Sequence record: OP870147.1
Direction: 5' to 3' (one strand)
DNA: 64,000 nt
Origin: Escherichia phage vB_Eco_F31
Of this stretch, positions 1 to 64,000 are shown piece after piece. Position 1 is the first letter of the stretch; each line of letters starts with the position of its first letter. The notes beneath the pieces were generated by a model. The model had not been told where the DNA came from. It worked only from the letters and a program-made list of their open reading frames with translations, and did not search any database. Made by a program: the position numbers and the translations under genes.

Positions 1-224
<224 letters not shown>

Positions 225-225
<1 letters not shown>

Positions 226-461
226 TGGACGATTTAATTCAAGCTATTAAATCAAACGACCTCGTTGCTACTCGAAAGTTTTTTGAAAGTGCAATGGCAG
301 AAAAAGCGGTTCGTTTGATTGAAGCACGCAAAGCAGAAATCGCTTCTCAATTTTTGATTGAAGGCGAAGAACCTGAAGAAGAAAAGAAAGCTAAAGCTTC
401 GGAAGACGACGCTGATGAAGGCGATGACGACGAAGACGAAGATGATGAGGACGATGAATAA
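225..461 (+). CDS. 67: Prohead core protein gp67
   Basis: 78-aa ORF with acidic D/E-rich C-terminus, position between 20 and 68 as in T4. Confidence 0.75.
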
Positions 462-886
462 TGTATCTTATCCCTGAATCTTATGAATTGGTACTCGAAA
501 ATGTCGAAGCACTTATTCCTGAAGCACAGGGCCGAATCGATGCATTGTCTTCTGCTCTCGATATTGACGATATAAATACTATTATCGAGAACATGCTTGA
601 AACTGAAACGGATTTAGCTGTTGCAATGGCTTCCATTATTAATGAAGAACAGTTAAATGAGTTTATCGTTAAACATGTTTCTTCTCGTGGTGAAGTCACC
701 CGCACTAAAGACCGTAAAACTCGTGAACGTAACGCGTTCCAAACCACTGGTCTTTCTAAAGCAAAACGTAGACAAATCGCTCGTAAGGTCGTTAAAGCTA
801 AAAAAGCTAACCCTTCAGGCCAAGTTAAAGGCTTGCGTAAGCGTAAAAAAGCTCTTAAACGTCGTAAAGCATTAGGATTAAGCTAA
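461..886 (+). CDS. 68: Prohead core protein gp68
   Basis: 141-aa ORF, start overlaps gp67 stop (ATAATG), basic C-terminus; T4 synteny and size. Confidence 0.75.
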
Positions 887-1527
887 TGAATAAACCCGAG
901 TTACTTATTGAAACTTGGGGTCAACCCGGTGAGATTATTGATGGCGTTCCAATGTTGGAATCTCATGATGGAAAAGATTCTGGCTTAAAACCAGGGCTTT
1001 ATATAGAAGGTATTTTTCTTCAGGCAGAGGTTGTTAACCGAAATAAACGTTTATATCCTAAACGCGTTTTGGAAAAAGCAGTAAGTGACTATATTAAAGA
1101 ACAAGTCGCAACCAAACAAGCCCTTGGAGAATTAAACCATCCACCTCGTGCAAATGTTGACCCTATGCAAGCCGCTATCATTATTGAAGATATGTGGTGG
1201 AAAGGAAACGATGTATATGGACGTGCTAGAATTATTGAAGGCGACCATGGTCCCGGCGATAAATTAGCTGCTAATATACGAGCTGGTTGGATTCCAGGTG
1301 TTTCCTCTCGTGGTCTTGGTTCTTTAACCGACACCAATAAAGGGTACCGTATCGTGAACGAAGGATTTAAATTAACCGTCGGCGTAGATGCCGTATGGGG
1401 ACCTTCTGCTCCAGATGCTTGGGTTACTCCTAAACAAATATCAGAATCAGAAAATTCGGTGGAAACCACCAAAAACAGTGCTGATGAAGCATTTAAAGCT
1501 CTCGCAGAGAGTTTAAAAGCATTATAA
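886..1527 (+). CDS. 21: Prohead core scaffold protein and protease gp21
   Basis: 213-aa ORF, start overlaps gp68 stop; size and position match T4 gp21. Confidence 0.85.
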   Translation: MNKPELLIETWGQPGEIIDGVPMLESHDGKDSGLKPGLYIEGIFLQAEVVNRNKRLYPKRVLEKAVSDYIKEQVATKQALGELNHPPRANVDPMQAAIIIEDMWWKGNDVYGRARIIEGDHGPGDKLAANIRAGWIPGVSSRGLGSLTDTNKGYRIVNEGFKLTVGVDAVWGPSAPDAWVTPKQISESENSVETTKNSADEAFKALAESLKAL

Positions 1528-1530
1528 ATA
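1523..1530 (+). promoter_or_regulatory. Late promoter TATAAATA (gene 22)
   Basis: Exact TATAAATA 31 nt upstream of the gene 22 ATG. Confidence 0.6.
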
Positions 1531-1560
1531 ATAATGTAATCTAAACCACAGGACACTAAA

Positions 1561-2373
1561 ATGATCAAAGAACAACTTTTGAAAGAAGCTCAGAACATCG
1601 AGACTTCAGTTGCTCTTAATAGTGTTTTCGAATCAGTAGAACTGTCTCCGGACGTTAAAGCTAATTTCAGCACTGTATTCGAAGCCACCGTTAAGCAGGA
1701 AGCAGTCAAACTGGCTGAATCTCATATCAAAGCCATCGCCGAAAAGGCCGAAGAAGAAGTTGAAAAGGCCAAAGAAGATGCTGAAGAGAAAGCTGATAAA
1801 AAATTGGCTGAACAAGCTTCTAAATTCCTAGACCATCTTGCAAAAGAATGGCTCGCAGAAAACCAAATCGCAGTTGATAAAGGCATTAAAGCTGATTTGT
1901 TCGAATCCATGCTTGGTGGTCTGAAAGAACTGTTTGTTGAACATAACGTTGTTGTTCCAGAAGAATCTGTAGATGTTGTAGCAGAAATGGAAGAAGAGCT
2001 GGCCGAACATAAAGAAGAAACCGCTCGTTTGTTCGAAGAAGTTACCAAACGTGATGCATATATCAATTACGTTCAGCGTGAAACCGCTATTAATGAAAGC
2101 GTAAAAGACCTGACTGAATCTCAGAAAGAAAAAGTTATTGGCCTGGTTGAAGGTATGGATTATTCTGACGCATTTGGTACTAAGTTAACTGCTATTGTAG
2201 AAATGGTTAAAGGTTCTACTAAAGAAGAAGCCGCTATTACCGAAAGTATAAATACAGTTGACAATGACGCTGCCGGTCTTAATTTTGTTGCCGAAGCAGT
2301 TGACACTACCACAACTCAGGTAGAACAGAATTCTAATGTAAGTTTATATGCGAAAGTCGCATCTCGTTTCTAA
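1561..2373 (+). CDS. 22: Prohead core scaffold protein gp22
   Basis: 270-aa acidic coiled-coil-like ORF preceded by TATAAATA at 1523-1530; T4 synteny. Confidence 0.85.
   Translation: MIKEQLLKEAQNIETSVALNSVFESVELSPDVKANFSTVFEATVKQEAVKLAESHIKAIAEKAEEEVEKAKEDAEEKADKKLAEQASKFLDHLAKEWLAENQIAVDKGIKADLFESMLGGLKELFVEHNVVVPEESVDVVAEMEEELAEHKEETARLFEEVTKRDAYINYVQRETAINESVKDLTESQKEKVIGLVEGMDYSDAFGTKLTAIVEMVKGSTKEEAAITESINTVDNDAAGLNFVAEAVDTTTTQVEQNSNVSLYAKVASRF
2247..2254 (+). promoter_or_regulatory. Late promoter TATAAATA inside 3' end of gene 22 (gene 23)
   Basis: Exact TATAAATA ~137 nt upstream of the gene 23 ATG. Confidence 0.5.
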
Positions 2374-2390
2374 TTTAAAGGTTAACACAA

Positions 2391-3959
2391 ATGACTACTA
2401 TCAAAACTAAAGCTCAGCTCGTAGACAAATGGAAAGAACTGCTGGAAGGTGAAGGCCTGCCGGAAATCGCTAATAGCAAGCAGGCTATTATCGCTAAAAT
2501 CTTCGAAAACCAGGAAAAAGATTTCGAAGTATCCCCTGAATATAAAGACGAGAAAATCGCTCAGGCATTTGGTTCTTTCTTGACCGAAGCTGAAATTGGT
2601 GGTGACCATGGTTATAATGCTCAGAACATCGCAGCAGGTCAAACCTCTGGTGCAGTAACCCAAATTGGGCCGGCAGTTATGGGTATGGTTCGTCGTGCTA
2701 TTCCTAATCTGATCGCTTTTGATATTTGTGGTGTTCAGCCTATGAACAGCCCTACCGGTCAGGTATTTGCTCTCCGTGCAGTATATGGTAAAGACCCTAT
2801 CGCTGCTGGCGCTAAAGAAGCTTTCCATCCGATGTATGCCCCAGACGCGATGTTCTCTGGTCAGGGTGCTGCTAAGAAATTCCCAGCTCTGGCTGCTGAC
2901 ACTACTACTGTTGTAGGTGATATCTATACTCACTTCTTCCAAGAAACTGGTACTGTATATCTGCAAGCTTCTGCTGTCGTAACACTTGATTCTAGTGCAA
3001 CTGATGCAGCTAAATTAGATGCAGAAGTTAAGAAACAAATGGAAGCTGGTGCACTGGTAGAAATCGCTGAAGGTATGGCTACTTCTATCGCTGAACTCCA
3101 GGAAGGTTTCAACGGTTCTACCGATAACCCATGGAATGAAATGGGCTTCCGTATCGATAAACAAGTTATCGAAGCTAAATCTCGCCAGCTGAAAGCTGCT
3201 TACTCTATCGAATTAGCACAAGACCTCCGTGCAGTACACGGTATGGATGCTGATGCTGAACTGAGCGGTATTCTGGCTACAGAAATTATGCTAGAAATCA
3301 ACCGTGAAGTTGTTGATTGGATTAACTACTCAGCACAGGTTGGTAAATCCGGTATGACCCTGACTCCGGGTTCTAAAGCTGGTGTATTTGACTTCCAGGA
3401 CCCGATTGATATCCGTGGTGCTCGTTGGGCCGGTGAAAGCTTTAAATCTCTGTTGTTCCAGATTGATAAAGAAGCAGTTGAAATTGCTCGTCAAACCGGT
3501 CGTGGTGAAGGTAACTTCATTATCGCTTCCCGTAACGTAGTTAACGTACTGGCTTCAGTTGATACTGGTATTTCTTACGCTGCACAGGGTCTGGCTTCTG
3601 GTTTTAATACCGACACTACTAAGTCTGTATTTGCCGGTGTACTTGGTGGTAAATACCGCGTATACATCGACCAGTATGCTAAACAGGATTACTTCACCGT
3701 TGGTTACAAAGGCGCTAACGAAATGGATGCAGGTATTTACTATGCTCCTTACGTTGCACTTACCCCGCTGCGTGGTTCCGATCCTAAGAACTTCCAGCCG
3801 GTAATGGGCTTTAAAACTCGTTACGGTATCGGTGTTAACCCGTTTGCTGAAAGTTCCCTGCAGGCTCCAGGTGCTCGCATCCAGTCCGGTATGCCATCTA
3901 TCCTGAACAGCCTTGGTAAGAACGCTTACTTCCGCCGTGTATATGTAAAAGGCATCTAA
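2391..3959 (+). CDS. 23: Major capsid protein gp23
   Basis: 522-aa ORF; N-terminus MTTIKTKAQLVDKWKELLEGEGLPEIANSKQAIIAKIFENQEKDF and C-terminus ...GKNAYFRRVYVKGI recognised as near-identical to T4 gp23; followed by UUCG hairpin terminator. Confidence 0.97.
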   Translation: MTTIKTKAQLVDKWKELLEGEGLPEIANSKQAIIAKIFENQEKDFEVSPEYKDEKIAQAFGSFLTEAEIGGDHGYNAQNIAAGQTSGAVTQIGPAVMGMVRRAIPNLIAFDICGVQPMNSPTGQVFALRAVYGKDPIAAGAKEAFHPMYAPDAMFSGQGAAKKFPALAADTTTVVGDIYTHFFQETGTVYLQASAVVTLDSSATDAAKLDAEVKKQMEAGALVEIAEGMATSIAELQEGFNGSTDNPWNEMGFRIDKQVIEAKSRQLKAAYSIELAQDLRAVHGMDADAELSGILATEIMLEINREVVDWINYSAQVGKSGMTLTPGSKAGVFDFQDPIDIRGARWAGESFKSLLFQIDKEAVEIARQTGRGEGNFIIASRNVVNVLASVDTGISYAAQGLASGFNTDTTKSVFAGVLGGKYRVYIDQYAKQDYFTVGYKGANEMDAGIYYAPYVALTPLRGSDPKNFQPVMGFKTRYGIGVNPFAESSLQAPGARIQSGMPSILNSLGKNAYFRRVYVKGI

Positions 3960-3983
3960 TCTTAATTGATTAAATCTTATTTT

Positions 3984-4008
3984 GGGAGACTTCGGTCTCC
4001 CATTTTTG
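3984..4008 (+). terminator. Intrinsic terminator after gene 23 (UUCG tetraloop hairpin + U-tract)
   Basis: GGGAGACttcgGTCTCCCatttttgg. Confidence 0.75.
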
Positions 4009-4011
4009 GTT

Positions 4012-4281
4012 TTATTTCTGTGCAATTTCGATGTAAGTTTTCAAAATATTTTGCCAATTAGGCATACCTTCTTGGACATATGCTGGAGAACCGTCTTTGT
4101 TTTTGAATGATGCAAGTTTATCAGTGGCCCAATAACCTTTAGCTCGAGCTTCAGAATCAACTTTCATCCATACTTTGTTGAAGGCATTACCATTAACTTT
4201 TGCACCATATTTTTCTACTAACTTAACTGCTTCAGCTTCCAGAACTTTTAAAGTATCTCTTAAGAAACGTGCTTTAGTCAT
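4012..4281 (-). CDS. Hypothetical 89-aa protein, antisense to the late capsid genes, in the slot occupied by segD in T4
   Basis: ORF with RBS GAGGAG upstream of ATG and its own early-type promoter at 4312-4341; no recognisable similarity from memory. Confidence 0.5.
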   Translation of the reverse strand: MTKARFLRDTLKVLEAEAVKLVEKYGAKVNGNAFNKVWMKVDSEARAKGYWATDKLASFKNKDGSPAYVQEGMPNWQNILKTYIEIAQK

Positions 4282-4311
4282 TTTGTTTACTCCTCTGTAG
4301 TTGATAAGTCT

Positions 4312-4341
4312 ATAGTATCACATACCAAATACGTTGTAAAC
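4312..4341 (-). promoter_or_regulatory. Early promoter (GTTTAC-N18-TACTAT) for the 4012..4281 gene
   Basis: Minus strand GTTTACaacgtatttggtatgtgaTACTAT; back-to-back with late promoter P24. Confidence 0.5.
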
Positions 4342-4347
4342 AATCTT

Positions 4348-4355
4348 TATAAATA
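4348..4355 (+). promoter_or_regulatory. Late promoter TATAAATA (gene 24)
   Basis: Exact TATAAATA 28 nt upstream of the gene 24 ATG. Confidence 0.6.
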
Positions 4356-4382
4356 ATCTATATCACATAAGGAAAAAATGCA

Positions 4383-5666
4383 ATGAGTAAAATCCAAAAA
4401 TTATTGCGTGAATCTACAACGTCTACTAGCAACTCAATTGGTCGCCCAAATCTCGTTGCTTTGACTCGCGCTACGACTAAATTAATATATTCTGACATTG
4501 TAGCAACACAAAGAACTAATCAACCTGTTGCTGCTTTTTATGGTATCAAATATCTTAACCCAGACAACGAATTCACATTTAAAACCGGTGCTACTTATGC
4601 TGGCGAAGTTGGATATGTAGACCGAGAAAAAATTACTGAACTCACAGAAGAATCAAAAGTCACACTAAATAAAGGTGATTTTTTCAAATATAATAATATC
4701 GTCTATAAAGTGTTAGAAGATACACCATTTGCAGATATTCAAGAAAGTGATCTAGAATTAGCTCTTCAGATTGCAGTCGTTCATTTAAAGGTACGGTTAT
4801 TTTCAGATGCAGCGGTAACAAGCAAATTTGAAAGCTCTGATAGCGAAATTTCTGATGCAAGATTCCAGATTAATAAATGGCAAACTTCAGTCAAATCTCG
4901 CAAACTTAAAACTGGTCTCACGGTTGAATTAGCGCAAGATTTGGAAGCGAATGGATTTGATGCCCCTAACTTCTTAGAGGATTTGCTTGCTACTGAAATG
5001 GCTGATGAAATTAATAAAGATATTCTTCAGTCTTTAATTACTGTATCGAAACGTTATAAAGTTACTGGAATTACTGACACCGGATTTATTGACTTGAGCT
5101 ATGCATCCGCTCCAGAAGCAGGTCGTTCATTATATCGAATGGTGTGTGAAATGGTATCACACATTCAAAAAGAGACAACTTATACTGCAACGTTTTGTGT
5201 AGCCTCAGCTCGTGCAGCTGCTATTCTTGCTGCTTCTGGTTGGTTAAAACATAAGCCAGAAGATGACAAGTATCTTTCACAAAATGCTTATGGATTCTTG
5301 GCAAATGGATTACCTCTTTACTGCGATACCAACAGCCCGTTAGATTATGTTATTGTGGGTGTTGTAGAAAATCTCGGCGAAAAAGAAATTGTAGGGTCCA
5401 TCTTTTATGCTCCATACACTGAAGGAGTAGATTTAGATGACCCAGAACATGTCGGTGCTTTTAAAGTTGTAGTTGATCCAGAAAGCTTGCAACCGTCTAT
5501 CGGATTATTGGTTAGATATGCCTTATCAGCAAATCCTTACACAGTAGCAAAAGATGAAAAAGAAGCGAGAATAATTGATGGCGGGGACATGGATAAAATG
5601 GCAGGACGTTCAGACTTGTCTGTTTTACTCGGTGTTAAGCTACCAAAAATTATCATTGATGAATAA
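4383..5666 (+). CDS. 24: Capsid vertex protein gp24
   Basis: 427-aa ORF, paralog-like relative of gp23, preceded by TATAAATA at 4348-4355, followed by bidirectional hairpin; T4 synteny. Confidence 0.9.
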   Translation: MSKIQKLLRESTTSTSNSIGRPNLVALTRATTKLIYSDIVATQRTNQPVAAFYGIKYLNPDNEFTFKTGATYAGEVGYVDREKITELTEESKVTLNKGDFFKYNNIVYKVLEDTPFADIQESDLELALQIAVVHLKVRLFSDAAVTSKFESSDSEISDARFQINKWQTSVKSRKLKTGLTVELAQDLEANGFDAPNFLEDLLATEMADEINKDILQSLITVSKRYKVTGITDTGFIDLSYASAPEAGRSLYRMVCEMVSHIQKETTYTATFCVASARAAAILAASGWLKHKPEDDKYLSQNAYGFLANGLPLYCDTNSPLDYVIVGVVENLGEKEIVGSIFYAPYTEGVDLDDPEHVGAFKVVVDPESLQPSIGLLVRYALSANPYTVAKDEKEARIIDGGDMDKMAGRSDLSVLLGVKLPKIIIDE

Positions 5667-5696
5667 AAAAAAAAAGGGACCGTAAGGTCCCTTTTT
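5664..5696. terminator. Bidirectional terminator between gene 24 (+) and rnlB (-)
   Basis: aaaaaaaaaaGGGACCgtaaGGTCCCttttt: hairpin flanked by A10 and T5. Confidence 0.75.
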
Positions 5697-5698
5697 CG

Positions 5699-6697
5699 TT
5701 ATGATACTAATTCAATCCATGCAGGACGCAGAACATCTTGCACCATTCGGACTAATTCTTTCTTAACAAGATTCGGATTATCAGATGATGTTAATACAAT
5801 ACCTTCACGAGAAGTTTCTTCCAGAATATCTTGAACAGTCAATCCCATCACTTTGCCAAAATCTTTTGGCGTTACAGTCCCAATCTTAGAAATCACATTA
5901 TTAACACGATTTAATGTAACATAACAAGCTAGAACATCAAGTAAGTTTTTGTCAATTTCGGTTAATGGAACCTGAGTTTTAATAGGCTTATCAGACTTTT
6001 TCTTTTCACTGAATTTAGAGTTCTTGCACTTAATAGCTACACGAGTACCGTTTGGCAGCCATTTAGGGAAACAGGGCTTCAGAACATAACCTTCCGCAGT
6101 ATTATTACCAATAACATTAGCATCAAATACGCAATTATTTGCTTCGACAAGGTCTTCTGACGCAGTAGCATTATAAGCGGCTAAGACAGAATCAAGGTCG
6201 TTTGGAATCATGATAAGAGCATCAAATGTGCCACGACCAAGCATTGGTGCCATTTTAAAACCGAATTCATTACAGAAATCTTGCATTTCATAATCGGTCA
6301 AATACGTATTATCACCACTTTCTGTATTGATAAGGATATCGAACACATAAAAATCTTTTTCACCGTAGTCAACACCTTTCTGGATTCCACCACCGGCGAA
6401 TTCACCGAATACTTGATATGATACGGCTCGAGCTGTGTACATGAATTCCTGAACGGCTTTAATAGCTTTATCATACTTCTTGAGTACGATTTCATAACCA
6501 TAAAAATCTTCTGCTGGAAGAATAGGGCCTGTGCGCTTGGCGCATGTGACGTTGTCACGTTCAATTATTAACGAGAAGTTAGTCCCATGGATTTTCTCAC
6601 GTGCTACCCAAACACCAGTAGTCAAACCATTAGTGTAGAGTTTTTCAATAAACTTAGAGTTGTAGTGGTTTTCAAGACTGCTGTATTTCTTAAACAT
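5699..6697 (-). CDS. rnlB: RNA ligase 2 (Rnl2)
   Basis: 332-aa ORF; [21 protein letters not shown]...[17 protein letters not shown] (nucleotidyltransferase KxHG motif), C-terminus ...[11 protein letters not shown] matches T4 Rnl2 as recalled. Confidence 0.92.
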
Positions 6698-6813
6698 AAA
6701 TCACCATTATAAATAATATCAAAATAATTAGCAGAGACTCTGTCTCCGACCAGATGTTTAATTTGAATGGATAGAACCTAGATTCATTATACCATCAAAA
6801 AATGTAAAGCATA

Positions 6814-7065
6814 TTAGAACTTGATTTCTATCCAATGACCATCACGCTGGTCGTGATTAATTTTATACTGAAAGCCATTATCACGTAACCACTGCCCGAC
6901 TTGCTCAGTGATAGTTAAATCATTCTTTGACGGGTAGTACGTGAATTGTGTCTGGCCTTTATCAGCGGCTTTCTCTGCCATCACAGAGAAGTTAGTAATA
7001 AAATCACTCAACAAATTAGCTTTAGTGGCCAGAGCCCTTTCTCTTAATTCCTGTGCAAAACTCAT
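6814..7065 (-). CDS. Hypothetical protein (T4 24.2 position)
   Basis: 83-aa ORF between rnlB and hoc. Confidence 0.5.
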   Translation of the reverse strand: MSFAQELRERALATKANLLSDFITNFSVMAEKAADKGQTQFTYYPSKNDLTITEQVGQWLRDNGFQYKINHDQRDGHWIEIKF

Positions 7066-7262
7066 TTCTTCACCTTTTTGTTAATCAAACGTTTACGGTA
7101 TACAACTTTTTCTTTTGCTTTAAACTTTGACCGAGCTGTCTCGGCTTTAGTCCATAGTAATCCAACTTCTTTAGGTTGTAAACCGATTTTTTGAGCAATT
7201 TCTACGAATGAAAATCCCGCCTCATGTAATGTATAAACTTCAACTTCAGCTCTCATAATCAA
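7062..7262 (-). CDS. Hypothetical small basic protein, possible helix-turn-helix (T4 24.3 position)
   Basis: 66-aa ORF, stop overlaps next start; segment FSFVEIAQKIGLQPKEV resembles an HTH. Confidence 0.45.
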   Translation of the reverse strand: MIMRAEVEVYTLHEAGFSFVEIAQKIGLQPKEVGLLWTKAETARSKFKAKEKVVYRKRLINKKVKK

Positions 7263-7335
7263 TCCCGTATTATTTGGTTTGTGCCATTATATACATCAAT
7301 CTCAAGATGTGTTTTGTATGCTTTAAAAACGAAGA

Positions 7336-7353
7336 AAGGGGCCGAAGCCCCTT
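7336..7353 (-). terminator. Terminator after hoc
   Basis: Minus strand AAGGGGCuucgGCCCCUU followed by U-rich tract. Confidence 0.6.
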
Positions 7354-7357
7354 ACGA

Positions 7358-8776
7358 TTATGGATATGTATAGATGATACCAGTTTCCAAAGCAGTTTTA
7401 TGGATGATGTATCCATTACGTGATTCTTGAACATCAACTTCTGGATAATCTTTCATCATCTTCTGAAGAGTGTAACGATGCAGGTAGTATTTACTATCTG
7501 GATCTTCAGTTTTCCAATCTTTACCTTCTTCAGTCATTTTTTGGATTTCATCCATAACCCACCATCCGCACCAGATGTAAGCTGAAGTACGATGTGGAAG
7601 AGGATGAACATAAGGTAATTCACCTTCTGGTTCTGGAGCAACTTTATCGGTTACCTGAACTTGACCTTCTGCTGTAATAGTTTTGCTATCGTAATCAGTT
7701 GCAGTAATAGTTGCAGTAACTTCAATAGTTTGACTTCCAATAGATGAGGTATCAACGGTATATACATTAGTTGACCCTTCTACAGGAGAAGAATCTTTCT
7801 TCCATGAATACTCAATTTGCGCTTCTTCTGGAGCATCAGTGACATTAGCGGTAAATGTAGCCGAAGCATCTTGCTGAACGTTAATAGAAGGAGGAGTCAA
7901 TGTAACCCGTGGATTCATTGTCTTCTTATTAACCGTTAATGATACTTCATTCGAAGTAACTTCCTTTGCATCATAATCTGTCGCGGTTACTTGGGCTACA
8001 CACTTAATTCTTTTTACTCCACTTGTAGTCGGAGTATAGCTAAATGTAGAGTTAGTTTCTCCACCAACCTGTGAATCATCTACATACCACTGATACGTAG
8101 CAGACGCTCCAACCGGTTGAGAAGCTAAGGCAGCAGTAAATTGAACTGGGGTTCCAATTACTCCGGCTGAAGGACTATTGGGAGTTACTGCCAACGTAGT
8201 TGTCTGTGTCTTTTTATTAACAGTCAGTGACACTTCATTAGAAGTAACGCTTAGTGCGTCATAATCTGTTGCGGTTACTTGGGCTACACATTTAATTTTT
8301 TTAACTCCGCTTGTGGTAGGAGTGTAATTGAATGTAGCAGAAGTTGCTTCGCCAACAGGAGAATCATCTACATACCATTGATAAGTAGCGTTTGCGCCTG
8401 ATGGCTGCGAAGCTAAAGCGGCGGTAAATTCAATAGCTGTTCCTATTACTCCAGCGTCAGGGCTATTAGGAGTTACAGCTAAGGTAGTCGTTTGTGTCTT
8501 GTTTTGAACTGTGATAGTTGTAGTAGCTTCTGCTGTTTCAGCTTCAGCGTCTGGAACTGTATTTGTTGCAACTACTTTAATAGTCTTTTGACCGGCAGGT
8601 CCTTTTAGTACATAACTAAAAGTTGCTTCAGCTCCATCTTGTGGAACATCATCCACAGACCAAGCATATGTAATAGGTCCATCTCCAGTTTGACCACTGG
8701 GTGTAGCAGTAAACTGCTTAGTCTCATCTATAACTCCAGTAGGTGTTTTAGGAGTTATATCAACTGTAAAAGCCAT
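7358..8776 (-). CDS. hoc: Highly immunogenic outer capsid protein Hoc with an extra tandemly duplicated Ig-like domain
   Basis: 472-aa ORF; N-terminus MAFTVDITPKTPTGVIDETKQFTATPSGQTG and C-terminus ...IIHKTALETGIIYTYP match T4 Hoc; two ~96-aa internal repeats. Confidence 0.85.
   Translation of the reverse strand: MAFTVDITPKTPTGVIDETKQFTATPSGQTGDGPITYAWSVDDVPQDGAEATFSYVLKGPAGQKTIKVVATNTVPDAEAETAEATTTITVQNKTQTTTLAVTPNSPDAGVIGTAIEFTAALASQPSGANATYQWYVDDSPVGEATSATFNYTPTTSGVKKIKCVAQVTATDYDALSVTSNEVSLTVNKKTQTTTLAVTPNSPSAGVIGTPVQFTAALASQPVGASATYQWYVDDSQVGGETNSTFSYTPTTSGVKRIKCVAQVTATDYDAKEVTSNEVSLTVNKKTMNPRVTLTPPSINVQQDASATFTANVTDAPEEAQIEYSWKKDSSPVEGSTNVYTVDTSSIGSQTIEVTATITATDYDSKTITAEGQVQVTDKVAPEPEGELPYVHPLPHRTSAYIWCGWWVMDEIQKMTEEGKDWKTEDPDSKYYLHRYTLQKMMKDYPEVDVQESRNGYIIHKTALETGIIYTYP
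7931..8506 (-). repeat. Tandem in-frame duplication (2 x ~288 bp) encoding two ~85% identical Ig-like domains within hoc
   Basis: aa 91-186 and 187-282 of Hoc both read (N/Q)K(K)TQTTTLAVTPNSP.AGVIGT...ATYQWYVDDS...TSGVK.IKCVAQVTATDYDA..VTSNEVSLTV; DNA near 8215-8250 and 7927-7960 nearly identical. Confidence 0.8.
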
Positions 8777-8785
8777 AACTTATCC

Positions 8786-9454
8786 TTATTTTAATGTTAT
8801 GAAAGAAGAATTACGAGTTTCACGAATTAGAACTGATCCATCGCGATTAATATAATAAATTAAGCTAAATAATGTTTGGTGAGCAGAAGCATGCACAAAA
8901 CTAGTTGGGCGAGATTTCCAATCTGGGGTTTCGGCTATCCATTGATAAATCCACCAAGGAACAGTAACATATCCTGGGCCTTTGCCTAATTTAATGAGTG
9001 TAGGACTAAAATTTTCAGGCAGAACAAATTTTACTTCTTTATTTACCTCTGGTTCAGGCTCTTTTTCGGATTCAACAATCTGAGTAATTGCTTCTTCGAA
9101 TTTATCATGGTCGAATTCTTTTTCTTGTTCGACAACTTCTAATACTTCAACTTGTTCTGTTGGAGAATCAAACAACAGAATAGCTTCTTCTTTAACTTCT
9201 TCGTTGGTGAAATTAACACCGTCCACATCATCTGCGGCAGTAATTAAATCGGTGATAGATAATCCATCAGTTTCAGGTAATGGTTCATCAGCCAGTGCGT
9301 TAAGAGCTTCTTCGATATCAATAACAATATTATCGAATGATTTTGTTTTCTTAACACTAATGCCAAATTGTTCCGCATATTCAAACAGTTTAGCTTTGGC
9401 TTCCTTTTTATCAGAAAGAGCACGTAACTCTTCAATATAGTCTTTATCGATCAT
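8786..9454 (-). CDS. inh: Inhibitor of prohead protease Inh
   Basis: 222-aa ORF between hoc and uvsW as in T4 (T4 Inh ~226 aa); call by synteny and size. Confidence 0.6.
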   Translation of the reverse strand: MIDKDYIEELRALSDKKEAKAKLFEYAEQFGISVKKTKSFDNIVIDIEEALNALADEPLPETDGLSITDLITAADDVDGVNFTNEEVKEEAILLFDSPTEQVEVLEVVEQEKEFDHDKFEEAITQIVESEKEPEPEVNKEVKFVLPENFSPTLIKLGKGPGYVTVPWWIYQWIAETPDWKSRPTSFVHASAHQTLFSLIYYINRDGSVLIRETRNSSFITLK

Positions 9455-9466
9455 GATATTTCCTCA

Positions 9467-9474
9467 TTATAAAT
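9467..9474 (+). promoter_or_regulatory. Late promoter TATAAATA (uvsW)
   Basis: Exact TATAAATA 31 nt upstream of the uvsW ATG. Confidence 0.55.
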
Positions 9475-9504
9475 ATAACTATATTTATTACATGGTAATT
9501 TGAC

Positions 9505-11019
9505 ATGACTGACATTAAAGTACATTTTTATGATTTTAGTCACGTGCGCATTGAATGCGACGAAAGTACGTTTTACGAACTTCGTGACTTTTTTAGCTTT
9601 GAAGCTGACGGGTATAAATTTAACCCAAAATATCGCTATGGGCAATGGGATGGTAGAATTCGACTTTTAGATTACAATCGTTTGTTACCATATGGACTTG
9701 TAGGACAAATAAAAAAGTTCTGTAACAATATGAGTTATTCTGTATGGATTGACCCTAAAATCTTTGAGACTGAAGACCTTACCAGGGAAGATTTTGACGC
9801 ATGGCTTTCTAAACAAGAAATTTATTCTGGCAACGCCAAAATTGAACCACATTGGTATCAAAAAGATGCAGTATATGAAGGACTAGTTAATCGTCGTCGA
9901 ATTTTAAACCTTCCGACATCAGCAGGTAAATCACTAATCCAAGCACTTTTAGCTCGGTATTATCTAGAGAACTATGAAGGTAAAATTCTCATTATCGTCC
10001 CTACAACAGCATTGACAACCCAGATGGCTAATGATTTTGTTGATTATCGCTTGTTTAGTCATTCGATGATTAAGAAAATTGGCGGTGGTGCTGATAAAGC
10101 GGACAAATCTAAAAACGACGCTCCAATTATTGTTGGCACATGGCAAACGGTAGTTAAGCAGCCTAAAGAATGGTTCTCTCAGTTCGGTATGATGATGAAC
10201 GATGAATGCCACTTAGCAACAGGCAAAAGTATTTCTTCAATCATCTCAGGATTAAATAATTGTATGTTTAAATTCGGTTTATCCGGCTCATTAAGAGACG
10301 GAAAAGCCAATGTAATGCAGTACGTAGGAATGTTCGGTGAAATCTTCCGTCCTGTTAGCACGTCTAAATTAATGGAAGATGGACAAGTAACTGAGCTTAA
10401 GATTAATAGTATTTTCCTTCGTTATCCGGACGAATTCGCCACCAAATTAAAAGGTAAAACATACCAAGAAGAAGTTAAAATTATTACCGGACTAAAACGT
10501 CGTACAAAGTGGATTGCTCAACTTTCGGTCAAATTGGCTAAGAAAGACGAGAACGCCTTTGTAATGTTTAAACATGTTACACACGGTAAAGAAATATTTG
10601 AAGCTATTAAAGAGCTTGGATACGAAAAAGTTTATTACGTATCAGGTGAAGTTGATACTGAAACACGTAACGCGCTTAAAGTCATGGCAGAAAATGGTAA
10701 AGGCATTATTATTGTCGCATCATATGGAGTATTCTCTACTGGTATTTCAGTCAAGAATCTTCATCATGTTATTTTTGCCCATGGTGTTAAATCAAAAATT
10801 ATCGTACTTCAAACCGTAGGTCGCGTGCTTCGTAAGCATGGTTCTAAAGCTGTTGCTACAGTTTGGGATCTCATCGACGATGCAGGTGTAAAACCTAAAT
10901 CATTAAATACTAAAAAGAAGTATACTCATCTTAATTACTTGTTAAAACACGGTATTGATCGTATCCAACGTTACGCTGATGAGAAATTTAACTATGTAAT
11001 GAAAACAATTAATTTATAA
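9505..11019 (+). CDS. uvsW: UvsW DNA/RNA helicase
   Basis: 504-aa ORF with helicase motifs (NLPTSAGKS Walker A, DECH box); T4 synteny; TATAAATA at 9467-9474. Confidence 0.9.
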   Translation: MTDIKVHFYDFSHVRIECDESTFYELRDFFSFEADGYKFNPKYRYGQWDGRIRLLDYNRLLPYGLVGQIKKFCNNMSYSVWIDPKIFETEDLTREDFDAWLSKQEIYSGNAKIEPHWYQKDAVYEGLVNRRRILNLPTSAGKSLIQALLARYYLENYEGKILIIVPTTALTTQMANDFVDYRLFSHSMIKKIGGGADKADKSKNDAPIIVGTWQTVVKQPKEWFSQFGMMMNDECHLATGKSISSIISGLNNCMFKFGLSGSLRDGKANVMQYVGMFGEIFRPVSTSKLMEDGQVTELKINSIFLRYPDEFATKLKGKTYQEEVKIITGLKRRTKWIAQLSVKLAKKDENAFVMFKHVTHGKEIFEAIKELGYEKVYYVSGEVDTETRNALKVMAENGKGIIIVASYGVFSTGISVKNLHHVIFAHGVKSKIIVLQTVGRVLRKHGSKAVATVWDLIDDAGVKPKSLNTKKKYTHLNYLLKHGIDRIQRYADEKFNYVMKTINL

Positions 11020-11033
11020 GGGCTTCGGCCCTT
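11018..11033 (+). other. Intercistronic UUCG hairpin overlapping the uvsW stop codon, no U-tract
   Basis: AAGGGCttcgGCCCTT followed by the uvsW.1 RBS. Confidence 0.5.
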
Positions 11034-11044
11034 AGGAGATAAAA

Positions 11045-11275
11045 ATGGTACTTGAATTTAAACAATTTTTATACGAAGCATCTATTGACGAATTCATGGG
11101 TAAAATTGCTAGTTGTCATACCCTAGAAGGGCTTGAAGAATTGGAAGCTTATTATAAGAAACGTATAAAAGAAACGGAATTAAAAGATACAGATGATATT
11201 TCTGTCAGGGATGCCTTAGCAGGTAAGCGTGCCGAACTTGAAGGCGATGATGAGGATGTGGAAGAAGACTTCTAA
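11045..11275 (+). CDS. uvsW.1: UvsW.1 small acidic protein
   Basis: 76-aa ORF directly after uvsW, RBS GGAGAT, same size as T4 UvsW.1. Confidence 0.7.
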   Translation: MVLEFKQFLYEASIDEFMGKIASCHTLEGLEELEAYYKKRIKETELKDTDDISVRDALAGKRAELEGDDEDVEEDF

Positions 11276-11333
11276 TTAAAAAAAGGCCCGACCTTTTTGG
11301 AAGGGCCAAAAACCATAGGCAAAAAAGGTAACA

Positions 11334-11502
11334 CTATAGTAAAAGTTGGGTTTCGTTCAATTGCTCTTCTGAACTTTCTGAAACCGGCAATTGTTGGACA
11401 TAGTTATAACAAGGACCAGGATGTGCTGGGCCTTTGTCTGTTTCAACAACCAATGTAGAATCGATTGGAGTTTTACAGACAACACAAATCTTATCTGACA
11501 TG
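11334..11502 (-). pseudogene. Small ORF with strong RBS interrupted by an apparent +1 nt frameshift (19-aa frame; ~55 aa if corrected)
   Basis: AGGAGG 5 nt upstream of ATG at 11502; frame stops after MSDKICVVCKTPIDFYIGC; removing one T of the TTT run restores ...DSTLVVETDKGPAHPGPCYNYVQQLPVSESSEEQLNETQLLL*. Confidence 0.3.
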
Positions 11503-11533
11503 ATTGCCTCCTAAGTTGAAATTACATATCTAT

Positions 11534-11758
11534 TTATACAACTCTCATATGCATATCAATGCCCATATCTTTAGAATAAAAATATTCATCAAGATATCCG
11601 GCAAATTTTCCTTTAATATAAAGGACGTCTTCACCACACGGGTGGTCTGCCAGGATACGAATATCCTGACGACGTAGACGATACTTTTCCATTAAGAATT
11701 TAATTTCAGTTTCAAATTCTTCGTCATTATTAAAGGCATCTTCAATTGAATAACGCAT
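11534..11758 (-). CDS. Hypothetical protein (T4 uvsY.-2 position)
   Basis: 74-aa ORF immediately downstream of uvsY with overlapping stop/start. Confidence 0.6.
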   Translation of the reverse strand: MRYSIEDAFNNDEEFETEIKFLMEKYRLRRQDIRILADHPCGEDVLYIKGKFAGYLDEYFYSKDMGIDMHMRVV

Positions 11759-12171
11759 TATTGCCCCGCTTCAAATTCTCGCATATCCTGGATATGTTTA
11801 AGTGCAAAACTACGAGACTTAACTGCGTCAAGTGCACCACTACAGAACTCAAGTAAAATTCCCCAGTATTGTAAAGTAGTCTCTATTTTAAGCACATCTT
11901 TATCTGCAGCCAGGACAGTTTTCATTTCAGATTTCTCGTATCGGTCCATACTGAATTCATCACCGTCACCTCGTCCCGAGTAGTAGTCTAATCTTGCTTT
12001 TAGAGCAGTTTTCTTCTGAGTCTCTATACGCAACATTTCTTTACGAATAAATGAGTGCTTACGTAGCCATTTGCTGTATAACTTAACATTATTCGCCGTC
12101 TCATATTGCAACTTTGTCATATCAATAGCTAAGTCTGCGTCTAACTCTTCCTGTAAATCTTCCAGCTTCAT
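11758..12171 (-). CDS. uvsY: UvsY recombination mediator
   Basis: 137-aa ORF; ...KLQYE.ANNV.LYSKWL...EMLRIE.QKK.ALKARLDYYSGRGDGDEFSMDRYEKSEMKTVL matches T4 UvsY; MotA-box middle promoter upstream. Confidence 0.93.
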   Translation of the reverse strand: MKLEDLQEELDADLAIDMTKLQYETANNVKLYSKWLRKHSFIRKEMLRIETQKKTALKARLDYYSGRGDGDEFSMDRYEKSEMKTVLAADKDVLKIETTLQYWGILLEFCSGALDAVKSRSFALKHIQDMREFEAGQ

Positions 12172-12225
12172 AATATTCTCTCTTTAACTAATAATCTCCC
12201 GGCTGTATCGGAAGGACCTAAAACC

Positions 12226-12250
12226 ATTATACATAGGTTGCCTTGAAGCA
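12226..12250 (-). promoter_or_regulatory. MotA-dependent middle promoter for uvsY
   Basis: Minus strand aTGCTTCAaggcaacctatgTATAAT: MotA box, 12-nt gap, -10. Confidence 0.55.
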
Positions 12251-12649
12251 TTACACTCTATTGCTTGACGCTAACTGAAGTTTAATTTGTTCAATATCGT
12301 CAGGGTTGTCTACGACCGAAAATCTAATCTCTACTATAACCGTATAGTCATCATATACTGGCGTTACACTTACAGAAAGTTTGTCGATGCGTGGCTCATA
12401 GTTACGAACAGCTGCCTGGATATTACGCTCAATCGTATCGGCTGTAAGTGGTGTCATGTTCTCGAAAAGTTCATCGACCAAATCACATCCAAATTCAGGG
12501 TCGAAGGGGCGTGAGCCTTTTCTAGTTGTCACTATGCCAAGAAGACTATTTTTAATAGAACGAAGTCCTACAGAACGAGCAACGTCCTTGTTCCAATCCA
12601 TACGCATTTCTGGGTCGATATCTGAATAAAGTTTATTGATATTAGACAT
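12251..12649 (-). CDS. 25: Baseplate wedge protein gp25
   Basis: 132-aa ORF, same length as T4 gp25, downstream of gp26 with overlapping stop/start. Confidence 0.85.
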   Translation of the reverse strand: MSNINKLYSDIDPEMRMDWNKDVARSVGLRSIKNSLLGIVTTRKGSRPFDPEFGCDLVDELFENMTPLTADTIERNIQAAVRNYEPRIDKLSVSVTPVYDDYTVIVEIRFSVVDNPDDIEQIKLQLASSNRV

Positions 12650-13275
12650 TATAGTAACTCAAAGAATTCTTTGAGGCCTCGTATTGTGTGAACGTGTGAC
12701 GCCCCACATTTGGGACATTTAATAGGGGTTGCTAGATAAATTGATGGTGATACTAAAAGATTTTTAATATTGATCATGTCATCTTCCGTTATAAGGCCAT
12801 AAAGGTCGTTTATTTCTGCTTCAGTTAAATCTTCAACAGGGATGGACTCTCCATTGACAAAAACGGCCTCAATACATGAAGCAATCATTAATGCGATATT
12901 TTTATCGTCAAATAATTTAGGTTGACGGAACTTAATTTTAATACCGCTGAACGAATACCAGGGATCGGCCTGTTCATCTAATTGAGTGTGCAATAAATTC
13001 ATATAGACTTGAAATGAATGCCCACAGGAACAATTCCAGGTGTGTTCTTGATTCACTTCACCTAATGAATGGGCCCACAGATTTACCAACAATAGCTCGG
13101 CTTCTTGTTTAGTCAAGTTTTTAGCGTTAGAGCAATTAGTGATAATATTGTTCACTGCTGATTCAATAGTACCGGTAGCCCGTGCACCTATGAGTCCTAA
13201 ATATTCTTTTAAAGTAAAGGCTCTACAATTCACTTCTTTATCGCCTAAACGTACGGTAAACGTATATTTGTACAT
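12649..13275 (-). CDS. 26: Baseplate hub protein gp26
   Basis: 208-aa ORF (T4 gp26 208 aa), divergent from gene 51 with overlapping late promoters. Confidence 0.8.
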   Translation of the reverse strand: MYKYTFTVRLGDKEVNCRAFTLKEYLGLIGARATGTIESAVNNIITNCSNAKNLTKQEAELLLVNLWAHSLGEVNQEHTWNCSCGHSFQVYMNLLHTQLDEQADPWYSFSGIKIKFRQPKLFDDKNIALMIASCIEAVFVNGESIPVEDLTEAEINDLYGLITEDDMINIKNLLVSPSIYLATPIKCPKCGASHVHTIRGLKEFFELL

Positions 13276-13293
13276 GTTAACTCCTTTATTGTG

Positions 13294-13305
13294 TATTTAT
13301 AAATA
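13294..13305. promoter_or_regulatory. Overlapping divergent late promoters (TATAAATA on both strands) for genes 26 (-) and 51 (+)
   Basis: tatttataaata: plus TATAAATA 13298-13305, minus TATAAATA 13294-13301. Confidence 0.55.
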
Positions 13306-13322
13306 ATAGAAAAGGAGTAATT

Positions 13323-14075
13323 ATGGCTAATATAATTCGTTGTAAATTACCGGATGGTGTTCATCGTTTTAAGCCGTTCACTGTGGCGGATTATAGAGAC
13401 TTTTTACTAGTTAGAAATGATATCGAACATCGTTCGCCGCAAGAACAAAAAGAAATAATTGCCGATCTGATTGATGATTATTTTGGCGAGTACCCTAAAA
13501 CATGGCAACCATTTATATTCCTGCAAGTTTTTGCAGGCTCTATAGGCAAAACAAAAGTTCCCGTTATTTTCACTTGCCCTAAATGCTCTAAAGAAAAAAC
13601 TGCACCATTTGAGATATATCAAAAAGAACTAGTCGAACCTGAACTTGATGTTGCTGGTATAAAAATACGTTTTTCTTTCCCTGAAAAGTTTTATGACAAC
13701 AAGGCATTAATGATAAGTGAAAACATAAAAGAAATATATTATAATGACAAATGGTACCCATGGAATGATTTGACTGAAGAGAACCAAATCCAAGTAATAG
13801 AAGCAATAGACATTGACTCGCTCGAGAAGGTTATTGCTTCTATGAACCCTATTAATTTGACCCTTAGATTAGGTTGTTGTGAACGTCATGTTAAAACATA
13901 TACTGATATCTTAGAGGTTTTTAAATTGTTAGTTAACCCTGATGAGATTTTTACATTCTATCAGATAAACCATTCACTGGTAAAGAGTCAATACACATTG
14001 GATTCTATTATGCAAATGATTCCTGTTGAACGTGGTATTGCTTTAACATTAGTAGAAAAGGACCATAAAAAATGA
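13323..14075 (+). CDS. 51: Baseplate hub assembly catalyst gp51
   Basis: 250-aa ORF, T4 synteny, TATAAATA at 13298-13305. Confidence 0.8.
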
Positions 14076-15244
14076 AAGTATTCCAACGTCCAGGATATCC
14101 TAACTTAAGCGTTAAATTATACCAAGATTATTCGGCTTGGCAAGAAAATAGATACGTTGAACTCGCTGCAACAATAACAACTTTAACCATGCGAGATTCG
14201 CTATATGGAAGAAATGAAGGGATTCTTCAATTTTATGACACTAAAAACATCCACACTAAAATGGACGGTAGACAGATAGTTCAAATCTCTGTTTCAAATT
14301 CAAACACACCTCTCCAAGTTAGAACTCGAATTTATGGATGTAGACATTATTCTGTGTCTGTGGACTCAAAAGGTGACAATATTATTGCAATTGAGCTTGG
14401 AACAATACATTCTATAGAGAACCTTAAATTTGGGCGACCATTCTTCCCGGACGCAGGCGAATCTATACGTGAAATGTTAGGTGTCATATACAAAGACCGT
14501 GCGTTAATTACTCCGCCAATAAACACTATTAATGCTTATGTTCCTGATATCCCTTGGACAAGCACATTTGATGATTATTTGGCATATGTCAGAGAATTAG
14601 GACTTGCTACAGCGAGTGATAAGTTCGTATTCGTATGGCAAGATATTTTAGGCGTAAACATGATTGACTACGATACTCTTATTGGTCAGGAAGGCATTAA
14701 GATGATTGTAGGTGAGCCAAATACTGTAGGTCAGTATATTCAAGAGCTTGAGTATCCATTAGTATGGGATTTCACCTGGATGACTAAAGCCAACCAATTT
14801 ACAAGAGACCCTATTAAAAACGCCACGATATTCGCTCATTCATTTTTAGATACATCTATTCCGGTTATTGTTACAGGCGATGGTGATAATGCTATTGTTG
14901 TGTCAAGATCAGGTGGATATTCCGAAATGACCTATCGTAATGGATTTGAAGAAGCAAGTCGTCTTCAGACAATGGCTCAATATGACGGATATGCTAAATG
15001 CACTACTACAGGTAATTTTAACATAACGCCTGCTACTAAAATTATATTTGTTGACCAAAAGAACCAATTCAAATCCGAATTTTACGTGGATGAAGTTATT
15101 CATGAGTTATCAAATAACAACTCACAAACTCATCTGTACATGTTTACCAACTCAATGGTGTTAGAACCTGTTAACCCAGTTAAGGTTAAAAATGAACTTA
15201 AATCTGATTCTACCTCTAAAGAAAATAATTCTACCACAGTCTAA
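14072..15244 (+). CDS. 27: Baseplate hub protein gp27
   Basis: 390-aa ORF (T4 gp27 391 aa), start overlaps gp51 stop. Confidence 0.85.
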
Positions 15245-15725
15245 TAAAAAGGTAATGATTCCTAAATTAGGGCTTAAACATTATAATCTTTTAAAGGACG
15301 TTAAAGGTCCTGATGAAAACATGAAAATCTTAGCTGATTCTATTTGTAAAAATATGAGTCCCGCAGATTTTGATTTTGCATGTCTACATATATTGGAATT
15401 TAATAACAAACTTAAGTCTGAAGTTGAAAAAGACGGATTCACATATAAACTAGATGACGTCTATGTATGCCAACGAACAGAATTCCAATTCCAAGGCAAT
15501 ACTTTTTATTTTAGACCTCCAGGCAAATTTGAACAATTCGCTACAATCAGTGAAATGCTATCAAATTGCTTAATAAAAGTTAATGACGAAGAGAAAGAAA
15601 TTTCTTTCCTTGAGATGCCTGCTTTTGTAATCAAATGGGCAGAAGACCTTTCGACAACTATTGCTATTCCAGGCCCTAATGGTCCTATTAAGGGTATAGC
15701 AGAAATTATTGGATTGCTTGAATGA
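15192..15725 (+). CDS. 28: Baseplate hub distal protein gp28
   Basis: 177-aa ORF overlapping 3' end of 27, size equals T4 gp28. Confidence 0.75.
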
Positions 15726-17494
15726 AACCTGAAGAAATGAAATCCATGCGTAGAAATAAGGTCATTGCCGATAATAAACCACAAAAAGTAGCTGCAACAG
15801 CAGCTACCGATTCATTAGAAGCATTGAATGACATTTCATCAAAACTAGACGATGTCCAAGCCGCGTCTGAACTCACATCACAAAGTGTAGAAGATAAAGG
15901 CAATGGAATTATTGAATCAATTGGAGACTTAAAGAATTCGACAGATAATACTGCTGAAGGCACAGAGCTTATCGCAGAAGTTATTGAAAAACAAACTGAA
16001 GTCACTAAAAGTATAAACGAAGTTTCTAGTGCAATAAGCTCTAAGTTAGACCGATTAGCTACATTATTAGAGCAAAAATTACAAACATCTACCGCTATTC
16101 AAAATACAGGAGGCACCTCTCTTGAAGTAATTGAGAACGCGATACCTGTTAAAGTGGTTGAGAACGAAACTTCTGATGAGTTGTTTAAAGCATTACCTAC
16201 ACCTGAAAAGATTGATAATAAGCCAGACGAAGATTTCTTCCCAGTCCCGGTTCAAGAAAGTGCTAATTCTACTTCCGATTCTAAAGGCGGAATTAGCTTT
16301 AAATTGAGCGATAAAATTGCAATGCTCACCAAAACAGTTCAAACCGGGTTTAATAAATCAATATCCATTTCAGACAGAATTGCTGGAATGCTTTTCAAAT
16401 ACACTATAACGGCTGCTATTGAAGCAGCAAAAATGGCCGCACTTATTCTTGGTATTGTTATCGGTATTGATTTATTGATAGTCCATTTCAAATATTGGAC
16501 AGACAAGTTCACTTCTGCCTGGGATTTATTTGATGAAAACTTTACTAAATTCTCCGATGAAGCTAAAGAGTGGGGTAAATTCTTAAGTGATATATTCACT
16601 TCTATTGACTCGATAAAACAAATGTGGGAAGCTGGAGACTGGGGTGGTTTAACCGTTGCTATTGTCAAAGGTGTAGGAACAGCATTAATGAACTTAGGTG
16701 AACTAATTCAATTAGGAATGGCTAAACTCTCCGCGTCTATATTGCGTGCTATAGGTTTTGGTGATACCGCGGACGAAATAGAAGGACGTGCTTTGGAAGG
16801 ATTCCAAGAAACTACTGGGAACAAATTAAAGAAAGAAGACCAAGAGAAAGTCGCTAAATATCAAATGAAGCGTGACGATGGGGAATTAGGAACCGTTTCT
16901 AAAGGTCTTGATATGTTACAACGCGGCAAAACATTCGTTACTAACTGGGTTCGTGGTAATGACAATAAAGAAGAGTTTAGTACAAGTGATGAGCGCGCTG
17001 CGGAATCAGCAAAATTAAAAGAGTTACCTGAAGAGGAGCGTAAAGAGGCGTACATAAAAGCTAATGAAACTCGTGCGGCAATAGTTAGATTTGAGGATTA
17101 TATCGATAAAATCGATATGACTAATCCAGAAAATGCTAAAAACGTCGAGAAGTCTTATGCTGATTTAAGTAAACTTATTAAAGACCCTGAACTTAATAAA
17201 ACTCCTGTTGTTAAAAAGGAAATAGATGCTAGATTTGAAAAGCTAAATAATAAAATGGCTGAAGCCAAAAAGGCTCAGACAACAGTTAAGCCTGAATCTT
17301 CGACTAAATCTCCGGAAGCAAAACAAGTTCAGTCAATAGAGAAAGGACGTGCTTCTGAATCTAAACAACAGCAACCGGTAGCGGCGATTAGTAACACAAA
17401 TAATGTCGTCAAAAAGAATACCGTAGTCCAGAATATGACCCCTGTAACAAGTACAACGGCTCCTGGAATTTTCCATGCCACCGGTGTTAATTAA
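15722..17494 (+). CDS. 29: Baseplate hub / tail length determinator gp29
   Basis: 590-aa ORF (T4 gp29 590 aa), start overlaps gp28 stop. Confidence 0.85.
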   Translation: MKPEEMKSMRRNKVIADNKPQKVAATAATDSLEALNDISSKLDDVQAASELTSQSVEDKGNGIIESIGDLKNSTDNTAEGTELIAEVIEKQTEVTKSINEVSSAISSKLDRLATLLEQKLQTSTAIQNTGGTSLEVIENAIPVKVVENETSDELFKALPTPEKIDNKPDEDFFPVPVQESANSTSDSKGGISFKLSDKIAMLTKTVQTGFNKSISISDRIAGMLFKYTITAAIEAAKMAALILGIVIGIDLLIVHFKYWTDKFTSAWDLFDENFTKFSDEAKEWGKFLSDIFTSIDSIKQMWEAGDWGGLTVAIVKGVGTALMNLGELIQLGMAKLSASILRAIGFGDTADEIEGRALEGFQETTGNKLKKEDQEKVAKYQMKRDDGELGTVSKGLDMLQRGKTFVTNWVRGNDNKEEFSTSDERAAESAKLKELPEEERKEAYIKANETRAAIVRFEDYIDKIDMTNPENAKNVEKSYADLSKLIKDPELNKTPVVKKEIDARFEKLNNKMAEAKKAQTTVKPESSTKSPEAKQVQSIEKGRASESKQQQPVAAISNTNNVVKKNTVVQNMTPVTSTTAPGIFHATGVN

Positions 17495-17502
17495 GGATTA
17501 TT

Positions 17503-18612
17503 ATGATTAGTGTAAAAGAAATAGTAGTAGATGCAAAGGATTTAAATAAAGCAATCCCAGTATCAGAAAGTGCTGGGCAAAGCACTAAAACCGAAACAAC
17601 TACTAAAACTTATGTTGCTCAATTTCCTACAGGAAGAGCAGCCGGAAATGACTCCACAGGAGACTTCCAGGTAACAGACCTTTATAAGAATGGATTATTA
17701 TTTACCGCGTACAATATGTCTGCACGCGATTCAGGATCCCTCAGGAATTTACGTCCGGCATACGCTGGTACTTCATCTAATGGTATCATATCAGATTTAA
17801 CTGATAACGTGAAAGATGCAGTGACTAAATTCTCAAACGGATTGCTTCCTGCCGGAGCTAATAAGTCTACTATAAATAAAACTCCTGTTGCTAATATACT
17901 TTTGCCACGTTCCAAATCTGACGTTGATACAACTTCACATCGTTTTAATGATATCGGTGATAGCCTTATTACTAAAGGTGGAGGTACTGCTACAGGTGTT
18001 TTAAGTAACATTGCTTCTACTGCAGTTTTTGGTGCATTAGATTCTATTACTCAAGGGCTTATGGCTGATAATAACGAACAGATTTATACGACTTCTCGTA
18101 GTATGTATGGCGGTGCTGAGAACCGTACTAAAGTCTTTACATGGGATTTAACTCCGCGTTCAACTGAAGACCTTATGGCTATTATAAACATTTACCAGTA
18201 TTTTAACTATTTCTCATATGGTGAGACTGGTAAATCACAGTACGCCCAAGAGATTAAAAGTTATTTAGACGAATGGTACCGTTCAACGTTTATTGAGCCT
18301 ATGACACCAGACGATGCAGTAAAAAATAAGACATTGTTTGAAAAGATTACTGCGTCATTAACAAATGTATTAGTTGTAAGCAACCCTACAATTTGGATGG
18401 TTAAAAACTTTGGTTATACGTCTAAATTTGATGGATTAACTGACGTATTTGGTCCATGCCAAATACAAAGCGTACGTTTTGATAAAACTCCAAATGGACA
18501 ATTTAATGGTCTTGCTGTTGCTCCTAACTTACCATCAACATTTACGTTAGAGATAACAATGCGAGAAATTATTACATTAAACCGTTCTTCACTTTATGCG
18601 GGGACTTTCTAA
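17503..18612 (+). CDS. 48: Baseplate-tail tube junction protein gp48
   Basis: 369-aa ORF, T4 synteny. Confidence 0.8.
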   Translation: MISVKEIVVDAKDLNKAIPVSESAGQSTKTETTTKTYVAQFPTGRAAGNDSTGDFQVTDLYKNGLLFTAYNMSARDSGSLRNLRPAYAGTSSNGIISDLTDNVKDAVTKFSNGLLPAGANKSTINKTPVANILLPRSKSDVDTTSHRFNDIGDSLITKGGGTATGVLSNIASTAVFGALDSITQGLMADNNEQIYTTSRSMYGGAENRTKVFTWDLTPRSTEDLMAIINIYQYFNYFSYGETGKSQYAQEIKSYLDEWYRSTFIEPMTPDDAVKNKTLFEKITASLTNVLVVSNPTIWMVKNFGYTSKFDGLTDVFGPCQIQSVRFDKTPNGQFNGLAVAPNLPSTFTLEITMREIITLNRSSLYAGTF

Positions 18613-19574
18613 TGTACTCTTTAGAAGAATTTAATAACCAAGCTATAAATGCGGATTTCCAACGAAACAATATGTTTAGTTGTGTATTTGCTACTACCCC
18701 ATCGACCAAATCATCTTCACTAATTTCGTCAATTGGTAGTTTTGCTTATAATAACTTAGGGTTGGATTCAGATTGGCTAGGATTGTCTCAAGGTGATATC
18801 AATCAGGGCGTAACAACCCTGATTACAGCAGGAACACAGAAATTAATTCGAAAATCGGGTGCAAGTAAATATCTGATTGGAGCAATGAGTCAACGTACGG
18901 TACAAAGCTTGTTAGGTGAGTTCACAGTAGGAACTTATCTGATAGACTTCTTCAATATGGCATATAATAATACAGGTTTAATGATTTATTCTGTAAAAAT
19001 GCCTGAGAACCGATTATCTTATGAAACGGATTTCAACTATAACTCCCCGAACATCCGAATTACCGGTCGTGAAATGGACCCGTTAGTAATAAGCTTTAGA
19101 ATGGATTCCGAAGCATCTAACTTTAGAGCAATGCAAGACTGGGTAAACTCAGTCCAAGACCCTGTAACAGGTCTTCGTGCTTTACCACAAGACGTCGAAG
19201 CAGATATTCAGGTTAATTTACACGCACGAAATGGTTTACCACATACCGCTGTCATGTTCACAGGATGTATTCCTGTTAGTGTCTCTTCTCCTGAGTTAAC
19301 GTATGATGGTGATAATCAGATAACAGTTTTTGATGTAACATTTGCTTATCGCGTTATGCAATCAGGTGCTGTAAATAGACAGGCCGCTTTAGAATGGCTG
19401 GAATCAGGACTTATTAGTAGTGTTTCAGGAATGTTTGGAAATAATCAGAATGATTCTGGACTAGGAAGTGCAGTATCAAGACTTTCTAGATTAGGTGGGA
19501 CTGCTGGTGGTGTGTCTAATATAAACACATTGACAGGTGTGGTGAATTCTGCGTCAAGAGTTTTAGGACTATAA
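18612..19574 (+). CDS. 54: Baseplate-tail tube initiator gp54
   Basis: 320-aa ORF (T4 gp54 320 aa), start overlaps gp48 stop, followed by bidirectional hairpin. Confidence 0.85.
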   Translation: MYSLEEFNNQAINADFQRNNMFSCVFATTPSTKSSSLISSIGSFAYNNLGLDSDWLGLSQGDINQGVTTLITAGTQKLIRKSGASKYLIGAMSQRTVQSLLGEFTVGTYLIDFFNMAYNNTGLMIYSVKMPENRLSYETDFNYNSPNIRITGREMDPLVISFRMDSEASNFRAMQDWVNSVQDPVTGLRALPQDVEADIQVNLHARNGLPHTAVMFTGCIPVSVSSPELTYDGDNQITVFDVTFAYRVMQSGAVNRQAALEWLESGLISSVSGMFGNNQNDSGLGSAVSRLSRLGGTAGGVSNINTLTGVVNSASRVLGL

Positions 19575-19575
19575 G

Positions 19576-19600
19576 AAAAAGGGAGACGTTGTCTCCCTTT
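19576..19600. terminator. Bidirectional terminator between gene 54 (+) and the alt operon (-)
   Basis: aaaaaGGGAGACgttGTCTCCCttt. Confidence 0.7.
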
Positions 19601-19606
19601 AGGGGT

Positions 19607-19900
19607 TTATTTACGGAATGAAAGGAATGCTGGTGCTCGGAATGGAGTATCATCTTTAGAGTATTTAACTAATACGACCATTGGTACCTCTGTTTCTAAA
19701 TGACCTGTCACCACACCGATAAAAATTTGATCAGTGTGCTCAGGGTCACGAAAGTTTTTAAGAGGTTCCATAGCAATATGGAATGCACCTGGGAATACTC
19801 GATTCAATTCGTCAATCACAGCTTCGTTAAAAACATCATCCGCTGGGATAGCATCTTCAACTACTAGTTCTTGACCATTAAAGCGAAGCATAGATTTCAT
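19607..19900 (-). CDS. Hypothetical protein downstream of alt (alt.-1-like); start moved to internal ATG
   Basis: ORF-track 19607..19972 would overlap the alt stop and an early promoter; ATG at 19900 has RBS GAGG (MKSMLRFNGQ...). Confidence 0.5.
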   Translation of the reverse strand: MKSMLRFNGQELVVEDAIPADDVFNEAVIDELNRVFPGAFHIAMEPLKNFRDPEHTDQIFIGVVTGHLETEVPMVVLVKYSKDDTPFRAPAFLSFRK

Positions 19901-19924
19901 AACGTTTTCCTCATGTTGTTGATG

Positions 19925-19959
19925 GGATGATAGTATCACACATCCATGTGTTTGTAAAC
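19925..19959 (-). promoter_or_regulatory. Early promoter with 5-bp inverted repeat (GGATG/CATCC) flanking the -10
   Basis: Minus strand GTTTACaaacacatGGATGtgtgaTACTATCATCC. Confidence 0.45.
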
Positions 19960-22046
19960 TATCCTTGGACAAACTTAAACGGAACTGATTCTAAATCCAT
20001 TAAAGATGCTAACAATTTCAAACCTTTAGGTGCACTAGTTTTTTCTACAAATGAGGAGAACGATACCGGCTCATCCGATTCGATTTCACCCGTCATAGCA
20101 ACCACCTCGCCTGTTTCCATGAGAACATCACCATCGTAAATGACAGCTTCGTCCAACTGGTCCGAGGACATGACTTCAGCTTGAATAAATTTAAGGTTGG
20201 ATTCTAAACCTGCACCAGTGTCAGATGACGCATCTGTAATTTTATTTATCTGCAAGAGAATGCCTCTAGGCAAAATAATTTCTTGCTCATTAGGGTGATT
20301 ACTCAATTGGCCTGGATAAATCACGTTAACTTTATGAGCGCCATCAATAGCCCATCCAACATTAACACGAATTTGTTCTGGCGCATGCATAGCGGTACGT
20401 GCCAGGCTAGGAGAAATAGTAACACCTTCATCATTATTGTCAATGTTAAGCTCTTTTCGAACTTCTTCAGGAGCAAGTCCAAGGGCAACGTTCTCTTTAA
20501 ACCCACCGAAAATAATAGGAGCTAGTGAAGTGGAAACATAGTTTCTGAAGTAGAATACCTTATTTTTAACCATTGCTTCGTAAATAGGCATTCTGATAGA
20601 CTGAGCTCTATATAACGTTAGTCCTTCAGGTAAACGGTCTCCATTTAAAAACGCCGAATCAAGACCATCAATAGCGCGTTTAACTTCATCTTCATCTGCA
20701 ACATCGTAAAAATCTGGTTTATAACGACCTAACAACATATTATTGATATCGGTATACGCAGAAGAGGCATATTCGCGAATAGCTCGTTTTTCAGCAACAG
20801 AGTATTGTTTAGGGTCCCGATTCATTGTTATATTAAAGGTGCCTCTAGCCGATTCTCGTGCATAAGTATACATCACATTAGACAAGAACGCTGATTTACG
20901 TTGTTTCCAAGTTTTTTCAGATACTTCAGCTAAAACATCGTCGGCCAGTTGGAAATTATCACGTCTAAAATCTTCAAACCATTCGTCTTTAATAGAGTCC
21001 GCAATTTCGTTTGCAGCTTCAACAAAAGCAGCTAATGCTTTAACAGATGTTGTTTTTTCAGTTTTAATTTTCTTAGCAAACTTTTCTAAAGTTGGCTTAA
21101 TAACACTACCATAAGAAACTTCATCAGCAAATTTAAAGGATTCATCAATACGATTATAAATCTTATTTTCGATATCAGCAACTAAAGTGCCTTTTGCTGT
21201 GGACGATGCTTGGGCTAGTACGATTTCATATGCTTCAGGAAGTAATTCGGCCGTAGCTGGGCCACTAACTTCTTTAGCAGAATTTTCGTATTTCTGGAAT
21301 AACTCACCTTCTTGTCGGTCAGCTTCTAAAGATTGACTTGCTGCAATAGCACGACGAGAAATTTTAGTGCGAGCAATAACAGGTTTATCTTTACGTTTTT
21401 CTTCTACCGCGGCAATAGAACCAGCGATAGCCGTTTCTTTGGTGACCTTTTCACCGGTCTTTTTACTCACATAAACTTCGCCAACATCAGAATCTACTTT
21501 CGTATACAACTCTGTGTTAATGTTAGGGATGCCTTTAATATCTTCAATGTTGGCATTTTTACGAACCATCATCACATAGGTGTGTTTACCTGTGAATTGA
21601 TACATTGCCGACAATACTTTAAAACGACCACCGGTTTTAGTAGAAACTAAACGAGCAAGAAGAGTTTGAAGCTGTTGTCCACGTCCTTTCAATTTCTTGG
21701 TAGGGAACCGGAACAGAACTGCATCCATACGAAGAGCTTTAACCTGTTCATATACTGTATTGAAAATGGTGTTGATTGCATCAATAGGAGCAGGACCAAG
21801 GCCATTTTTCAATTCAGCGAGATTACCCTTTTCAGATAGACTCATAATAACAACATGAGCGTATTTGTCGCCAAGTTTAACTTGTTTTACGGCATCGCCT
21901 TCAGAAAGATAAGAGAATAAGCGAACTACGATGTTTGTATCGATATCACCAATTTTCCAGACTTGTGGAACTTTAGCTTTAGGGTTCAAATTGACGACAG
22001 GAAGACTGCCTTCAGATTCAAACACTTCATTTAATTGTTCAGACAT
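19959..22046 (-). CDS. alt: Alt ADP-ribosyltransferase (RNA polymerase alpha-subunit modifying, packaged protein)
   Basis: 695-aa ORF; recognisable blocks shared with T4 Alt (...VFYFRNYVSTSL..., ...LPRG..V.VNKITDAS..., C-terminal ...PFKFVQG) but more diverged than structural genes. Confidence 0.85.
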   Translation of the reverse strand: MSEQLNEVFESEGSLPVVNLNPKAKVPQVWKIGDIDTNIVVRLFSYLSEGDAVKQVKLGDKYAHVVIMSLSEKGNLAELKNGLGPAPIDAINTIFNTVYEQVKALRMDAVLFRFPTKKLKGRGQQLQTLLARLVSTKTGGRFKVLSAMYQFTGKHTYVMMVRKNANIEDIKGIPNINTELYTKVDSDVGEVYVSKKTGEKVTKETAIAGSIAAVEEKRKDKPVIARTKISRRAIAASQSLEADRQEGELFQKYENSAKEVSGPATAELLPEAYEIVLAQASSTAKGTLVADIENKIYNRIDESFKFADEVSYGSVIKPTLEKFAKKIKTEKTTSVKALAAFVEAANEIADSIKDEWFEDFRRDNFQLADDVLAEVSEKTWKQRKSAFLSNVMYTYARESARGTFNITMNRDPKQYSVAEKRAIREYASSAYTDINNMLLGRYKPDFYDVADEDEVKRAIDGLDSAFLNGDRLPEGLTLYRAQSIRMPIYEAMVKNKVFYFRNYVSTSLAPIIFGGFKENVALGLAPEEVRKELNIDNNDEGVTISPSLARTAMHAPEQIRVNVGWAIDGAHKVNVIYPGQLSNHPNEQEIILPRGILLQINKITDASSDTGAGLESNLKFIQAEVMSSDQLDEAVIYDGDVLMETGEVVAMTGEIESDEPVSFSSFVEKTSAPKGLKLLASLMDLESVPFKFVQG

Positions 22047-22087
22047 AGTGTTTTCCTTTTAGTAATAATTTATATTTATGCCAAAAA

Positions 22088-22103
22088 GAGCCCGAAGGCT
22101 CTT
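22088..22103 (-). terminator. Terminator-like hairpin between the gene 30 cluster and alt
   Basis: Minus strand AGAGCCuucgGGCUCUuuuugg. Confidence 0.55.
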
Positions 22104-22290
22104 AATCCACAATCGGAAGCAAAGTACGATAAACTTCAAAATTAGAGCCTTTTTCGTACTTATCGAAATTGTCCATAAAAATATGATAGGAATCGTTATT
22201 AGGAAAATCTAATATAATCTGAGAGCAAGAGGTGGAAACATCTCCACCATCCTTCTTAGCTACAATAACTGTTTCTAAATAAGCTTTCAT
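22102..22290 (-). CDS. Hypothetical small protein between 30 and alt
   Basis: ORF with ATG overlapping gene 30 stop (TAATG); start chosen at internal Met of ORF-track 22102..22311. Confidence 0.4.
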   Translation of the reverse strand: MKAYLETVIVAKKDGGDVSTSCSQIILDFPNNDSYHIFMDNFDKYEKGSNFEVYRTLLPIVD

Positions 22291-23783
22291 TATAAACCTG
22301 TCTGGGACCACGGTCCAAATACGTCTTCAAACGAATCCGCTTCTGTTTTATCAAAACGGAACCCTTTAATAATTGGAAGGAAAATACCTACAGTTCCTTC
22401 ACGTCCTTTAGAATGAACCCAACCATTGCATTCACAATCAGCGATACGTCCAATTAATTTACCTTCACGAGCTTCGGCCATTAATCGTTCACGGTCCAAA
22501 TCATGACGCTCATCTAAAGGAATAAGAACCTTTACACCATCAACTGTTTTATGAGTTGTATCTTTAAAACCTGAACCACAATCGGTTGTAATACGACGAC
22601 AACGTGATACGAGTTCGACACCACCTAATTTGTTAGGGTCTTTAGAGTGTTCATAGTATCCTACAACTTCTAAAGCGATATCAATAACTTCTTTAAATTT
22701 AATTAGGTTCTTAGAGCGTTTGTTTTCCCAATATGAATCACGGTTTTTAAGGATAATACCTTCAAGACCTTGGTCAACATATTTTTTATAAACCACTTTA
22801 GCTTCGTCAAGATTACGAACTAACTGATTTTCAATTGGCTCAATTCGTTTAAAGCCTTCAGCCATATTTTCAAGAGCAGCAAAACGAACATCGTATTTCT
22901 GACCTTTAATTTTGCCATCAGAATAGACTTCATCTAAAGGAACATAGTCCCAGGCTTGAAGAACCATACCTTCAGCTTCTTTAGGAGAAATAGTCCCTTG
23001 AAGAGATTTATTTGCTAAACCGTTTGAAGTGCTACGGTCCGCAACTTGTACTTCTTCGGATTCTTCATTATCACCAAATAAGAACGACAGGTCATTTCCT
23101 GAGCTCACAGCCTTTTTAATATCAAATGAATGGTAAACTAATTCACCGTCGATTAAAACCCCATTAGGGTGTCTTTCACGAGCTTCTTTAGTCATTTCCA
23201 TTAGTTCATCTGCTAATAGAGTAAGACCATGATATTCGTTGCCGGCACGAGAAAAGAATTGAACACCATCATAGCGAACTTCAGCGAAACAACGAGCACC
23301 ATCGGCTTTTAATTGAGCAAATGCAGGCCATTTAATATTTTTAGTAATCAATTTCTCATCATATGCAGATGCTAACATCTGTGGTTGCAATTGAATAAGT
23401 CCAGGCCACACCTTATTCGCGATAGACACTGAAGCACCTACTTCAAGGTCGCGCATCATTACACGACGAAGGACTTCTACATCATCAGGTTTACCGTCAG
23501 CGATATAACCCATGAGCTCTTTAATTGCAGCATTACCAGTGAGTTTACGAGTGGCTAATGTGAACTCAATAAAATCCAACATGTCATCTAATTCAAGAAG
23601 ACCATACGCTTGAGACCTTTCACCTGGTCCTGGCCATTTCTTAATATAATACTGGATACCACGTGCATATGTTAAACGATACACACGTTCAAGTAATTTG
23701 TTGTCCTTATTTTTCTTAAGGATTTCCTGTTTTGTTTTAGTAGAACCGATCGCAGCTATTTGGTTTAAAATATCTAAAATCAT
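22290..23783 (-). CDS. 30: ATP-dependent DNA ligase gp30
   Basis: 497-aa ORF with adenylation motif KADGAR and N-terminus MILDILNQIAAIGSTKTKQEILKKNKDNKLL resembling T4 DNA ligase. Confidence 0.93.
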   Translation of the reverse strand: MILDILNQIAAIGSTKTKQEILKKNKDNKLLERVYRLTYARGIQYYIKKWPGPGERSQAYGLLELDDMLDFIEFTLATRKLTGNAAIKELMGYIADGKPDDVEVLRRVMMRDLEVGASVSIANKVWPGLIQLQPQMLASAYDEKLITKNIKWPAFAQLKADGARCFAEVRYDGVQFFSRAGNEYHGLTLLADELMEMTKEARERHPNGVLIDGELVYHSFDIKKAVSSGNDLSFLFGDNEESEEVQVADRSTSNGLANKSLQGTISPKEAEGMVLQAWDYVPLDEVYSDGKIKGQKYDVRFAALENMAEGFKRIEPIENQLVRNLDEAKVVYKKYVDQGLEGIILKNRDSYWENKRSKNLIKFKEVIDIALEVVGYYEHSKDPNKLGGVELVSRCRRITTDCGSGFKDTTHKTVDGVKVLIPLDERHDLDRERLMAEAREGKLIGRIADCECNGWVHSKGREGTVGIFLPIIKGFRFDKTEADSFEDVFGPWSQTGL

Positions 23784-24049
23784 TTGATGTCCTCGATTTT
23801 GGTTACGGTTCTATTATAAGCCACTTCATCTAGAAGCGATTTCAGCGTTTTCTGATAAGTTGTAATCCATTTACCGAGTCCTTCAACATAGTATTCTGAA
23901 ATGTAGATGAACCCTTGTTCAACACACTCTTTAAATATTTCTGTGTCTTTTACTGAACGAAACAATGGCCAGTCTCGAAAGAACATGTTAACGTGACCGT
24001 AGTCACGTGTGGTATTTTTGCCATCTGTAATATCATGAACTACAAACAT
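23780..24049 (-). CDS. Hypothetical protein (T4 30.1 position)
   Basis: 89-aa ORF, start overlaps upstream stop. Confidence 0.55.
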   Translation of the reverse strand: MFVVHDITDGKNTTRDYGHVNMFFRDWPLFRSVKDTEIFKECVEQGFIYISEYYVEGLGKWITTYQKTLKSLLDEVAYNRTVTKIEDIK

Positions 24050-24058
24050 AATTAACCC

Positions 24059-24883
24059 TTAACAATTTATAGACCAAGTCCATTTAGACGAATCTAAAGG
24101 AAAGTTTTGAATCGTCCACCACGGCTGCATATCAGTTGGTCCTGGGGTTCGCCAGGTATATGGAGTACGTGTTGTCGAGGGGCCACCAATTTGATTAGGC
24201 CATGCACCTGGACTTGTTGCACCAGATTCTTTAAGCAAATCCGCCAATCGTTTTAAAAGGTCTTCACGATCTGAATCTGAATTATTCTTAGGCAGAACCA
24301 AACGAGATTCAATATCATCCCACGTGTGTACACGTTGTGCAGTACGAGGAATGGCATCACGTTCACCACGAGCCAACCAATAAATCGGTACATTAAGAAT
24401 TTCTGCCGCATGGTCACAATGATGAGCTAAATCGTCAACGTAACAAATTACGTTATATTTTGTTTTAGCTAGTTCGAATAATTGTTCCTTTGAAGAATCA
24501 TGACCACACATCATTACTTCAGAGAAAGCGCCTGGGAACAAAGCATTCAAATTAAATTGTCTATTCAATCGAGCATCAATTGAATCACCTAGCGCCGTCA
24601 CGGCTACAAAATTATAGTCTTCTTTTAGTTTATTGATAACTCGAAGAGCATCAGAATAAGGCGCTAAGTAACGAATAAAATCAGAGCTATTATATTTTTC
24701 TATTAATTGTTTACCAAGGTTATCGTCGGTATTGAACAGTTTACCAGGAGAAATAAATTTTTCGTCCTGAATCATTTTTAAAATATGTTCTAATGGAAGG
24801 TTATATTTTTGGGCAAAATAAGGAAGTCCAGATTGCCAGCTTAAACATACACCATCAATATCAGTCAAAATAGTAGGCTTCAT
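24059..24883 (-). CDS. HAD-superfamily phosphatase-like protein (T4 30.2 position)
   Basis: 274-aa ORF with N-terminal LTDIDGV motif (DxDG(T/V) HAD motif I); W/P-rich C-terminal tail. Confidence 0.55.
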   Translation of the reverse strand: MKPTILTDIDGVCLSWQSGLPYFAQKYNLPLEHILKMIQDEKFISPGKLFNTDDNLGKQLIEKYNSSDFIRYLAPYSDALRVINKLKEDYNFVAVTALGDSIDARLNRQFNLNALFPGAFSEVMMCGHDSSKEQLFELAKTKYNVICYVDDLAHHCDHAAEILNVPIYWLARGERDAIPRTAQRVHTWDDIESRLVLPKNNSDSDREDLLKRLADLLKESGATSPGAWPNQIGGPSTTRTPYTWRTPGPTDMQPWWTIQNFPLDSSKWTWSINC

Positions 24884-25347
24884 AAAGAGTCTCTTAATAG
24901 GTTTAACACGTCAATAAATTCATCTTCAGTTAGTATTGTATCATCTTTTGTTAGGTGGCTGGCCATGCTGTGCTTCAAAATTTTTCCTTTAGAGGCTTGT
25001 AAGGCATCACGAAACCCCTTGTTTTGGATCGCGGCTTCAAAATATGCATTTGTGTATAATTCTTTCCACGCTTCGGAGTATCTTGAAAATGGAACTCCTA
25101 ACCAGAAGAGAGTCCCACGGTCCTGAGCTCTTGCGTAAGACCTTCCAGCTTGCTGTGCAGCCAATCCAGACAACCCAAATATACGTCTTTGTTGTTCAAC
25201 ATTTTTCACCTTACATCCTTGGAGAAATCCTTCAAGACCTCCGAATTGAATACCATCCATAACAAAAGGCCATTGAGCAAAGTTACTTAATGCACATGAC
25301 GGCCACTTGAAATTACTTCTTATTTCTAATTCAGACATCTTTAACAC
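24880..25347 (-). CDS. Hypothetical protein (T4 30.3 position)
   Basis: 155-aa ORF, overlapping stop/start. Confidence 0.55.
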   Translation of the reverse strand: MLKMSELEIRSNFKWPSCALSNFAQWPFVMDGIQFGGLEGFLQGCKVKNVEQQRRIFGLSGLAAQQAGRSYARAQDRGTLFWLGVPFSRYSEAWKELYTNAYFEAAIQNKGFRDALQASKGKILKHSMASHLTKDDTILTEDEFIDVLNLLRDSL

Positions 25348-25549
25348 TTATAATTTCAACATCAGCCCAATGTCCGTATCCAGGTATACGGTCTTCGATA
25401 GATAAATTTCTGTCATTTTTAGGCATTTTAATTGACGTAACGTATGGTTCTAAACGGTTTTCCGCGTAATATGGAAAAACGTCGGTTACACGATAAGTAA
25501 CTTCAATCATTTCCATACCAAACAATTTCTGGATTAATTTATTCAACAT
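25331..25549 (-). CDS. Hypothetical protein
   Basis: 72-aa ORF in 30.x cluster. Confidence 0.45.
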   Translation of the reverse strand: MLNKLIQKLFGMEMIEVTYRVTDVFPYYAENRLEPYVTSIKMPKNDRNLSIEDRIPGYGHWADVEIISVKDV

Positions 25550-25736
25550 GTTTCAACCCTTTAATAGGAGATAACTCTTTACCCATACGTATGTCAGAAG
25601 TCCCATCAACCCATTGAACAGCATACGCTTCATTGATAATTCCAGCGGCAGTTTTAAATTCGTTGAGAACTTTAAAAATCATCCCAGGGATTCCAACACC
25701 TTTTAATTGGACTGTTTGTGCTATTAAAAATTTCAT
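25539..25736 (-). CDS. Hypothetical protein
   Basis: 65-aa ORF in 30.x cluster. Confidence 0.45.
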   Translation of the reverse strand: MKFLIAQTVQLKGVGIPGMIFKVLNEFKTAAGIINEAYAVQWVDGTSDIRMGKELSPIKGLKHVE

Positions 25737-25790
25737 ATTTTTCCACTTACTAAAGAAATCATTATACTCTAATCCGTCCTTGGATGTACA

Positions 25791-26405
25791 CTACTTAATG
25801 AAATTAATTTCTACCGGATGAACAACAGGTTGAGCAGTGATATATTGAGTAATTGCTTTCATGACTAGAGCTTCAGAACCAGGATTTTTCTCAACGAATT
25901 CACGTGCTAGGTTATGAGCTTCGAGTTCACTCAATAAACCGGAACGCTGGCATCCACGGTCTTGAGTACCCTGTTCAGATAAAAGGACTACTACATATTT
26001 TTCATCGTCGTAGGGCTTAGCCAGTTGAGCAAATGTTCCTTTACTTCCAAAAGGAGAGTTATGTCGCCACATCACACCGTGAGGAGTTTCAACCTTCGTA
26101 TATTCGTGCGGTCCATTTTTCTTAGTTTCTTGATGTGGAACTTCATAGACCTTAGGGTTAGGACATTCAATAAAATGCTCATCTAAATCGGTCGAGAATA
26201 TTAAAGTAAAACAATTACTGAATTTACCAACACCGGCCTGATAAATTTTACCTTCAGAAGTTCTAATTTCACAAACTGAGCCGGCATCAGTAACTTCTAA
26301 AACTTCAAAAGGCTCAATAAGGTCATATGAGAACATGTTTTTAAGGCGTGGAGTAATATCCCCATTTTTAAAATTCATTTTATAAAAAGTATTAACTTTA
26401 AACAT
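25791..26405 (-). CDS. Hypothetical protein; start moved to internal ATG with RBS
   Basis: ORF-track start 26435 lies inside hairpin 26418-26433; ATG at 26405 is preceded by GAGGA (MFKVNTFYK...). Confidence 0.5.
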   Translation of the reverse strand: MFKVNTFYKMNFKNGDITPRLKNMFSYDLIEPFEVLEVTDAGSVCEIRTSEGKIYQAGVGKFSNCFTLIFSTDLDEHFIECPNPKVYEVPHQETKKNGPHEYTKVETPHGVMWRHNSPFGSKGTFAQLAKPYDDEKYVVVLLSEQGTQDRGCQRSGLLSELEAHNLAREFVEKNPGSEALVMKAITQYITAQPVVHPVEINFIK

Positions 26406-26417
26406 AATTTCCTCAGT

Positions 26418-26433
26418 GGGAGCCGAAGCTCCC
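26418..26433 (-). other. Intercistronic UUCG hairpin between two 30.x genes, no U-tract
   Basis: Minus strand GGGAGCuucgGCUCCC directly upstream of RBS GAGGA. Confidence 0.5.
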
Positions 26434-26440
26434 AATTAAT

Positions 26441-26806
26441 TTAGATATCAAATTCGTTAAGAACTACATCAAAGATTGCTTCGAGATGTTCAGGTTTAGC
26501 TCGGTTACTCAGGATATGACGAATCCAAGTTTTAACCAGAAGTTTACGATTAACACCATTCCAGCAAGGATGAGTACCTAAATCACGCTGACGGAAATCA
26601 TCATCTAATGCAATTTTAAAATTTGAACCTTCCATCGTGATTGAAACCGTGATACCATTTTCAAATCGCATATAAACGTAATTAGGAGTCATGCACTGTT
26701 CGATTTCACAAACTGTACCGTTTTCGTGTTTCCATAAGCAAATAACTTCAGAAGAACCAGCAATACCGTTAGAAACATATTTACGTTCGAAGTTGGTGTA
26801 GTTCAT
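26441..26806 (-). CDS. Hypothetical protein
   Basis: 121-aa ORF with early promoter 26835-26876 upstream. Confidence 0.55.
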   Translation of the reverse strand: MNYTNFERKYVSNGIAGSSEVICLWKHENGTVCEIEQCMTPNYVYMRFENGITVSITMEGSNFKIALDDDFRQRDLGTHPCWNGVNRKLLVKTWIRHILSNRAKPEHLEAIFDVVLNEFDI

Positions 26807-26834
26807 TTTATTCTCCAGATGTTTAAGTTGTTTG

Positions 26835-26876
26835 TTGGTACAGGTCTATAATAACATAACCTGTACCAAAGTAAAC
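26835..26876 (-). promoter_or_regulatory. Early promoter with perfect 10-bp inverted repeat flanking the -10
   Basis: Plus TTGGTACAGGtctataataacataaCCTGTACCAAagGTAAAC; minus GTTTAC-N17-TATTAT. Confidence 0.55.
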
Positions 26877-26880
26877 TGGT

Positions 26881-27249
26881 TTATGCAACTTTAATCCAAT
26901 TGTCTAAATTTAAAACACCTTTGGCTTTCATTTTTTCTATCAGGTTATCTGCTGTAATGCGTCCATTTTGATACCATGTAACATCTTCAGAGTAACCAGT
27001 TTCTTCGTCAACATATGTTTCTGAACGAATTTTACCGGTAATAATAGTTTTTAATTCGTATGTGTCACCTGTGAAAAAGTTTGCTAACACAATTTTCCAA
27101 GAGAAATCATCAGAAGGACCTTCAGGGGTCATACAACCTACGAACTCAAATTGCTCTTTGTATAACATCCACTGGAATTCTTTAATTTCGATAGCTTTAT
27201 AACCATCGTGGTCTTTACATTTGATGTATGAGTTCAGATTGATTTTCAT
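26881..27249 (-). CDS. Hypothetical protein
   Basis: 122-aa ORF with early promoter 27292-27320 upstream. Confidence 0.55.
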   Translation of the reverse strand: MKINLNSYIKCKDHDGYKAIEIKEFQWMLYKEQFEFVGCMTPEGPSDDFSWKIVLANFFTGDTYELKTIITGKIRSETYVDEETGYSEDVTWYQNGRITADNLIEKMKAKGVLNLDNWIKVA

Positions 27250-27291
27250 TTTGTTCTCCAGGTTGTTTTATTGATTAGATGGTACAAGTCT

Positions 27292-27320
27292 ATAGTAACA
27301 CATCCTACAGGAGAGTAAAC
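27292..27320 (-). promoter_or_regulatory. Early promoter (GTTTAC-N17-TACTAT)
   Basis: Minus strand GTTTACtctcctgtaggatgtgtTACTAT. Confidence 0.5.
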
Positions 27321-27356
27321 ATCTTTTTAAACTTTTTCTGCCCTAAACGCACAAAA

Positions 27357-27374
27357 GGGAGACCGAAGTCTCCC
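27357..27374 (-). terminator. Terminator after the 59-aa basic protein gene
   Basis: Minus strand GGGAGACuucgGUCUCCCuuuugug. Confidence 0.65.
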
Positions 27375-27379
27375 TAAAA

Positions 27380-27559
27380 TTATGCAACAACCTTTCCAAA
27401 ACGAGAAGCATCATCTCGAAGAACTGCACGTGCTCTGCGCATGATCTTCTCAACTGTTTGATTAATACGAGAGTTCGACCCACGCTTGTATCCAGCGCGT
27501 TTAGAGGTACCATCAACTTTCTTTTCAACTGCTTTCTTTGCTTTAGCTTGTTTTGCCAT
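27380..27559 (-). CDS. Small lysine-rich basic protein (59 aa), not in the ORF track
   Basis: MAKQAKAKKAVEKKVDGTSKRAGYKRGSNSRINQTVEKIMRRARAVLRDDASRFGKVVA*; ends just before UUCG terminator 27357-27374; preferred over overlapping 27343..27528 frame. Confidence 0.5.
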   Translation of the reverse strand: MAKQAKAKKAVEKKVDGTSKRAGYKRGSNSRINQTVEKIMRRARAVLRDDASRFGKVVA

Positions 27560-27854
27560 TATAAATTCTCTTTAAATGAAAATGCAGGACTTATTGACAT
27601 TGCCTGCGCAAGCCCTCAAGGGGAACATAGGTTTTGGATATTTAACGACAGGATAACCATAAACCCGTCATTATACCAACCACGACTTAGACAGATAACC
27701 TTTTTCTGACGCGTGATAGTACAAAATACATTCAAGAGGTACACCGTAAAACTGCCGGGGCCTTAAAACTATAATGATTCGCAAATCATTAATCAGACAG
27801 TTCGACGGCTCCTCGATTTTCTAGCCGCACTTAAGGTAGCGAATCACCTAAAAC

Positions 27855-28103
27855 TTATTTAAGGGTAATAACAAAATGACGTACTGCTTTACGAGCTGCA
27901 GAAGCCAAAGGCTTAGCATATTTCAGTTCATCTTTTGCTTCCAGTTCAGAGGCCAAAGCTGCCTGTACCGGGTTCAGATGTTTGAAATAATGCAGGATTT
28001 CCAGTGCTTCGGCTTCAACATCAATCGACGCGCCGTAGTTTTCGTGACCGTTATTCCATGCGTTTCGTTGCAGTTCAAGAGCGTGTTGTAATTGTTTAAT
28101 CAT
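27855..28103 (-). CDS. rIII: rIII lysis inhibition accessory protein
   Basis: 82-aa ORF MIKQLQHALELQRNAWNNGHENYGASIDVEAEALEIL... matching T4 RIII in size and sequence as recalled. Confidence 0.88.
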   Translation of the reverse strand: MIKQLQHALELQRNAWNNGHENYGASIDVEAEALEILHYFKHLNPVQAALASELEAKDELKYAKPLASAARKAVRHFVITLK

Positions 28104-28227
28104 TTTAAATTCTCAATTCGAGATAATATTTAGTAGCCACGTTCGTCTGAATTTCACCTTCTTTCGACAAGTCTCTCAGTTGTAGGCTACCGCTTAGAAG
28201 AGTGTTCTCTTCATATAGTTATTTATA

Positions 28228-28560
28228 TCACTTATAAAGACACGGAATAGCTTTATAGTGGCATGTTACGAATTTCTGTTTAATTTCTTTAGGTTGTTTA
28301 AGTCCCAAAGCCACAAATGGATGTGGAACATTTCGAATTTGTCCAACTGGTAGTGGAGTCAAATCACCGACTTCAACAAAACCTTCAGGAACATCAGGAC
28401 CTACAGAATGAACTACACATAGTTCAGGAACTTCACCTTGAACACGTTTACCAATCACAAGTCCTGATTCGGTAACTTCTTCATCACCTGCTTGAGCGGG
28501 TTCAGAAACCAGAATGACATATTCACCAACAGCACGAATTGGGAGTTGTACTTCGGACAT
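28228..28560 (-). CDS. 31: Co-chaperonin gp31 (GroES analogue for capsid folding)
   Basis: 110-aa [37 protein letters not shown]...[10 protein letters not shown] near-identical to T4 gp31; MotA-box middle promoter upstream. Confidence 0.95.
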
Positions 28561-28590
28561 CTTATTTCCTTGTTGTTTGACGATAGATTA

Positions 28591-28615
28591 ATAATACCAT
28601 ACTATTCGTAAAGCA
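28591..28615 (-). promoter_or_regulatory. MotA-dependent middle promoter for gene 31
   Basis: Minus strand aTGCTTTAcgaatagtatggTATTAT: MotA box, 11-nt gap, -10. Confidence 0.55.
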
Positions 28616-28617
28616 TA

Positions 28618-28926
28618 TTACATAAGAAGCAAACGTTCTACCGGAGTACCATCAACCGAAATTACTTTATCAAGGCGGAAAGAACGCCACTGACCTAACT
28701 TGGTATCGAATGCTCGAACTGATTCACGAGGTTCAGAACGAACTTCTGATGCCGGATTGTTATTTTCATATTTGACTTCAAGTTCATCGCGAGAAGCAAA
28801 CATAGTGCGTACCTCACCGTTAGCCTTTTCAAATACAACACAATGAACGCCTACAGACAGAATAGTTTTAATACGTTCACGAAGAACCATAGTTTCTTGT
28901 TCAGTTAAAATCATATTATTCACCAC
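28618..28926 (-). CDS. Hypothetical protein (T4 31.1 position)
   Basis: 102-aa ORF between cd and 31. Confidence 0.55.
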   Translation of the reverse strand: MVNNMILTEQETMVLRERIKTILSVGVHCVVFEKANGEVRTMFASRDELEVKYENNNPASEVRSEPRESVRAFDTKLGQWRSFRLDKVISVDGTPVERLLLM

Positions 28927-29497
28927 AAAAGTTTCGGATTTGTTCCCAATTCAGAGAACGAAGATTATTACGAGAGTACTGAATTACTTCAATACCGGCT
29001 TGTTTTAGAATGTCTGCCCAATTTTCAGGAGATCGGTCGTATAATTCTGCATATACAACCTTTTTAATACCTGACTGTGTAATAGCTTTAGTGCAATCAG
29101 GACACGGAGAAAGCGTCGTATATAACGTAGCACCTTCAATAGAATTACCTTTACGAGCTGCAAATAAAATTGCATTCAGTTCAGCATGGATTTCATTATT
29201 AGCAGACCATGCACTATGAGCGGCCCGATGTTCTTTAGCCAAAACAAAATTATCCACCCGTCCAAATGCTGTAGTGCCTTCTTTATGCCCAGCAACGATG
29301 ACCGGGCTTGGTTTATTCTTCAACCAACCGTTTTCGGATGCATGTTCGCAACAGTTTGTACCACCTGAAGGAGAGCCATTATAACCTGTAGAAATAATGC
29401 GTCCATCTTTTTCAATGACGGCGCCAACTTTCCATGAACAACATTTTGATTCTTGAGAAATCAGATATGCAATCTGAAGGTATGTGCTAGCTTTCAT
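28916..29497 (-). CDS. cd: dCMP deaminase
   Basis: 193-aa ORF; zinc-binding cytidine/dCMP deaminase motifs HAELNAI and SPCPDC; matches T4 Cd length. Confidence 0.93.
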   Translation of the reverse strand: MKASTYLQIAYLISQESKCCSWKVGAVIEKDGRIISTGYNGSPSGGTNCCEHASENGWLKNKPSPVIVAGHKEGTTAFGRVDNFVLAKEHRAAHSAWSANNEIHAELNAILFAARKGNSIEGATLYTTLSPCPDCTKAITQSGIKKVVYAELYDRSPENWADILKQAGIEVIQYSRNNLRSLNWEQIRNFCGE

Positions 29498-30489
29498 TAT
29501 TGAACCTTATTAATATAAGTTAACAGCTCTTTAGTTTGTTCCCAACTGATGCACGCATCGGTAACGGAAACGCCATAGGACATATTATCAGAAATTTTTT
29601 GATTTCCTTCATGTAGGAACGATTCTATCATAATTCCTTTGACCAAATCATTAGCTGCTAAATTTTTACCAATACCAATTTGATTGCTATAATGCCCATC
29701 AGCGTTTGCATGGCTACAGTCAACCATTACATAATGATTCAGACCTACTGCCCTTGCTTTGTTAGAAGCTTCTTGAATATCAGAAGAATGATAGTTCGGG
29801 CCGTTGGTCCCGCCACGCAATACGATATGCGTATTCTGATTACCTTCAGCTTCAACAATGCCTACAGTACCATCGACGTCCATACCCATATACCGATGAG
29901 GCCAGGCGGCACTATACATCGCGTCTGTAGCTACTTTAATAGAACCATTGGTTGCGTTCTTGAAGCCTACGCACATCGGTAGACCTGAAGCAATTTCACG
30001 ATGTGTCTGACTTTCAGTCGTACGGGCACCAATAGCAACCCATGAGAAAATACCAGAAAGATACTTAATCGTGAATGGGTCTAATACTTCAGTTGCTAAT
30101 GGAAGTCCCATACGTAGAAGTTTACGACACAATGTTCGTGCAACTATAAGACCGTGGTTCATATCAAAACTTCCGTCAAGATATGGATCATTTACAAGAC
30201 CTTTCCAACCTACGGTAGTTCGAGGCTTTTCAAAATAAACGCGCATCACTAACAGAACATTAGGAAGACGAGTTTGAAGTTCAGCCAGACGTTTGCCGTA
30301 TTCAACAGCAGCAATAGGGTCATGAATTGAACAAGGACCTACAACAATAAGTTTGCGTGGGTCTTCACCGTTCATAATCGAATTAACTTGTTCGCGATGA
30401 GAAGCCACTTGTGATGCGTAAGCTTCCGACAAAGGAATAATCTCGGCCAGTTCTTTTGGAGAAATAAGTTTTCCGACGACAGGTAACAT
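29497..30489 (-). CDS. 3-deoxy-D-arabino-heptulosonate-7-phosphate (DAHP) synthase, class I (AroF/G/H-like)
   Basis: 330-aa ORF with hallmark blocks VVGPCSIHDP, RVYFEKPRTTVGWKGL, IGARTTESQ.HRE.ASGL, GFKN.T.G.IKVA, HANA like E. coli AroG; not part of the T4 reference gene set as I recall it. Confidence 0.85.
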   Translation of the reverse strand: MLPVVGKLISPKELAEIIPLSEAYASQVASHREQVNSIMNGEDPRKLIVVGPCSIHDPIAAVEYGKRLAELQTRLPNVLLVMRVYFEKPRTTVGWKGLVNDPYLDGSFDMNHGLIVARTLCRKLLRMGLPLATEVLDPFTIKYLSGIFSWVAIGARTTESQTHREIASGLPMCVGFKNATNGSIKVATDAMYSAAWPHRYMGMDVDGTVGIVEAEGNQNTHIVLRGGTNGPNYHSSDIQEASNKARAVGLNHYVMVDCSHANADGHYSNQIGIGKNLAANDLVKGIMIESFLHEGNQKISDNMSYGVSVTDACISWEQTKELLTYINKVQ

Positions 30490-30609
30490 AACAATCCTTA
30501 GGAGATATAAACAGATTCTGATTCAACAATACCTTTAACCGGATTAGACAGGCTAAGTTGGTAGTGCTCAGATTTATGACCATTCTCGATAGTAATGAGA
30601 TAGCTCTCA

Positions 30610-30846
30610 TTATAGTGTTCCATATACTCGAGTTGCTTCAACTAAACCGTCACTGCCTAATTTAAGGCTAGTAATCTGGTCACCATCTTTAGGATTAACG
30701 ATTATGAGAAAAGAACGTGGAGATTCTTGAATAACTCGTAATGTTGCATCCTGGAAACGTTCAGACACTTTATTGATGAGTGCTTGAGCAAATTCTTTTA
30801 CTTTAATCTGAAATTCGTGTACTGTAATTGGATTTTCACTTAGCAT
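30610..30846 (-). CDS. Hypothetical protein
   Basis: 78-aa ORF with early promoter 30866-30905 upstream. Confidence 0.5.
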   Translation of the reverse strand: MLSENPITVHEFQIKVKEFAQALINKVSERFQDATLRVIQESPRSFLIIVNPKDGDQITSLKLGSDGLVEATRVYGTL

Positions 30847-30865
30847 TTCGATTTCCTCATTGTAT

Positions 30866-30905
30866 TGGTAGAGTTATAGTATCACAACTCCACCATGTTG
30901 TAAAC
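30866..30905 (-). promoter_or_regulatory. Early promoter with 8-bp inverted repeat (one mismatch) flanking the -10
   Basis: Plus TGGTAGAGttatagtatcacaaCTCCACCAtgttGTAAAC. Confidence 0.5.
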
Positions 30906-30907
30906 CA

Positions 30908-31183
30908 TTAAATTGCTTTGCATTCAATTTTTTGTGTACCGAAATTGATATCGCATTGGATAACTAAATCACCGTCAAGATCAAATACCACTATGACGTG
31001 TGCAGACCCAGGGAGAAGAGTAATAGCAATAGAATCTACTTGGTCTGGGAGCAAAGCATTGAGTACATGAGTTAGTTGAGCATGAACTCTGAGTTCGGCT
31101 GCATTATCAAGCACTTCAAACATATTATTAGCAATAATCTGACTGAAGACTACCTTTACAATTTCAGAATATTTAGGGAACAT
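30908..31183 (-). CDS. Hypothetical protein
   Basis: 91-aa ORF. Confidence 0.5.
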   Translation of the reverse strand: MFPKYSEIVKVVFSQIIANNMFEVLDNAAELRVHAQLTHVLNALLPDQVDSIAITLLPGSAHVIVVFDLDGDLVIQCDINFGTQKIECKAI

Positions 31184-31190
31184 AATTACC

Positions 31191-31415
31191 TCAGTGTACA
31201 GTATTTACTTTAACTCGAACAACAAATCGCTCGGTCGGTTCACCTACAGGAACAAACTCTACATGATATTCACCTTTGTAACGAGTATTCAGGTCATTAC
31301 GAATTCCTGCGAGTTTGTTGATTAATGTAGGACTCATATTAAGTCCCACTAGTTTACGAAGCATTTTGTATGCTTCATCTTCGATTTCATGATGTTTATC
31401 GTACATAGTTTTCAT
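31191..31415 (-). CDS. Hypothetical protein
   Basis: 74-aa ORF. Confidence 0.5.
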   Translation of the reverse strand: MKTMYDKHHEIEDEAYKMLRKLVGLNMSPTLINKLAGIRNDLNTRYKGEYHVEFVPVGEPTERFVVRVKVNTVH

Positions 31416-31586
31416 TTAACCATTCAATTGCCTGGTCGACGTTATCAAATATACCGCCGTCCAAACGTTCTTCACGCTCATAGTCCAGCACATCAATACC
31501 GAACTGTCCATTTACTAAAGGCCAGGCTACAAACAAATATTCTTTATGATGTTCGATGGCCTCAATCACTTCATATAATCGTTTCA

Positions 31587-31587
<1 letters not shown>
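31396..31587 (-). CDS. Hypothetical protein
   Basis: 63-aa ORF directly downstream of pseT with overlapping stop/start. Confidence 0.45.
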
Positions 31588-32673
<1,086 letters not shown>

Positions 32674-32674
<1 letters not shown>

Positions 32675-32973
32675 TATTTGATTCCTAAGAAAGCTTCAAG
32701 AATACGAATGTTGAGTTCGCGCCGGTCTTTATTAATTTCAGCAACGTTTTTATTAATTGACGTACTTCTAACGTTTGAAGAAATAAATTTAATCATATGA
32801 CTTTTGAGTTGTTGCAAATCCAACCCTTTTTCTTTAGCAGCTTTACGAAGAGCTTTACCTGCTTCATCTAGTGCTTTTGCCGCATCTTTATCATAATTGC
32901 CAAGTGACATTCCGCGGCAGATATCAATATACTCATCAGACCGTTTGATGTAATTCTCTAGTAATGTTTTCAT
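32674..32973 (-). CDS. Hypothetical protein
   Basis: 99-aa ORF with early promoter 32997-33031 upstream. Confidence 0.5.
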
Positions 32974-32996
32974 TTAGATTTCCTCAATTATCCATA

Positions 32997-33031
32997 GGAG
33001 CATTATACTCTGCTCCCGAGAGTTTGTAAAC
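32997..33031 (-). promoter_or_regulatory. Early promoter with 6-bp inverted repeat flanking a consensus TATAAT
   Basis: Plus GGAGCAttatactcTGCTCCcgagagtttGTAAAC. Confidence 0.55.
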
Positions 33032-33255
33032 TATTTTACTAAAGATTCAATATACTCATGAAGAGCTTTAGTCGCTACTGCCCACTTATTCTGATATTCA
33101 TTTTTCAGATTAGCACGAGACTGAACTAACAAGCGGTCATTAGTCGGAGGCAAAGATTCTAATCGTTGAATCTGGCGTCCATAAATCATAGCCGCCATTT
33201 CAGATTCATAGATAAGCCCTTTAATGTATTCATGCTGTTCTTTAGTCATTGGCAT
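33031..33255 (-). CDS. Hypothetical protein
   Basis: 74-aa ORF. Confidence 0.45.
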   Translation of the reverse strand: MPMTKEQHEYIKGLIYESEMAAMIYGRQIQRLESLPPTNDRLLVQSRANLKNEYQNKWAVATKALHEYIESLVK

Positions 33256-33536
33256 TTTTCCTCTTTTAAACCACTACGATAATAACATAACATAGTCTTC
33301 TGGTCATGTATATATCTTTTTACGTCGTTTAACCAGATACGAAATTCTTGAGAGTCTTCAAATGGCATTCCAACCCACGGATTACCATCAATAACCTTTA
33401 CTTGCCATTTCTGGTTGTATTCGGAAATAGGCGTAGGCCATGAAGGATGTAAAGTTTCTTTAGGGCTTACTGGCACATCCTGAGTACATCCAACTAGGAG
33501 ACCAATAGATAATACAGCCACAGTTAATTTAATCAT
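33246..33536 (-). CDS. Outer-membrane spanin lipoprotein (o-spanin; T4 PseT.2 equivalent)
   Basis: 96-aa ORF with signal peptide and lipobox MIKLTVAVLSIGLLVGC; immediately downstream of i-spanin with ATGA overlap. Confidence 0.7.
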   Translation of the reverse strand: MIKLTVAVLSIGLLVGCTQDVPVSPKETLHPSWPTPISEYNQKWQVKVIDGNPWVGMPFEDSQEFRIWLNDVKRYIHDQKTMLCYYRSGLKEEKCQ

Positions 33537-33889
33537 TCTGAGAGCTTCCTGAGGTCTTCTGCAAAGGAATCGAAGGACCTGTTGATTTGTTTTTCGACCA
33601 ATCCTGGTTTACTTGCCACCACGTTCTTCTTCTTCGAATCCTTACGGAGCTTTTCATTTTCGGCCTTAAGTTGGTCAGCTAAAACACGATTCTTATAAGT
33701 CATTTCTTCGATTGACTGATATTGAGCTTTGAAGTCGTCTAATACTTTAGCATTGTTTTTAGCAGTCTCTTTAACAGAAGCTAATTCAGTATTCAACGAA
33801 TCAACTTTGTTGTTTAAGATAACTATTGTTATAGTAGAAACTAGAGCAAAAGCTGCTACTATAGCATAAATCGGATTTACTTTAAGCAT
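33533..33889 (-). CDS. Inner-membrane spanin (i-spanin; T4 PseT.3 equivalent)
   Basis: 118-aa ORF with N-terminal TM helix (IYAIVAAFALVSTITIVIL) followed by coiled-coil-like periplasmic region. Confidence 0.7.
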   Translation of the reverse strand: MLKVNPIYAIVAAFALVSTITIVILNNKVDSLNTELASVKETAKNNAKVLDDFKAQYQSIEEMTYKNRVLADQLKAENEKLRKDSKKKNVVASKPGLVEKQINRSFDSFAEDLRKLSE

Positions 33890-34377
33890 GTTTTAATAAT
33901 CTCAATGATTTCATCTCGGGATAATCCATTGATAAGAACGGTTTTCAAACCATCACACTGGATTTTGTACGATTCAAACAATACACACAACTCTTCTGCT
34001 GTATGATATGGACTTGAAATTCCGAGGCGGTTGAATTTGTCGGTAAGAGGGTCGCAAATAATGTAGAATTTTATACCTGCGATATGTACGTTTGGTTGAC
34101 TAATATTAACGAAAACATTAGCGTCATATTTAGTCAAATTGTTTTGAAGAAATTCTACCATGGCATTAACTGCTTCTGGCATCGCTTCGCGTTTCTCTTC
34201 AGCGTATCGGGTGGAATACTCTTTTTGTTTTACTTTCTTTTTAAGATTTTTGGCCAGTGTAACACGTAGGTCAGTAAGATAACCAACTGGACGTCCTTTC
34301 TTAAAGACTCGGATTCCGTCAGTTGTGTCTCCAAAAGCGGTTACGACCATATCATTAGTAATCAATTGCATATTCAT
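33877..34377 (-). CDS. alc: Probable Alc (inhibitor of host transcription on cytosine DNA)
   Basis: 166-aa ORF adjacent to rnlA on the pseT side, same size as T4 Alc (167 aa); call by synteny and size. Confidence 0.55.
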   Translation of the reverse strand: MNMQLITNDMVVTAFGDTTDGIRVFKKGRPVGYLTDLRVTLAKNLKKKVKQKEYSTRYAEEKREAMPEAVNAMVEFLQNNLTKYDANVFVNISQPNVHIAGIKFYIICDPLTDKFNRLGISSPYHTAEELCVLFESYKIQCDGLKTVLINGLSRDEIIEIIKTCLK

Positions 34378-34389
34378 AATTTTCTCCTC

Positions 34390-34437
34390 GTGTTATTGAT
34401 AAAAGCCATAGTAACACCTTCCTTGGTGTTTGTAAAC
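34390..34437 (-). promoter_or_regulatory. Early promoter (GTTTAC-N18-TACTAT) for alc-like gene, weaker inverted repeat
   Basis: Plus GTGTTAttgataaaagccatagTAACACcttccttggtgtttGTAAAC. Confidence 0.45.
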
Positions 34438-34439
34438 CA

Positions 34440-35573
<1,134 letters not shown>

Positions 35574-35619
35574 TCAGTTAGTTTTTTTAAATTGTACCAC
35601 AATCCTTGTGGTATGTAAA

Positions 35620-36030
35620 CTACTTTTTCTTATGTTGGATATTCCAAGGCGGGTTGAACTTTTTGATAAAAAGTGGTTCTTCAAGGTCCATTGTTGCGAT
35701 GGTCATTGAACCAAGTTCGTTGGTGACTGAAAGGTCAAAACATTGGCGGGCCCAGAATTCAACCTTTTTGCCTTGCATTAAGGCATCCAAAATCATAAGT
35801 GATTTTCTTGAATCTGAAGTCTGGTCTTTTCGATTTATGGCTGTTCGATAATAGTTAATGCGTTTCTTTAAATTCTTGGTTTTACCAATATACACGAGTT
35901 CGTCATCTATAGCAATAGCATATATGACATTTTTCTTATTAGGGACATCAACTGTTTTAATTGTTGCATCTTCTAATAGCTCCAATTCTGTATATTTAAT
36001 AAAGGAATATTCGGCGGCGATATCTTTCAT
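35620..36030 (-). CDS. denA: Endonuclease II
   Basis: 136-aa ORF (T4 DenA 136 aa) with GIY-YIG-like block IYAIAIDDELVYIGKTKNLKKRINYY. Confidence 0.85.
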   Translation of the reverse strand: MKDIAAEYSFIKYTELELLEDATIKTVDVPNKKNVIYAIAIDDELVYIGKTKNLKKRINYYRTAINRKDQTSDSRKSLMILDALMQGKKVEFWARQCFDLSVTNELGSMTIATMDLEEPLFIKKFNPPWNIQHKKK

Positions 36031-36038
36031 AATAAAGT

Positions 36039-36052
36039 GGGACCGAAGTCCC
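36039..36052 (-). other. Intercistronic UUCG hairpin between nrdB and denA
   Basis: Minus strand GGGACuucgGUCCC between nrdB stop (36057) and denA start (36030). Confidence 0.5.
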
Positions 36053-36056
36053 GTCC

Positions 36057-37247
36057 TTAGAAATATTTTTTGTATGAATTGATTACATTTTGGTCTACAT
36101 CATTATCAATTTGTGCGACAAGATAAGAACTGATTTCAACTTCTTGTGGGGCTGCTTGAACCAAATCAGAGTTCAAATACTCACGAATCCATGGAATAGG
36201 ATGACGAGTTGATACGTCTTTAAGAGGACATGGCAGACCACAACTACGCATACGAGACACGGTAAGATAATCCACAAATTCACTTAGGATTTTAACATTT
36301 AGACCTGGAAGAGCACCATCTTTAAACAAGTGTTCAGCCCATTCTTTTTCTTGAGCGTTAACTTCCATGAAAATATCAACTGCTTCTTGTTCACACTCTT
36401 GAGCAATTTTGACCCATTCATCACCGTCTTCGCCATCTTGTAAAGCACGAATAATATATTGAGTGCCCTTGAGGTGGAGCTGTTCATCACGAGCAATGAA
36501 CTTCATAATCTTGGCATTACCTTCCATGATTTCCATATTCTTGTGGAAGTTAAAGGTGCATGCGAAAGATACATAAAAACGAATAGCTTCTAAGGCATTA
36601 ATAACGTGCAAACAGAGGTAAAGAGATTTCATTAGCTCACGCTTCCAATATGTCTCATGCTCAATAGCATCTTCAATAACGTCTTCGTCTGCATTAATTT
36701 CTTTTTGGTATTCGATATCAGCTTTAGCGTTTTCCCAATAACGAGCTTTAACCAGAACATCATCATAATATCGTCCGATAGATTCGGCACGCTTCATAAT
36801 AGCTTCATCTAATACAATCTCATCAAACACCTTCGATGGATCTGTATAAAGATTTCGCATAATATGAGTATATGAACGAGAGTGAATAGTTTCACTGAAA
36901 GTCCATGTAGCAACCCATGTATCTAATGAAGGGTCTGAAAGCAATGACATAAGTACCGCAGATGGTGCTCTACCTTGGATAGAATCTAATAATGATTGAT
37001 ACTTAAGGTTGTTGGTAAAGATGTCCTGTTGGAACTGTGGAAGCTTATTAAACTGGGCCGAATCCAACATCAAGTTTACTTCCTCGGGACGCCAAAAGAA
37101 CGAGAGCTGCTTTTCGATAAGCTCTTCAAAAACTTTATGACGCTGAATATCATACCGTGCGAGGCCAAGACCAGAACCAAAGAACATCGGTTCGTTCAAA
37201 ACATCGACTTGTTGTGTGTTAAAAACTGTACTCATTATATTTCTCAC
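36057..37247 (-). CDS. nrdB: Ribonucleotide reductase small subunit NrdB (uninterrupted, no intron)
   Basis: 396-aa continuous ORF with class Ia R2 features; directly downstream of nrdA. Confidence 0.92.
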   Translation of the reverse strand: MRNIMSTVFNTQQVDVLNEPMFFGSGLGLARYDIQRHKVFEELIEKQLSFFWRPEEVNLMLDSAQFNKLPQFQQDIFTNNLKYQSLLDSIQGRAPSAVLMSLLSDPSLDTWVATWTFSETIHSRSYTHIMRNLYTDPSKVFDEIVLDEAIMKRAESIGRYYDDVLVKARYWENAKADIEYQKEINADEDVIEDAIEHETYWKRELMKSLYLCLHVINALEAIRFYVSFACTFNFHKNMEIMEGNAKIMKFIARDEQLHLKGTQYIIRALQDGEDGDEWVKIAQECEQEAVDIFMEVNAQEKEWAEHLFKDGALPGLNVKILSEFVDYLTVSRMRSCGLPCPLKDVSTRHPIPWIREYLNSDLVQAAPQEVEISSYLVAQIDNDVDQNVINSYKKYF

Positions 37248-37289
37248 TTAGTTATTAACTCATCCATGAGTAAATTATAATAAAAAGTC

Positions 37290-39545
37290 TTAAAGCTTAC
37301 AAGCAGAACAATCTTCTGCTTTAGGTGTTTCTAATTCATAGTCGTCTGTACCAGACCCATCACGAGTGTTATGATAGTAGAGGTTTTTTCCGCCAAAGTA
37401 CCAGAAGTAAAGCAGATCGTCAAGCATTACTGACATTGGCACTTTACCTTTCTCAAATACTGCAGGGTCATAGTAAGTATTAGCAGAAGCAGATTGGCAC
37501 ACCCATTTCAACATGATAGCAACTTGGGTCAAATAAGGTTTATTACCTTTCTTAGCAAGTTTCCACGCGTAATCGTAAAGACTCATGTTATGTTCGATAT
37601 TAGGAACAACCTGTCGGAAGTTGCCTTCTTTAGATTCTTTAATACTTACTGGACCACGTGGTGGCTCAATCCCGTTTGTAGAGTTTGATACTTGACTGCT
37701 TGACTCACAAGGCATGAGTGCAGACAACGTTGAGTTACGAATTCCATGTTCTTTGAGTTCAGCTCGAAGTTCTTCCCAGTCACAGACGTAGTTCGGGGCT
37801 GCGATTTGGTCAATCTTTTTATTGTACCAGTCGATAGGTAATTCGCCTCTAGACCATTTAGTGTCTGAATAATACTCGCAACATCCTTTTTCTTTGGCGA
37901 GTTTGATTGATGCTTTGATAAGGCCATATTGTAATCTCTCAAACAATTCATGAGTCAAATCGTTAGCGTCTTCATATGAAGCAAAGTTAGAAGCTAACCA
38001 TGCAGCATAGTTCGTAACACCAACACCAAGATTACGACGCTTTTTAGCTTTTAAAGCTTCTGGAACCGGATAATCTTGATAGTCTAACAGGTTATCAAGT
38101 GCACGTACTTGTACTTCAGCAAGTTCATTAATTTTATCTTGGTCTTGCCAATCAAATTTATCTAATACAAAAGCAGATAATGTGCATAAACCAATTTCAG
38201 CATCAGGACCATTCACATCATTAGTTGGAATAGCGATTTCACAACATAAGTTACTCTGACGAATTGGAGCTTTTTCACGAATAAACGGAGTGTAGTTATT
38301 CGTGTTATCAACAAACTGTGGATAAATTCGAGCAGTACCAGAGCGTTCAGTCATGAACAATTCAAAGAGTTCTAGTGCTTTGATTCTTTTCTTTCTGATT
38401 GTTGGGTCTTTTTCAGCTTTCTCATAAAGCTCACGGAATTTATCTTGATCTTCAAAGAACGAGTAGTATAGTTCGCCTGACATTTCGTGAGGGCTAAATA
38501 AAGTAATATAATCATTTTTACCAAGGCGTTCCATCATAAGGTCATTAATCTGAATTCCGTAGTCCATATGCCGAATACGGTTTTCATCCACGCCTTTGTT
38601 ATTTTTCAGAACTAATAGGTTCTCTACTTCTAAGTGCCACATCGGATAATACGCTGTAGCAGCACCACCACGAATACCACCTTGAGAACAAGATTTTACT
38701 GCAGTTTGGAAATGTTTCCAGAATGGAATAACGCCCGTATGTCGAACTTCACCCATACCGATCTTAGAACCTTCTGCACGAAGCATACCAACGTTGATAC
38801 CAATACCAGCTCGTTTAGAAATATATTCAATAATTGATGCTGAAGTTTTGTTAATAGATTTTAACGAATCACCGGCTTCAATAACTACACAACTAGAGAA
38901 CTGGCGAGTTGGAGTACGAGCACCTGCCATAATTGGGGTTGGCAATGAAACTTGATGAGTAGAAACGGCATCATAAAAACGAATAATATGTTTCAAACGG
39001 TCATGAGTTTCGTCTTGATGCAATGCCATGCCAATAGCCATGATAGCAAACTGTGGAGTTTCATAAATCTTCCCAGTTGTTTTATCTTTAACTAGATATT
39101 TTTCTTTAAGCTGCATAGCACCAGCATAAGTCAGGTCAAAGTCTCGTTCATGTTTAATCTGTGAATCGAGATAAATGATTTCTTCTGCTGAATATTGAGA
39201 CAACATCTCAGGGTCATATTTGCCTTCATTAACACAATAAGAAATATGGTCGATAAAAGCAGGCGGTTCAAACTGCCCATATACATCTTTACGAAGTGCA
39301 AACATTAGCCCTTTGGCGGCGACATACTGATAATCAGGTTCTTCGACAGAAATCGAGTTAGCTGCAACTTTAATACAAATCTTCTGGATATCTTTGGTGC
39401 TCATCCCGTCGACAAGATGGGTCTTAATTTCTTCGTACAATTCATATGGGTCGATTTGTGTTCCTTCACATTGCCAGGTCAGAACTTGGATAATTTTCTG
39501 TGCATCAAAATTTTGGGATACGCCACTGCTCTTAGTTACTTGCAT
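37290..39545 (-). CDS. nrdA: Ribonucleotide reductase large subunit NrdA
   Basis: 751-aa ORF (T4 NrdA ~754 aa) with N-terminal ATP-cone and class I catalytic blocks. Confidence 0.93.
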   Translation of the reverse strand: MQVTKSSGVSQNFDAQKIIQVLTWQCEGTQIDPYELYEEIKTHLVDGMSTKDIQKICIKVAANSISVEEPDYQYVAAKGLMFALRKDVYGQFEPPAFIDHISYCVNEGKYDPEMLSQYSAEEIIYLDSQIKHERDFDLTYAGAMQLKEKYLVKDKTTGKIYETPQFAIMAIGMALHQDETHDRLKHIIRFYDAVSTHQVSLPTPIMAGARTPTRQFSSCVVIEAGDSLKSINKTSASIIEYISKRAGIGINVGMLRAEGSKIGMGEVRHTGVIPFWKHFQTAVKSCSQGGIRGGAATAYYPMWHLEVENLLVLKNNKGVDENRIRHMDYGIQINDLMMERLGKNDYITLFSPHEMSGELYYSFFEDQDKFRELYEKAEKDPTIRKKRIKALELFELFMTERSGTARIYPQFVDNTNNYTPFIREKAPIRQSNLCCEIAIPTNDVNGPDAEIGLCTLSAFVLDKFDWQDQDKINELAEVQVRALDNLLDYQDYPVPEALKAKKRRNLGVGVTNYAAWLASNFASYEDANDLTHELFERLQYGLIKASIKLAKEKGCCEYYSDTKWSRGELPIDWYNKKIDQIAAPNYVCDWEELRAELKEHGIRNSTLSALMPCESSSQVSNSTNGIEPPRGPVSIKESKEGNFRQVVPNIEHNMSLYDYAWKLAKKGNKPYLTQVAIMLKWVCQSASANTYYDPAVFEKGKVPMSVMLDDLLYFWYFGGKNLYYHNTRDGSGTDDYELETPKAEDCSACKL

Positions 39546-39841
39546 ATGTCCTCTATATTAAATTCGTCTTTAAAAAGTTTATTAACCACTAGAGCTATTA
39601 TATCACCATGACAGGCTTTTGGTTTACATGTGCATCCCAGACGCATACCACGTAAAGGTTCTAGATGAGCTTTTGTGATTTCTCCACACTTAATTCTCTT
39701 AATAAAATCCTTTTTGAAAAGCTCAATAGCTTCTTCTCGGGAAGAGGCATCCTTGCCTACATAATTTCCCCAGAATGTGCCACGATGAATATTAACATCA
39801 AAATCGGATTTATATTTATTCACAACGCGGCACATTTTCAT
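39536..39841 (-). CDS. Hypothetical Cys-containing protein (T4 nrdA.1 position)
   Basis: 101-aa ORF overlapping nrdA start. Confidence 0.5.
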   Translation of the reverse strand: MKMCRVVNKYKSDFDVNIHRGTFWGNYVGKDASSREEAIELFKKDFIKRIKCGEITKAHLEPLRGMRLGCTCKPKACHGDIIALVVNKLFKDEFNIEDICK

Positions 39842-40095
39842 TACATGTCCTCTGCAATAATTTCTTCGTATTCTTTAGGAGTCAAGACCGTGATATTAAA
39901 ATAAACCAACGGTTCTTTTTCTATACCGAATCCACCACAGAATTCACGATATTCATAAATTCGTTCATGTGAATAACAAATGAATCGTTCACCTTTAACT
40001 GTGATTTCACTATTTGGTGAAGGGATATCCAGTTCACTTGGATTTTTCATTTCAAAAATTGTGGTGCCATATGAATTAATAAAACGTAAAATCAT
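39841..40095 (-). CDS. Hypothetical protein (T4 nrdA.2 position)
   Basis: 84-aa ORF. Confidence 0.5.
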   Translation of the reverse strand: MILRFINSYGTTIFEMKNPSELDIPSPNSEITVKGERFICYSHERIYEYREFCGGFGIEKEPLVYFNITVLTPKEYEEIIAEDM

Positions 40096-40096
40096 T

Positions 40097-40957
40097 TTAT
40101 ACCGCCATTTTAGCTTTGATAGCTGGATGAGATTCGTAATTTTTAAGAACGAAATCAGAATGTGTCATCGTTCCAGTAACCCAGTCCATTTGGATTTTTG
40201 TAGGCCAATTCTCAAAATTACTAGGCCAATTAATTTCAAGAGAACATAACTCTTTAGGTTCACGACGAAGAACTTCTTTGCATTGTTCTACATGATTGCT
40301 GTAGATATGCGTGTTGCCGCCTGAGAACACTAAATCACCTGGGATAAGGTTACACATCTTCGCTACAATATGCGTCAAGGCAGCGTACGAGGCAATGTTG
40401 AACGGCAGGCCCAAGAAAACATCTACACTGCGTTGATACCATTGTAAATCAAGATGCCCATTACGCACATTAAATTGATAGAACATATGACAAGGAGGAA
40501 GAGCCATTTGGTCAATTTCGGCAGGGTTCCATGCAGAAACTATTTGACGACGATCATTAGGAAGAGCTTTAATACGGTCGATAGTTTTGACCAATTGGTC
40601 TACACCACCAAAATCACGCCATTGCTTACCATAAATAGGACCAAGTTCGCCGCTATGATATCCAAGGTCTTTTGCCTGATTTTCATAGTTGTCGTCCCAA
40701 ATAGTTTTACCTTGAATAAGACTACCATGAGTACGAATACGCAAATCATTAACATTGGTAGAACCAGACATGAACCACAGTAACTCGGCAATACAAGCTT
40801 TCCATGCTAATTTCTTAGTTGTTACTGCAGGGAATCCTTTAGTCAGATCCCAACGTAATTTAGTTCCGAACAGGGCAATAGTGCCGGTACCTGTACGGTC
40901 GTCTGTTTCGTAGCCATTTTCTAGGATATCATTAATCAGGTATTGGTATTGTTTCAT
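40097..40957 (-). CDS. td: Thymidylate synthase (uninterrupted, no intron)
   Basis: 286-aa continuous ORF with ThyA active-site block ...ALPPCHMFYQF...; same length as spliced T4 Td. Confidence 0.95.
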   Translation of the reverse strand: MKQYQYLINDILENGYETDDRTGTGTIALFGTKLRWDLTKGFPAVTTKKLAWKACIAELLWFMSGSTNVNDLRIRTHGSLIQGKTIWDDNYENQAKDLGYHSGELGPIYGKQWRDFGGVDQLVKTIDRIKALPNDRRQIVSAWNPAEIDQMALPPCHMFYQFNVRNGHLDLQWYQRSVDVFLGLPFNIASYAALTHIVAKMCNLIPGDLVFSGGNTHIYSNHVEQCKEVLRREPKELCSLEINWPSNFENWPTKIQMDWVTGTMTHSDFVLKNYESHPAIKAKMAV

Positions 40958-41541
40958 TTATAAACGCTCTCAGTAATTTCGGTGAGTTCATCGATTCTGT
41001 AGTAATGAGATTCTACCATAGAACGTTGAAGCATAATATCTTGGATGAAATCTTTATCAAGTTGAACGTCTGAATTAACACGACATTTCTTAATGATTTT
41101 AGTCATCACGATTTCATCGGCATAAGGCAGTGCTTGTTTTAATAAAGCGGGGCCACCAATAACAGATACATCAACATGTTCAGTAGAAAGTTTAAACGGT
41201 ACATCAGTTGCAGGGCTAAACAGGTTAATTTCATCACCTGTTACCAAGGTAATAAATTCAGATTGGGTGATATAGAACCGTGCAAGTTCATCAGTTTTAG
41301 TCCTAGGCAGTTTTCTGGCCATATCAGTGACAACCACATGAGTACGATCTGGGAGTAGACGAGGTAATGATGCAAATGTATTAGCACCCATAACCATTAC
41401 AGTGTTTTTAGTGCGAGCAACAAAGTTACTCATATCTTGTTTGATATGCTTCCATGGAAGTCCATCACCTAATCCAAAAGCATATTCCAGTTTATCATCA
41501 ACTGTTTTAGATGGTGCGCATGCGAATACTAATTTAAGCAT
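40954..41541 (-). CDS. frd: Dihydrofolate reductase; start moved to internal ATG
   Basis: MLKLVFACAP... 195 aa matches T4 Frd N-terminus and length; ORF-track 223-aa version is an upstream extension overlapping the next gene. Confidence 0.88.
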   Translation of the reverse strand: MLKLVFACAPSKTVDDKLEYAFGLGDGLPWKHIKQDMSNFVARTKNTVMVMGANTFASLPRLLPDRTHVVVTDMARKLPRTKTDELARFYITQSEFITLVTGDEINLFSPATDVPFKLSTEHVDVSVIGGPALLKQALPYADEIVMTKIIKKCRVNSDVQLDKDFIQDIMLQRSMVESHYYRIDELTEITESVYK

Positions 41542-41782
41542 TTTTAAGTCCTTTAATAACTTTTTGGATTTGTGATTTAGAAGAAACCAAATCAGTCTGG
41601 ATTTGACAACCATCGGTTGGGTCAAATATTATAACACAAACGCGAGGTTTTGTTGTGTATCGCCCGGACAAATCAAATGCGTCACCAATGAATTCGGCCA
41701 AATCCGGATGGTCTAAATTAACTGAAGTATAAACTTCATATCCGACATCAGCGCCTTGAGAGTATTCAACAACAACATTCAT
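41534..41782 (-). CDS. Hypothetical protein (T4 frd.1 position)
   Basis: 82-aa ORF, 3' end overlaps frd start. Confidence 0.55.
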   Translation of the reverse strand: MNVVVEYSQGADVGYEVYTSVNLDHPDLAEFIGDAFDLSGRYTTKPRVCVIIFDPTDGCQIQTDLVSSKSQIQKVIKGLKNA

Positions 41783-41784
41783 AA

Positions 41785-42048
41785 TTATTTCCTCAGATTT
41801 TTCTTAACAACTTTCCAATCAGCTTTAAACGATTCAACATCAGAGTGGTGAATCCAGAATCCTGCACTTTCACCATCTTCGTAGAGTGGACATCCATCAC
41901 ATTCTTCGTTCCAACCCATTTCACGTAAAGCTTCTTCAGCTTGTTCAAGGAGTTCAGCGTCTTTACCAACGATGTTGAAGTACCATTTACCTCTAACTTC
42001 AGAATCTTTGATGCTCTGGCGTTGCAATCTCATTTTATTCTCCTTCAC
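41785..42048 (-). CDS. Hypothetical protein (T4 frd.2 position)
   Basis: 87-aa ORF with early promoter 42058-42096 upstream. Confidence 0.55.
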   Translation of the reverse strand: MKENKMRLQRQSIKDSEVRGKWYFNIVGKDAELLEQAEEALREMGWNEECDGCPLYEDGESAGFWIHHSDVESFKADWKVVKKNLRK

Positions 42049-42057
42049 TTTTGATTT

Positions 42058-42096
42058 GATAGGGCTACTATAACATAACCCTATCTTGTTATAAAC
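42058..42096 (-). promoter_or_regulatory. Early promoter with 7-bp inverted repeat flanking the -10
   Basis: Plus GATAGGGctactataacataaCCCTATCttgttATAAAC. Confidence 0.5.
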
Positions 42097-42488
42097 TACT
42101 TTTTAAAAGTTTTTTGCAAAAGTTCGATGATTTCGTCGACGTTGGTTTCATCTACGACACAATGTATTTTTGTTACACCTAAAGTTATACCTTCGTTAGT
42201 AGGTTGAGGCTTTACTATATCTACCTCAGTAAAGTATTTGAACTCGTCAGGATAAATCTCAAAATAAGTTTCAATTTCACCACCGGCAGAACATACAGTA
42301 CCATCTTCCATAGTTACACTTACTACGTTTGACGTATCGCTATCATAATCAGGTTCCATTCCGTTTACAACAAAACTAGGCCCATGGAGTTCAATCAATT
42401 TTAACATCTTAGCGTTATTGTGTGGTGCTTCTTGAACAAAGTCATCTTTAAATAAAGGGTTAATGATATAAGATTTTCCGATTTCCAT
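42096..42488 (-). CDS. Hypothetical protein (T4 frd.3 position)
   Basis: 130-aa ORF with early promoter 42518-42546 upstream. Confidence 0.55.
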   Translation of the reverse strand: MEIGKSYIINPLFKDDFVQEAPHNNAKMLKLIELHGPSFVVNGMEPDYDSDTSNVVSVTMEDGTVCSAGGEIETYFEIYPDEFKYFTEVDIVKPQPTNEGITLGVTKIHCVVDETNVDEIIELLQKTFKK

Positions 42489-42517
42489 TTTGATTTCCTC
42501 ATGTTGTTGATAGGTCT

Positions 42518-42546
42518 ATAGTATCATGTTTAAAGGAAAAGTAAAC
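42518..42546 (-). promoter_or_regulatory. Early promoter (GTTTAC-N17-TACTAT) downstream of the gene 32 terminator
   Basis: Minus strand GTTTACttttcctttaaacatgaTACTAT. Confidence 0.5.
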
Positions 42547-42577
42547 AACTTTTTCGGCAATTTACAGATACTCAAAA

Positions 42578-42595
42578 GGGAGACCGAAGTCTCCC
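42578..42595 (-). terminator. Terminator after gene 32
   Basis: Minus strand GGGAGACuucgGUCUCCCuuuuga, identical hairpin to 3984, 27357 and 50902. Confidence 0.7.
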
Positions 42596-42601
42596 AATTT
42601 A

Positions 42602-43504
42602 TTATAGACCAGCTAACAGGTCATCGAGGTCGCCATCATCAGAGGATGAGGTAGAGCTCATGAAGTCATCTTCAGTTTTTGCAGAACTAAAGGCTTCCAT
42701 GTCTTTATCAAAATCGTCAAGGTCAGAAGCAACTTTATCTGCAACAGAAGCTGCTGCGGCTGCTGCACCACCAAGAGCGGCAGTACCAAGAACCTTAGCG
42801 AAAGATTCATTTAATTTTTCAAAGGATTTGAACTGGTCTTTAGCCGTCAAAGTAGTAAGGTCTACCATCTGGTCATATAGTTCTTTCTGGAACGCTTCGT
42901 CATTAATACGAGGAATTTCAGATTGACCCAAGAATTTAGATTCGTCATAGTTGCTAAAACCAGAAACCTGCTTAGCTTTCAGAACGAAGTTGGCACCTTC
43001 AAACGGACAAGTAACATCAACTGGAGTTTCACCCATTTCGGTATCAACAGCAATCATTGCATTGATTTTGTCCCAAATCTTTTTACCGAAACGATATTTA
43101 AATACTTTACCTTCGTTATCTGGAGCTTGAGGGTCTTTAACAACCAGAATATTAGCCCAATAAGAAGTTTTACGTTTCAGTTGAGAATATTCATTTTTGT
43201 TGGTATTGTACAGGTCATTTTTACTAATGTACTGACATACAGGACAAGAGTCGTAATCGCCGTGTGTAGAAGAGCAATTTTCAATATACCATTTACCATT
43301 TTTCTTGAAACCGTGGTTAACAAGAATTGCAAATGGTAGTGCATCATCAGTTTTTGCTGGCAAGAAACGAATTACCGCTTGACCATTACCTGATGCATCT
43401 AGCTTCAGCTTCCATTCGCCTTTATCTTCTGAAGAGAAACCTTTGTTACCGTTCAGTTTAGCCATTTGAGCAGCGAGGTCAGCAGTAGATTTACGTTTAA
43501 ACAT
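42602..43504 (-). CDS. 32: Single-stranded DNA-binding protein gp32
   Basis: 300-aa [39 protein letters not shown]...zinc site [15 protein letters not shown]...acidic C-terminus; near-identical to T4 gp32. Confidence 0.97.
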
Positions 43505-43549
43505 TATATTTACCTTTATTTAGATTATTTAATTTATTTACAGTTGGTT

Positions 43550-43573
43550 GCTACGACACTTATACCTCGTAGC
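43550..43573 (-). promoter_or_regulatory. Hairpin in the gene 32 mRNA leader, candidate translational autoregulation operator (pseudoknot plus AU-rich tract)
   Basis: Minus strand GCUACGAgguauaagugUCGUAGC followed by ~45 nt AU-rich unstructured sequence up to the AUG. Confidence 0.4.
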
Positions 43574-43620
43574 TGGTATGATTTATTTATAAAGTAATTT
43601 TAACACACAAGAAATAAAGC

Positions 43621-44274
43621 TTAATACTTACATGATTTGATTGTTTCTATGAACAATTTCTTAGCAGCATTTCCATCGATTTGAAGTATTTTTCGATATG
43701 CCTTTAATTTGGTAGAATAATTTTGCCAGACTAAATTGTCGGTAAGTTCGTCATGCTTATCTATAATATTCAAGAATGAATCTAACAACAAGAAGGTTTC
43801 AAATGAAATTATATTGCTTTGTAGCAATTTAAATATGTAGCTCGACTGAACTTTATTATTATAATCAAATATCTCTTGAAGCGCACTAACTTCCACTTTC
43901 TTACTGAAATAGTAGATGTTACGTACGTCTTCAGCAAACGTCTCCTTGGCTTGTTTGAGACGTCCAATATATTCCCTATAGAAAACTAATGCATCAGCGT
44001 CTGATATCTCACCGATCCATGCGTCTTGGTTAGCAACTAAGTTGCTTATGAATATCAAGGTGAGTTCCTTCAATTTATATTTCTCTGCTAGTTTTTCAAA
44101 GAAATATTTATCTCGGCGTTTTTGATACGCATTATCCGAAACACGCATGCACCAGTTATATTTGATTACGTCATACCGACCATTAAAATGTTGTTTGCAC
44201 ATCAAGTATAGTTTGTATACCGATTTTCCGTTAATATAACGTTCTCCATCAGGAGGCATGCGTATTTTAATCAT
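43621..44274 (-). CDS. 59: Helicase loader gp59
   Basis: 217-aa ORF MIKIRMPPDGERYINGKSVYKLYLM...KYNWCMRVSD... matching T4 gp59. Confidence 0.95.
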   Translation of the reverse strand: MIKIRMPPDGERYINGKSVYKLYLMCKQHFNGRYDVIKYNWCMRVSDNAYQKRRDKYFFEKLAEKYKLKELTLIFISNLVANQDAWIGEISDADALVFYREYIGRLKQAKETFAEDVRNIYYFSKKVEVSALQEIFDYNNKVQSSYIFKLLQSNIISFETFLLLDSFLNIIDKHDELTDNLVWQNYSTKLKAYRKILQIDGNAAKKLFIETIKSCKY

Positions 44275-44609
44275 AATAAGAAATCTAACGTATTAGTTTT
44301 TTCACCACGAGCAACTGATGGGCGAAGCATGTTTTCGTCAATTGCTTCGCTTGTAATTTTTTCAATAATTCCTGTAGGAATAAATTTAGCAAATTGTGTT
44401 TCTGGAATAGAATTTTCTTCCAAGAAAGCAGTTGTTGCTTCTAAATAAGACATACCAAATTGTTCAACCATGGATTCGATAATGAATCCGTTTTCTTGTC
44501 GGTCAAGCAATTTAGCGATATCATCTTTATCGTGTTTTACTGCTAATTCTTGTTCAGATAAACCGGCCTCATCAACCGGTTTAATATCACTTAGTGAAAA
44601 CTGTGTCAT
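44271..44609 (-). CDS. 33: Late transcription co-activator gp33
   Basis: 112-aa ORF (T4 gp33 112 aa) between dsbA and 59. Confidence 0.85.
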   Translation of the reverse strand: MTQFSLSDIKPVDEAGLSEQELAVKHDKDDIAKLLDRQENGFIIESMVEQFGMSYLEATTAFLEENSIPETQFAKFIPTGIIEKITSEAIDENMLRPSVARGEKTNTLDFLL

Positions 44610-44874
44610 AAAGCTCGACTACCTCTTCGTTTTCAGCTTCAAATTGGTCACGAGCGTCTTTATGATAAAGAGCTAACAAACGATTAAACATTTTTCCATC
44701 GACACCAAGCTCTTCTTTAGCACGAGTACGAATGTCTTTAATCAGTTCATTATAACCAGAAATTTTAAGTTTGTTATCGGAAGCTTCCTTGACTAGTTTA
44801 GCCAGTTCTTCACCATGCACATCTTGATTAAATTCAACTGCTTCTTTCTTAGCCATGTTTACCTCAGAATTCAT
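44587..44874 (-). CDS. dsbA: Double-stranded DNA-binding protein DsbA
   Basis: 95-aa ORF between rnh and 33; call by synteny. Confidence 0.7.
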   Translation of the reverse strand: MNSEVNMAKKEAVEFNQDVHGEELAKLVKEASDNKLKISGYNELIKDIRTRAKEELGVDGKMFNRLLALYHKDARDQFEAENEEVVELYDTVFTK

Positions 44875-45781
44875 TAATTACACTTGTTAATTTAGAAAGA
44901 CCAGATTTTACAAAGTATGAATAAATCTTGCCTTTAGGTTGTGGTTTATATGAGTTATAATACTCTATAATGGTTGAAGCAATATTATCAGGGATATAAT
45001 CAAAATCAATGAGAACCAAATTTTCTTGATACCGTTTATATTCTTCTGCACTTAATAATACTTCAGCTTGAGAACGATCGTTGGCAATTGCTTCAATAAT
45101 CGTTGTTTTCATGCTCGGAGTTCGTTCACCATCAACTCTGGTAAACCAGAAGTCACCACGAACTCGAACCGATGCAACGCCGTCTTTACGGTCACCTTTA
45201 AGAATTTTAGTCATGCAATCAATTTCAGCAGAACCGTTCTTAATTTTAACCCATTTTTTCTGTGGTGGCGACCACTGTTTAACGTTAGGATATTTGTGTA
45301 ATTGTGTAAAGTCACCATCTGATGCAACAATACATACTTTATGTCCGGCTAATGACAAATATTTAGTTAATACACCGATATGGTCATCCGCTTCATACTT
45401 GTCAATATCCATTACAACGTATGGCATGTATTTCTTAATCTCATCAACAACTTGATGGAGTGCAGTAAAATATCCTTCCCAATCCCACTTTGAAGCTTCA
45501 CGATCGGTTTTACGATTTTTCTTGTAATAGTAAGCAAAGTCACGACGCCAATAACCCGAAGTAGCATTATCCATACACAATACAAATTTTGTATAGCCTT
45601 GCTTACGGAACATCACTACGTTTTTACGAATTGAATTCAAGATTACATGGCGAACCATCGGAACGGTAATTTTATCGCCGTCTTCAAAGTTGTTTAATGC
45701 GGCTGCCAATGCAATGTTACTAAAGTCAGCAAGTGCAATACCTTCTTTGTAATCTTCATCCAACATCATTTCTAAATCCAT
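44864..45781 (-). CDS. rnh: RNase H (5'-3' exonuclease / flap endonuclease)
   Basis: 305-aa ORF (T4 Rnh 305 aa) with FEN-family acidic clusters; early promoter 45814-45843 upstream. Confidence 0.9.
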   Translation of the reverse strand: MDLEMMLDEDYKEGIALADFSNIALAAALNNFEDGDKITVPMVRHVILNSIRKNVVMFRKQGYTKFVLCMDNATSGYWRRDFAYYYKKNRKTDREASKWDWEGYFTALHQVVDEIKKYMPYVVMDIDKYEADDHIGVLTKYLSLAGHKVCIVASDGDFTQLHKYPNVKQWSPPQKKWVKIKNGSAEIDCMTKILKGDRKDGVASVRVRGDFWFTRVDGERTPSMKTTIIEAIANDRSQAEVLLSAEEYKRYQENLVLIDFDYIPDNIASTIIEYYNSYKPQPKGKIYSYFVKSGLSKLTSVINEF

Positions 45782-45813
45782 ATGAACCTCTTGTTCAGTT
45801 AGTCAACTTGTCT

Positions 45814-45843
45814 ATAGTAACACACTCATTTGAAAGCGTAAAC
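45814..45843 (-). promoter_or_regulatory. Early promoter for rnh, back-to-back with late promoter P34
   Basis: Minus strand GTTTACgctttcaaatgagtgtgtTACTAT. Confidence 0.5.
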
Positions 45844-45846
45844 TGG

Positions 45847-45854
45847 TATAAATA
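45847..45854 (+). promoter_or_regulatory. Late promoter TATAAATA (gene 34)
   Basis: Exact TATAAATA 31 nt upstream of the gene 34 ATG. Confidence 0.6.
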
Positions 45855-45884
45855 AGTATTATTGAAACAATAAAGGAAAAACGA

Positions 45885-48800
45885 ATGGCCGACATCAAAC
45901 GTAAGTTCAGAGCCGAAGACGGTCTGGACGCCGGTGGCGACAAGATTGTTAACGTAGCATTAGCCGACCGTACAGTAGGTACTGATGGCGTAAACGTTGA
46001 CTTCCTGGTACAAGAAAACACCGTTCAAGTATATGATTCTACGCGTGGATATAACAAAGGATTTGTTGTTCTTTATGACAACCGTTTATATCAAGCAATA
46101 AATGATATCGTGTCTCCTTCCGGGGCATTTAACCTTTTACAATGGCGTGCAGTTCGTACTGATGCACAATGGATAACTGTCGCTTCTGGGACTTATCAAC
46201 TTTCTTCAGGTGAATCTATTTCGGTTAACACTGGTGCCGGCAATGATATGGTTTTCACGTTGCCAAATACGCCGGTTGATGGTGATACTGTTGTTTTGGC
46301 TGATATTGGTGGAAGAACCGGGACAGTTAAAGTACAGATTAACGCGTCTGTGCAGAGTATTTTAAACTTTAGAGGTGAACAAGTTCGTACAGTTTTAATG
46401 ACGCGCCCACGTTCACAACTATTGTTTGTGTTTAGTAATCGTTTGTGGCAGATGTATATTACCGATTATGGTAAAGAATCAATCACTGTTACACCTGCGT
46501 CACCATATCAAGCACAAGCAAATGATTTTATCGTTCGTCGTTTTACTAGTGCAGCACCAATCAACATTACACTTCCACGTAATGCTAACAACGGTGATAT
46601 AATCCACCTAGTTGATTTAGATAAATTAAACCCACTGTATCATACAATTGTTAAAACATTTGATGATACAACGTCTATTGGTGAAGTCGGGACTCATATT
46701 GCCGAAGGCAGAAATGACTCTGACGCGTTTTTTGTTTTTGATGCTGCAAGTAGTTTATGGCGTATATGGGAAGGCGACCAGAAATCGCGTCTTCGTATTA
46801 TCCGTGCGGATTCAAATATTCGTCCAAATGAAGAAGTTCTTATTTTTGGCACAAATAACGCTACAGCCGGAACTATTAATCTTACGCTGCCCACCGGAAT
46901 TTTGAGTGGTGACACTGTTAAAATTTCAATGAACTACATGCGTAAAGGCCAAACAGTAAAAATTAAAGCTGCCGAAGGTGATACAATTGCTTCTTCTGTT
47001 GCATTGCTTCAGTTCCCTAAACGTTCTGAATATCCACCTGATGCTCAATGGGTCTCTGTTACTGAACTAGAATTCAATGGCACTACTTCATATGTTCCTG
47101 TATTAGAATTAGCGTATATCGAAGACACTGATTCTGACACTCACTATTGGGTTGTGCAACAGAATGTCCCTACAGTAGAACGTGTTGATGCCGGAACTGA
47201 TGCTACACGAGCTCGTTTAGGTGTTATTGCTCTTGCTACTCAAGCGCAAGCAAATGCTGATTTAGAGAATACTCCAGCTAAAGAAGTGGCTATTACTCCT
47301 GAAACGTTGGCAAATCGTACAGCAACTGAAGCTCGACGTGGTATCGCTAAAATTGCTACAACAGCACAAGTTAACCAGAATTCCACTGCAGCATTTGTGG
47401 ATGATACTATTGTTACGCCTAAAAAATTAAATGAGCGTACAGCAACTGAAACTCGTCGTGGTCTTGCTGAAATTGCTACTCAGGCTGAAACTGATGCCGG
47501 TCTTGATGACACAACGATTATTACACCTAAGAAATTGCAGGCACGTCAGGGTTCTGAAACACTATCTGGTATAGTTAAATATGTATCAACTACTTCTGCT
47601 ACACCTGCCGCGACTCGTGGAGCTGCAGGTACTAACGTTTATAATAAAACCGTAAATAATTTAACTATTTCTCCTAAAGCCCTTGACCAATATAAAGCAA
47701 CTTATTCTCAACAAGGTGCAGTAATTTTAGCTGTTGATAGTGAAGTAATTGCCGGCCAATCTCAAGCAGGTTATTCTCACGCTGTAGTAACTCCTGAAAC
47801 ACTACATAAGAAAACTTCCACAGATGGACGTATCGGTTTAATTGAAATTGCTACACAAGCAGAAACTAATGCTGGGACTGATTATACACGTGCAGTAACG
47901 CCTAAGACGTTAAATGATAGGAAAGCTACGGAAGGATTATCCGGCATAGCCGAACTTGCTACGCAAGTTGAATTTGATACTGGAACTGATGATACTCGTA
48001 TCTCAACTCCACTGAAAATTAAAACTCATTTTGATTCTTCTGACCGTACCAGTGTTAATTCTGATTCCGGACTTATTGAAGAAGGAACCTTGTGGAACCA
48101 TTATACTCTTGATATTTCTAAAGCAAATGAAACACAACGTGGTACACTTCGAGTAGCGACTCAGACAGAATCTAATGCAGGAACTTTAGATGATGTTCTT
48201 ATTACTCCTAAAAAGCTTTTAGGGACTAAGTCAACTGAAACGTCTGAAGGCGTAATTAAGGTTGCTACTCGGGCCGAAACTGTAACAGGAACTTCTGCTA
48301 ATACTGCTGTATCGCCTAAGAATTTAAAATGGATTGTCCAGAATGAACCAACATGGGCTGCTACTACGGCAATTCGTGGATTCGTTAAAACTTCATCTGG
48401 TTCAATTACATTCGTTGGTGACGATACTCAAGGTAGTACCCAGGATCTGAATCTTTACGAGAAAAATAGTTATGCTATTTCTCCATATGAATTAAACCGT
48501 GTACTTGCTAACTATTTGCCATTAAAAGCAAAAGCTGCTGACGCAAATTTATTAGATGGCATAGATTCATCTCAGTTCATTCGTAGGGATATTGCACAGA
48601 CGGTTAATGGTTCACTAACCTTAACGAAACAAACTAATCTGAGTGCCCCTCTTGTATCATCTAGTACTGCTACATTTGGTGGTTCAGTTTCGGCAAATAG
48701 TACATTAACTATTTCTAATACTGGAACGGCAACTCGTCTGATTTTTGAGAAAGGACCTCAAACTGGAACTAACCCAGCGCAGACGATGTCTATCAGAGTT

Positions 48801-49760
48801 TGGGGAAATGAATTTGGTGGTGGTTCAGATACAACACGTTCTACTGTATTTGAAGTTGGTGATGAAACGTCTAATCATTTTTATTCTCAACGTAATAAAG
48901 ATGGGAATATAGCGTTTAGCATTAATGGTACTGTGATGCCAATAAACATTAATGCTTCCGGTTTGATGAATGTTAATGGCGTTGCAACATTTGGTCGTTC
49001 AGTTACTGCTAATGGCGAATTCATTAGTAAGTCTGCAAATGCTTTCAGAGCAATTAGTGGTGATTACGGATTCTTTATTCGTAATGACGCTGCTAATACC
49101 TATTTTATGCTCACTGCATCAGGCGATCAGACCGGCGGATTTAACGGATTACGTCCTTTAGCTATTAATAATGCATCCGGCCAAGTAACGATTGGTGAAG
49201 GCTTAATCATTGCCAAAGGTGCTACTATAAATTCAGGTGGTTTGACTGTTAACTCGAGAATTCGTTCTCAGGGTAATAAAACATCTGATTTATATACCCT
49301 TGCGCCAACATCTGATACTGTAGGATTCTGGTCAATTGATATTAACGATTCAGCCACTTATAACCAGTTCCCAGGTTATTTTAAAATGGTTGAAAAAACT
49401 AATGAAGTGACTGGGCTTCCATACTTAGAACGTGGCGAAGAAGTTAAATCTCCTGGTACATTGACTCAGTTTGGTAATACACTTGATTCACTTTACCAAG
49501 ATTGGATTACTTATCCAACAACTCCAGAAGCACGTACAACCCGTTGGACACGTACATGGCAGAAAACTAAAAATTCTTGGTCAAGTTTTGTTCAGGTATT
49601 TGATGGTGGAAACCCTCCTCAACCTTCTGATATTGGTGCTTTACCTTCTGATAATGCAACAATCGGAAACTTGACAATAAGGGATTTCTTAAGGATTGGT
49701 AATGTCCGCATTATTCCAGACCCTGTGAATAAATCTGTTAAATTCGAGTGGATTGAATAA
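45885..49760 (+). CDS. 34: Long tail fibre proximal subunit gp34
   Basis: 1291-aa ORF (T4 gp34 ~1289 aa), repetitive beta-rich sequence, TATAAATA at 45847-45854. Confidence 0.93.
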   Translation: MADIKRKFRAEDGLDAGGDKIVNVALADRTVGTDGVNVDFLVQENTVQVYDSTRGYNKGFVVLYDNRLYQAINDIVSPSGAFNLLQWRAVRTDAQWITVASGTYQLSSGESISVNTGAGNDMVFTLPNTPVDGDTVVLADIGGRTGTVKVQINASVQSILNFRGEQVRTVLMTRPRSQLLFVFSNRLWQMYITDYGKESITVTPASPYQAQANDFIVRRFTSAAPINITLPRNANNGDIIHLVDLDKLNPLYHTIVKTFDDTTSIGEVGTHIAEGRNDSDAFFVFDAASSLWRIWEGDQKSRLRIIRADSNIRPNEEVLIFGTNNATAGTINLTLPTGILSGDTVKISMNYMRKGQTVKIKAAEGDTIASSVALLQFPKRSEYPPDAQWVSVTELEFNGTTSYVPVLELAYIEDTDSDTHYWVVQQNVPTVERVDAGTDATRARLGVIALATQAQANADLENTPAKEVAITPETLANRTATEARRGIAKIATTAQVNQNSTAAFVDDTIVTPKKLNERTATETRRGLAEIATQAETDAGLDDTTIITPKKLQARQGSETLSGIVKYVSTTSATPAATRGAAGTNVYNKTVNNLTISPKALDQYKATYSQQGAVILAVDSEVIAGQSQAGYSHAVVTPETLHKKTSTDGRIGLIEIATQAETNAGTDYTRAVTPKTLNDRKATEGLSGIAELATQVEFDTGTDDTRISTPLKIKTHFDSSDRTSVNSDSGLIEEGTLWNHYTLDISKANETQRGTLRVATQTESNAGTLDDVLITPKKLLGTKSTETSEGVIKVATRAETVTGTSANTAVSPKNLKWIVQNEPTWAATTAIRGFVKTSSGSITFVGDDTQGSTQDLNLYEKNSYAISPYELNRVLANYLPLKAKAADANLLDGIDSSQFIRRDIAQTVNGSLTLTKQTNLSAPLVSSSTATFGGSVSANSTLTISNTGTATRLIFEKGPQTGTNPAQTMSIRVWGNEFGGGSDTTRSTVFEVGDETSNHFYSQRNKDGNIAFSINGTVMPININASGLMNVNGVATFGRSVTANGEFISKSANAFRAISGDYGFFIRNDAANTYFMLTASGDQTGGFNGLRPLAINNASGQVTIGEGLIIAKGATINSGGLTVNSRIRSQGNKTSDLYTLAPTSDTVGFWSIDINDSATYNQFPGYFKMVEKTNEVTGLPYLERGEEVKSPGTLTQFGNTLDSLYQDWITYPTTPEARTTRWTRTWQKTKNSWSSFVQVFDGGNPPQPSDIGALPSDNATIGNLTIRDFLRIGNVRIIPDPVNKSVKFEWIE

Positions 49761-49768
49761 GAGGTATT

Positions 49769-50896
49769 ATGGAAAAATTTATGGCTAAGTTTAGACAAGG
49801 ATACGTCCAAACGCCATTTTTATCGGAAAGCAATTCAGTACGATTTAAATTAAGCATAGCGGGCTCTTGTCCGCTATCAACATCTCCTACTTATATTAAG
49901 TTCCAAGATAATCCACTTGGTTCCCAGGTTTTTTCTGTTGGATTAAACGTTCGTGTAATAAATCCTACAACAGGTGCAGTAGTTGAATCTAAGTCATATA
50001 ATTTCTCTACTGAAAACGACGCCACGTCAAGTGCATTTGTTACTTTCATGGACACATATGCTTCAAATTTTATATTTGCTCTTGTTACTAACGCTAAAAC
50101 AAACTTTCCACCTGAAGTTCTTGCATGGTTTACTAAAGCTGGGAGTTCTGCTATTCCATTAGCTCAACAAGTTTTAAATATAGTGGACATTTCTTATTCG
50201 GCATTTTATATTTCTGGTAAGAATGCTATAGCACTAGAACATATTAAGTATAGTAATAAGAAAACTTCAACCGACTATAGTACACCACTTGATGTTGTGT
50301 ACGACACGATCGATGATATTGGCGCTACTGGCTTCCCTAGACGTACGTATGAATCGTCAGACACATTTTTATCTGCTGTTGGAGGTACTAATAATGAAAT
50401 TAAAAGGATGCCTACAACATCCATTATTACACCTCTCGCTGGGTATAAATTGAAGCCTGGAGATTTCCTTTATATGAAATTCCAACTAATGGCTGATGTC
50501 GATTTGTTAGCACAAGGGACGACACGACTTTCTATTCGTTTCTTTAAATCTCCTTCTACTTCACCTATTTCATTTAAGGATATAAACTTTGATGGGGGCG
50601 CAGGTGAATGGAAGATATATGAAGACTACATAGAAATTCCTGCTGGTGCTGACGGGTTCACGATTTATTGTTATCGTACAGCTCCAGTCGGGCAAGGTGG
50701 ATTAAGAAACGTTATATTCACTGAAGTATCATGTAATGGAAGCGTTTCAAAACCTGCCGAGTTTGGTATAAATGGTATTCGTGTAAATTATGTTTCAGAA
50801 TCTTTAAGTGCCCCAGACATAATGACATTACCTACTCAATCTTCAACCGATACTGGTAAGGTATTTGGTCAAGAATTTAAAGAAGCGTCAGAATAA
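49769..50896 (+). CDS. 35: Long tail fibre hinge connector gp35
   Basis: 375-aa ORF, T4 synteny, followed by UUCG hairpin terminator. Confidence 0.85.
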   Translation: MEKFMAKFRQGYVQTPFLSESNSVRFKLSIAGSCPLSTSPTYIKFQDNPLGSQVFSVGLNVRVINPTTGAVVESKSYNFSTENDATSSAFVTFMDTYASNFIFALVTNAKTNFPPEVLAWFTKAGSSAIPLAQQVLNIVDISYSAFYISGKNAIALEHIKYSNKKTSTDYSTPLDVVYDTIDDIGATGFPRRTYESSDTFLSAVGGTNNEIKRMPTTSIITPLAGYKLKPGDFLYMKFQLMADVDLLAQGTTRLSIRFFKSPSTSPISFKDINFDGGAGEWKIYEDYIEIPAGADGFTIYCYRTAPVGQGGLRNVIFTEVSCNGSVSKPAEFGINGIRVNYVSESLSAPDIMTLPTQSSTDTGKVFGQEFKEASE

Positions 50897-50901
50897 ATTT
50901 A

Positions 50902-50925
50902 GGGAGACTTCGGTCTCCCATTTTT
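50902..50925 (+). terminator. Terminator after gene 35
   Basis: GGGAGACttcgGTCTCCCatttttg. Confidence 0.75.
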
Positions 50926-50926
50926 G

Positions 50927-50934
50927 TATAAATA
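50927..50934 (+). promoter_or_regulatory. Late promoter TATAAATA (gene 36)
   Basis: Exact TATAAATA 25 nt upstream of the gene 36 ATG, right after the gene 35 terminator. Confidence 0.6.
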
Positions 50935-50958
50935 TGGTATACATATAAGGAGACAACT

Positions 50959-51624
50959 ATGGCCGATTTAAAAGCTGGTAGTACAACTGGCGGCGCTGTT
51001 ATATGGCATCAAGGTAATTTCCCTTTAATGCCAGCAGGTGATGACGTCCTGTATAAAACGTTTAAACTCTATTCAGAATATAATAAACCACAAGCTGCTG
51101 ATAATGATTTCGTTTCTAAAGCTAATGGTGGTACTTACGCTTCAAAGGTAACATTTAACAGTGGCGTGCAAATACCATATGCTATAAACAATACAAACCA
51201 AAGCGGTATTTTTCCTGGTAACGGTGATGCAGCTACTTTTGTTACAGCAAATATTGATATTGTTTCATGGTACGGTATTGGTTTTAAATCATCACAAGGA
51301 ACAGCTGGTAGAACTGTAGTAATCAATACACGTAATGGTGATATTAATACAAAAGGCGTTGTATCTGCTTCAGGACAAGTAAGAAGCGATATGACTGCTC
51401 CGGTTGCAGCAAATGATCTCACAAGAAAAGATTATGTTGATGGAAGAATAAATATTGTTACGGATAACGCAAATTCCCGTGTATTGCGTAAAGGCGATAC
51501 CATGACTGGTACTTTAACAGCACCAAACTTTTTCTCACAGAATCCGGCGTCTGAGGCTAATCATGTTCCTCGTTTCGACCAGATTGTAATTAAAGATTCT
51601 GTTCAAGATTTCGGCTATTATTAA
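50959..51624 (+). CDS. 36: Long tail fibre distal connector gp36
   Basis: 221-aa ORF (T4 gp36 221 aa), TATAAATA at 50927-50934. Confidence 0.88.
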
Positions 51625-51632
51625 GAGGACTT

Positions 51633-54600
51633 ATGGCTACATTAAAACAGATACAATTTAAAAGAAGCAAAGTAGCAGGAGTTAATCCTACTGCAGCACA
51701 ATTAGCCGAAGGCGAATTAGCGATAAACTTAAAAGATCGAACTCTTTTTACTAAAGATGACCTCGGTAATATTATTAGCCTAGGCTTTGCTAAGGGTGGG
51801 GATATTAACGGTAATGTAACTCAAACTGGTGATTATTTACAAAACGGCACATATAATCTCAATGGAAATCAGTTTGTTTATGCAGGAAAATACATTGAAT
51901 TTTTACCTAAAACCACTGGAAATGGCGCTTGGGCTAACCAACATTCGAATAAAGCCCCTATCTTTACAGATTTAAGTTCAACTACTTCTGTTTCAGAATA
52001 CCATCCACTGATTAAACAACGCTATAAAGATGGAACTTTTTCTGCTGGTACATTAGTAAACGAAGGTAGTTTTAAATTCCATTATATTGATGAAACCGGG
52101 ACTTCAAAATACTGGACTTTTAATCGAAACGGTAATTTTCAAGTTGATTCCGGAAGTTTATTAGTATCTAATGGATATTTAGTTACTCAAAGTAATATTG
52201 AAACTAAAGCTGGTTCTTTAATTGGTCCTAAAGTTATTACCAAAAATATCAATGTGAGCACTAAATCTTGGGACACTAATATTGATACTGCATATGATTT
52301 AGTTTCATTACCGACTTGGCACTATACTCCAACCGAAACAGATTTGGATACTAATGGTATAAACTACCTTCGTAAATTCCGCGGACACGTTTCTTCTGCT
52401 ATTTTCCATGAAGTTGCTGATGCTCGTTCAGGTAAACCACAGAATATTTCGTATTGGACGGGACGTAATGCTGAAGTTTATCAATGGTCTTATACCACAG
52501 ATGGGCGTATGTCTGTTGCTAATTCGATAGGTATAGGTCTTGCTGATGTTGGTGACCAAGGACGTTATCCATTGGTTTCGTTTGGTAAAGGTATTGCAAT
52601 TGGTGACAATGATACTGGTATTAAATGGGTTCGTGACGGGGTTATCGATTTAGTTGCGAATGGTATTTCTGCCGGCACTATTCTTAATAACGGTATTAAC
52701 AGTACTAAAAAATTGATGGTTGGTTATAGTCGAGATTCTGGTTCTACTTGGGATTACCCAAATAACAACCAAGCAATGTTTACTGCGCGTACCGATGTTG
52801 ATGGTAATAATAACGGTGACGGTCAGACTCATATTGGTTATAGCAGCAATGCCAAGATGTATCACTATTTCCGTGGTACAGGTCGGATGTCCGTTAGTAT
52901 GGGCGATGGACTTCTTGTTGAGCCTGGCATTTTAGATATTAAGACTGGTTCAAATTCGTTAAATTTGCGTGCTGATGGTACCATCGCTTCTGTTCAAACG
53001 TTAAAACTTAATAATGGATTATATTTTAATGGCGATGGAACTAATGCTTCTCTAGTTTTTAAAGCAGCTTCAGGTATTGATGGCACTAAGCAAATCATGT
53101 GGGAAGGCGGTACTCGAGCAGGTCAGAATAAGAGTTATGTAACGGCTAAAGCATGGGGTAATTCATTTAATGCCACTGGTGATAAATCTCGTGAAACTGT
53201 ATTTGAAGTTAGTGACGGGCATGGATACCATTTTTATTCTCAACGTGTAGCTCCTGCGCCTGGTTCTACCGTTGGACCTATTCAATTTCGAGTTAATGGT
53301 GGTTTATTAACTTCAGGTAGTATTGTTACTTCTGGTTCTATTACAACTGAATCTTCTTTAAGTGTTAATAATGGCATGTCAGTAAATGGACAAGCTAAAT
53401 TCGGTGGAACAGCCGACGCATTAAGAATTTGGAACGCTGAATACGGCGCTATTTTCCGACGTTCAGAAACAAGTCTGTACATTATTCCGACTCCTAAAGA
53501 TGCCGGTGAAAGTGGTGGAATAAGTAATCTTCGCCCGTTTTATATCAATTTAGGCGATGGCCAAGTTTCTATGGACCATGTAGTAGATATCGGCGGTGGT
53601 AGATTTAAAGTAGATACAACCGGTACTACGGCTGGTCAACGCATAACAGTAAATATGGCATCAGATGCTATTAGAATAAATGCTCCAACACAAAAGTCTT
53701 CTAACTTCATTCAAGGACGTAAAGCAGATGTTCCGAAATGGTATTTAGGTATTGGCGATGGTGGCAACGTCGTTCGTATGCACAGCTACACATATTCACA
53801 TGGTATTGCATTAAACTCTGATTCTGTCGATATTACTAAACCATTAAAAGTTGGAAATGCTCAATTCGGTACTGATGGTAACATCACTGGAGGCACTGGT
53901 AACTTTGCTAACTTGAATACCACAATAAATAACCTTAAGACGGATATTGTCTCGAGTTACCCAATTGGTGCTCCGATTCCTTGGCCTACTGATACACCTC
54001 CTGAAGGTTATGCCATAATGGAAGGTCAAACATTTGATGCTGGCTTGTATCCTAAGTTAGCTGCGGTGTATCCTTCCGGCTCTCTGCCTGATATGCGTGG
54101 TCAAACTATCAAGGGTAAACCATCTGGGCGTGCTGTATTGAGTACAGAAGCAGACGGTGTTAAGTCACATAGCCATAGTGCAAGTGCATCAAGCACAGAT
54201 TTGGGTACTAAGACCACGTCAAGTTTTGATTATGGTACTAAGACGACAAGTAGCTTCGACTATGGTACTAAGACCAGCAATACCACTGGTAATCATAACC
54301 ATACAGTGAGTGGTAATACTGGTTCCGCTGGTGCGCACCAACACGCGCGTTCAGGCCCTCAGATACAAGGCGGCGTACCACAAGGCGGCGTACCCACTAG
54401 CATATTCTATGATGGATACAATAGTGCGGGACCAAACGGCAACGCTAAAATCACTGGATCCGTGAGCGGTGCTCCTGCATCGTCGAATATGGCCAAAACT
54501 TCTTCAGACGGTGCCCACACCCATAGTTGGTCAGGAACTACTAGCGCTACGGGTAACCATGCTCATACTGTGGGTATCGGTGCCCATACACATACTGTAG

Positions 54601-54728
54601 GTATTGGTGCCCACTCTCATTCGGTAGCGATTGGTTCCCATGGACATACAATAACTGTAAATGCCACAGGAAATACAGAAAATACTGTTAAAAACGTTGC
54701 TTTTAACTATATCGTTCGTTTAGCATAA
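51633..54728 (+). CDS. 37: Long tail fibre distal subunit gp37 (receptor-binding tip)
   Basis: 1031-aa ORF; C-terminal region carries repeated His-x-His boxes ([55 protein letters not shown]) as in T4-type gp37. Confidence 0.93.
54205..54294 (+). repeat. Three tandem 30-nt in-frame repeats in gp37 ([10 protein letters not shown] x2, then [10 protein letters not shown])
   Basis: ggtactaagaccacgtcaagttttgattat / ggtactaagacgacaagtagcttcgactat / ggtactaagaccagcaataccactggtaat. Confidence 0.8.
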
Positions 54729-54734
54729 GGAGAA

Positions 54735-54754
54735 GGGACTTCGGTCCCTTTTTA
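54735..54754 (+). terminator. Terminator/attenuator hairpin between genes 37 and 38
   Basis: GGGACttcgGTCCCttttta. Confidence 0.6.
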
Positions 54755-54758
54755 TAAT

Positions 54759-55310
54759 ATGAAACTCTATCACTATTATTTTGACACTAAAGAATTTTAC
54801 AAAGAAGAAAATTATAAACCATTAAAAGGCGTAGGATTTCCGGCTCATTCGACACCAAAAAAACCTTTAGACCCTAAAGAAGGCTATGCTGTTGTATTTG
54901 ATGAACGCGAACAAGAATGGGTATATGTTGAAGACCATCGTGGAAAAACAGTATGGACTTATGATAAGCAAAAAATTGTTATTGACACTCCAGGTGCTCT
55001 TCAAAATGTTACTACAGAAGAACCTGGTGAATTTGACATTTGGACCGGTGACGGGTGGAAGGAAGATGAAGCATATAAACGCGTAGTTCAACGTGATAAG
55101 AAAATTCATGAACTCTATAAATTATTCAGTGTTTTAAGTTCTCTTATTGACGCAGAGGTTGCTAATAGAGAAGAAAAACGAAAATTTAAAGAGCTCAAAA
55201 AATTCTTTGCCCTTTTAGAAAAACATGAACATCTTGGCGGCGAATTCCCTAAATTCCCTGATCTTGAAAACAAATCTATTATCAAAGCGATTATAAATAT
55301 CTTTAAGTAA
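54759..55310 (+). CDS. 38: Tail fibre assembly chaperone gp38 (T4-type)
   Basis: 183-aa ORF MKLYHYYFDTKEFYKEENYKP.KG.G.PAHST.KKPL.PKEGYAVVFDER...FALLEKHEHLGGEFP matching T4 gp38. Confidence 0.93.
   Translation: MKLYHYYFDTKEFYKEENYKPLKGVGFPAHSTPKKPLDPKEGYAVVFDEREQEWVYVEDHRGKTVWTYDKQKIVIDTPGALQNVTTEEPGEFDIWTGDGWKEDEAYKRVVQRDKKIHELYKLFSVLSSLIDAEVANREEKRKFKELKKFFALLEKHEHLGGEFPKFPDLENKSIIKAIINIFK
55292..55299 (+). promoter_or_regulatory. Late promoter TATAAATA (holin t)
   Basis: Exact TATAAATA 21 nt upstream of the t ATG. Confidence 0.55.
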
Positions 55311-55319
55311 GGAGGTATT

Positions 55320-55979
55320 ATGGCAACACCAAAAGTATCATTTTCGCCTAGTGATATTCTATTTGGGTTGCTAGATCGTATTTTCAAAGATAACGCTACT
55401 GGAAAGGTTTTAATGTCCCGAGTAGCGGTAATTATTCTTTTGTTCCTAATGGCACTAATATGGTACAAAGGAAGTATTTTGCTGGATTATTATGTAAGAT
55501 CTAAGTATGATACTTATACTGAAATAATCCAAAAAGAACGAGCTTTACGTTTTGAATCTGCGGCTCTAGAACAACTGCAAATAGTTCATATCTCATCTGG
55601 TGCAGATTTTAGTGCTGTGTATTCTTTCAGACCTAAAAACTTAAATTATTTCGTCGACCTTATAGCTTATGAAGGCAAACTGCCTAGCACAATTTCTGAA
55701 AAGTCCCTTGGGGGATTCCCGGTGGATAAAACGGCCAATGAATATATAATTCATTTAAGTGGCCGTCATTTCTCGTCTAAATCAGAATTTGCATTTTTGC
55801 CTACAAAATCTAAAACTGCCGAACTTTCTTATATGTATAGTTGTCCATACTTTAATTTGGATAACATCTATGCTGGAACTGTGACGATGTATTGGTATAA
55901 GGGGAATAATATACTTGAGGAAGATCGCTTAGCAGCTATATGCAACCAAGCGGTCCGAATACTAGGAAGGGCTAAATAA
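55320..55979 (+). CDS. t: Holin T
   Basis: 219-aa ORF ...SFSPSDILFG.LDR.FKDNATGKVL.SRVAV.ILLF.MA..WY... matching T4 T; TATAAATA at 55292-55299. Confidence 0.95.
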   Translation: MATPKVSFSPSDILFGLLDRIFKDNATGKVLMSRVAVIILLFLMALIWYKGSILLDYYVRSKYDTYTEIIQKERALRFESAALEQLQIVHISSGADFSAVYSFRPKNLNYFVDLIAYEGKLPSTISEKSLGGFPVDKTANEYIIHLSGRHFSSKSEFAFLPTKSKTAELSYMYSCPYFNLDNIYAGTVTMYWYKGNNILEEDRLAAICNQAVRILGRAK

Positions 55980-56252
55980 TTAGTTGTTAGAATACATCGC
56001 TAAATGACGATAAATATTTTCAAAACCTTCATTGAATTCACTAATCAGTGTTTTCTTTTCTTCGGCAGTTAAATTTGTAATTAGTTTTCTAAAAGAATTC
56101 TGATTTAGCTGCCGACCATCTTTTTTAATTCCAATCTCATTCAAGAATCCGATGAAACTTGCTCGGTCTTCAACAATATCTTCCCTAGAGAATTTAATCA
56201 AAATAGAAGCAATAGTAATAATTTCACGTACAATTTCAATATCTTTATTCAT
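55980..56252 (-). CDS. asiA: Anti-sigma-70 factor AsiA
   Basis: 90-aa ORF MNKDIEIVREIITIASILIKFSREDIVEDRASFIGFLNEIG... matching T4 AsiA; early promoter 56287-56316. Confidence 0.95.
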   Translation of the reverse strand: MNKDIEIVREIITIASILIKFSREDIVEDRASFIGFLNEIGIKKDGRQLNQNSFRKLITNLTAEEKKTLISEFNEGFENIYRHLAMYSNN

Positions 56253-56286
56253 AACGTTTTATTCATTCCACTTAATTGATAGGAGT

Positions 56287-56316
56287 ATAGTACCATTATC
56301 AGTGTTGATTGTAAAC
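56287..56316 (-). promoter_or_regulatory. Early promoter for asiA
   Basis: Minus strand GTTTACaatcaacactgataatggTACTAT. Confidence 0.5.
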
Positions 56317-56449
56317 GGCTTTTTCCACGCTTTTAACGTAATCAATGTAGTCTTCCTGTTCATACGAGTGTAAGACCAAGAATTGAACTAATAGTTCATT
56401 ATAGACTAAAGCCTCACGCTCACGTTCGGCCTCTACTACGTTCTGAAGA

Positions 56450-56749
56450 TTATGACTCATATCGTTCCTTATAACTATCAATATAGTCCTGTATGTCGAA
56501 AAACGACATTTCATATTCTAGGGCGTTAAGAGCCCGTTCTTCAGTATAGTCAGAACCAAAGACGATAGTGATTTCGCCAGGCTTCATGTGATTGAAATCG
56601 ACACTAAAAGGAATACGAGAACATACTTCGTCTGCCATATCTACGATAACACTACGACACACTTCTCGGTTAACCTGATAAAGCTCTGCAAGTTCTTCAC
56701 ATCGAATAACAAGTTCAGTGGCAGGTTTTTCTTTGATTTTAGTAAGCAT
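56450..56749 (-). CDS. Acidic protein next to asiA, candidate Arn-like protein; start uncertain (56749 or 56836)
   Basis: 99-aa D/E-rich frame from internal Met of ORF-track 56450..56836; T4 has arn at this position; sequence identity not verified. Confidence 0.35.
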   Translation of the reverse strand: MLTKIKEKPATELVIRCEELAELYQVNREVCRSVIVDMADEVCSRIPFSVDFNHMKPGEITIVFGSDYTEERALNALEYEMSFFDIQDYIDSYKERYES

Positions 56750-56832
56750 AGTCTTTACCCTTATGTTTTTGTTTGCGTTTAGATTGAAGTTCTGATTTCT
56801 TCTTGTCCTTATGGACAGAAGCCTTATTGAAA

Positions 56833-57051
56833 TCATGTTTTGCTACAAGATTGTTCATAATGATTTATAACCTCATTTAAACATTTGTCTGTGAAAGAAA
56901 ACTTTTTAGCCACAGAACATTCGATAATGTGCTCTTTCAAATCTTTAGAGTCAGTATAACCCATCTCAGTAATAAAGTGGCGAATTAAAGCTTTATTCTT
57001 ATCATTAACAGAATTAAAATAATCTGCTTTAGAATCAATTATTCTCATCAT
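56833..57051 (-). CDS. Hypothetical protein
   Basis: 72-aa ORF, overlapping stop/start chain. Confidence 0.45.
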   Translation of the reverse strand: MMRIIDSKADYFNSVNDKNKALIRHFITEMGYTDSKDLKEHIIECSVAKKFSFTDKCLNEVINHYEQSCSKT

Positions 57052-57316
57052 CTAATTTCCTTAATTGATATTGCAACGAGCTAATAATTTCTTCGTTCAT
57101 TTTAATATACATGTCGCGCAAGAAAGGTTTTAACCCATCACGAATAATTGCTAACGTATCACCTTTACATAAATTAACCAAATAAGGATGGTCTAAAGCA
57201 TCCCAACCAGGCTGATTAGCATACATACCATAATTTTCTTCCATCATAGCATTCAGGCGTTTGATATGATTAATGTGGGCTTCAATAGCATCAATCTGGA
57301 GTTGTTTAAGATTCAT
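57035..57316 (-). CDS. Hypothetical protein
   Basis: 93-aa ORF. Confidence 0.45.
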   Translation of the reverse strand: MNLKQLQIDAIEAHINHIKRLNAMMEENYGMYANQPGWDALDHPYLVNLCKGDTLAIIRDGLKPFLRDMYIKMNEEIISSLQYQLRKLDDENN

Positions 57317-57777
57317 TAGTAAAGATCCTCAGAGTAAAGTTCTTTTTCATTACCACCACGTTCAATACGTACTTGTCCAGCGTAAGTTGCAATAATCATT
57401 GCTTCTTCACGTGTCCAATAATTACTATATTGGTCAATAAACCCTTGGTCATCATCACAAACTTGTTGAGTAACTAATTGAGGTTTAACTACATCTAAAA
57501 CTTCTGCCATATCTTTAGAATAATGACGAGCACCCGGAATAATAAGAGTTCGTCCATCTTTTAATTTAAAACGGTTGGCTGCGCAGACAATTCGTCGTTG
57601 ATACTTTTGGTTTTCATCCCAATACAGAGTCTGCCAACAGATTTCAGGAACTTCATCTAAAACATTTTGTTCTGTATATTCACCACCGTAAGAAGCTAAT
57701 TTAGCAGCCAGACTTTCCGGAGTCTCACGAGATAAAGCTTTATCTAACAGAGCTAAACGTTCTTTAAAAGTTTTCAT
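57316..57777 (-). CDS. Hypothetical protein
   Basis: 153-aa ORF, ATGA overlaps with neighbours. Confidence 0.5.
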
Positions 57778-58103
57778 TTAAACCATCCTTTAATACGTTG
57801 CCAAATAGATTTTTGTGCTTGTTTATTTACACCAATCGAACGAATAACCGGTTGTGACTGCTGATATTCTTTATAATCTTCTTTATAGATTTCGTAAGCT
57901 GCATCAACAAATGAACTGATCGCTGCCATGTAGTTTTTACGAAGGCCAAATGGCGCGTCATTATTTTCACGAATAACCGTATATTGGCCTGCTTTAATCT
58001 TTACAATTGTCCCTAAATAAGCCCCGTGGTACCAAATATCCCATCCTTCCTGAGTAGGTTCTGCACATTTACGAAGTTCGTTAATAATATTCAGCTTATT
58101 CAT
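57774..58103 (-). CDS. Hypothetical protein
   Basis: 109-aa ORF directly downstream of motA. Confidence 0.5.
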
Positions 58104-58113
58104 TATGTATTCC

Positions 58114-58746
58114 TCACAGTACGTTAGTTACAAGGGTAATGATTTCTTTGGACACATTAGGGAAGTCAATGTAAGTATATTTACCACCGATCTTAATCTT
58201 AACATCATTTTCAAGAGAAGTAAACAGCTTTGATTCAGTTTCTGACATGTTGTATGCAAAGATTCTAAGAGAACCGTCTCGACGAATTTCGATCTGACGA
58301 ATACCTAGAACTCGTTTTGCAAATCGAACTTCCAAGTTACTACGGTTTTCACCAATTTCTTTAACTTCAACTTTATCTTTAATATTTTCAAAAACAAAGT
58401 TTGCTAATTCATGCATTTCAGGAGTAACTCCACGTGCTTTTCTAGTGTTACGTTTCTGAAGAAGTTCTGGAGCATTTTCTTGGGCAAAGAGGTCTGCAGC
58501 TTTTTGGATAATATCCATTGCTTCGCCTGTTGCTACAAGTCCATCACCGGATTTTTCGACTAAACCTTTCTTAATCAATACACCAATGTTAGAGTTAACA
58601 ACCGATGCATTGTATTCTGCTTCCAGAGCTTCACGGACATTGGCAGCAGTGGTGAAGTTGTTCTTAATGATATAAACCATTATTGCAGCAGTTTTTTCAT
58701 TCAGAACGTTTTCAGAAGCTTTGATGATGTAAGTAACTTTAGACAT
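58114..58746 (-). CDS. motA: MotA middle-transcription activator
   Basis: 210-aa ORF MSKVTYIIKASENVLNEKTAAIMVYIIKNNFTTAANVREA...SNIGVLIKKGLVEKSGDGL matching T4 MotA; early promoter 58784-58812. Confidence 0.93.
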   Translation of the reverse strand: MSKVTYIIKASENVLNEKTAAIMVYIIKNNFTTAANVREALEAEYNASVVNSNIGVLIKKGLVEKSGDGLVATGEAMDIIQKAADLFAQENAPELLQKRNTRKARGVTPEMHELANFVFENIKDKVEVKEIGENRSNLEVRFAKRVLGIRQIEIRRDGSLRIFAYNMSETESKLFTSLENDVKIKIGGKYTYIDFPNVSKEIITLVTNVL

Positions 58747-58783
58747 TTTATTTCTCCAAATTAGTACTTGTTTTGATAGGTCT

Positions 58784-58812
58784 ATAATATCATGTTTGAA
58801 GCAAAAGTAAAC
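58784..58812 (-). promoter_or_regulatory. Early promoter for motA
   Basis: Minus strand GTTTACttttgcttcaaacatgaTATTAT. Confidence 0.55.
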
Positions 58813-58850
58813 TTTATTTTGGGCTCTTTTTCCAAAAGCCCTGGTAAAAT

Positions 58851-59066
58851 TTACAAACTCATTTCTTTAATAAGGCCAATAAGTTTTGCCTTTTTAGAAC
58901 GAAGCTTTTCTAAATGATGTCCATTTGAACCGCGAACCACTAAAGAATTGATTTCAACTTCTAAGAAATTTAATTCTTCAACAAGTGCTTTACGGGGAGC
59001 ATTCATACCAGGTTTAACTTTACCGAAACGAGTAGTTGTGTTTTGGGTTAATTTCATTTTAGACAT
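58851..59066 (-). CDS. Hypothetical small basic protein
   Basis: 71-aa ORF with early promoter 59106-59134 nearly identical to the motA promoter. Confidence 0.5.
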   Translation of the reverse strand: MSKMKLTQNTTTRFGKVKPGMNAPRKALVEELNFLEVEINSLVVRGSNGHHLEKLRSKKAKLIGLIKEMSL

Positions 59067-59105
59067 TTTATTTCTCCAATTTGGTTGTTTTGTTTTGATA
59101 GGTCT

Positions 59106-59134
59106 ATAATATCATGTTTGAAGCACGTGTAAAC
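59106..59134 (-). promoter_or_regulatory. Early promoter for the 58851..59066 gene (near-duplicate of the motA promoter)
   Basis: Minus strand GTTTACacgtgcttcaaacatgaTATTAT. Confidence 0.5.
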
Positions 59135-59161
59135 TGTTTTGTGAGGAAAAAATGCACAAAA

Positions 59162-59177
59162 GGGAGCCAAAGCTCCC
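59162..59177 (-). terminator. Terminator after gene 52
   Basis: Minus strand GGGAGCuuugGCUCCCuuuugugc. Confidence 0.6.
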
Positions 59178-59253
59178 TAATCATGTTTGTCCAACCAATA
59201 TAGCCAAATCACTAGTGCAGCTATTGCACTGAGAAATCCTAAGGCTAGGGCAC

Positions 59254-60579
59254 TCAAAGTGCCTCCAAGTCTTTAGTGTACTCTGTCACAACATCAGTAG
59301 ACTTCCAATACTCATTTTCTTCTTTCTTAGCTTTAGCTTCTTCTGCTAGTTTACGTGCTTCATCGGAAGTGATATGGAAGATGTTAAGACCTACCAGTTT
59401 ATCGACATGTTCTTTATACATTTCGATTTGTGCTAGCTCTTCAGTCAAAGCTTTACGAGTCTTGCCCTGAATCACAATTTCACCGTTGATAACTTTTTTG
59501 ATGAAGTGTGCCTTAGCAAAAGCCAGTTTAAATGCTTTTTCAGATTCAAGGATTTTGTTATCAATACGTTTCTGAACGTAAGTCTTACGGACTTCAACAA
59601 AATCTTTGATTAAGTCCACTACGTTATCATAGACCGCTAATTTACCCTTTTCATTAATCACTGTGATGTTTTGTGAACGACGTTCGATGAGACTAAAATC
59701 TTTCATGATTTTTTCATGACGTAGCTCTTCATCATCAGGAAGCGAGTACTCTTTACGGAACTTCACCTTAAACCCAAAGCCGTGTTCACCACAATCATCT
59801 TCCCATGAGATTAGACCTTTGTCTTCTAACGGGTCAAGAACCTTACTCACATACGTTTCACGGTCGAATTTATATGGGATTTCAGTTATCTGCATTTGAG
59901 TGCGAGATGTGAACTTATATGTTCCGTGAATCTCATAGCGCCCATCAACTTCATGTACTTCACCACGGAATTCTGGGAATTCAACTTTTGGCTTAGTGAC
60001 ATTTTTACCTTGAAGAGCTTGTAATACAGCCTTTTTGACTGATTTAAAACTATGAGGCAGAATATTTGTTGCGTAACCGGTTGCAATACCAGAGACGCCA
60101 TTCAAAAGAACTGTCGGAATAATAGGAAGATAGAATTTTGGTGGAACATGTTCTTTATCTTCATGAGCTGGAGCATATTCAGTATCTTTATATACGTTAT
60201 AGAAATTTTTACTTACACGAGCAAAAATATAACGAGATGCTGCAGCTTTTTGGACTGTTCTAGAACCAAAGTTGCCTTGGCCATCTAACAGTGGATAGTT
60301 GTTGTTCCATGTGTTAGCCATCAATGCACCTGCATCTTGTGCAGAAGATTCACCATGGTGATAACCTAAATCTGCAACACCGCCTGCAATTGACGCAAGT
60401 TTATGAAATTTTTCTTTATTACCACGAGCCAAATCTAACGCACGATGAACCACAAAACGTTGAACCGGCTTAAATCCATCAATCATGTTTGGGATTGCAC
60501 GGTTTTCAACGGTGTACATAGCATATGCTAAGGCTTCGTTATCAATAATACTTTTTAGATTACGAGAATTCAATTGCAT
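59254..60579 (-). CDS. 52: DNA topoisomerase II medium subunit gp52
   Basis: 441-aa ORF (T4 gp52 ~441 aa) with type II topoisomerase A-subunit-like blocks; T4 synteny between motA and ndd. Confidence 0.88.
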   Translation of the reverse strand: MQLNSRNLKSIIDNEALAYAMYTVENRAIPNMIDGFKPVQRFVVHRALDLARGNKEKFHKLASIAGGVADLGYHHGESSAQDAGALMANTWNNNYPLLDGQGNFGSRTVQKAAASRYIFARVSKNFYNVYKDTEYAPAHEDKEHVPPKFYLPIIPTVLLNGVSGIATGYATNILPHSFKSVKKAVLQALQGKNVTKPKVEFPEFRGEVHEVDGRYEIHGTYKFTSRTQMQITEIPYKFDRETYVSKVLDPLEDKGLISWEDDCGEHGFGFKVKFRKEYSLPDDEELRHEKIMKDFSLIERRSQNITVINEKGKLAVYDNVVDLIKDFVEVRKTYVQKRIDNKILESEKAFKLAFAKAHFIKKVINGEIVIQGKTRKALTEELAQIEMYKEHVDKLVGLNIFHITSDEARKLAEEAKAKKEENEYWKSTDVVTEYTKDLEAL

Positions 60580-60585
60580 ATTTTC

Positions 60586-60724
60586 ACCATATTAATGAAC
60601 TAATAACCATTATAACATCTGAAATGAAAAGCACTACTTGGATTAGTCCAAACATCACACCGTAGTACAGAACCGTAAGCAACAACAAGAGCCCGAAGGC
60701 TCCTGCTAAGATTTTCTTAATCAT
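60586..60724 (-). CDS. Small hydrophobic membrane peptide (46 aa)
   Basis: MIKKILAGAFGLLLLLTVLYYGVMFGLIQVVLFISDVIMVISSLIW*; ATG overlaps upstream stop (TAATG); position of T4 ac/stp; below ORF-track cutoff. Confidence 0.4.
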
Positions 60725-60870
60725 TACTCACCTTTTAACACGTTAAAAAGAGCTAAGACCGCTAAGGTGCCTTGTGATACGGCCTGTTGAAATACTGTTG
60801 TTTCGCTTGTAACTAAAGTGTTAACGAATAAAACCGACCAACACAGCAATGCAATAATCCATGCTACCAT
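60724..60870 (-). CDS. Small hydrophobic membrane peptide (48 aa)
   Basis: MVAWIIALLCWSVLFVNTLVTSETTVFQQAVSQGTLAVLALFNVLKGE*; RBS GAGG; below ORF-track cutoff. Confidence 0.4.
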   Translation of the reverse strand: MVAWIIALLCWSVLFVNTLVTSETTVFQQAVSQGTLAVLALFNVLKGE

Positions 60871-60922
60871 TTTAATTACCTCAAAAATAAATTAAAGGCC
60901 CAACTTAATAGGCCCGTATAAA

Positions 60923-61369
60923 TTAGTAACTCTGCAGAATGAATTTGAAATTATCAGCCAGAAGACGGTTCATTTCAGTGAGTGTTTGATATTCTGATGT
61001 ATGGTTGCGAGTGAATGTCAGAGCCAATTGACCTTTACCATAACCAGTGGTCAGTGGTTTCATGTTCTTAGCTGCAACAAAGATTACATCATATTCAATA
61101 TTGTTAGTGCCCATGGTACGGGCTAGTTGCGAACGGCCTTGACGAATGTGAGAAAGAATTGCATCCAACCCTTGTTTAGAACGTTGACGTCCTACAAAGA
61201 ATCGTGCTGCTACTTGTCGCCAATCAGATGAACCTTTAACAAAGAAGTAAAAACCTTCACGAGAACGAAACTCTTTAGAAACTTCAGAACCGTATTCACC
61301 ATTACGAACTACTGCAACAACTTCACCACCAACTGCCAGAAGGTCTTTACGAGTTAAATATTTGGACAT
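60923..61369 (-). CDS. ndd: Nucleoid disruption protein Ndd
   Basis: 148-aa ORF with ...FYVGNQRSKQG..A.LSHIRQ.RSQLART...KMKPLTTG.GKGQLAL.FTRNH.SEYQTL.EMNR.LADNFKF.LQ.Y matching T4 Ndd. Confidence 0.92.
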
Positions 61370-61406
61370 GCTAATTTCCTCAATTGATTAATGTTTTTGT
61401 AATCCA

Positions 61407-61441
61407 TGAGAGCATTATACTCTGCTCTCAAGAGTTTGTAC
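61407..61441 (-). promoter_or_regulatory. Promoter for ndd with 8-bp inverted repeat flanking a consensus TATAAT
   Basis: Plus TGAGAGCAttatactcTGCTCTCAagagtttgtac; -35 is TTGTAC rather than GTTTAC. Confidence 0.45.
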
Positions 61442-61445
61442 AATT

Positions 61446-61646
61446 TTATTCGGCTATATCAGAACGTTCAAAAAGCTCTTCAACAGTTAAACATTCAGTG
61501 TCATCTTCAATAAAGAATCGAGTCCAACACGTTGGGGCGATACAGTTATGAGTTTGTCCGGCGATAGAAGCTACACGAATAAGCTGCTGGCCATTATTCA
61601 GGACAAATTTTTCACCAATTTCAACATCTTTAAAAAGCTTAGCCAT
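61446..61646 (-). CDS. Hypothetical protein
   Basis: 66-aa ORF with early promoter 61667-61704. Confidence 0.5.
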   Translation of the reverse strand: MAKLFKDVEIGEKFVLNNGQQLIRVASIAGQTHNCIAPTCWTRFFIEDDTECLTVEELFERSDIAE

Positions 61647-61666
61647 TTTGTGTTCCTCATGTTTCA

Positions 61667-61704
61667 GTAGGACTACTATACCATAATCCTACCTTGTTGT
61701 AAAC
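61667..61704 (-). promoter_or_regulatory. Early promoter with 6-bp inverted repeat flanking the -10
   Basis: Plus GTAGGActactataccataaTCCTACcttgttGTAAAC. Confidence 0.5.
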
Positions 61705-61896
61705 AATTAAATTACATTAAAATATGTTAAAGCCAACCATGTTCCAGTGAACGAACATGCGATGTAAAACCACGCATCACAAATTGTTCTTAGTACAATA
61801 AGAAGTGCATTTTTCATAAGTACCTCAACACAATTGAAAATATTATACAAATCATTGGGATACTAAGCAACCATATTCCTATCCACATTTTAGAGC

Positions 61897-62160
61897 TCAT
61901 ATCTCAACTTCCGCGAGTTCCATATATCCTTTGTTGATAACCTCTTTAAGGTCTTTAGAAAGAATAACACCAAAATGGTCGTTCATATGTCCATTAACTA
62001 AACGAGTTATTTCGGCTTCAGATGACATATAAGGCACGTCTGAGTCCCAATGAGATAGTCCCAAATGGGTATAAATCATCCCTTCGTCATCTGCGGTGTT
62101 GTACATTGAAACAAATTCGCCTGTTACTTTATGTTTTGCGTAGAAAAATTTAAATTTCAT
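61897..62160 (-). CDS. Hypothetical protein
   Basis: 87-aa ORF with early promoter 62180-62216. Confidence 0.5.
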   Translation of the reverse strand: MKFKFFYAKHKVTGEFVSMYNTADDEGMIYTHLGLSHWDSDVPYMSSEAEITRLVNGHMNDHFGVILSKDLKEVINKGYMELAEVEI

Positions 62161-62179
62161 GATGTTATCCTCTTTTAGA

Positions 62180-62216
62180 TAGGACTACTATATCATAGTC
62201 CTACTTAGTTGTAAAT
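62180..62216 (-). promoter_or_regulatory. Early promoter with 7-bp inverted repeat flanking the -10
   Basis: Plus TAGGACTactatatcatAGTCCTActtagttGTAAAT. Confidence 0.45.
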
Positions 62217-62228
62217 ACTTTTATGAAA

Positions 62229-62786
62229 TTAAAGATGAAGATACCAACCGTTATAGTTGCTCTTGCGGACGATTTTCTTTAGGTCTTCATGGTCTCCCAC
62301 GAACTTTATAGAATAAGAGAAGACGTCAGGTGAGGTTTCTTTGACATTCAATATAATAATACAGTCAGCGACTCGATGATTAAGGAAGGGCCCTATGTTG
62401 ATTCCGTTGCCACCCGGATAATCACCACTGTATCCTGTGGTAACGGAAATCCATTTAGAATCCATCTGGTGTGTCTTGACTTCTACACGAATTCCACAAT
62501 ACTTGGGATGGGCTAACACGTCCCATGCATACGTGTATGGGTCTTCTACGTCTTCAATACCTTTATTAACATATCCGTCTAGCCAATTTGCTACTACATA
62601 CTCTGCAAAGACCGCAACCTTACAACGTCGAACTACATCTTCTTTGTTTTGGTCAGGATTTTGGCTCAGGGAATACCGAGCAGTGTCAGCAATCTTCACC
62701 TTCATTTCACTAGTCAAAAACTCATTCGACAGGATAAATGTCGGAAGATTCTTCAGCCTCAACAGCCCCAAGTTCGTCTTTACCAT
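62229..62786 (-). CDS. denB: Endonuclease IV; start moved to internal ATG
   Basis: Frame from MVKTNLGLL... gives 185 aa, the T4 DenB length; ORF-track 206-aa version overlaps the upstream ORF. Confidence 0.7.
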   Translation of the reverse strand: MVKTNLGLLRLKNLPTFILSNEFLTSEMKVKIADTARYSLSQNPDQNKEDVVRRCKVAVFAEYVVANWLDGYVNKGIEDVEDPYTYAWDVLAHPKYCGIRVEVKTHQMDSKWISVTTGYSGDYPGGNGINIGPFLNHRVADCIIILNVKETSPDVFSYSIKFVGDHEDLKKIVRKSNYNGWYLHL

Positions 62787-63009
62787 AGATACCTCTGATG
62801 TGTAGTTCGCCAAAATAAATGCGGTCTCCTTCTTCAAGATAGTTAGCATCTACCGGTGGGATTTCAATAACAACTTCGTCGCATTCTAACCAGCCGTAGT
62901 GTGCATCGCCAGGATGTTTTACCAATTTAGCGCAATAAACTGATTTACACTTATGATGACCACGAAGATTAGCAATTTTGGATTCTGATACGTCAAATGG
63001 ATGAATCAT
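62722..63009 (-). CDS. Hypothetical protein between rIIB and denB
   Basis: 95-aa ORF, 3' end overlaps denB start. Confidence 0.5.
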   Translation of the reverse strand: MIHPFDVSESKIANLRGHHKCKSVYCAKLVKHPGDAHYGWLECDEVVIEIPPVDANYLEEGDRIYFGELHIRGIYGKDELGAVEAEESSDIYPVE

Positions 63010-63029
63010 AATTACCCCTAAAGAAAAAA

Positions 63030-63045
63030 GGGGACCGAAGTCCCC
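63030..63045 (-). terminator. Terminator after rIIB
   Basis: Minus strand GGGGACuucgGUCCCCuuuuuucuuu. Confidence 0.7.
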
Positions 63046-63050
63046 AATTA

Positions 63051-63998
63051 TTATTCTGCAAATAATTCAGTAACGTCTGAAATTACTTCATAACGACATG
63101 TACGCATCTTAGCATCACCATAGTCAACTGGGATGGATACAACATCACGTGGATGAACTTTAACCTTAACAACTTTATCTGAGCTAGAACCAAAGTAACG
63201 AATATACGATTTAGCACAAACATGTAGACCACGGGAACAAGTTTGAGTATCATCATCGTTAACACGAGTCCGAGGCATTGAAACAACTTTACCTGGTGAG
63301 TTATCAAATGTACCGCTATAACAGTCTAAATAGTCCTTACGAACTACTTTCCACGCATAGAAATACCCATCTTCAGTGATTTCAATATCATTTGCAACCA
63401 AGAAGTCGAATAAACGTTGTACAGCTTTTTCGCTTGGGTTTTCTAACAGGTTTTCAAGGAATGGCAGATAGAATTTAAAGTCTTCACCTTTTTCCATGGA
63501 ATCAATAATACGGTTAACCAGCCCTGAACGAATCTCTATACCTTGATAAAATAAACTACCACCTTCAATAGTAACATTACCATCAACAAACTTAGTAATA
63601 GCTTTCTTGATGTTAATAAGTTCGACAGCTTTACTAAGGTTTCCTGCGACCAGATTAGCTTTAATTTCTTCAAAATTTGCATGACTTGATGGGGTCGCAT
63701 TGTATGCTACGCGTCCTTCAATAATTGAAATAAATTTAGATGACGCGTTCCATACGATTTCAGGACGATGTCCGCCGATAATAGGTTCATCATTTTCTGG
63801 AACTTCTTCGATTACATAAGAGGCATCGTTTGCTTCAGGGACAACGCCTTCTGCTTTAAAATTCTTAACAATCTTACGAAGAGTATCTGTTGAAATGTCG
63901 AAGTAATCGGCAATTTCTTTACGAGTCCATTTGCCTGATTTGACCAGGCCGTAAGCTTCTAACTGTTCTTCTTGGGACAAGCATTTGATATTGTACAT
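63051..63998 (-). CDS. rIIB: rIIB rapid-lysis/exclusion membrane-associated protein
   Basis: 315-aa ORF MYNIKCL...GGSLFYQ.IE.RSGLV.RI.DSMEKGE.F.FY.PFLENLLENPS.KAV.RLFDFLVANDIEITEDGYFYAWKVVR...DNSPGKVV.MPRTRVNDDDTQTCSRGLHVC.KSYIRYFGSS.D.VVKVKVHPRDVVSIP.DY.DAKMRTC.YEV matching T4 RIIB. Confidence 0.95.
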   Translation of the reverse strand: MYNIKCLSQEEQLEAYGLVKSGKWTRKEIADYFDISTDTLRKIVKNFKAEGVVPEANDASYVIEEVPENDEPIIGGHRPEIVWNASSKFISIIEGRVAYNATPSSHANFEEIKANLVAGNLSKAVELINIKKAITKFVDGNVTIEGGSLFYQGIEIRSGLVNRIIDSMEKGEDFKFYLPFLENLLENPSEKAVQRLFDFLVANDIEITEDGYFYAWKVVRKDYLDCYSGTFDNSPGKVVSMPRTRVNDDDTQTCSRGLHVCAKSYIRYFGSSSDKVVKVKVHPRDVVSIPVDYGDAKMRTCRYEVISDVTELFAE

Positions 63999-64000
63999 AA

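Follow-up and report, generated by a model that had tools for sequence, protein, structure and literature searches.

The formation of DAHP is the first committed step of the shikimate pathway, and the gene for a phage enzyme of this step, DAHP synthase, is already known, as the protein considered here is present in GenBank, RefSeq and PHROGs. An earlier note on this DNA, made from the sequence without database searches, proposed a search for other T4-like carriers. Homologues were found in 212 phage records, with matches spanning at least 80% of the protein. Many of them are annotated as AroG, aroF or phospho-2-dehydro-3-deoxyheptonate aldolase, and some as "hypothetical protein" or not at all. 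Annotated carriers within Mosigvirus are Shf125875 (YP_009100756), PhAPEC2, JS09, O157 typing phages 3, 6 and 13, p000v and phiC120; their proteins are 100% or approximately 99% identical to the one studied here and are likewise encoded between cd.2 and cd, with no substantive difference. The same gene constitutes PHROG 5045 (E=3e-182), which PHROGs assigns to the category "moron, auxiliary metabolic gene and host takeover", and the homologue from Klebsiella phage KLB31 has been discussed as an auxiliary metabolic gene (PMC11845039). The literature on function that we found consists of passing mentions (PMC8022965, PMC11845039) with no biochemistry, and we found there neither an assay of the enzyme nor complementation, transcript or phage-knockout data for any member of the phage clade described below.

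Among solved structures the best relative is the Tyr-sensitive AroF from Escherichia coli (PDB ID 6AGM, 6AGL). The feedback pocket of AroG/AroF includes P150/P151, Q151/Q152 and S180/S181. The main chain of the inhibitor is bound by Q151/Q152 and S180/S181, and the substitutions P150L and S180F abolish inhibition (PMC9529685). In yeast, the Q166K allele of ARO4 is known to resist feedback inhibition. A glutamine-to-alanine replacement at the equivalent position made the enzyme of C. glutamicum unstable, and hence analogies based on single residues carry limited weight.

The window studied here is a 64,000-nucleotide stretch of Escherichia phage vB_Eco_F31 (F31 below; record OP870147.1), an RB69-like Mosigvirus coliphage. 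The ORF of 330 aa occupies positions 29497..30489 on the minus strand, exactly as given in the earlier note with respect to coordinates, strand and length, and its translation contains the five motifs quoted there, that is, VVGPCSIHDP, RVYFEKPRTTVGWKGL, IGARTTESQTHRE, GFKNATNGSIKVA and CSHANA. The same note placed the ORF downstream of cd, with the start of the ORF over the cd stop codon. Since these are minus-strand genes, the order is actually the reverse: the ORF lies upstream of cd, both on the minus strand, and it is the stop codon of the ORF that overlaps the cd start. At this TAATG junction (29495..29499, minus strand), the stop codon TAA of the DAHP synthase gene (29499..29497) and the start codon ATG of cd (29497..29495) have one base in common. 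Translationally coupled genes of T4 typically overlap in this way; coupling here, if any, would make the translation of cd dependent on that of the DAHP synthase gene. The dCMP deaminase gene cd (28916..29497, minus strand; Pfam PF00383, E=1.7e-26), annotated as such in Shf125875 and JS09, follows immediately downstream with the same direction of transcription, and the co-transcription of the two genes suggested earlier stands despite the corrected order.

A Shine-Dalgarno-like AAGGA, read from the sequence, is located at 30495..30499 (minus strand), 5 nt in front of the ATG of the DAHP synthase gene, and overlaps the stop codon of a small upstream ORF. A longer N-terminus was excluded, because an in-frame TGA (30525..30523) lies 11 codons upstream of the ATG with no ATG, GTG or TTG in between, and because the AAGGA is positioned 5 nt before the assigned start. 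No structured RNA or tRNA was found in the window.

The product is a real type I-alpha DAHP synthase of the AroF/AroG/AroH family. The earlier assignment to class I DAHP synthases is supported by family scores, by the predicted fold and by the retained catalytic residues. The protein matches Pfam PF00793 with E=5e-75 (252 bits against the cut-off of 25.5), the NCBIfam family TIGR00034 (aroFGH) with 427.7 bits (cut-off 173.2) and NF009395 with 455.1 bits (cut-off 343); the scores for the AroG-specific (363, cut-off 568) and AroH-specific (386, cut-off 463) equivalogs are below the thresholds. The match to the AroF structure 6agm has E=5e-105. The AlphaFold2 model (pLDDT 90.4, pTM 0.91) is a (beta/alpha)8 barrel, for which Foldseek yields TM-scores of 0.94–0.96 and rmsd of 1.5–1.8 Å to 4hso, 8e0x, 1qr7 and 1kfl; with respect to DAH7PS from E. 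coli and N. meningitidis, the predicted structure has TM 0.95 and rmsd 1.6 Å.

Residues C53, H260, E289 and D311 correspond to C61, H268, E302 and D326 of AroG, which we take to be the metal ligands as in the AroG structures, and are invariant in the alignment. The PEP-site residues R83, K88, G154, A155, R156, K177 and R225, as well as the KPRTT motif, are invariant across the aligned phage and cellular sequences; R83, K88, R90, R156, K177 and R225 have R92, K97, R99, R165, K186 and R234 as their AroG counterparts. In particular, C53 (in CSIHD), K88 (in KPRT) and H260 (in SHAN), the three residues whose loss the earlier note would have counted against the assignment, are retained. We also considered KDO8P synthase and other enzymes of the PF00793 family. 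KDO8P synthases bear a different motif at the KPRTT site, and these candidates were rejected, since KPRTT itself, the equivalog score for aroFGH and the structural matches all indicate DAH7PS. Judging from sequence and model, the phage enzyme should be catalytically competent and convert PEP and erythrose-4-phosphate (E4P) to DAHP.

The phage protein and E. coli AroF belong to the same family and have the same fold, metal tetrad and PEP site. In trimmed alignment columns, the phage protein is 51% identical to AroF, 47% to AroG and 43% to AroH; it is 20–26 residues shorter than these enzymes, approximately nine of the missing residues being N-terminal. The nearest cellular proteins (50–55% identity) come from diverse phyla, and GC3 equals 0.30, like that of the neighboring phage genes, compared to 0.50 for E. 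coli aroF. A recent capture of the gene from E. coli is ruled out by the low identity to AroF, the diversity of the cellular relatives and the phage-like GC3.

The phage copies from T4-like genomes form one old clade. On the neighbor-joining tree the 25 sequences of this type were monophyletic in 200 bootstrap replicates out of 200, and their branch adjoins the group containing AroF. Proteins from Enterobacter and Edwardsiella phages are 77% identical to that of F31, those from Klebsiella, Serratia and Erwinia phages 66–69%, and those from Proteus and Providencia phages 55–59%. Across genera the clade has been retained at 56–77% identity. The slot between pseT and cd is common to Mosigvirus, Marfavirus, Bragavirus and Winklervirus. 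The reading of the ORF as an auxiliary metabolic gene is supported, as a host-type metabolic gene lies between pseT and cd and is flanked by phage genes. The gene call itself is not new; this is a known ordinary feature with a modest testable twist. What is added here is the old clade, its common pseT–cd slot, the signature in the feedback pocket and the Mosigvirus cassette.

The canonical feedback pocket (AroG P150, Q151, S180) is absent from the phage protein, where the corresponding positions are occupied by I141, K142 and P171. This set is present in 23 of the 25 members of the T4-like phage clade; of the two exceptions, one has arginine at position 142 and the other retains the cellular proline at 141. 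The Q151 column is basic in 24 members, and proline occupies the S180 column in all 25. Among the 98 cellular homologues sampled, 90 have PQS and eight have near variants, with the phage combination in none. The IMG/VR sequences show the same split (10 versus 0/57). In addition, the N-terminal extension, although still present, is approximately nine residues shorter in all 25 clade members than in all 98 cellular homologues. The pocket difference bears on regulation rather than on catalytic membership of the family.

The first N-terminal residues of AroG and AroF have a role in inhibition. Their absence, combined with the replaced inhibitor-pocket residues, points to a deregulated enzyme, and by analogy with the known resistant alleles the phage protein is probably insensitive to feedback by Tyr, Phe and Trp, that is, a natural "fbr" allele. 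K142 shares an alignment column with Q166 of yeast Aro4, so that the phage clade naturally carries lysine where Q166K confers resistance in ARO4; the clade is likewise non-conservative at the columns of AroG P150 and S180, the sites of P150L and S180F. Each of these alleles is a single change, engineered or selected in the laboratory, in an enzyme that is otherwise regulated, whereas the phage protein combines three substitutions with an N-terminal truncation, and its deregulation is predicted. As an observation on the pocket as a whole, the replaced residues are almost invariant within the phage clade and not decayed, and the beta6a/beta6b hairpin is kept (strands 198–203 and 209–214 in the AlphaFold2 model). 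Near-invariance together with the kept hairpin is also compatible with retuning of the pocket to another ligand or with a structural constraint.

The same conservation can be read in favor of an ordinary feedback-regulated isozyme, one that tyrosine or some other aromatic amino acid would continue to inhibit and in which the substitutions only fine-tune the pocket. The phage enzyme groups with sequences of the AroF type, it retains D146, the P148 equivalent and L179 along with the hairpin, and it has glycine at the AroG S211 column, as in AroF; in yeast Aro3 and Aro4, glycine at this column reportedly goes with Tyr specificity. However, the two polar residues reported to hold the main chain of the inhibitor have been substituted (Q to K and S to P), P150 has become isoleucine, and at all three positions substitutions have been reported to affect or abolish inhibition. 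Given also the lack of about nine N-terminal residues, we regard continued feedback regulation as rather unlikely.

Expression of the gene was considered using a scan of the region for promoter consensus matches and terminator-like sites. The number of promoter matches is at the chance level (13 found, 13.8 expected), and the scan of the region found no dedicated promoter or terminator for the DAHP synthase gene. The T4 record contains an early promoter, Pe133295, between cd.2 and cd.3, and the cd.2–cd.3 intergenic sequences of T4 and F31 are nearly identical. The consensus match GTTTAC-18 nt-TACTAT at 30876..30905 (minus strand), located between cd.3 and cd.2, is the counterpart of this site and a probable early promoter. 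It is the only candidate supported by conservation, as the one site that matches the T4-record early promoter. No terminator-like site was found on the minus strand from this promoter to cd. The likely transcription unit has cd.2 as its first gene. Most likely, the DAHP synthase gene is transcribed early, on a message that would comprise cd.2, a 41-aa ORF, the DAHP synthase gene and cd.

The 41-aa ORF belongs to a cassette that distinguishes F31 from RB69. In T4 only the small gene cd.1 is present at this position, in agreement with the earlier note. RB69 and vB_Eco_mar005P1 are without the DAHP synthase gene, and so Mosigvirus phages exist without it. In the alignment, the Mosigvirus gene lies within a 1113-bp cassette, and RB69 lacks exactly the DNA between two copies of a 13-bp imperfect direct repeat. 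The left copy, ATAATGAGAGCTA (30601..30613, minus strand), is situated at the cd.2 stop codon and forms the left edge of the cassette; the right copy, ATAATGAAAGCTA (29488..29500, minus strand), spans the stop codon of the DAHP synthase gene together with the start codon of cd, and forms the right edge. The copies match at 12 of the 13 positions, and their spacing, 1113 bp, is also the size of the indel in the comparison with RB69.

The resident cd.2 (78 aa; 30610..30846, minus strand; PF24005, E=7.9e-36) is 97% identical to cd.2 from RB69. The left part of the cassette contains the 41-aa ORF (MEHYNESYLITIENG..., 30498..30623, minus strand), a C-terminal fragment of a foreign gene of the cd.2 family; the JS09 record lists it as a hypothetical protein. 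It matches positions 44–76 of the 78 positions of the Pfam PF24005 profile (DUF7320, the cd.2 family; E=1.2e-6, 28.8 bits), as well as PHROG 15876 and 1504, and it aligns to the C-terminal half of cd.2, being nearer to the type found in Enterobacter and Edwardsiella phages than to the resident cd.2. Outside Mosigvirus, the gene order was inspected in three genera, represented by Klebsiella PWKp18, Proteus PM2 and Serratia X20. There, the upstream cd.2 is full-length rather than a resident copy plus a fragment, and from zero to two additional small ORFs separate the DAHP synthase gene from cd. The Mosigvirus cassette probably came from another T4-like phage. The foreign cd.2 fragment, the 13-bp repeat and the empty site in RB69 provide a small, clean example of accessory-gene exchange among T4-like phages.

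Taken jointly, we consider it rather likely that the gene encodes a competent auxiliary DAHP synthase, transcribed early, probably insensitive to feedback and brought into Mosigvirus in a cassette from a T4-like phage. The phage would carry the enzyme as an auxiliary metabolic gene, and its early transcription would start at the conserved promoter that precedes cd.2. As host transcription is off during infection, the phage enzyme would maintain the flow of carbon into chorismate and aromatic amino acids after the shut-off. In the T4-like phage clade, the loss of the N-terminal regulatory segment and the replacement of the inhibitor-binding residues would have abolished feedback by Tyr, Phe and Trp, and the gene may have reached Mosigvirus in the 1.1-kb cassette, inserted between cd.2 and cd. 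It seems that a whole clade of enterobacterial T4-like phages has evolved a feedback-insensitive DAHP synthase by changes at the same positions that are mutated deliberately in metabolic engineering. If true, this would show clearly how a phage can free a host pathway from its allosteric control, and the protein would be a compact, ready-made deregulated enzyme for shikimate-pathway engineering.

The benefit might also lie elsewhere. The enzyme could act as a metabolic valve, its drain on E4P and PEP pulling the non-oxidative pentose-phosphate pathway toward pentoses, or it could supply chorismate-derived pABA and folate; the folate branch would feed the folate-dependent synthesis of dTMP and hm-dCMP by the phage. 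The gene lies inside a nucleotide-metabolism block, where cd adjoins it and frd, a td-length ORF and an nrdA-length ORF are within approximately 10 kb; the related phage Shf125875 annotates nrdA, nrdB, td and frd in this block. The DAHP synthase is probably co-translated with cd, and a deregulated enzyme would be an unregulated sink. However, position in the hyperplastic T4 region is a weak sign of functional linkage, and both T4 and RB69 lack the gene and yet replicate well. We find such a valve improbable, and equally give little credence to the broader proposition that an enzyme either deregulated or retuned serves mainly as an E4P/PEP sink or a chorismate/pABA/folate source and not for aromatic amino acids. 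If true, this role, along with the neighboring cd, td, frd and nrd genes, would serve the very high demand of the phage for nucleotides and for one-carbon transfers that depend on folate. A neutral passenger left over from transfer, or a decaying pseudo-enzyme with a non-catalytic role, might be expected from the patchy presence of the gene in Mosigvirus and from the variable region rich in small ORFs of unknown function, but is highly improbable given that the ORF is intact in the 212 records, the checked catalytic residues are invariant across genera, the codon composition is fully phage-adapted and non-synonymous changes are few (dN/dS 0.18–0.30 between Mosigvirus alleles, which have very few differences).

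Finally, a link of the gene to the arabinosyl-hmC DNA modification of Mosigvirus was considered and dropped, because RB69 is without the gene and yet presumably keeps the modification.

The 330-aa minus-strand ORF at 29497..30489, which an earlier note had read as a class I DAHP synthase, is present in the window, and every motif quoted for it was found in the translation. It had been placed downstream of cd (dCMP deaminase; 28916..29497, minus strand), with its start overlapping the cd stop. Since both genes are read on the minus strand, this order is reversed: the ORF lies upstream of cd, and the last base of its TAA (29499..29497) is also the first of the cd ATG (29497..29495). Orientation excepted, the observation is real. 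In the sequence, AAGGA is located 5 nt ahead of the ATG. An in-frame TGA occurs 11 codons upstream of the ATG with no alternative start between them, hence the short N-terminus of the protein is real. A σ70-like site on the opposite strand inside the ORF (29665..29693, plus strand; 10/12 with an extended TG) is probably meaningless, given that site counts across the region are at chance level.

The protein matches PF00793 (DAHP_synth_1) in Pfam with E = 5e-75, and scores 427.7 bits with the NCBIfam aroFGH equivalog TIGR00034 (cut-off 173) and 455 bits with NF009395 (cut-off 343). Its scores with the AroG-specific and AroH-specific NCBIfam models are under their cut-offs. The nearest solved structure by sequence is that of E. 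coli AroF, the Tyr-sensitive isozyme (6agm, E = 5e-105). AlphaFold2 was used to model the protein from an alignment of 39 sequences; the model has pLDDT of 90.4 and superposes on the E. coli and N. meningitidis DAH7PS structures at TM 0.94–0.96 and rmsd of about 1.6 Å. For residue comparison, the protein was aligned with AroF, AroG and AroH of E. coli MG1655. The metal ligands C53, H260, E289 and D311 (AroG C61, H268, E302 and D326), the PEP/E4P-site residues R83, K88, R90, G154, A155, R156, K177 and R225, and the KPRTT motif are retained, with residue roles as in AroG crystal structures. Hence the alignment contains no loss of the catalytic Cys, Lys or His, which the earlier note had named as evidence against the enzyme. 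The class I DAHP synthase reading is correct.

The absence of the gene from T4, mentioned in the earlier note, was confirmed: only cd.1 occupies the slot there. Many other T4-like phages carry it. A tblastn search over 50,697 phage records, with coverage of at least 80% of the protein required, yielded homologues in 212 of them: 139 at 95% identity or above (Mosigvirus), 47 at 60–80% (Enterobacter, Edwardsiella, Klebsiella, Serratia and Erwinia phages) and 26 below 60% (Proteus and Providencia phages and others). The gene is thus already known and widely annotated, in many records as AroG, aroF, DAHP synthase or phospho-2-dehydro-3-deoxyheptonate aldolase, and in PHROGs v4 as phrog_5045 (E = 3e-182; category 'moron, auxiliary metabolic gene and host takeover'). 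The domain is mentioned in the phiC120 genome paper (PMC8022965), and the DAHP synthase of Klebsiella phage KLB31, presumably a homologue, has been put forward, purely hypothetically, as an auxiliary metabolic gene (PMC11845039). No enzymology, complementation, knockout or transcript data were found in the literature on phage DAHP synthase. A natural feedback-resistance signature and a recombination scar, described below, are modest new details beyond the existing annotation. Distant homologues with 35–48% identity occur beyond the T4-like clade in OQ594355 (Aeromonas phage HJ05, 79 kb), MT837410 and MT838377 (human faecal phage contigs) and CAKLQH02 (Acinetobacter phage MD-2021a), which suggests either that the gene was acquired independently or that these records contain contaminating bacterial sequence.

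The closest cellular proteins are just 50–55% identical and come from mixed phyla. In the neighbor-joining tree of 123 sequences, the 25 sequences assigned to the T4-like phage type are monophyletic in 200/200 bootstraps, and their clade adjoins a group containing E. coli AroF. This set includes an outlier, P0022, from a contig that has T4-like genes as well. GC3 equals 0.30 for the DAHP synthase gene, 0.26 for cd, 0.32 for pseT and 0.50 for E. coli aroF. The pseT...cd slot is common to Mosigvirus, Marfavirus (Klebsiella PWKp18), Bragavirus (Proteus PM2) and Winklervirus (Serratia X20). Recent theft from a host was rejected based on the cellular identity, monophyly, phage-like GC3 and common slot, and the enzyme represents a phage lineage of long standing.

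Within Mosigvirus, RB69 and vB_Eco_mar005P1 match the region only in the cd and cd.2 flanks, and alignment of the window with RB69 gives a difference of exactly 1113 bp. At this site RB69 has an overlap between the cd.2 stop and the cd start (…CACTATAATGAAAGCTAGC…; RB69 locus around 820–850). The extra DNA of the window has at each end one copy of an imperfect 13-bp direct repeat, ATAATGA(G/A)AGCTA, with 12/13 positions matching; its minus-strand copies at the cassette edges are ATAATGAGAGCTA (left, 30613..30601) and ATAATGAAAGCTA (right, 29500..29488). The first 120 nt of the extra DNA contain a 41-aa ORF (30498..30623, minus strand), located between cd.2 and the DAHP synthase gene, which overlaps the stop of the resident cd.2 and has its own stop inside the DAHP synthase Shine-Dalgarno sequence. 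It is 'hypothetical' in JS09 and is not annotated in Shf125875. The ORF matches positions 44–76 of the 78-position Pfam profile DUF7320 (E = 1.2e-6) and is closer to cd.2 of Enterobacter/Edwardsiella phages (SYLITIE…VES.SVY) than to the resident Mosigvirus cd.2; it is the C-terminal remnant of a second, foreign gene of the cd.2 family. Among DAHP synthases outside Mosigvirus, those of the same Enterobacter/Edwardsiella-type phages are the closest (77% identity), and in one of these phages (locus L016) the gene abuts cd, as in the window. An RB69-like ancestor may have gained the 3' part of the foreign cd.2 together with the DAHP synthase gene, with another T4-like phage as donor; the left crossover would have used the short GA(A/G)AGCTA homology, and the right one would have fallen at or within the cd start. 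RB69 would then either retain the empty site or have secondarily lost the cassette via the repeat. In the RB69 record, cd has 510 nt (169 aa; locus 835–1344) followed by a 76-nt gap, compared with 582 nt (193 aa) in the window and T4; the short form may reflect a frameshift, a premature stop or a sequencing error in an old record.

The cd.3–cd.2 intergenic region of the window contains (G)GTTTAC and TACTAT separated by 18 nt (30905..30876, minus strand). This region closely matches its T4 counterpart (T4 locus 3785–3835), in which the T4 record places early promoter Pe133295, and no terminator-like sites were found on the minus strand ahead of cd. Therefore early co-transcription of cd.2, the 41-aa ORF, the DAHP synthase gene and cd is likely, as judged from the sequence.

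All 25 clade members lack about nine N-terminal residues, having 8–12 before the reference column vs at least 16 in 98/98 cellular homologues. The first N-terminal residues of AroF and AroG have a reported role in inhibition. In the inhibitor pocket (AroG numbering), the clade-fixed changes are P150→I141, Q151→K142 and S180→P171, accompanied by the milder L175→I, A202→S and F209→Y. The I-K-P combination is found in 23/25 members, one other having Arg at 142 and P0022 having Pro at 141. The 98 cellular homologues have P-Q-S (90) or near variants (8), and none has the phage combination. In IMG/VR, I-K-P is present in 10/10 T4-like contigs and 0/57 other viral-labelled contigs, mostly giant-virus MAGs. 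Dozens of GVMAG-labelled contigs there encode type I DAHP synthases with 40–47% identity which, unlike the T4-like clade, keep the canonical P-Q residues (and S, where the search pattern matched).

The inhibitor main chain is bound by Q151/Q152 and S180/S181, and AroG becomes feedback-resistant via P150L and S180F; Q151, L175, A202, F209 and V221 matter too (PMC9529685). In yeast Aro4 (chain 1hfb), Q166 of LDTISPQYL occupies the same column as phage K142 of LDPFTIKYL. ARO4 Q166K is known to confer feedback resistance (PMC7513737, PMC6512747). The clade thus has this very Q→K change by nature, with two more changes at resistance positions and the N-terminal truncation in addition. The phage enzyme is probably not inhibited by Tyr, Phe or Trp. 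Single-residue analogies are imperfect, since the C. glutamicum Q159A enzyme was unstable. It is also possible that the pocket was retuned rather than lost, because the substituted residues are conserved within the clade, not decayed, and the β6a/β6b hairpin is still present in the predicted structure.

T4-type infection switches off host transcription; the annotation of Shf125875, a related Shigella phage, includes homologues of Alc and Alt. Should inhibition indeed be lost, early unregulated DAHP synthase would maintain or raise chorismate flux regardless of aromatic amino-acid levels. Candidate benefits are aromatic amino acids, folate or quinone precursors, or a mere E4P/PEP sink. RB69 lacks the gene.

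The window belongs to a Mosigvirus, an RB69-like relative of T4. It is 94–97% identical to Shf125875 at the DNA level but is distinct from this phage, and several further differences between them were observed. Region 25540..26399 is not collinear with it (about 300 bp there); the 214-aa ORF 25791..26435 (minus strand) has no Pfam match and matches PHROG 17531 (unknown function) over its full length. Two ORFs, DUF4326 (39536..39841, minus strand; 101 aa, E = 4e-21), in a stretch unaligned with Shf125875, and DUF5496 (39841..40095, minus strand; 84 aa), are flanked by a 751-aa ORF (37290..39545) and a 286-aa ORF (40097..40957), which have the sizes of Shf125875 nrdA and td, respectively. Near 44271 the window lacks a counterpart of the homing-endonuclease gene segH, which is annotated in Shf125875 between gp59 and the next gene, whose product is given as 'late promoter transcriptional regulator' (note gp55). 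At 44271–44275 the alignment skips Shf125875 locus 44468 to 45140, and downstream the identity falls to 85%.

Follow-up and report, generated by a model that had tools for sequence, protein, structure and literature searches.

The stretch of DNA analysed here, hereafter the window, comprises 64,000 nt of Escherichia phage vB_Eco_F31 (OP870147.1), a Mosigvirus (RB69)-like phage of the T4 type whose sequence around ndd is 95-99% identical to APCEc01, JS09, and their relatives. Two similar promoter elements, designated A and B, occur in regions where all genes are located on the minus strand, and each starts where a co-directional upstream ORF ends, at its stop codon. Element A serves ndd (148 aa; 60923-61369, minus strand), and element B serves a 99-aa ORF resembling RB69ORF231c (32674-32973, minus strand), which is located two genes upstream of pseT (31587-32486, minus strand); the original prediction had likewise assigned the two promoters to ndd and to a hypothetical gene near pseT. 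By sequence, both are T4-type early promoters with the TATAAT -10 box that had been claimed for them.

Read on the minus strand, element A consists of TTGTAC, aaactct, the 5′ arm TGAGAGCA, the loop gagtataa, the 3′ arm TGCTCTCA, and tggat. Upstream of TTGTAC lies aaaa, and TGCTCTCA is followed by tggattacaaaaac and, further on, by gaggaaattagc and the ATG of ndd. The -35 box TTGTAC, in the frame of the T4 early GTTTAC, occupies 61438-61443, and the corresponding sigma-70 frame TGTACA occupies 61437-61442; TGTACA-17-TATAAT agrees with the sigma-70 pattern at 10/12 positions. Directly upstream of the -35 box are an abutting A-rich tract (gccgaataaaa) and the stop codon of a 66-aa ORF (61446-61448), and the intergenic interval extends from this stop to the ndd ATG at 61369. 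The 5′ arm (61423-61430) lies in the promoter spacer, at about -23 to -16 from the predicted start, and the -10 box (61414-61419) lies within the 8-nt loop (61415-61422), its final T being the first base of the 3′ arm (61407-61414). The last base of that arm, A 61407, is the predicted start, as judged from the -10 spacing. On the plus strand, TGAGAGCA corresponds to 61407-61414 and TGCTCTCA to 61423-61430. The stem of 8 bp brackets the -10 box (-14.6 kcal/mol, z = -3.7). One nucleotide past the hairpin is the RegB-like motif GGATTACAAAA (61395-61405; 10/11 against GG*A(G/U)RAYARAA), and the Shine-Dalgarno (SD) sequence of ndd, GAGGA, is at 61377-61381. A terminator-like hairpin, GGGCCTATTAAGTTGGGCCT, with a T-rich tail (T-run) lies just past ndd (60896-60915, minus strand), in contrast to the promoter hairpins, which are devoid of a U-tract.

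Element B reads, on the same strand, GTTTAC, aaactct, cGGGAGCA, gagtataa, TGCTCCta, and tggat, with aata upstream of GTTTAC and with tggataattgaggaaatctaa and the ATG of the 99-aa ORF (at 32973) after TGCTCCta. Its -35 box GTTTAC (33026-33031) shares a G with the TAG stop (33031-33033) of an upstream 74-aa pseT.1-like ORF, is abutted on its upstream side by the A-rich tttagtaaaata, and forms part of an 11/12 sigma-70 match, TTTACA-17-TATAAT. The 5′ arm GGGAGCA (33011-33017) and the 3′ arm TGCTCCT (32996-33002) form six Watson-Crick pairs plus, in the sense strand, the wobble G33017·U32996; on the plus strand, GGAGCA is found at 32997-33002 and TGCTCC at 33011-33016. This stem also brackets the -10 box (33002-33007, inside the loop gagtataa), with -13.7 kcal/mol and z = -2.6, and the start predicted from the spacing is A 32995. 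The RegB-like motif GGATAATTGAG (32983-32993; 9/11 against the RegB consensus) again lies 1 nt past the hairpin and overlaps the SD of the 99-aa ORF, GAGGAAA.

The original prediction had drawn attention to a palindrome preserved by mirrored base changes between the two copies, and its arms are indeed present at 61407-61430 and 32997-33016. The core that it regarded as shared, CATTATACTCTGCT, occurs exactly twice in the window (61413-61426 and 33001-33014), and the elements share 36 of the 42 bases between -35 and +6; of the six differences, four lie in the arms. The mirrored A/T to G/C exchange corresponds to one true compensatory change, A-U in element A against G-C in element B. Outward of it, a G-C pair in A faces a G·U pair in B and the outermost U-A of A faces C/A, which leaves the longer stem in A (8 bp against 6 bp plus G·U), in agreement with the extension that had been pointed out for one copy. 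Nevertheless, two copies alone are weak evidence, because a mirrored pair arises in about 20% of trials (P ~0.2) when six differences are placed randomly outside the loop, and because 8-bp inverted repeats are common in this DNA (26 perfect ones with 3-14-nt loops observed in the window against 14 expected). The compensation is significant only once a wider family is included.

This family was collected from IMG/VR viral contigs with patterns anchored on non-arm positions only (ACAAACTC-N9-GAGTATAA and two variants), followed by a filter for promoter context, TAC at -35 together with TATAAT. With the arms thus unconstrained, 22 distinct members with 12 distinct stems were recovered, such as GAGAGCA/TGCTCTC, GGGAGCA/TGCTCCC, GGGACCA/TGGTCCC, GGGGTCA/TGACCCC, and GAGGACA/TGTCCTC. 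An additional variant, GGGAGTA/TACTCCC, is located upstream of e.6 in phage GiZh. Copies precede 8 or more different genes, ndd, motB, e.6, and the ORF of the pseT region among them; those upstream of motB and e.6 are found in Tequatrovirus. A wider search, with 1264 places in 731 phage records, points to several hundred family copies. Family members have 5-8 Watson-Crick pairs of 8, compared with 0-5 in 40 distinct chance matches to the anchors. In the 22-member alignment, paired cells amount to 96.0%; shuffles gave 83.4% (0/500), and sliding the partners gave 36-57%. The covariation score is 0.514 against 0.247 in shuffles (0/500), and this shuffle control takes no account of phylogeny among members related by descent. 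Double substitutions are found at 5 of the 7 core pairs, and the pair 19-32 occurs as GC, CG, AU, and UA. The eighth, outermost pair is unpaired in 6/22 members, so the conserved stem comprises 7 bp. The covariation shown here indicates that pairing of the hairpin is under selection, which is what the original prediction had argued from two copies, and its proposed check, matched arm substitutions in relatives, gave a positive result.

Stems around the -10 box are not confined to this family. Among 114 distinct T4-like early promoters in the fetched loci, 25% have a stem of at least 7 bp bracketing the -10 box, compared with 1.3% after the left and right halves were swapped between promoters. 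A second promoter class, GTTTACAAC...TATAGT, displays the same arm covariation, with the arms GGAACAT/GTGTTCC, GGGATAT/GTATCCC, GGACTAT/GTAGTCC, and GGGTCAT/GTGACCC. The position of the stem relative to the -10 box differs by promoter class, some stems lying between -35 and -10 and others reaching +7. In the window, four more early promoters on the minus strand have their -10 box bracketed by stems of unrelated sequence: TAGGACTA/TAGTCCTA (62180-62216), GTAGGA/TCCTAC (61675-61704), GATAGGG/CCCTATC (42058-42096), and TTGGTACAGGT/ACCTGTACCAA (26835-26876). [quoted passage not shown] Tetraloop hairpins of the GGGAGAC-uucg-GUCUCCC type, with near-identical stems, were also observed at many places across the window (3983-4002, 26417-26434, 27356-27375, 42578-42595, 50902-50919, 54733-54750, 59161-59178, and others) and look like a repeated hairpin family of their own. 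An Rfam scan of the whole window gave zero matches at the gathering score.

The imperfect pairs of the family indicate which strand pairs. Over the 7 core pairs, the sense strand has 143 Watson-Crick pairs, 10 G·U pairs, and 1 other, whereas the antisense strand has the same 143 Watson-Crick pairs, no G·U, and 11 mismatches. The G·U pairs represent approximately 4-5 independent events, with no A·C pair (one-sided p ~0.03-0.06). In the other promoter-bracketing hairpins, 11 interior non-Watson-Crick pairs are G·T/T·G and 3 are C·A, and the C·A pairs are confined to helices that are weak and doubtful. Since single transitions should yield both types of wobble equally, this bias implicates the gene-sense strand as the one that pairs, in the simplest case as RNA. 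The most likely place for the pairing to act is read-through RNA and not promoter DNA, with the reservation that the non-template DNA strand would give an identical G·U asymmetry. A function of the antisense strand was rejected, as each wobble pair turns into a C·A mismatch there.

The same data bear on whether a dimeric DNA-binding protein might use the palindrome as an operator and thereby regulate this subset of early promoters. A palindrome centred on the -10 box would be at a typical operator position, and the mechanism by which T4 early promoters are shut off is said to be unknown. However, the arms are unconserved: a single family has 12 stems, and each of the four Watson-Crick pairings occurs at one position. 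Strand-asymmetric wobble, moreover, would be meaningless for recognition of a duplex. The operator reading was rejected as very improbable, in that the arms covary instead of remaining conserved half-sites.

Comparison of the ndd leader across lineages separates the hairpin from the promoter. Promoter and hairpin occur together upstream of ndd in Mosigvirus, Yersinia phage YenM_P8, and Dhakavirus QL01, with different arms in each. In the T4-type phage RB59, Karamvirus EnC15, and a Klebsiella phage, a hairpin is present without a recognisable promoter, 32-37 nt before the ATG, and two of these three promoter-less leaders (Karamvirus and the Klebsiella phage) have UUCG tetraloops of the GGGCC-uucg-GGCCC type. 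In five lineages, the 3′ end of the hairpin and the ndd ATG are 36-37 nt apart; the distances in the other two are 32 and 42 nt. As the hairpin is kept across genera even where the promoter is missing, it is a conserved feature of the ndd leader for which the promoter is optional. In Serratia phage CHI14, approximately 30-70 nt upstream of ndd, TTGCTTTA is followed after 12 nt by TATGAT, and this -10 box is bracketed by the hairpin CGGACAT/ATGTCCG; the CHI14 leader is thus an apparent MotA-box middle promoter with a hairpin, which would be a 'PmSL'-like arrangement in the place taken in other genera by an early-promoter hairpin. The annotated ndd start of CHI14 appears to be misplaced downstream by 18 nt.

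At the pseT locus, the orthologue of the 99-aa ORF overlaps the upstream gene in Tequatrovirus and Gaprivervirus, with no cassette between them; this organisation, with the cassette absent, was seen in RB32, teqhad, VR25, and MHG19. A cassette of the same family is present at the pseT locus of Bp7. On this comparison of loci, the cassette is an indel at pseT, and its presence or absence from locus to locus fits a mobile or exchangeable promoter cassette. In the Bp7 record (NC_019500), the CDS F392_gp055 (456-791 of the retrieved locus) takes as its start an ATG that is made by the -10 box and 3′ arm of a promoter of this family, tataATGctccta. This start codon is probably mis-called, and the start orthologous to that of the window ORF would lie further downstream.

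With both the strand bias and the promoter-less leaders in view, it can be asked whether pairing could act in DNA, where a non-template hairpin or cruciform might present a single-stranded -10 box to sigma-70, somewhat as in phage N4, or might mobilise the cassette as a hotspot of recombination or cleavage. The non-template strand has the sequence of the RNA, and the G·T asymmetry is compatible with it. Nonetheless, we consider this distinctly unlikely: the stem position varies by promoter class, against one fixed geometry for RNA polymerase; the promoter-less orthologues have UUCG tetraloops, pointing to RNA, in which the UUCG loop is exceptionally stable; and arms of 7-8 bp with an 8-nt loop extrude poorly as a cruciform. 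A hotspot would fit the available text of the two papers on the "promoter-early stem-loop" (PeSL) class, in which crossovers in or next to the stem-loop are reported and a stem-binding recombination protein is speculated upon (PMC2839356, PMC4122927).

It is also conceivable that the compensation is mutational instead of selective, template switching at a quasi-palindrome having copied one arm from the other while the pairing itself is functionless. Mutation templated by quasi-palindromes is documented and was first characterised in T4, and it would give perfect arms, as in element A. Such copying would nevertheless leave unexplained that G·U among the imperfect pairs occurs in the sense strand only, that hairpins of unrelated sequence occupy the same leader position in other genera, and that stems bracketing the -10 box are enriched 20-fold over the swap null. 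We therefore regard it as highly unlikely.

A further question is whether the hairpin is an efficient intrinsic (Rho-independent) terminator, which would halt all transcription from upstream and make each gene wholly dependent on the embedded promoter. In the available text of Arbiol et al. (2010, PMC2839356), one RB49 PeSL stem-loop lowered expression of downstream lacZ about as much as rrnB T1, and in phage ASO78A the family copy that precedes motB was labelled a rho-independent terminator by an automated pipeline. On the other hand, no U-tract follows hairpin A or B (UGGAUUAC and UAUGGAUA; tails TGGATTAC and TATGGATA), and a terminator scan lists neither element, although it flags the hairpin and T-run past ndd. 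The promoter-less lineages, moreover, keep the ndd-leader hairpin at the same spot and presumably transcribe ndd through it, so the hairpin is probably not an efficient terminator, and this reading is unlikely.

The explanation that we favour, with a probability of roughly 0.6, is that each site is a composite PeSL cassette, in which an early promoter is combined with an overprinted hairpin that acts in read-through RNA from upstream. The cassette sits between two co-directional early genes, a 7-8-bp hairpin being overprinted on a strong sigma-70-type T4 early promoter. In sigma-70 promoters, the spacer and the stretch between -10 and the start are the parts freest to vary. Here the loop carries the -10 box, and the arms fill the spacer and positions -6 to +1, so that both signals fit into approximately 40 bp. 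Because the predicted start coincides with the final base of the 3′ arm, the hairpin should be confined to read-through RNA coming from the upstream gene; for element A, such RNA could come from the promoter at 61704 across the 66-aa ORF. The literature on T4 start-site and 3′-end maps yielded nothing usable for the predicted start or for read-through.

In the composite cassette, the hairpin may function as a stem-loop between the cistrons, either by marking or protecting the 3′ end of the preceding message or by attenuating read-through, and the embedded promoter would restart transcription for the downstream gene; to name the hairpin an 'attenuator' or a '3′-end protector' is a guess. Elements A and B would be nearly identical because a single promoter cassette has spread to numerous loci among T4-like phages, which fits recombination-mediated PeSL shuffling.

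A possible third component follows the hairpin. The strong-site consensus of the RegB endoribonuclease is GG*AGRAYARAA (Uzan and Miller 2010, PMC3014915). Every hairpin-bearing family member has GGA(G/U) and an A-rich run 1-2 nt past the 3′ arm, with 8-11 of 11 positions matching this consensus, and the same motif is found after the promoter-less hairpins of the T4-type, Karamvirus, and Klebsiella phages and in the Serratia ndd leader. For comparison, 1.9% of GGAK sites in the window score at least 10 against the consensus. A hairpin followed by GGA(G/U) is not a general rule in the window, since 4/264 hairpins show it, which equals the random expectation; the RegB-like motif is thus special to the subfamily and the ndd leader. 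Two differences from strong RegB sites were noted, namely that the family motif is not in the SD, yet the motif of element B overlaps the SD GAGGAAA, and that position 5 is often U instead of a purine. The regB gene is presumably outside the window, if the gene order is as in T4.

These positions suggest that RegB cleavage adjoining the hairpin may define a message boundary. A tripartite cassette of promoter, hairpin, and RegB site, in which mRNA boundaries would be set post-transcriptionally and not by termination, is possible but doubtful. RegB would cut at GGA(G/U) 1-2 nt past the hairpin, and the upstream message would keep a protective 3′ hairpin. The downstream read-through copy, and possibly also the RNA started by the promoter itself (at +2 to +5), would receive a 5′-OH end, and such ends could then be turned over via T4 polynucleotide kinase and RNase E/G. 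This arrangement would account for the missing U-tracts at the hairpins and, if true, would provide early genes with a portable 'insulate and time-limit' module.

Whichever role the hairpin has, the palindromes overprinted on T4-type early promoters are subject to real selection for pairing, most likely as RNA, and illustrate how two signals can share about 40 bp, with the -10 box in the loop and the arms in the promoter stretches that vary most freely. They also aid annotation. The same element is elsewhere called a terminator, called a promoter, or used for a start codon in public records; MZ726795 (617-664 of the retrieved locus) and NC_054903 (603-631) annotate the family inconsistently, with a rho-independent terminator before motB in one record and a host-like promoter before e.6 in the other. 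In addition, the family offers a clean natural set of compensatory variants for testing the function of PeSL hairpins.

Several known systems resemble these elements in part. Intrinsic terminators likewise close a cistron with a GC-containing hairpin but differ in the U-tract, which is missing here. The early promoters of phage N4 are DNA hairpins recognised by the virion RNA polymerase; they share the combination of a promoter with a short hairpin-forming inverted repeat, but there a DNA structure is read by a dedicated phage polymerase, whereas here the promoter is of the ordinary sigma-70 type and the stem position varies by class. Intercistronic hairpins of the C(UUCG)G type in T4 mRNAs, reportedly described by Tuerk et al. 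in 1988, are also short, stable, and located between early cistrons, and the UUCG hairpin of the Karamvirus and Klebsiella phages occupies the ndd-leader position of the promoter-hairpin. They differ in that the loop here is the 8-nt -10 region instead of a tetraloop and in that the element is also a promoter.

By their features, elements A and B match the published PeSL class; they are of an already described type, here in a Mosigvirus-like genome, and do not reveal a new kind of system. PeSL cassettes have been reported in RB49/phi1 (Arbiol et al. 2010, PMC2839356) and in T4/PST and KVP40/nt-1 (Comeau et al. 2014, PMC4122927). According to the available text of these papers, the stem-loops mostly lie between -35 and -10 or overlap -10, the cassettes recur in hyperplastic regions and have been linked to indels, the stem-loop was proposed to terminate or attenuate upstream transcription, and the ndd region is among the examples of exchange. 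As far as that text describes the class, the likeness extends to the A-rich tract, the sigma-70-type early promoter with boxes about 17 bp apart, the stem-loop over -10, the SD and ATG, and the placement between the stop codon of one gene and the SD/ATG of the next. Also shared are the numerous similar copies in each genome, which adjoin places where relatives differ in gene content (at least 8 genes preceded by the family here, with the cassette absent in RB32, teqhad, VR25, and MHG19), and the T4/PST consensus TTTACW-N17-TAYWAT, which fits both elements. As regards differences, the Mosigvirus (RB69)-like genome is outside the coverage of the available text of PMC2839356 and PMC4122927, in which no mention of the GGA(G/U) and A-rich motif was found, and the stems are not of the G-run/C-run type given there for RB49. 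Relative to that text, the RegB-like motif 1-2 nt past every hairpin of the family is an unreported detail, and its conservation directly past the hairpin sets this subfamily apart from the PeSLs described there.
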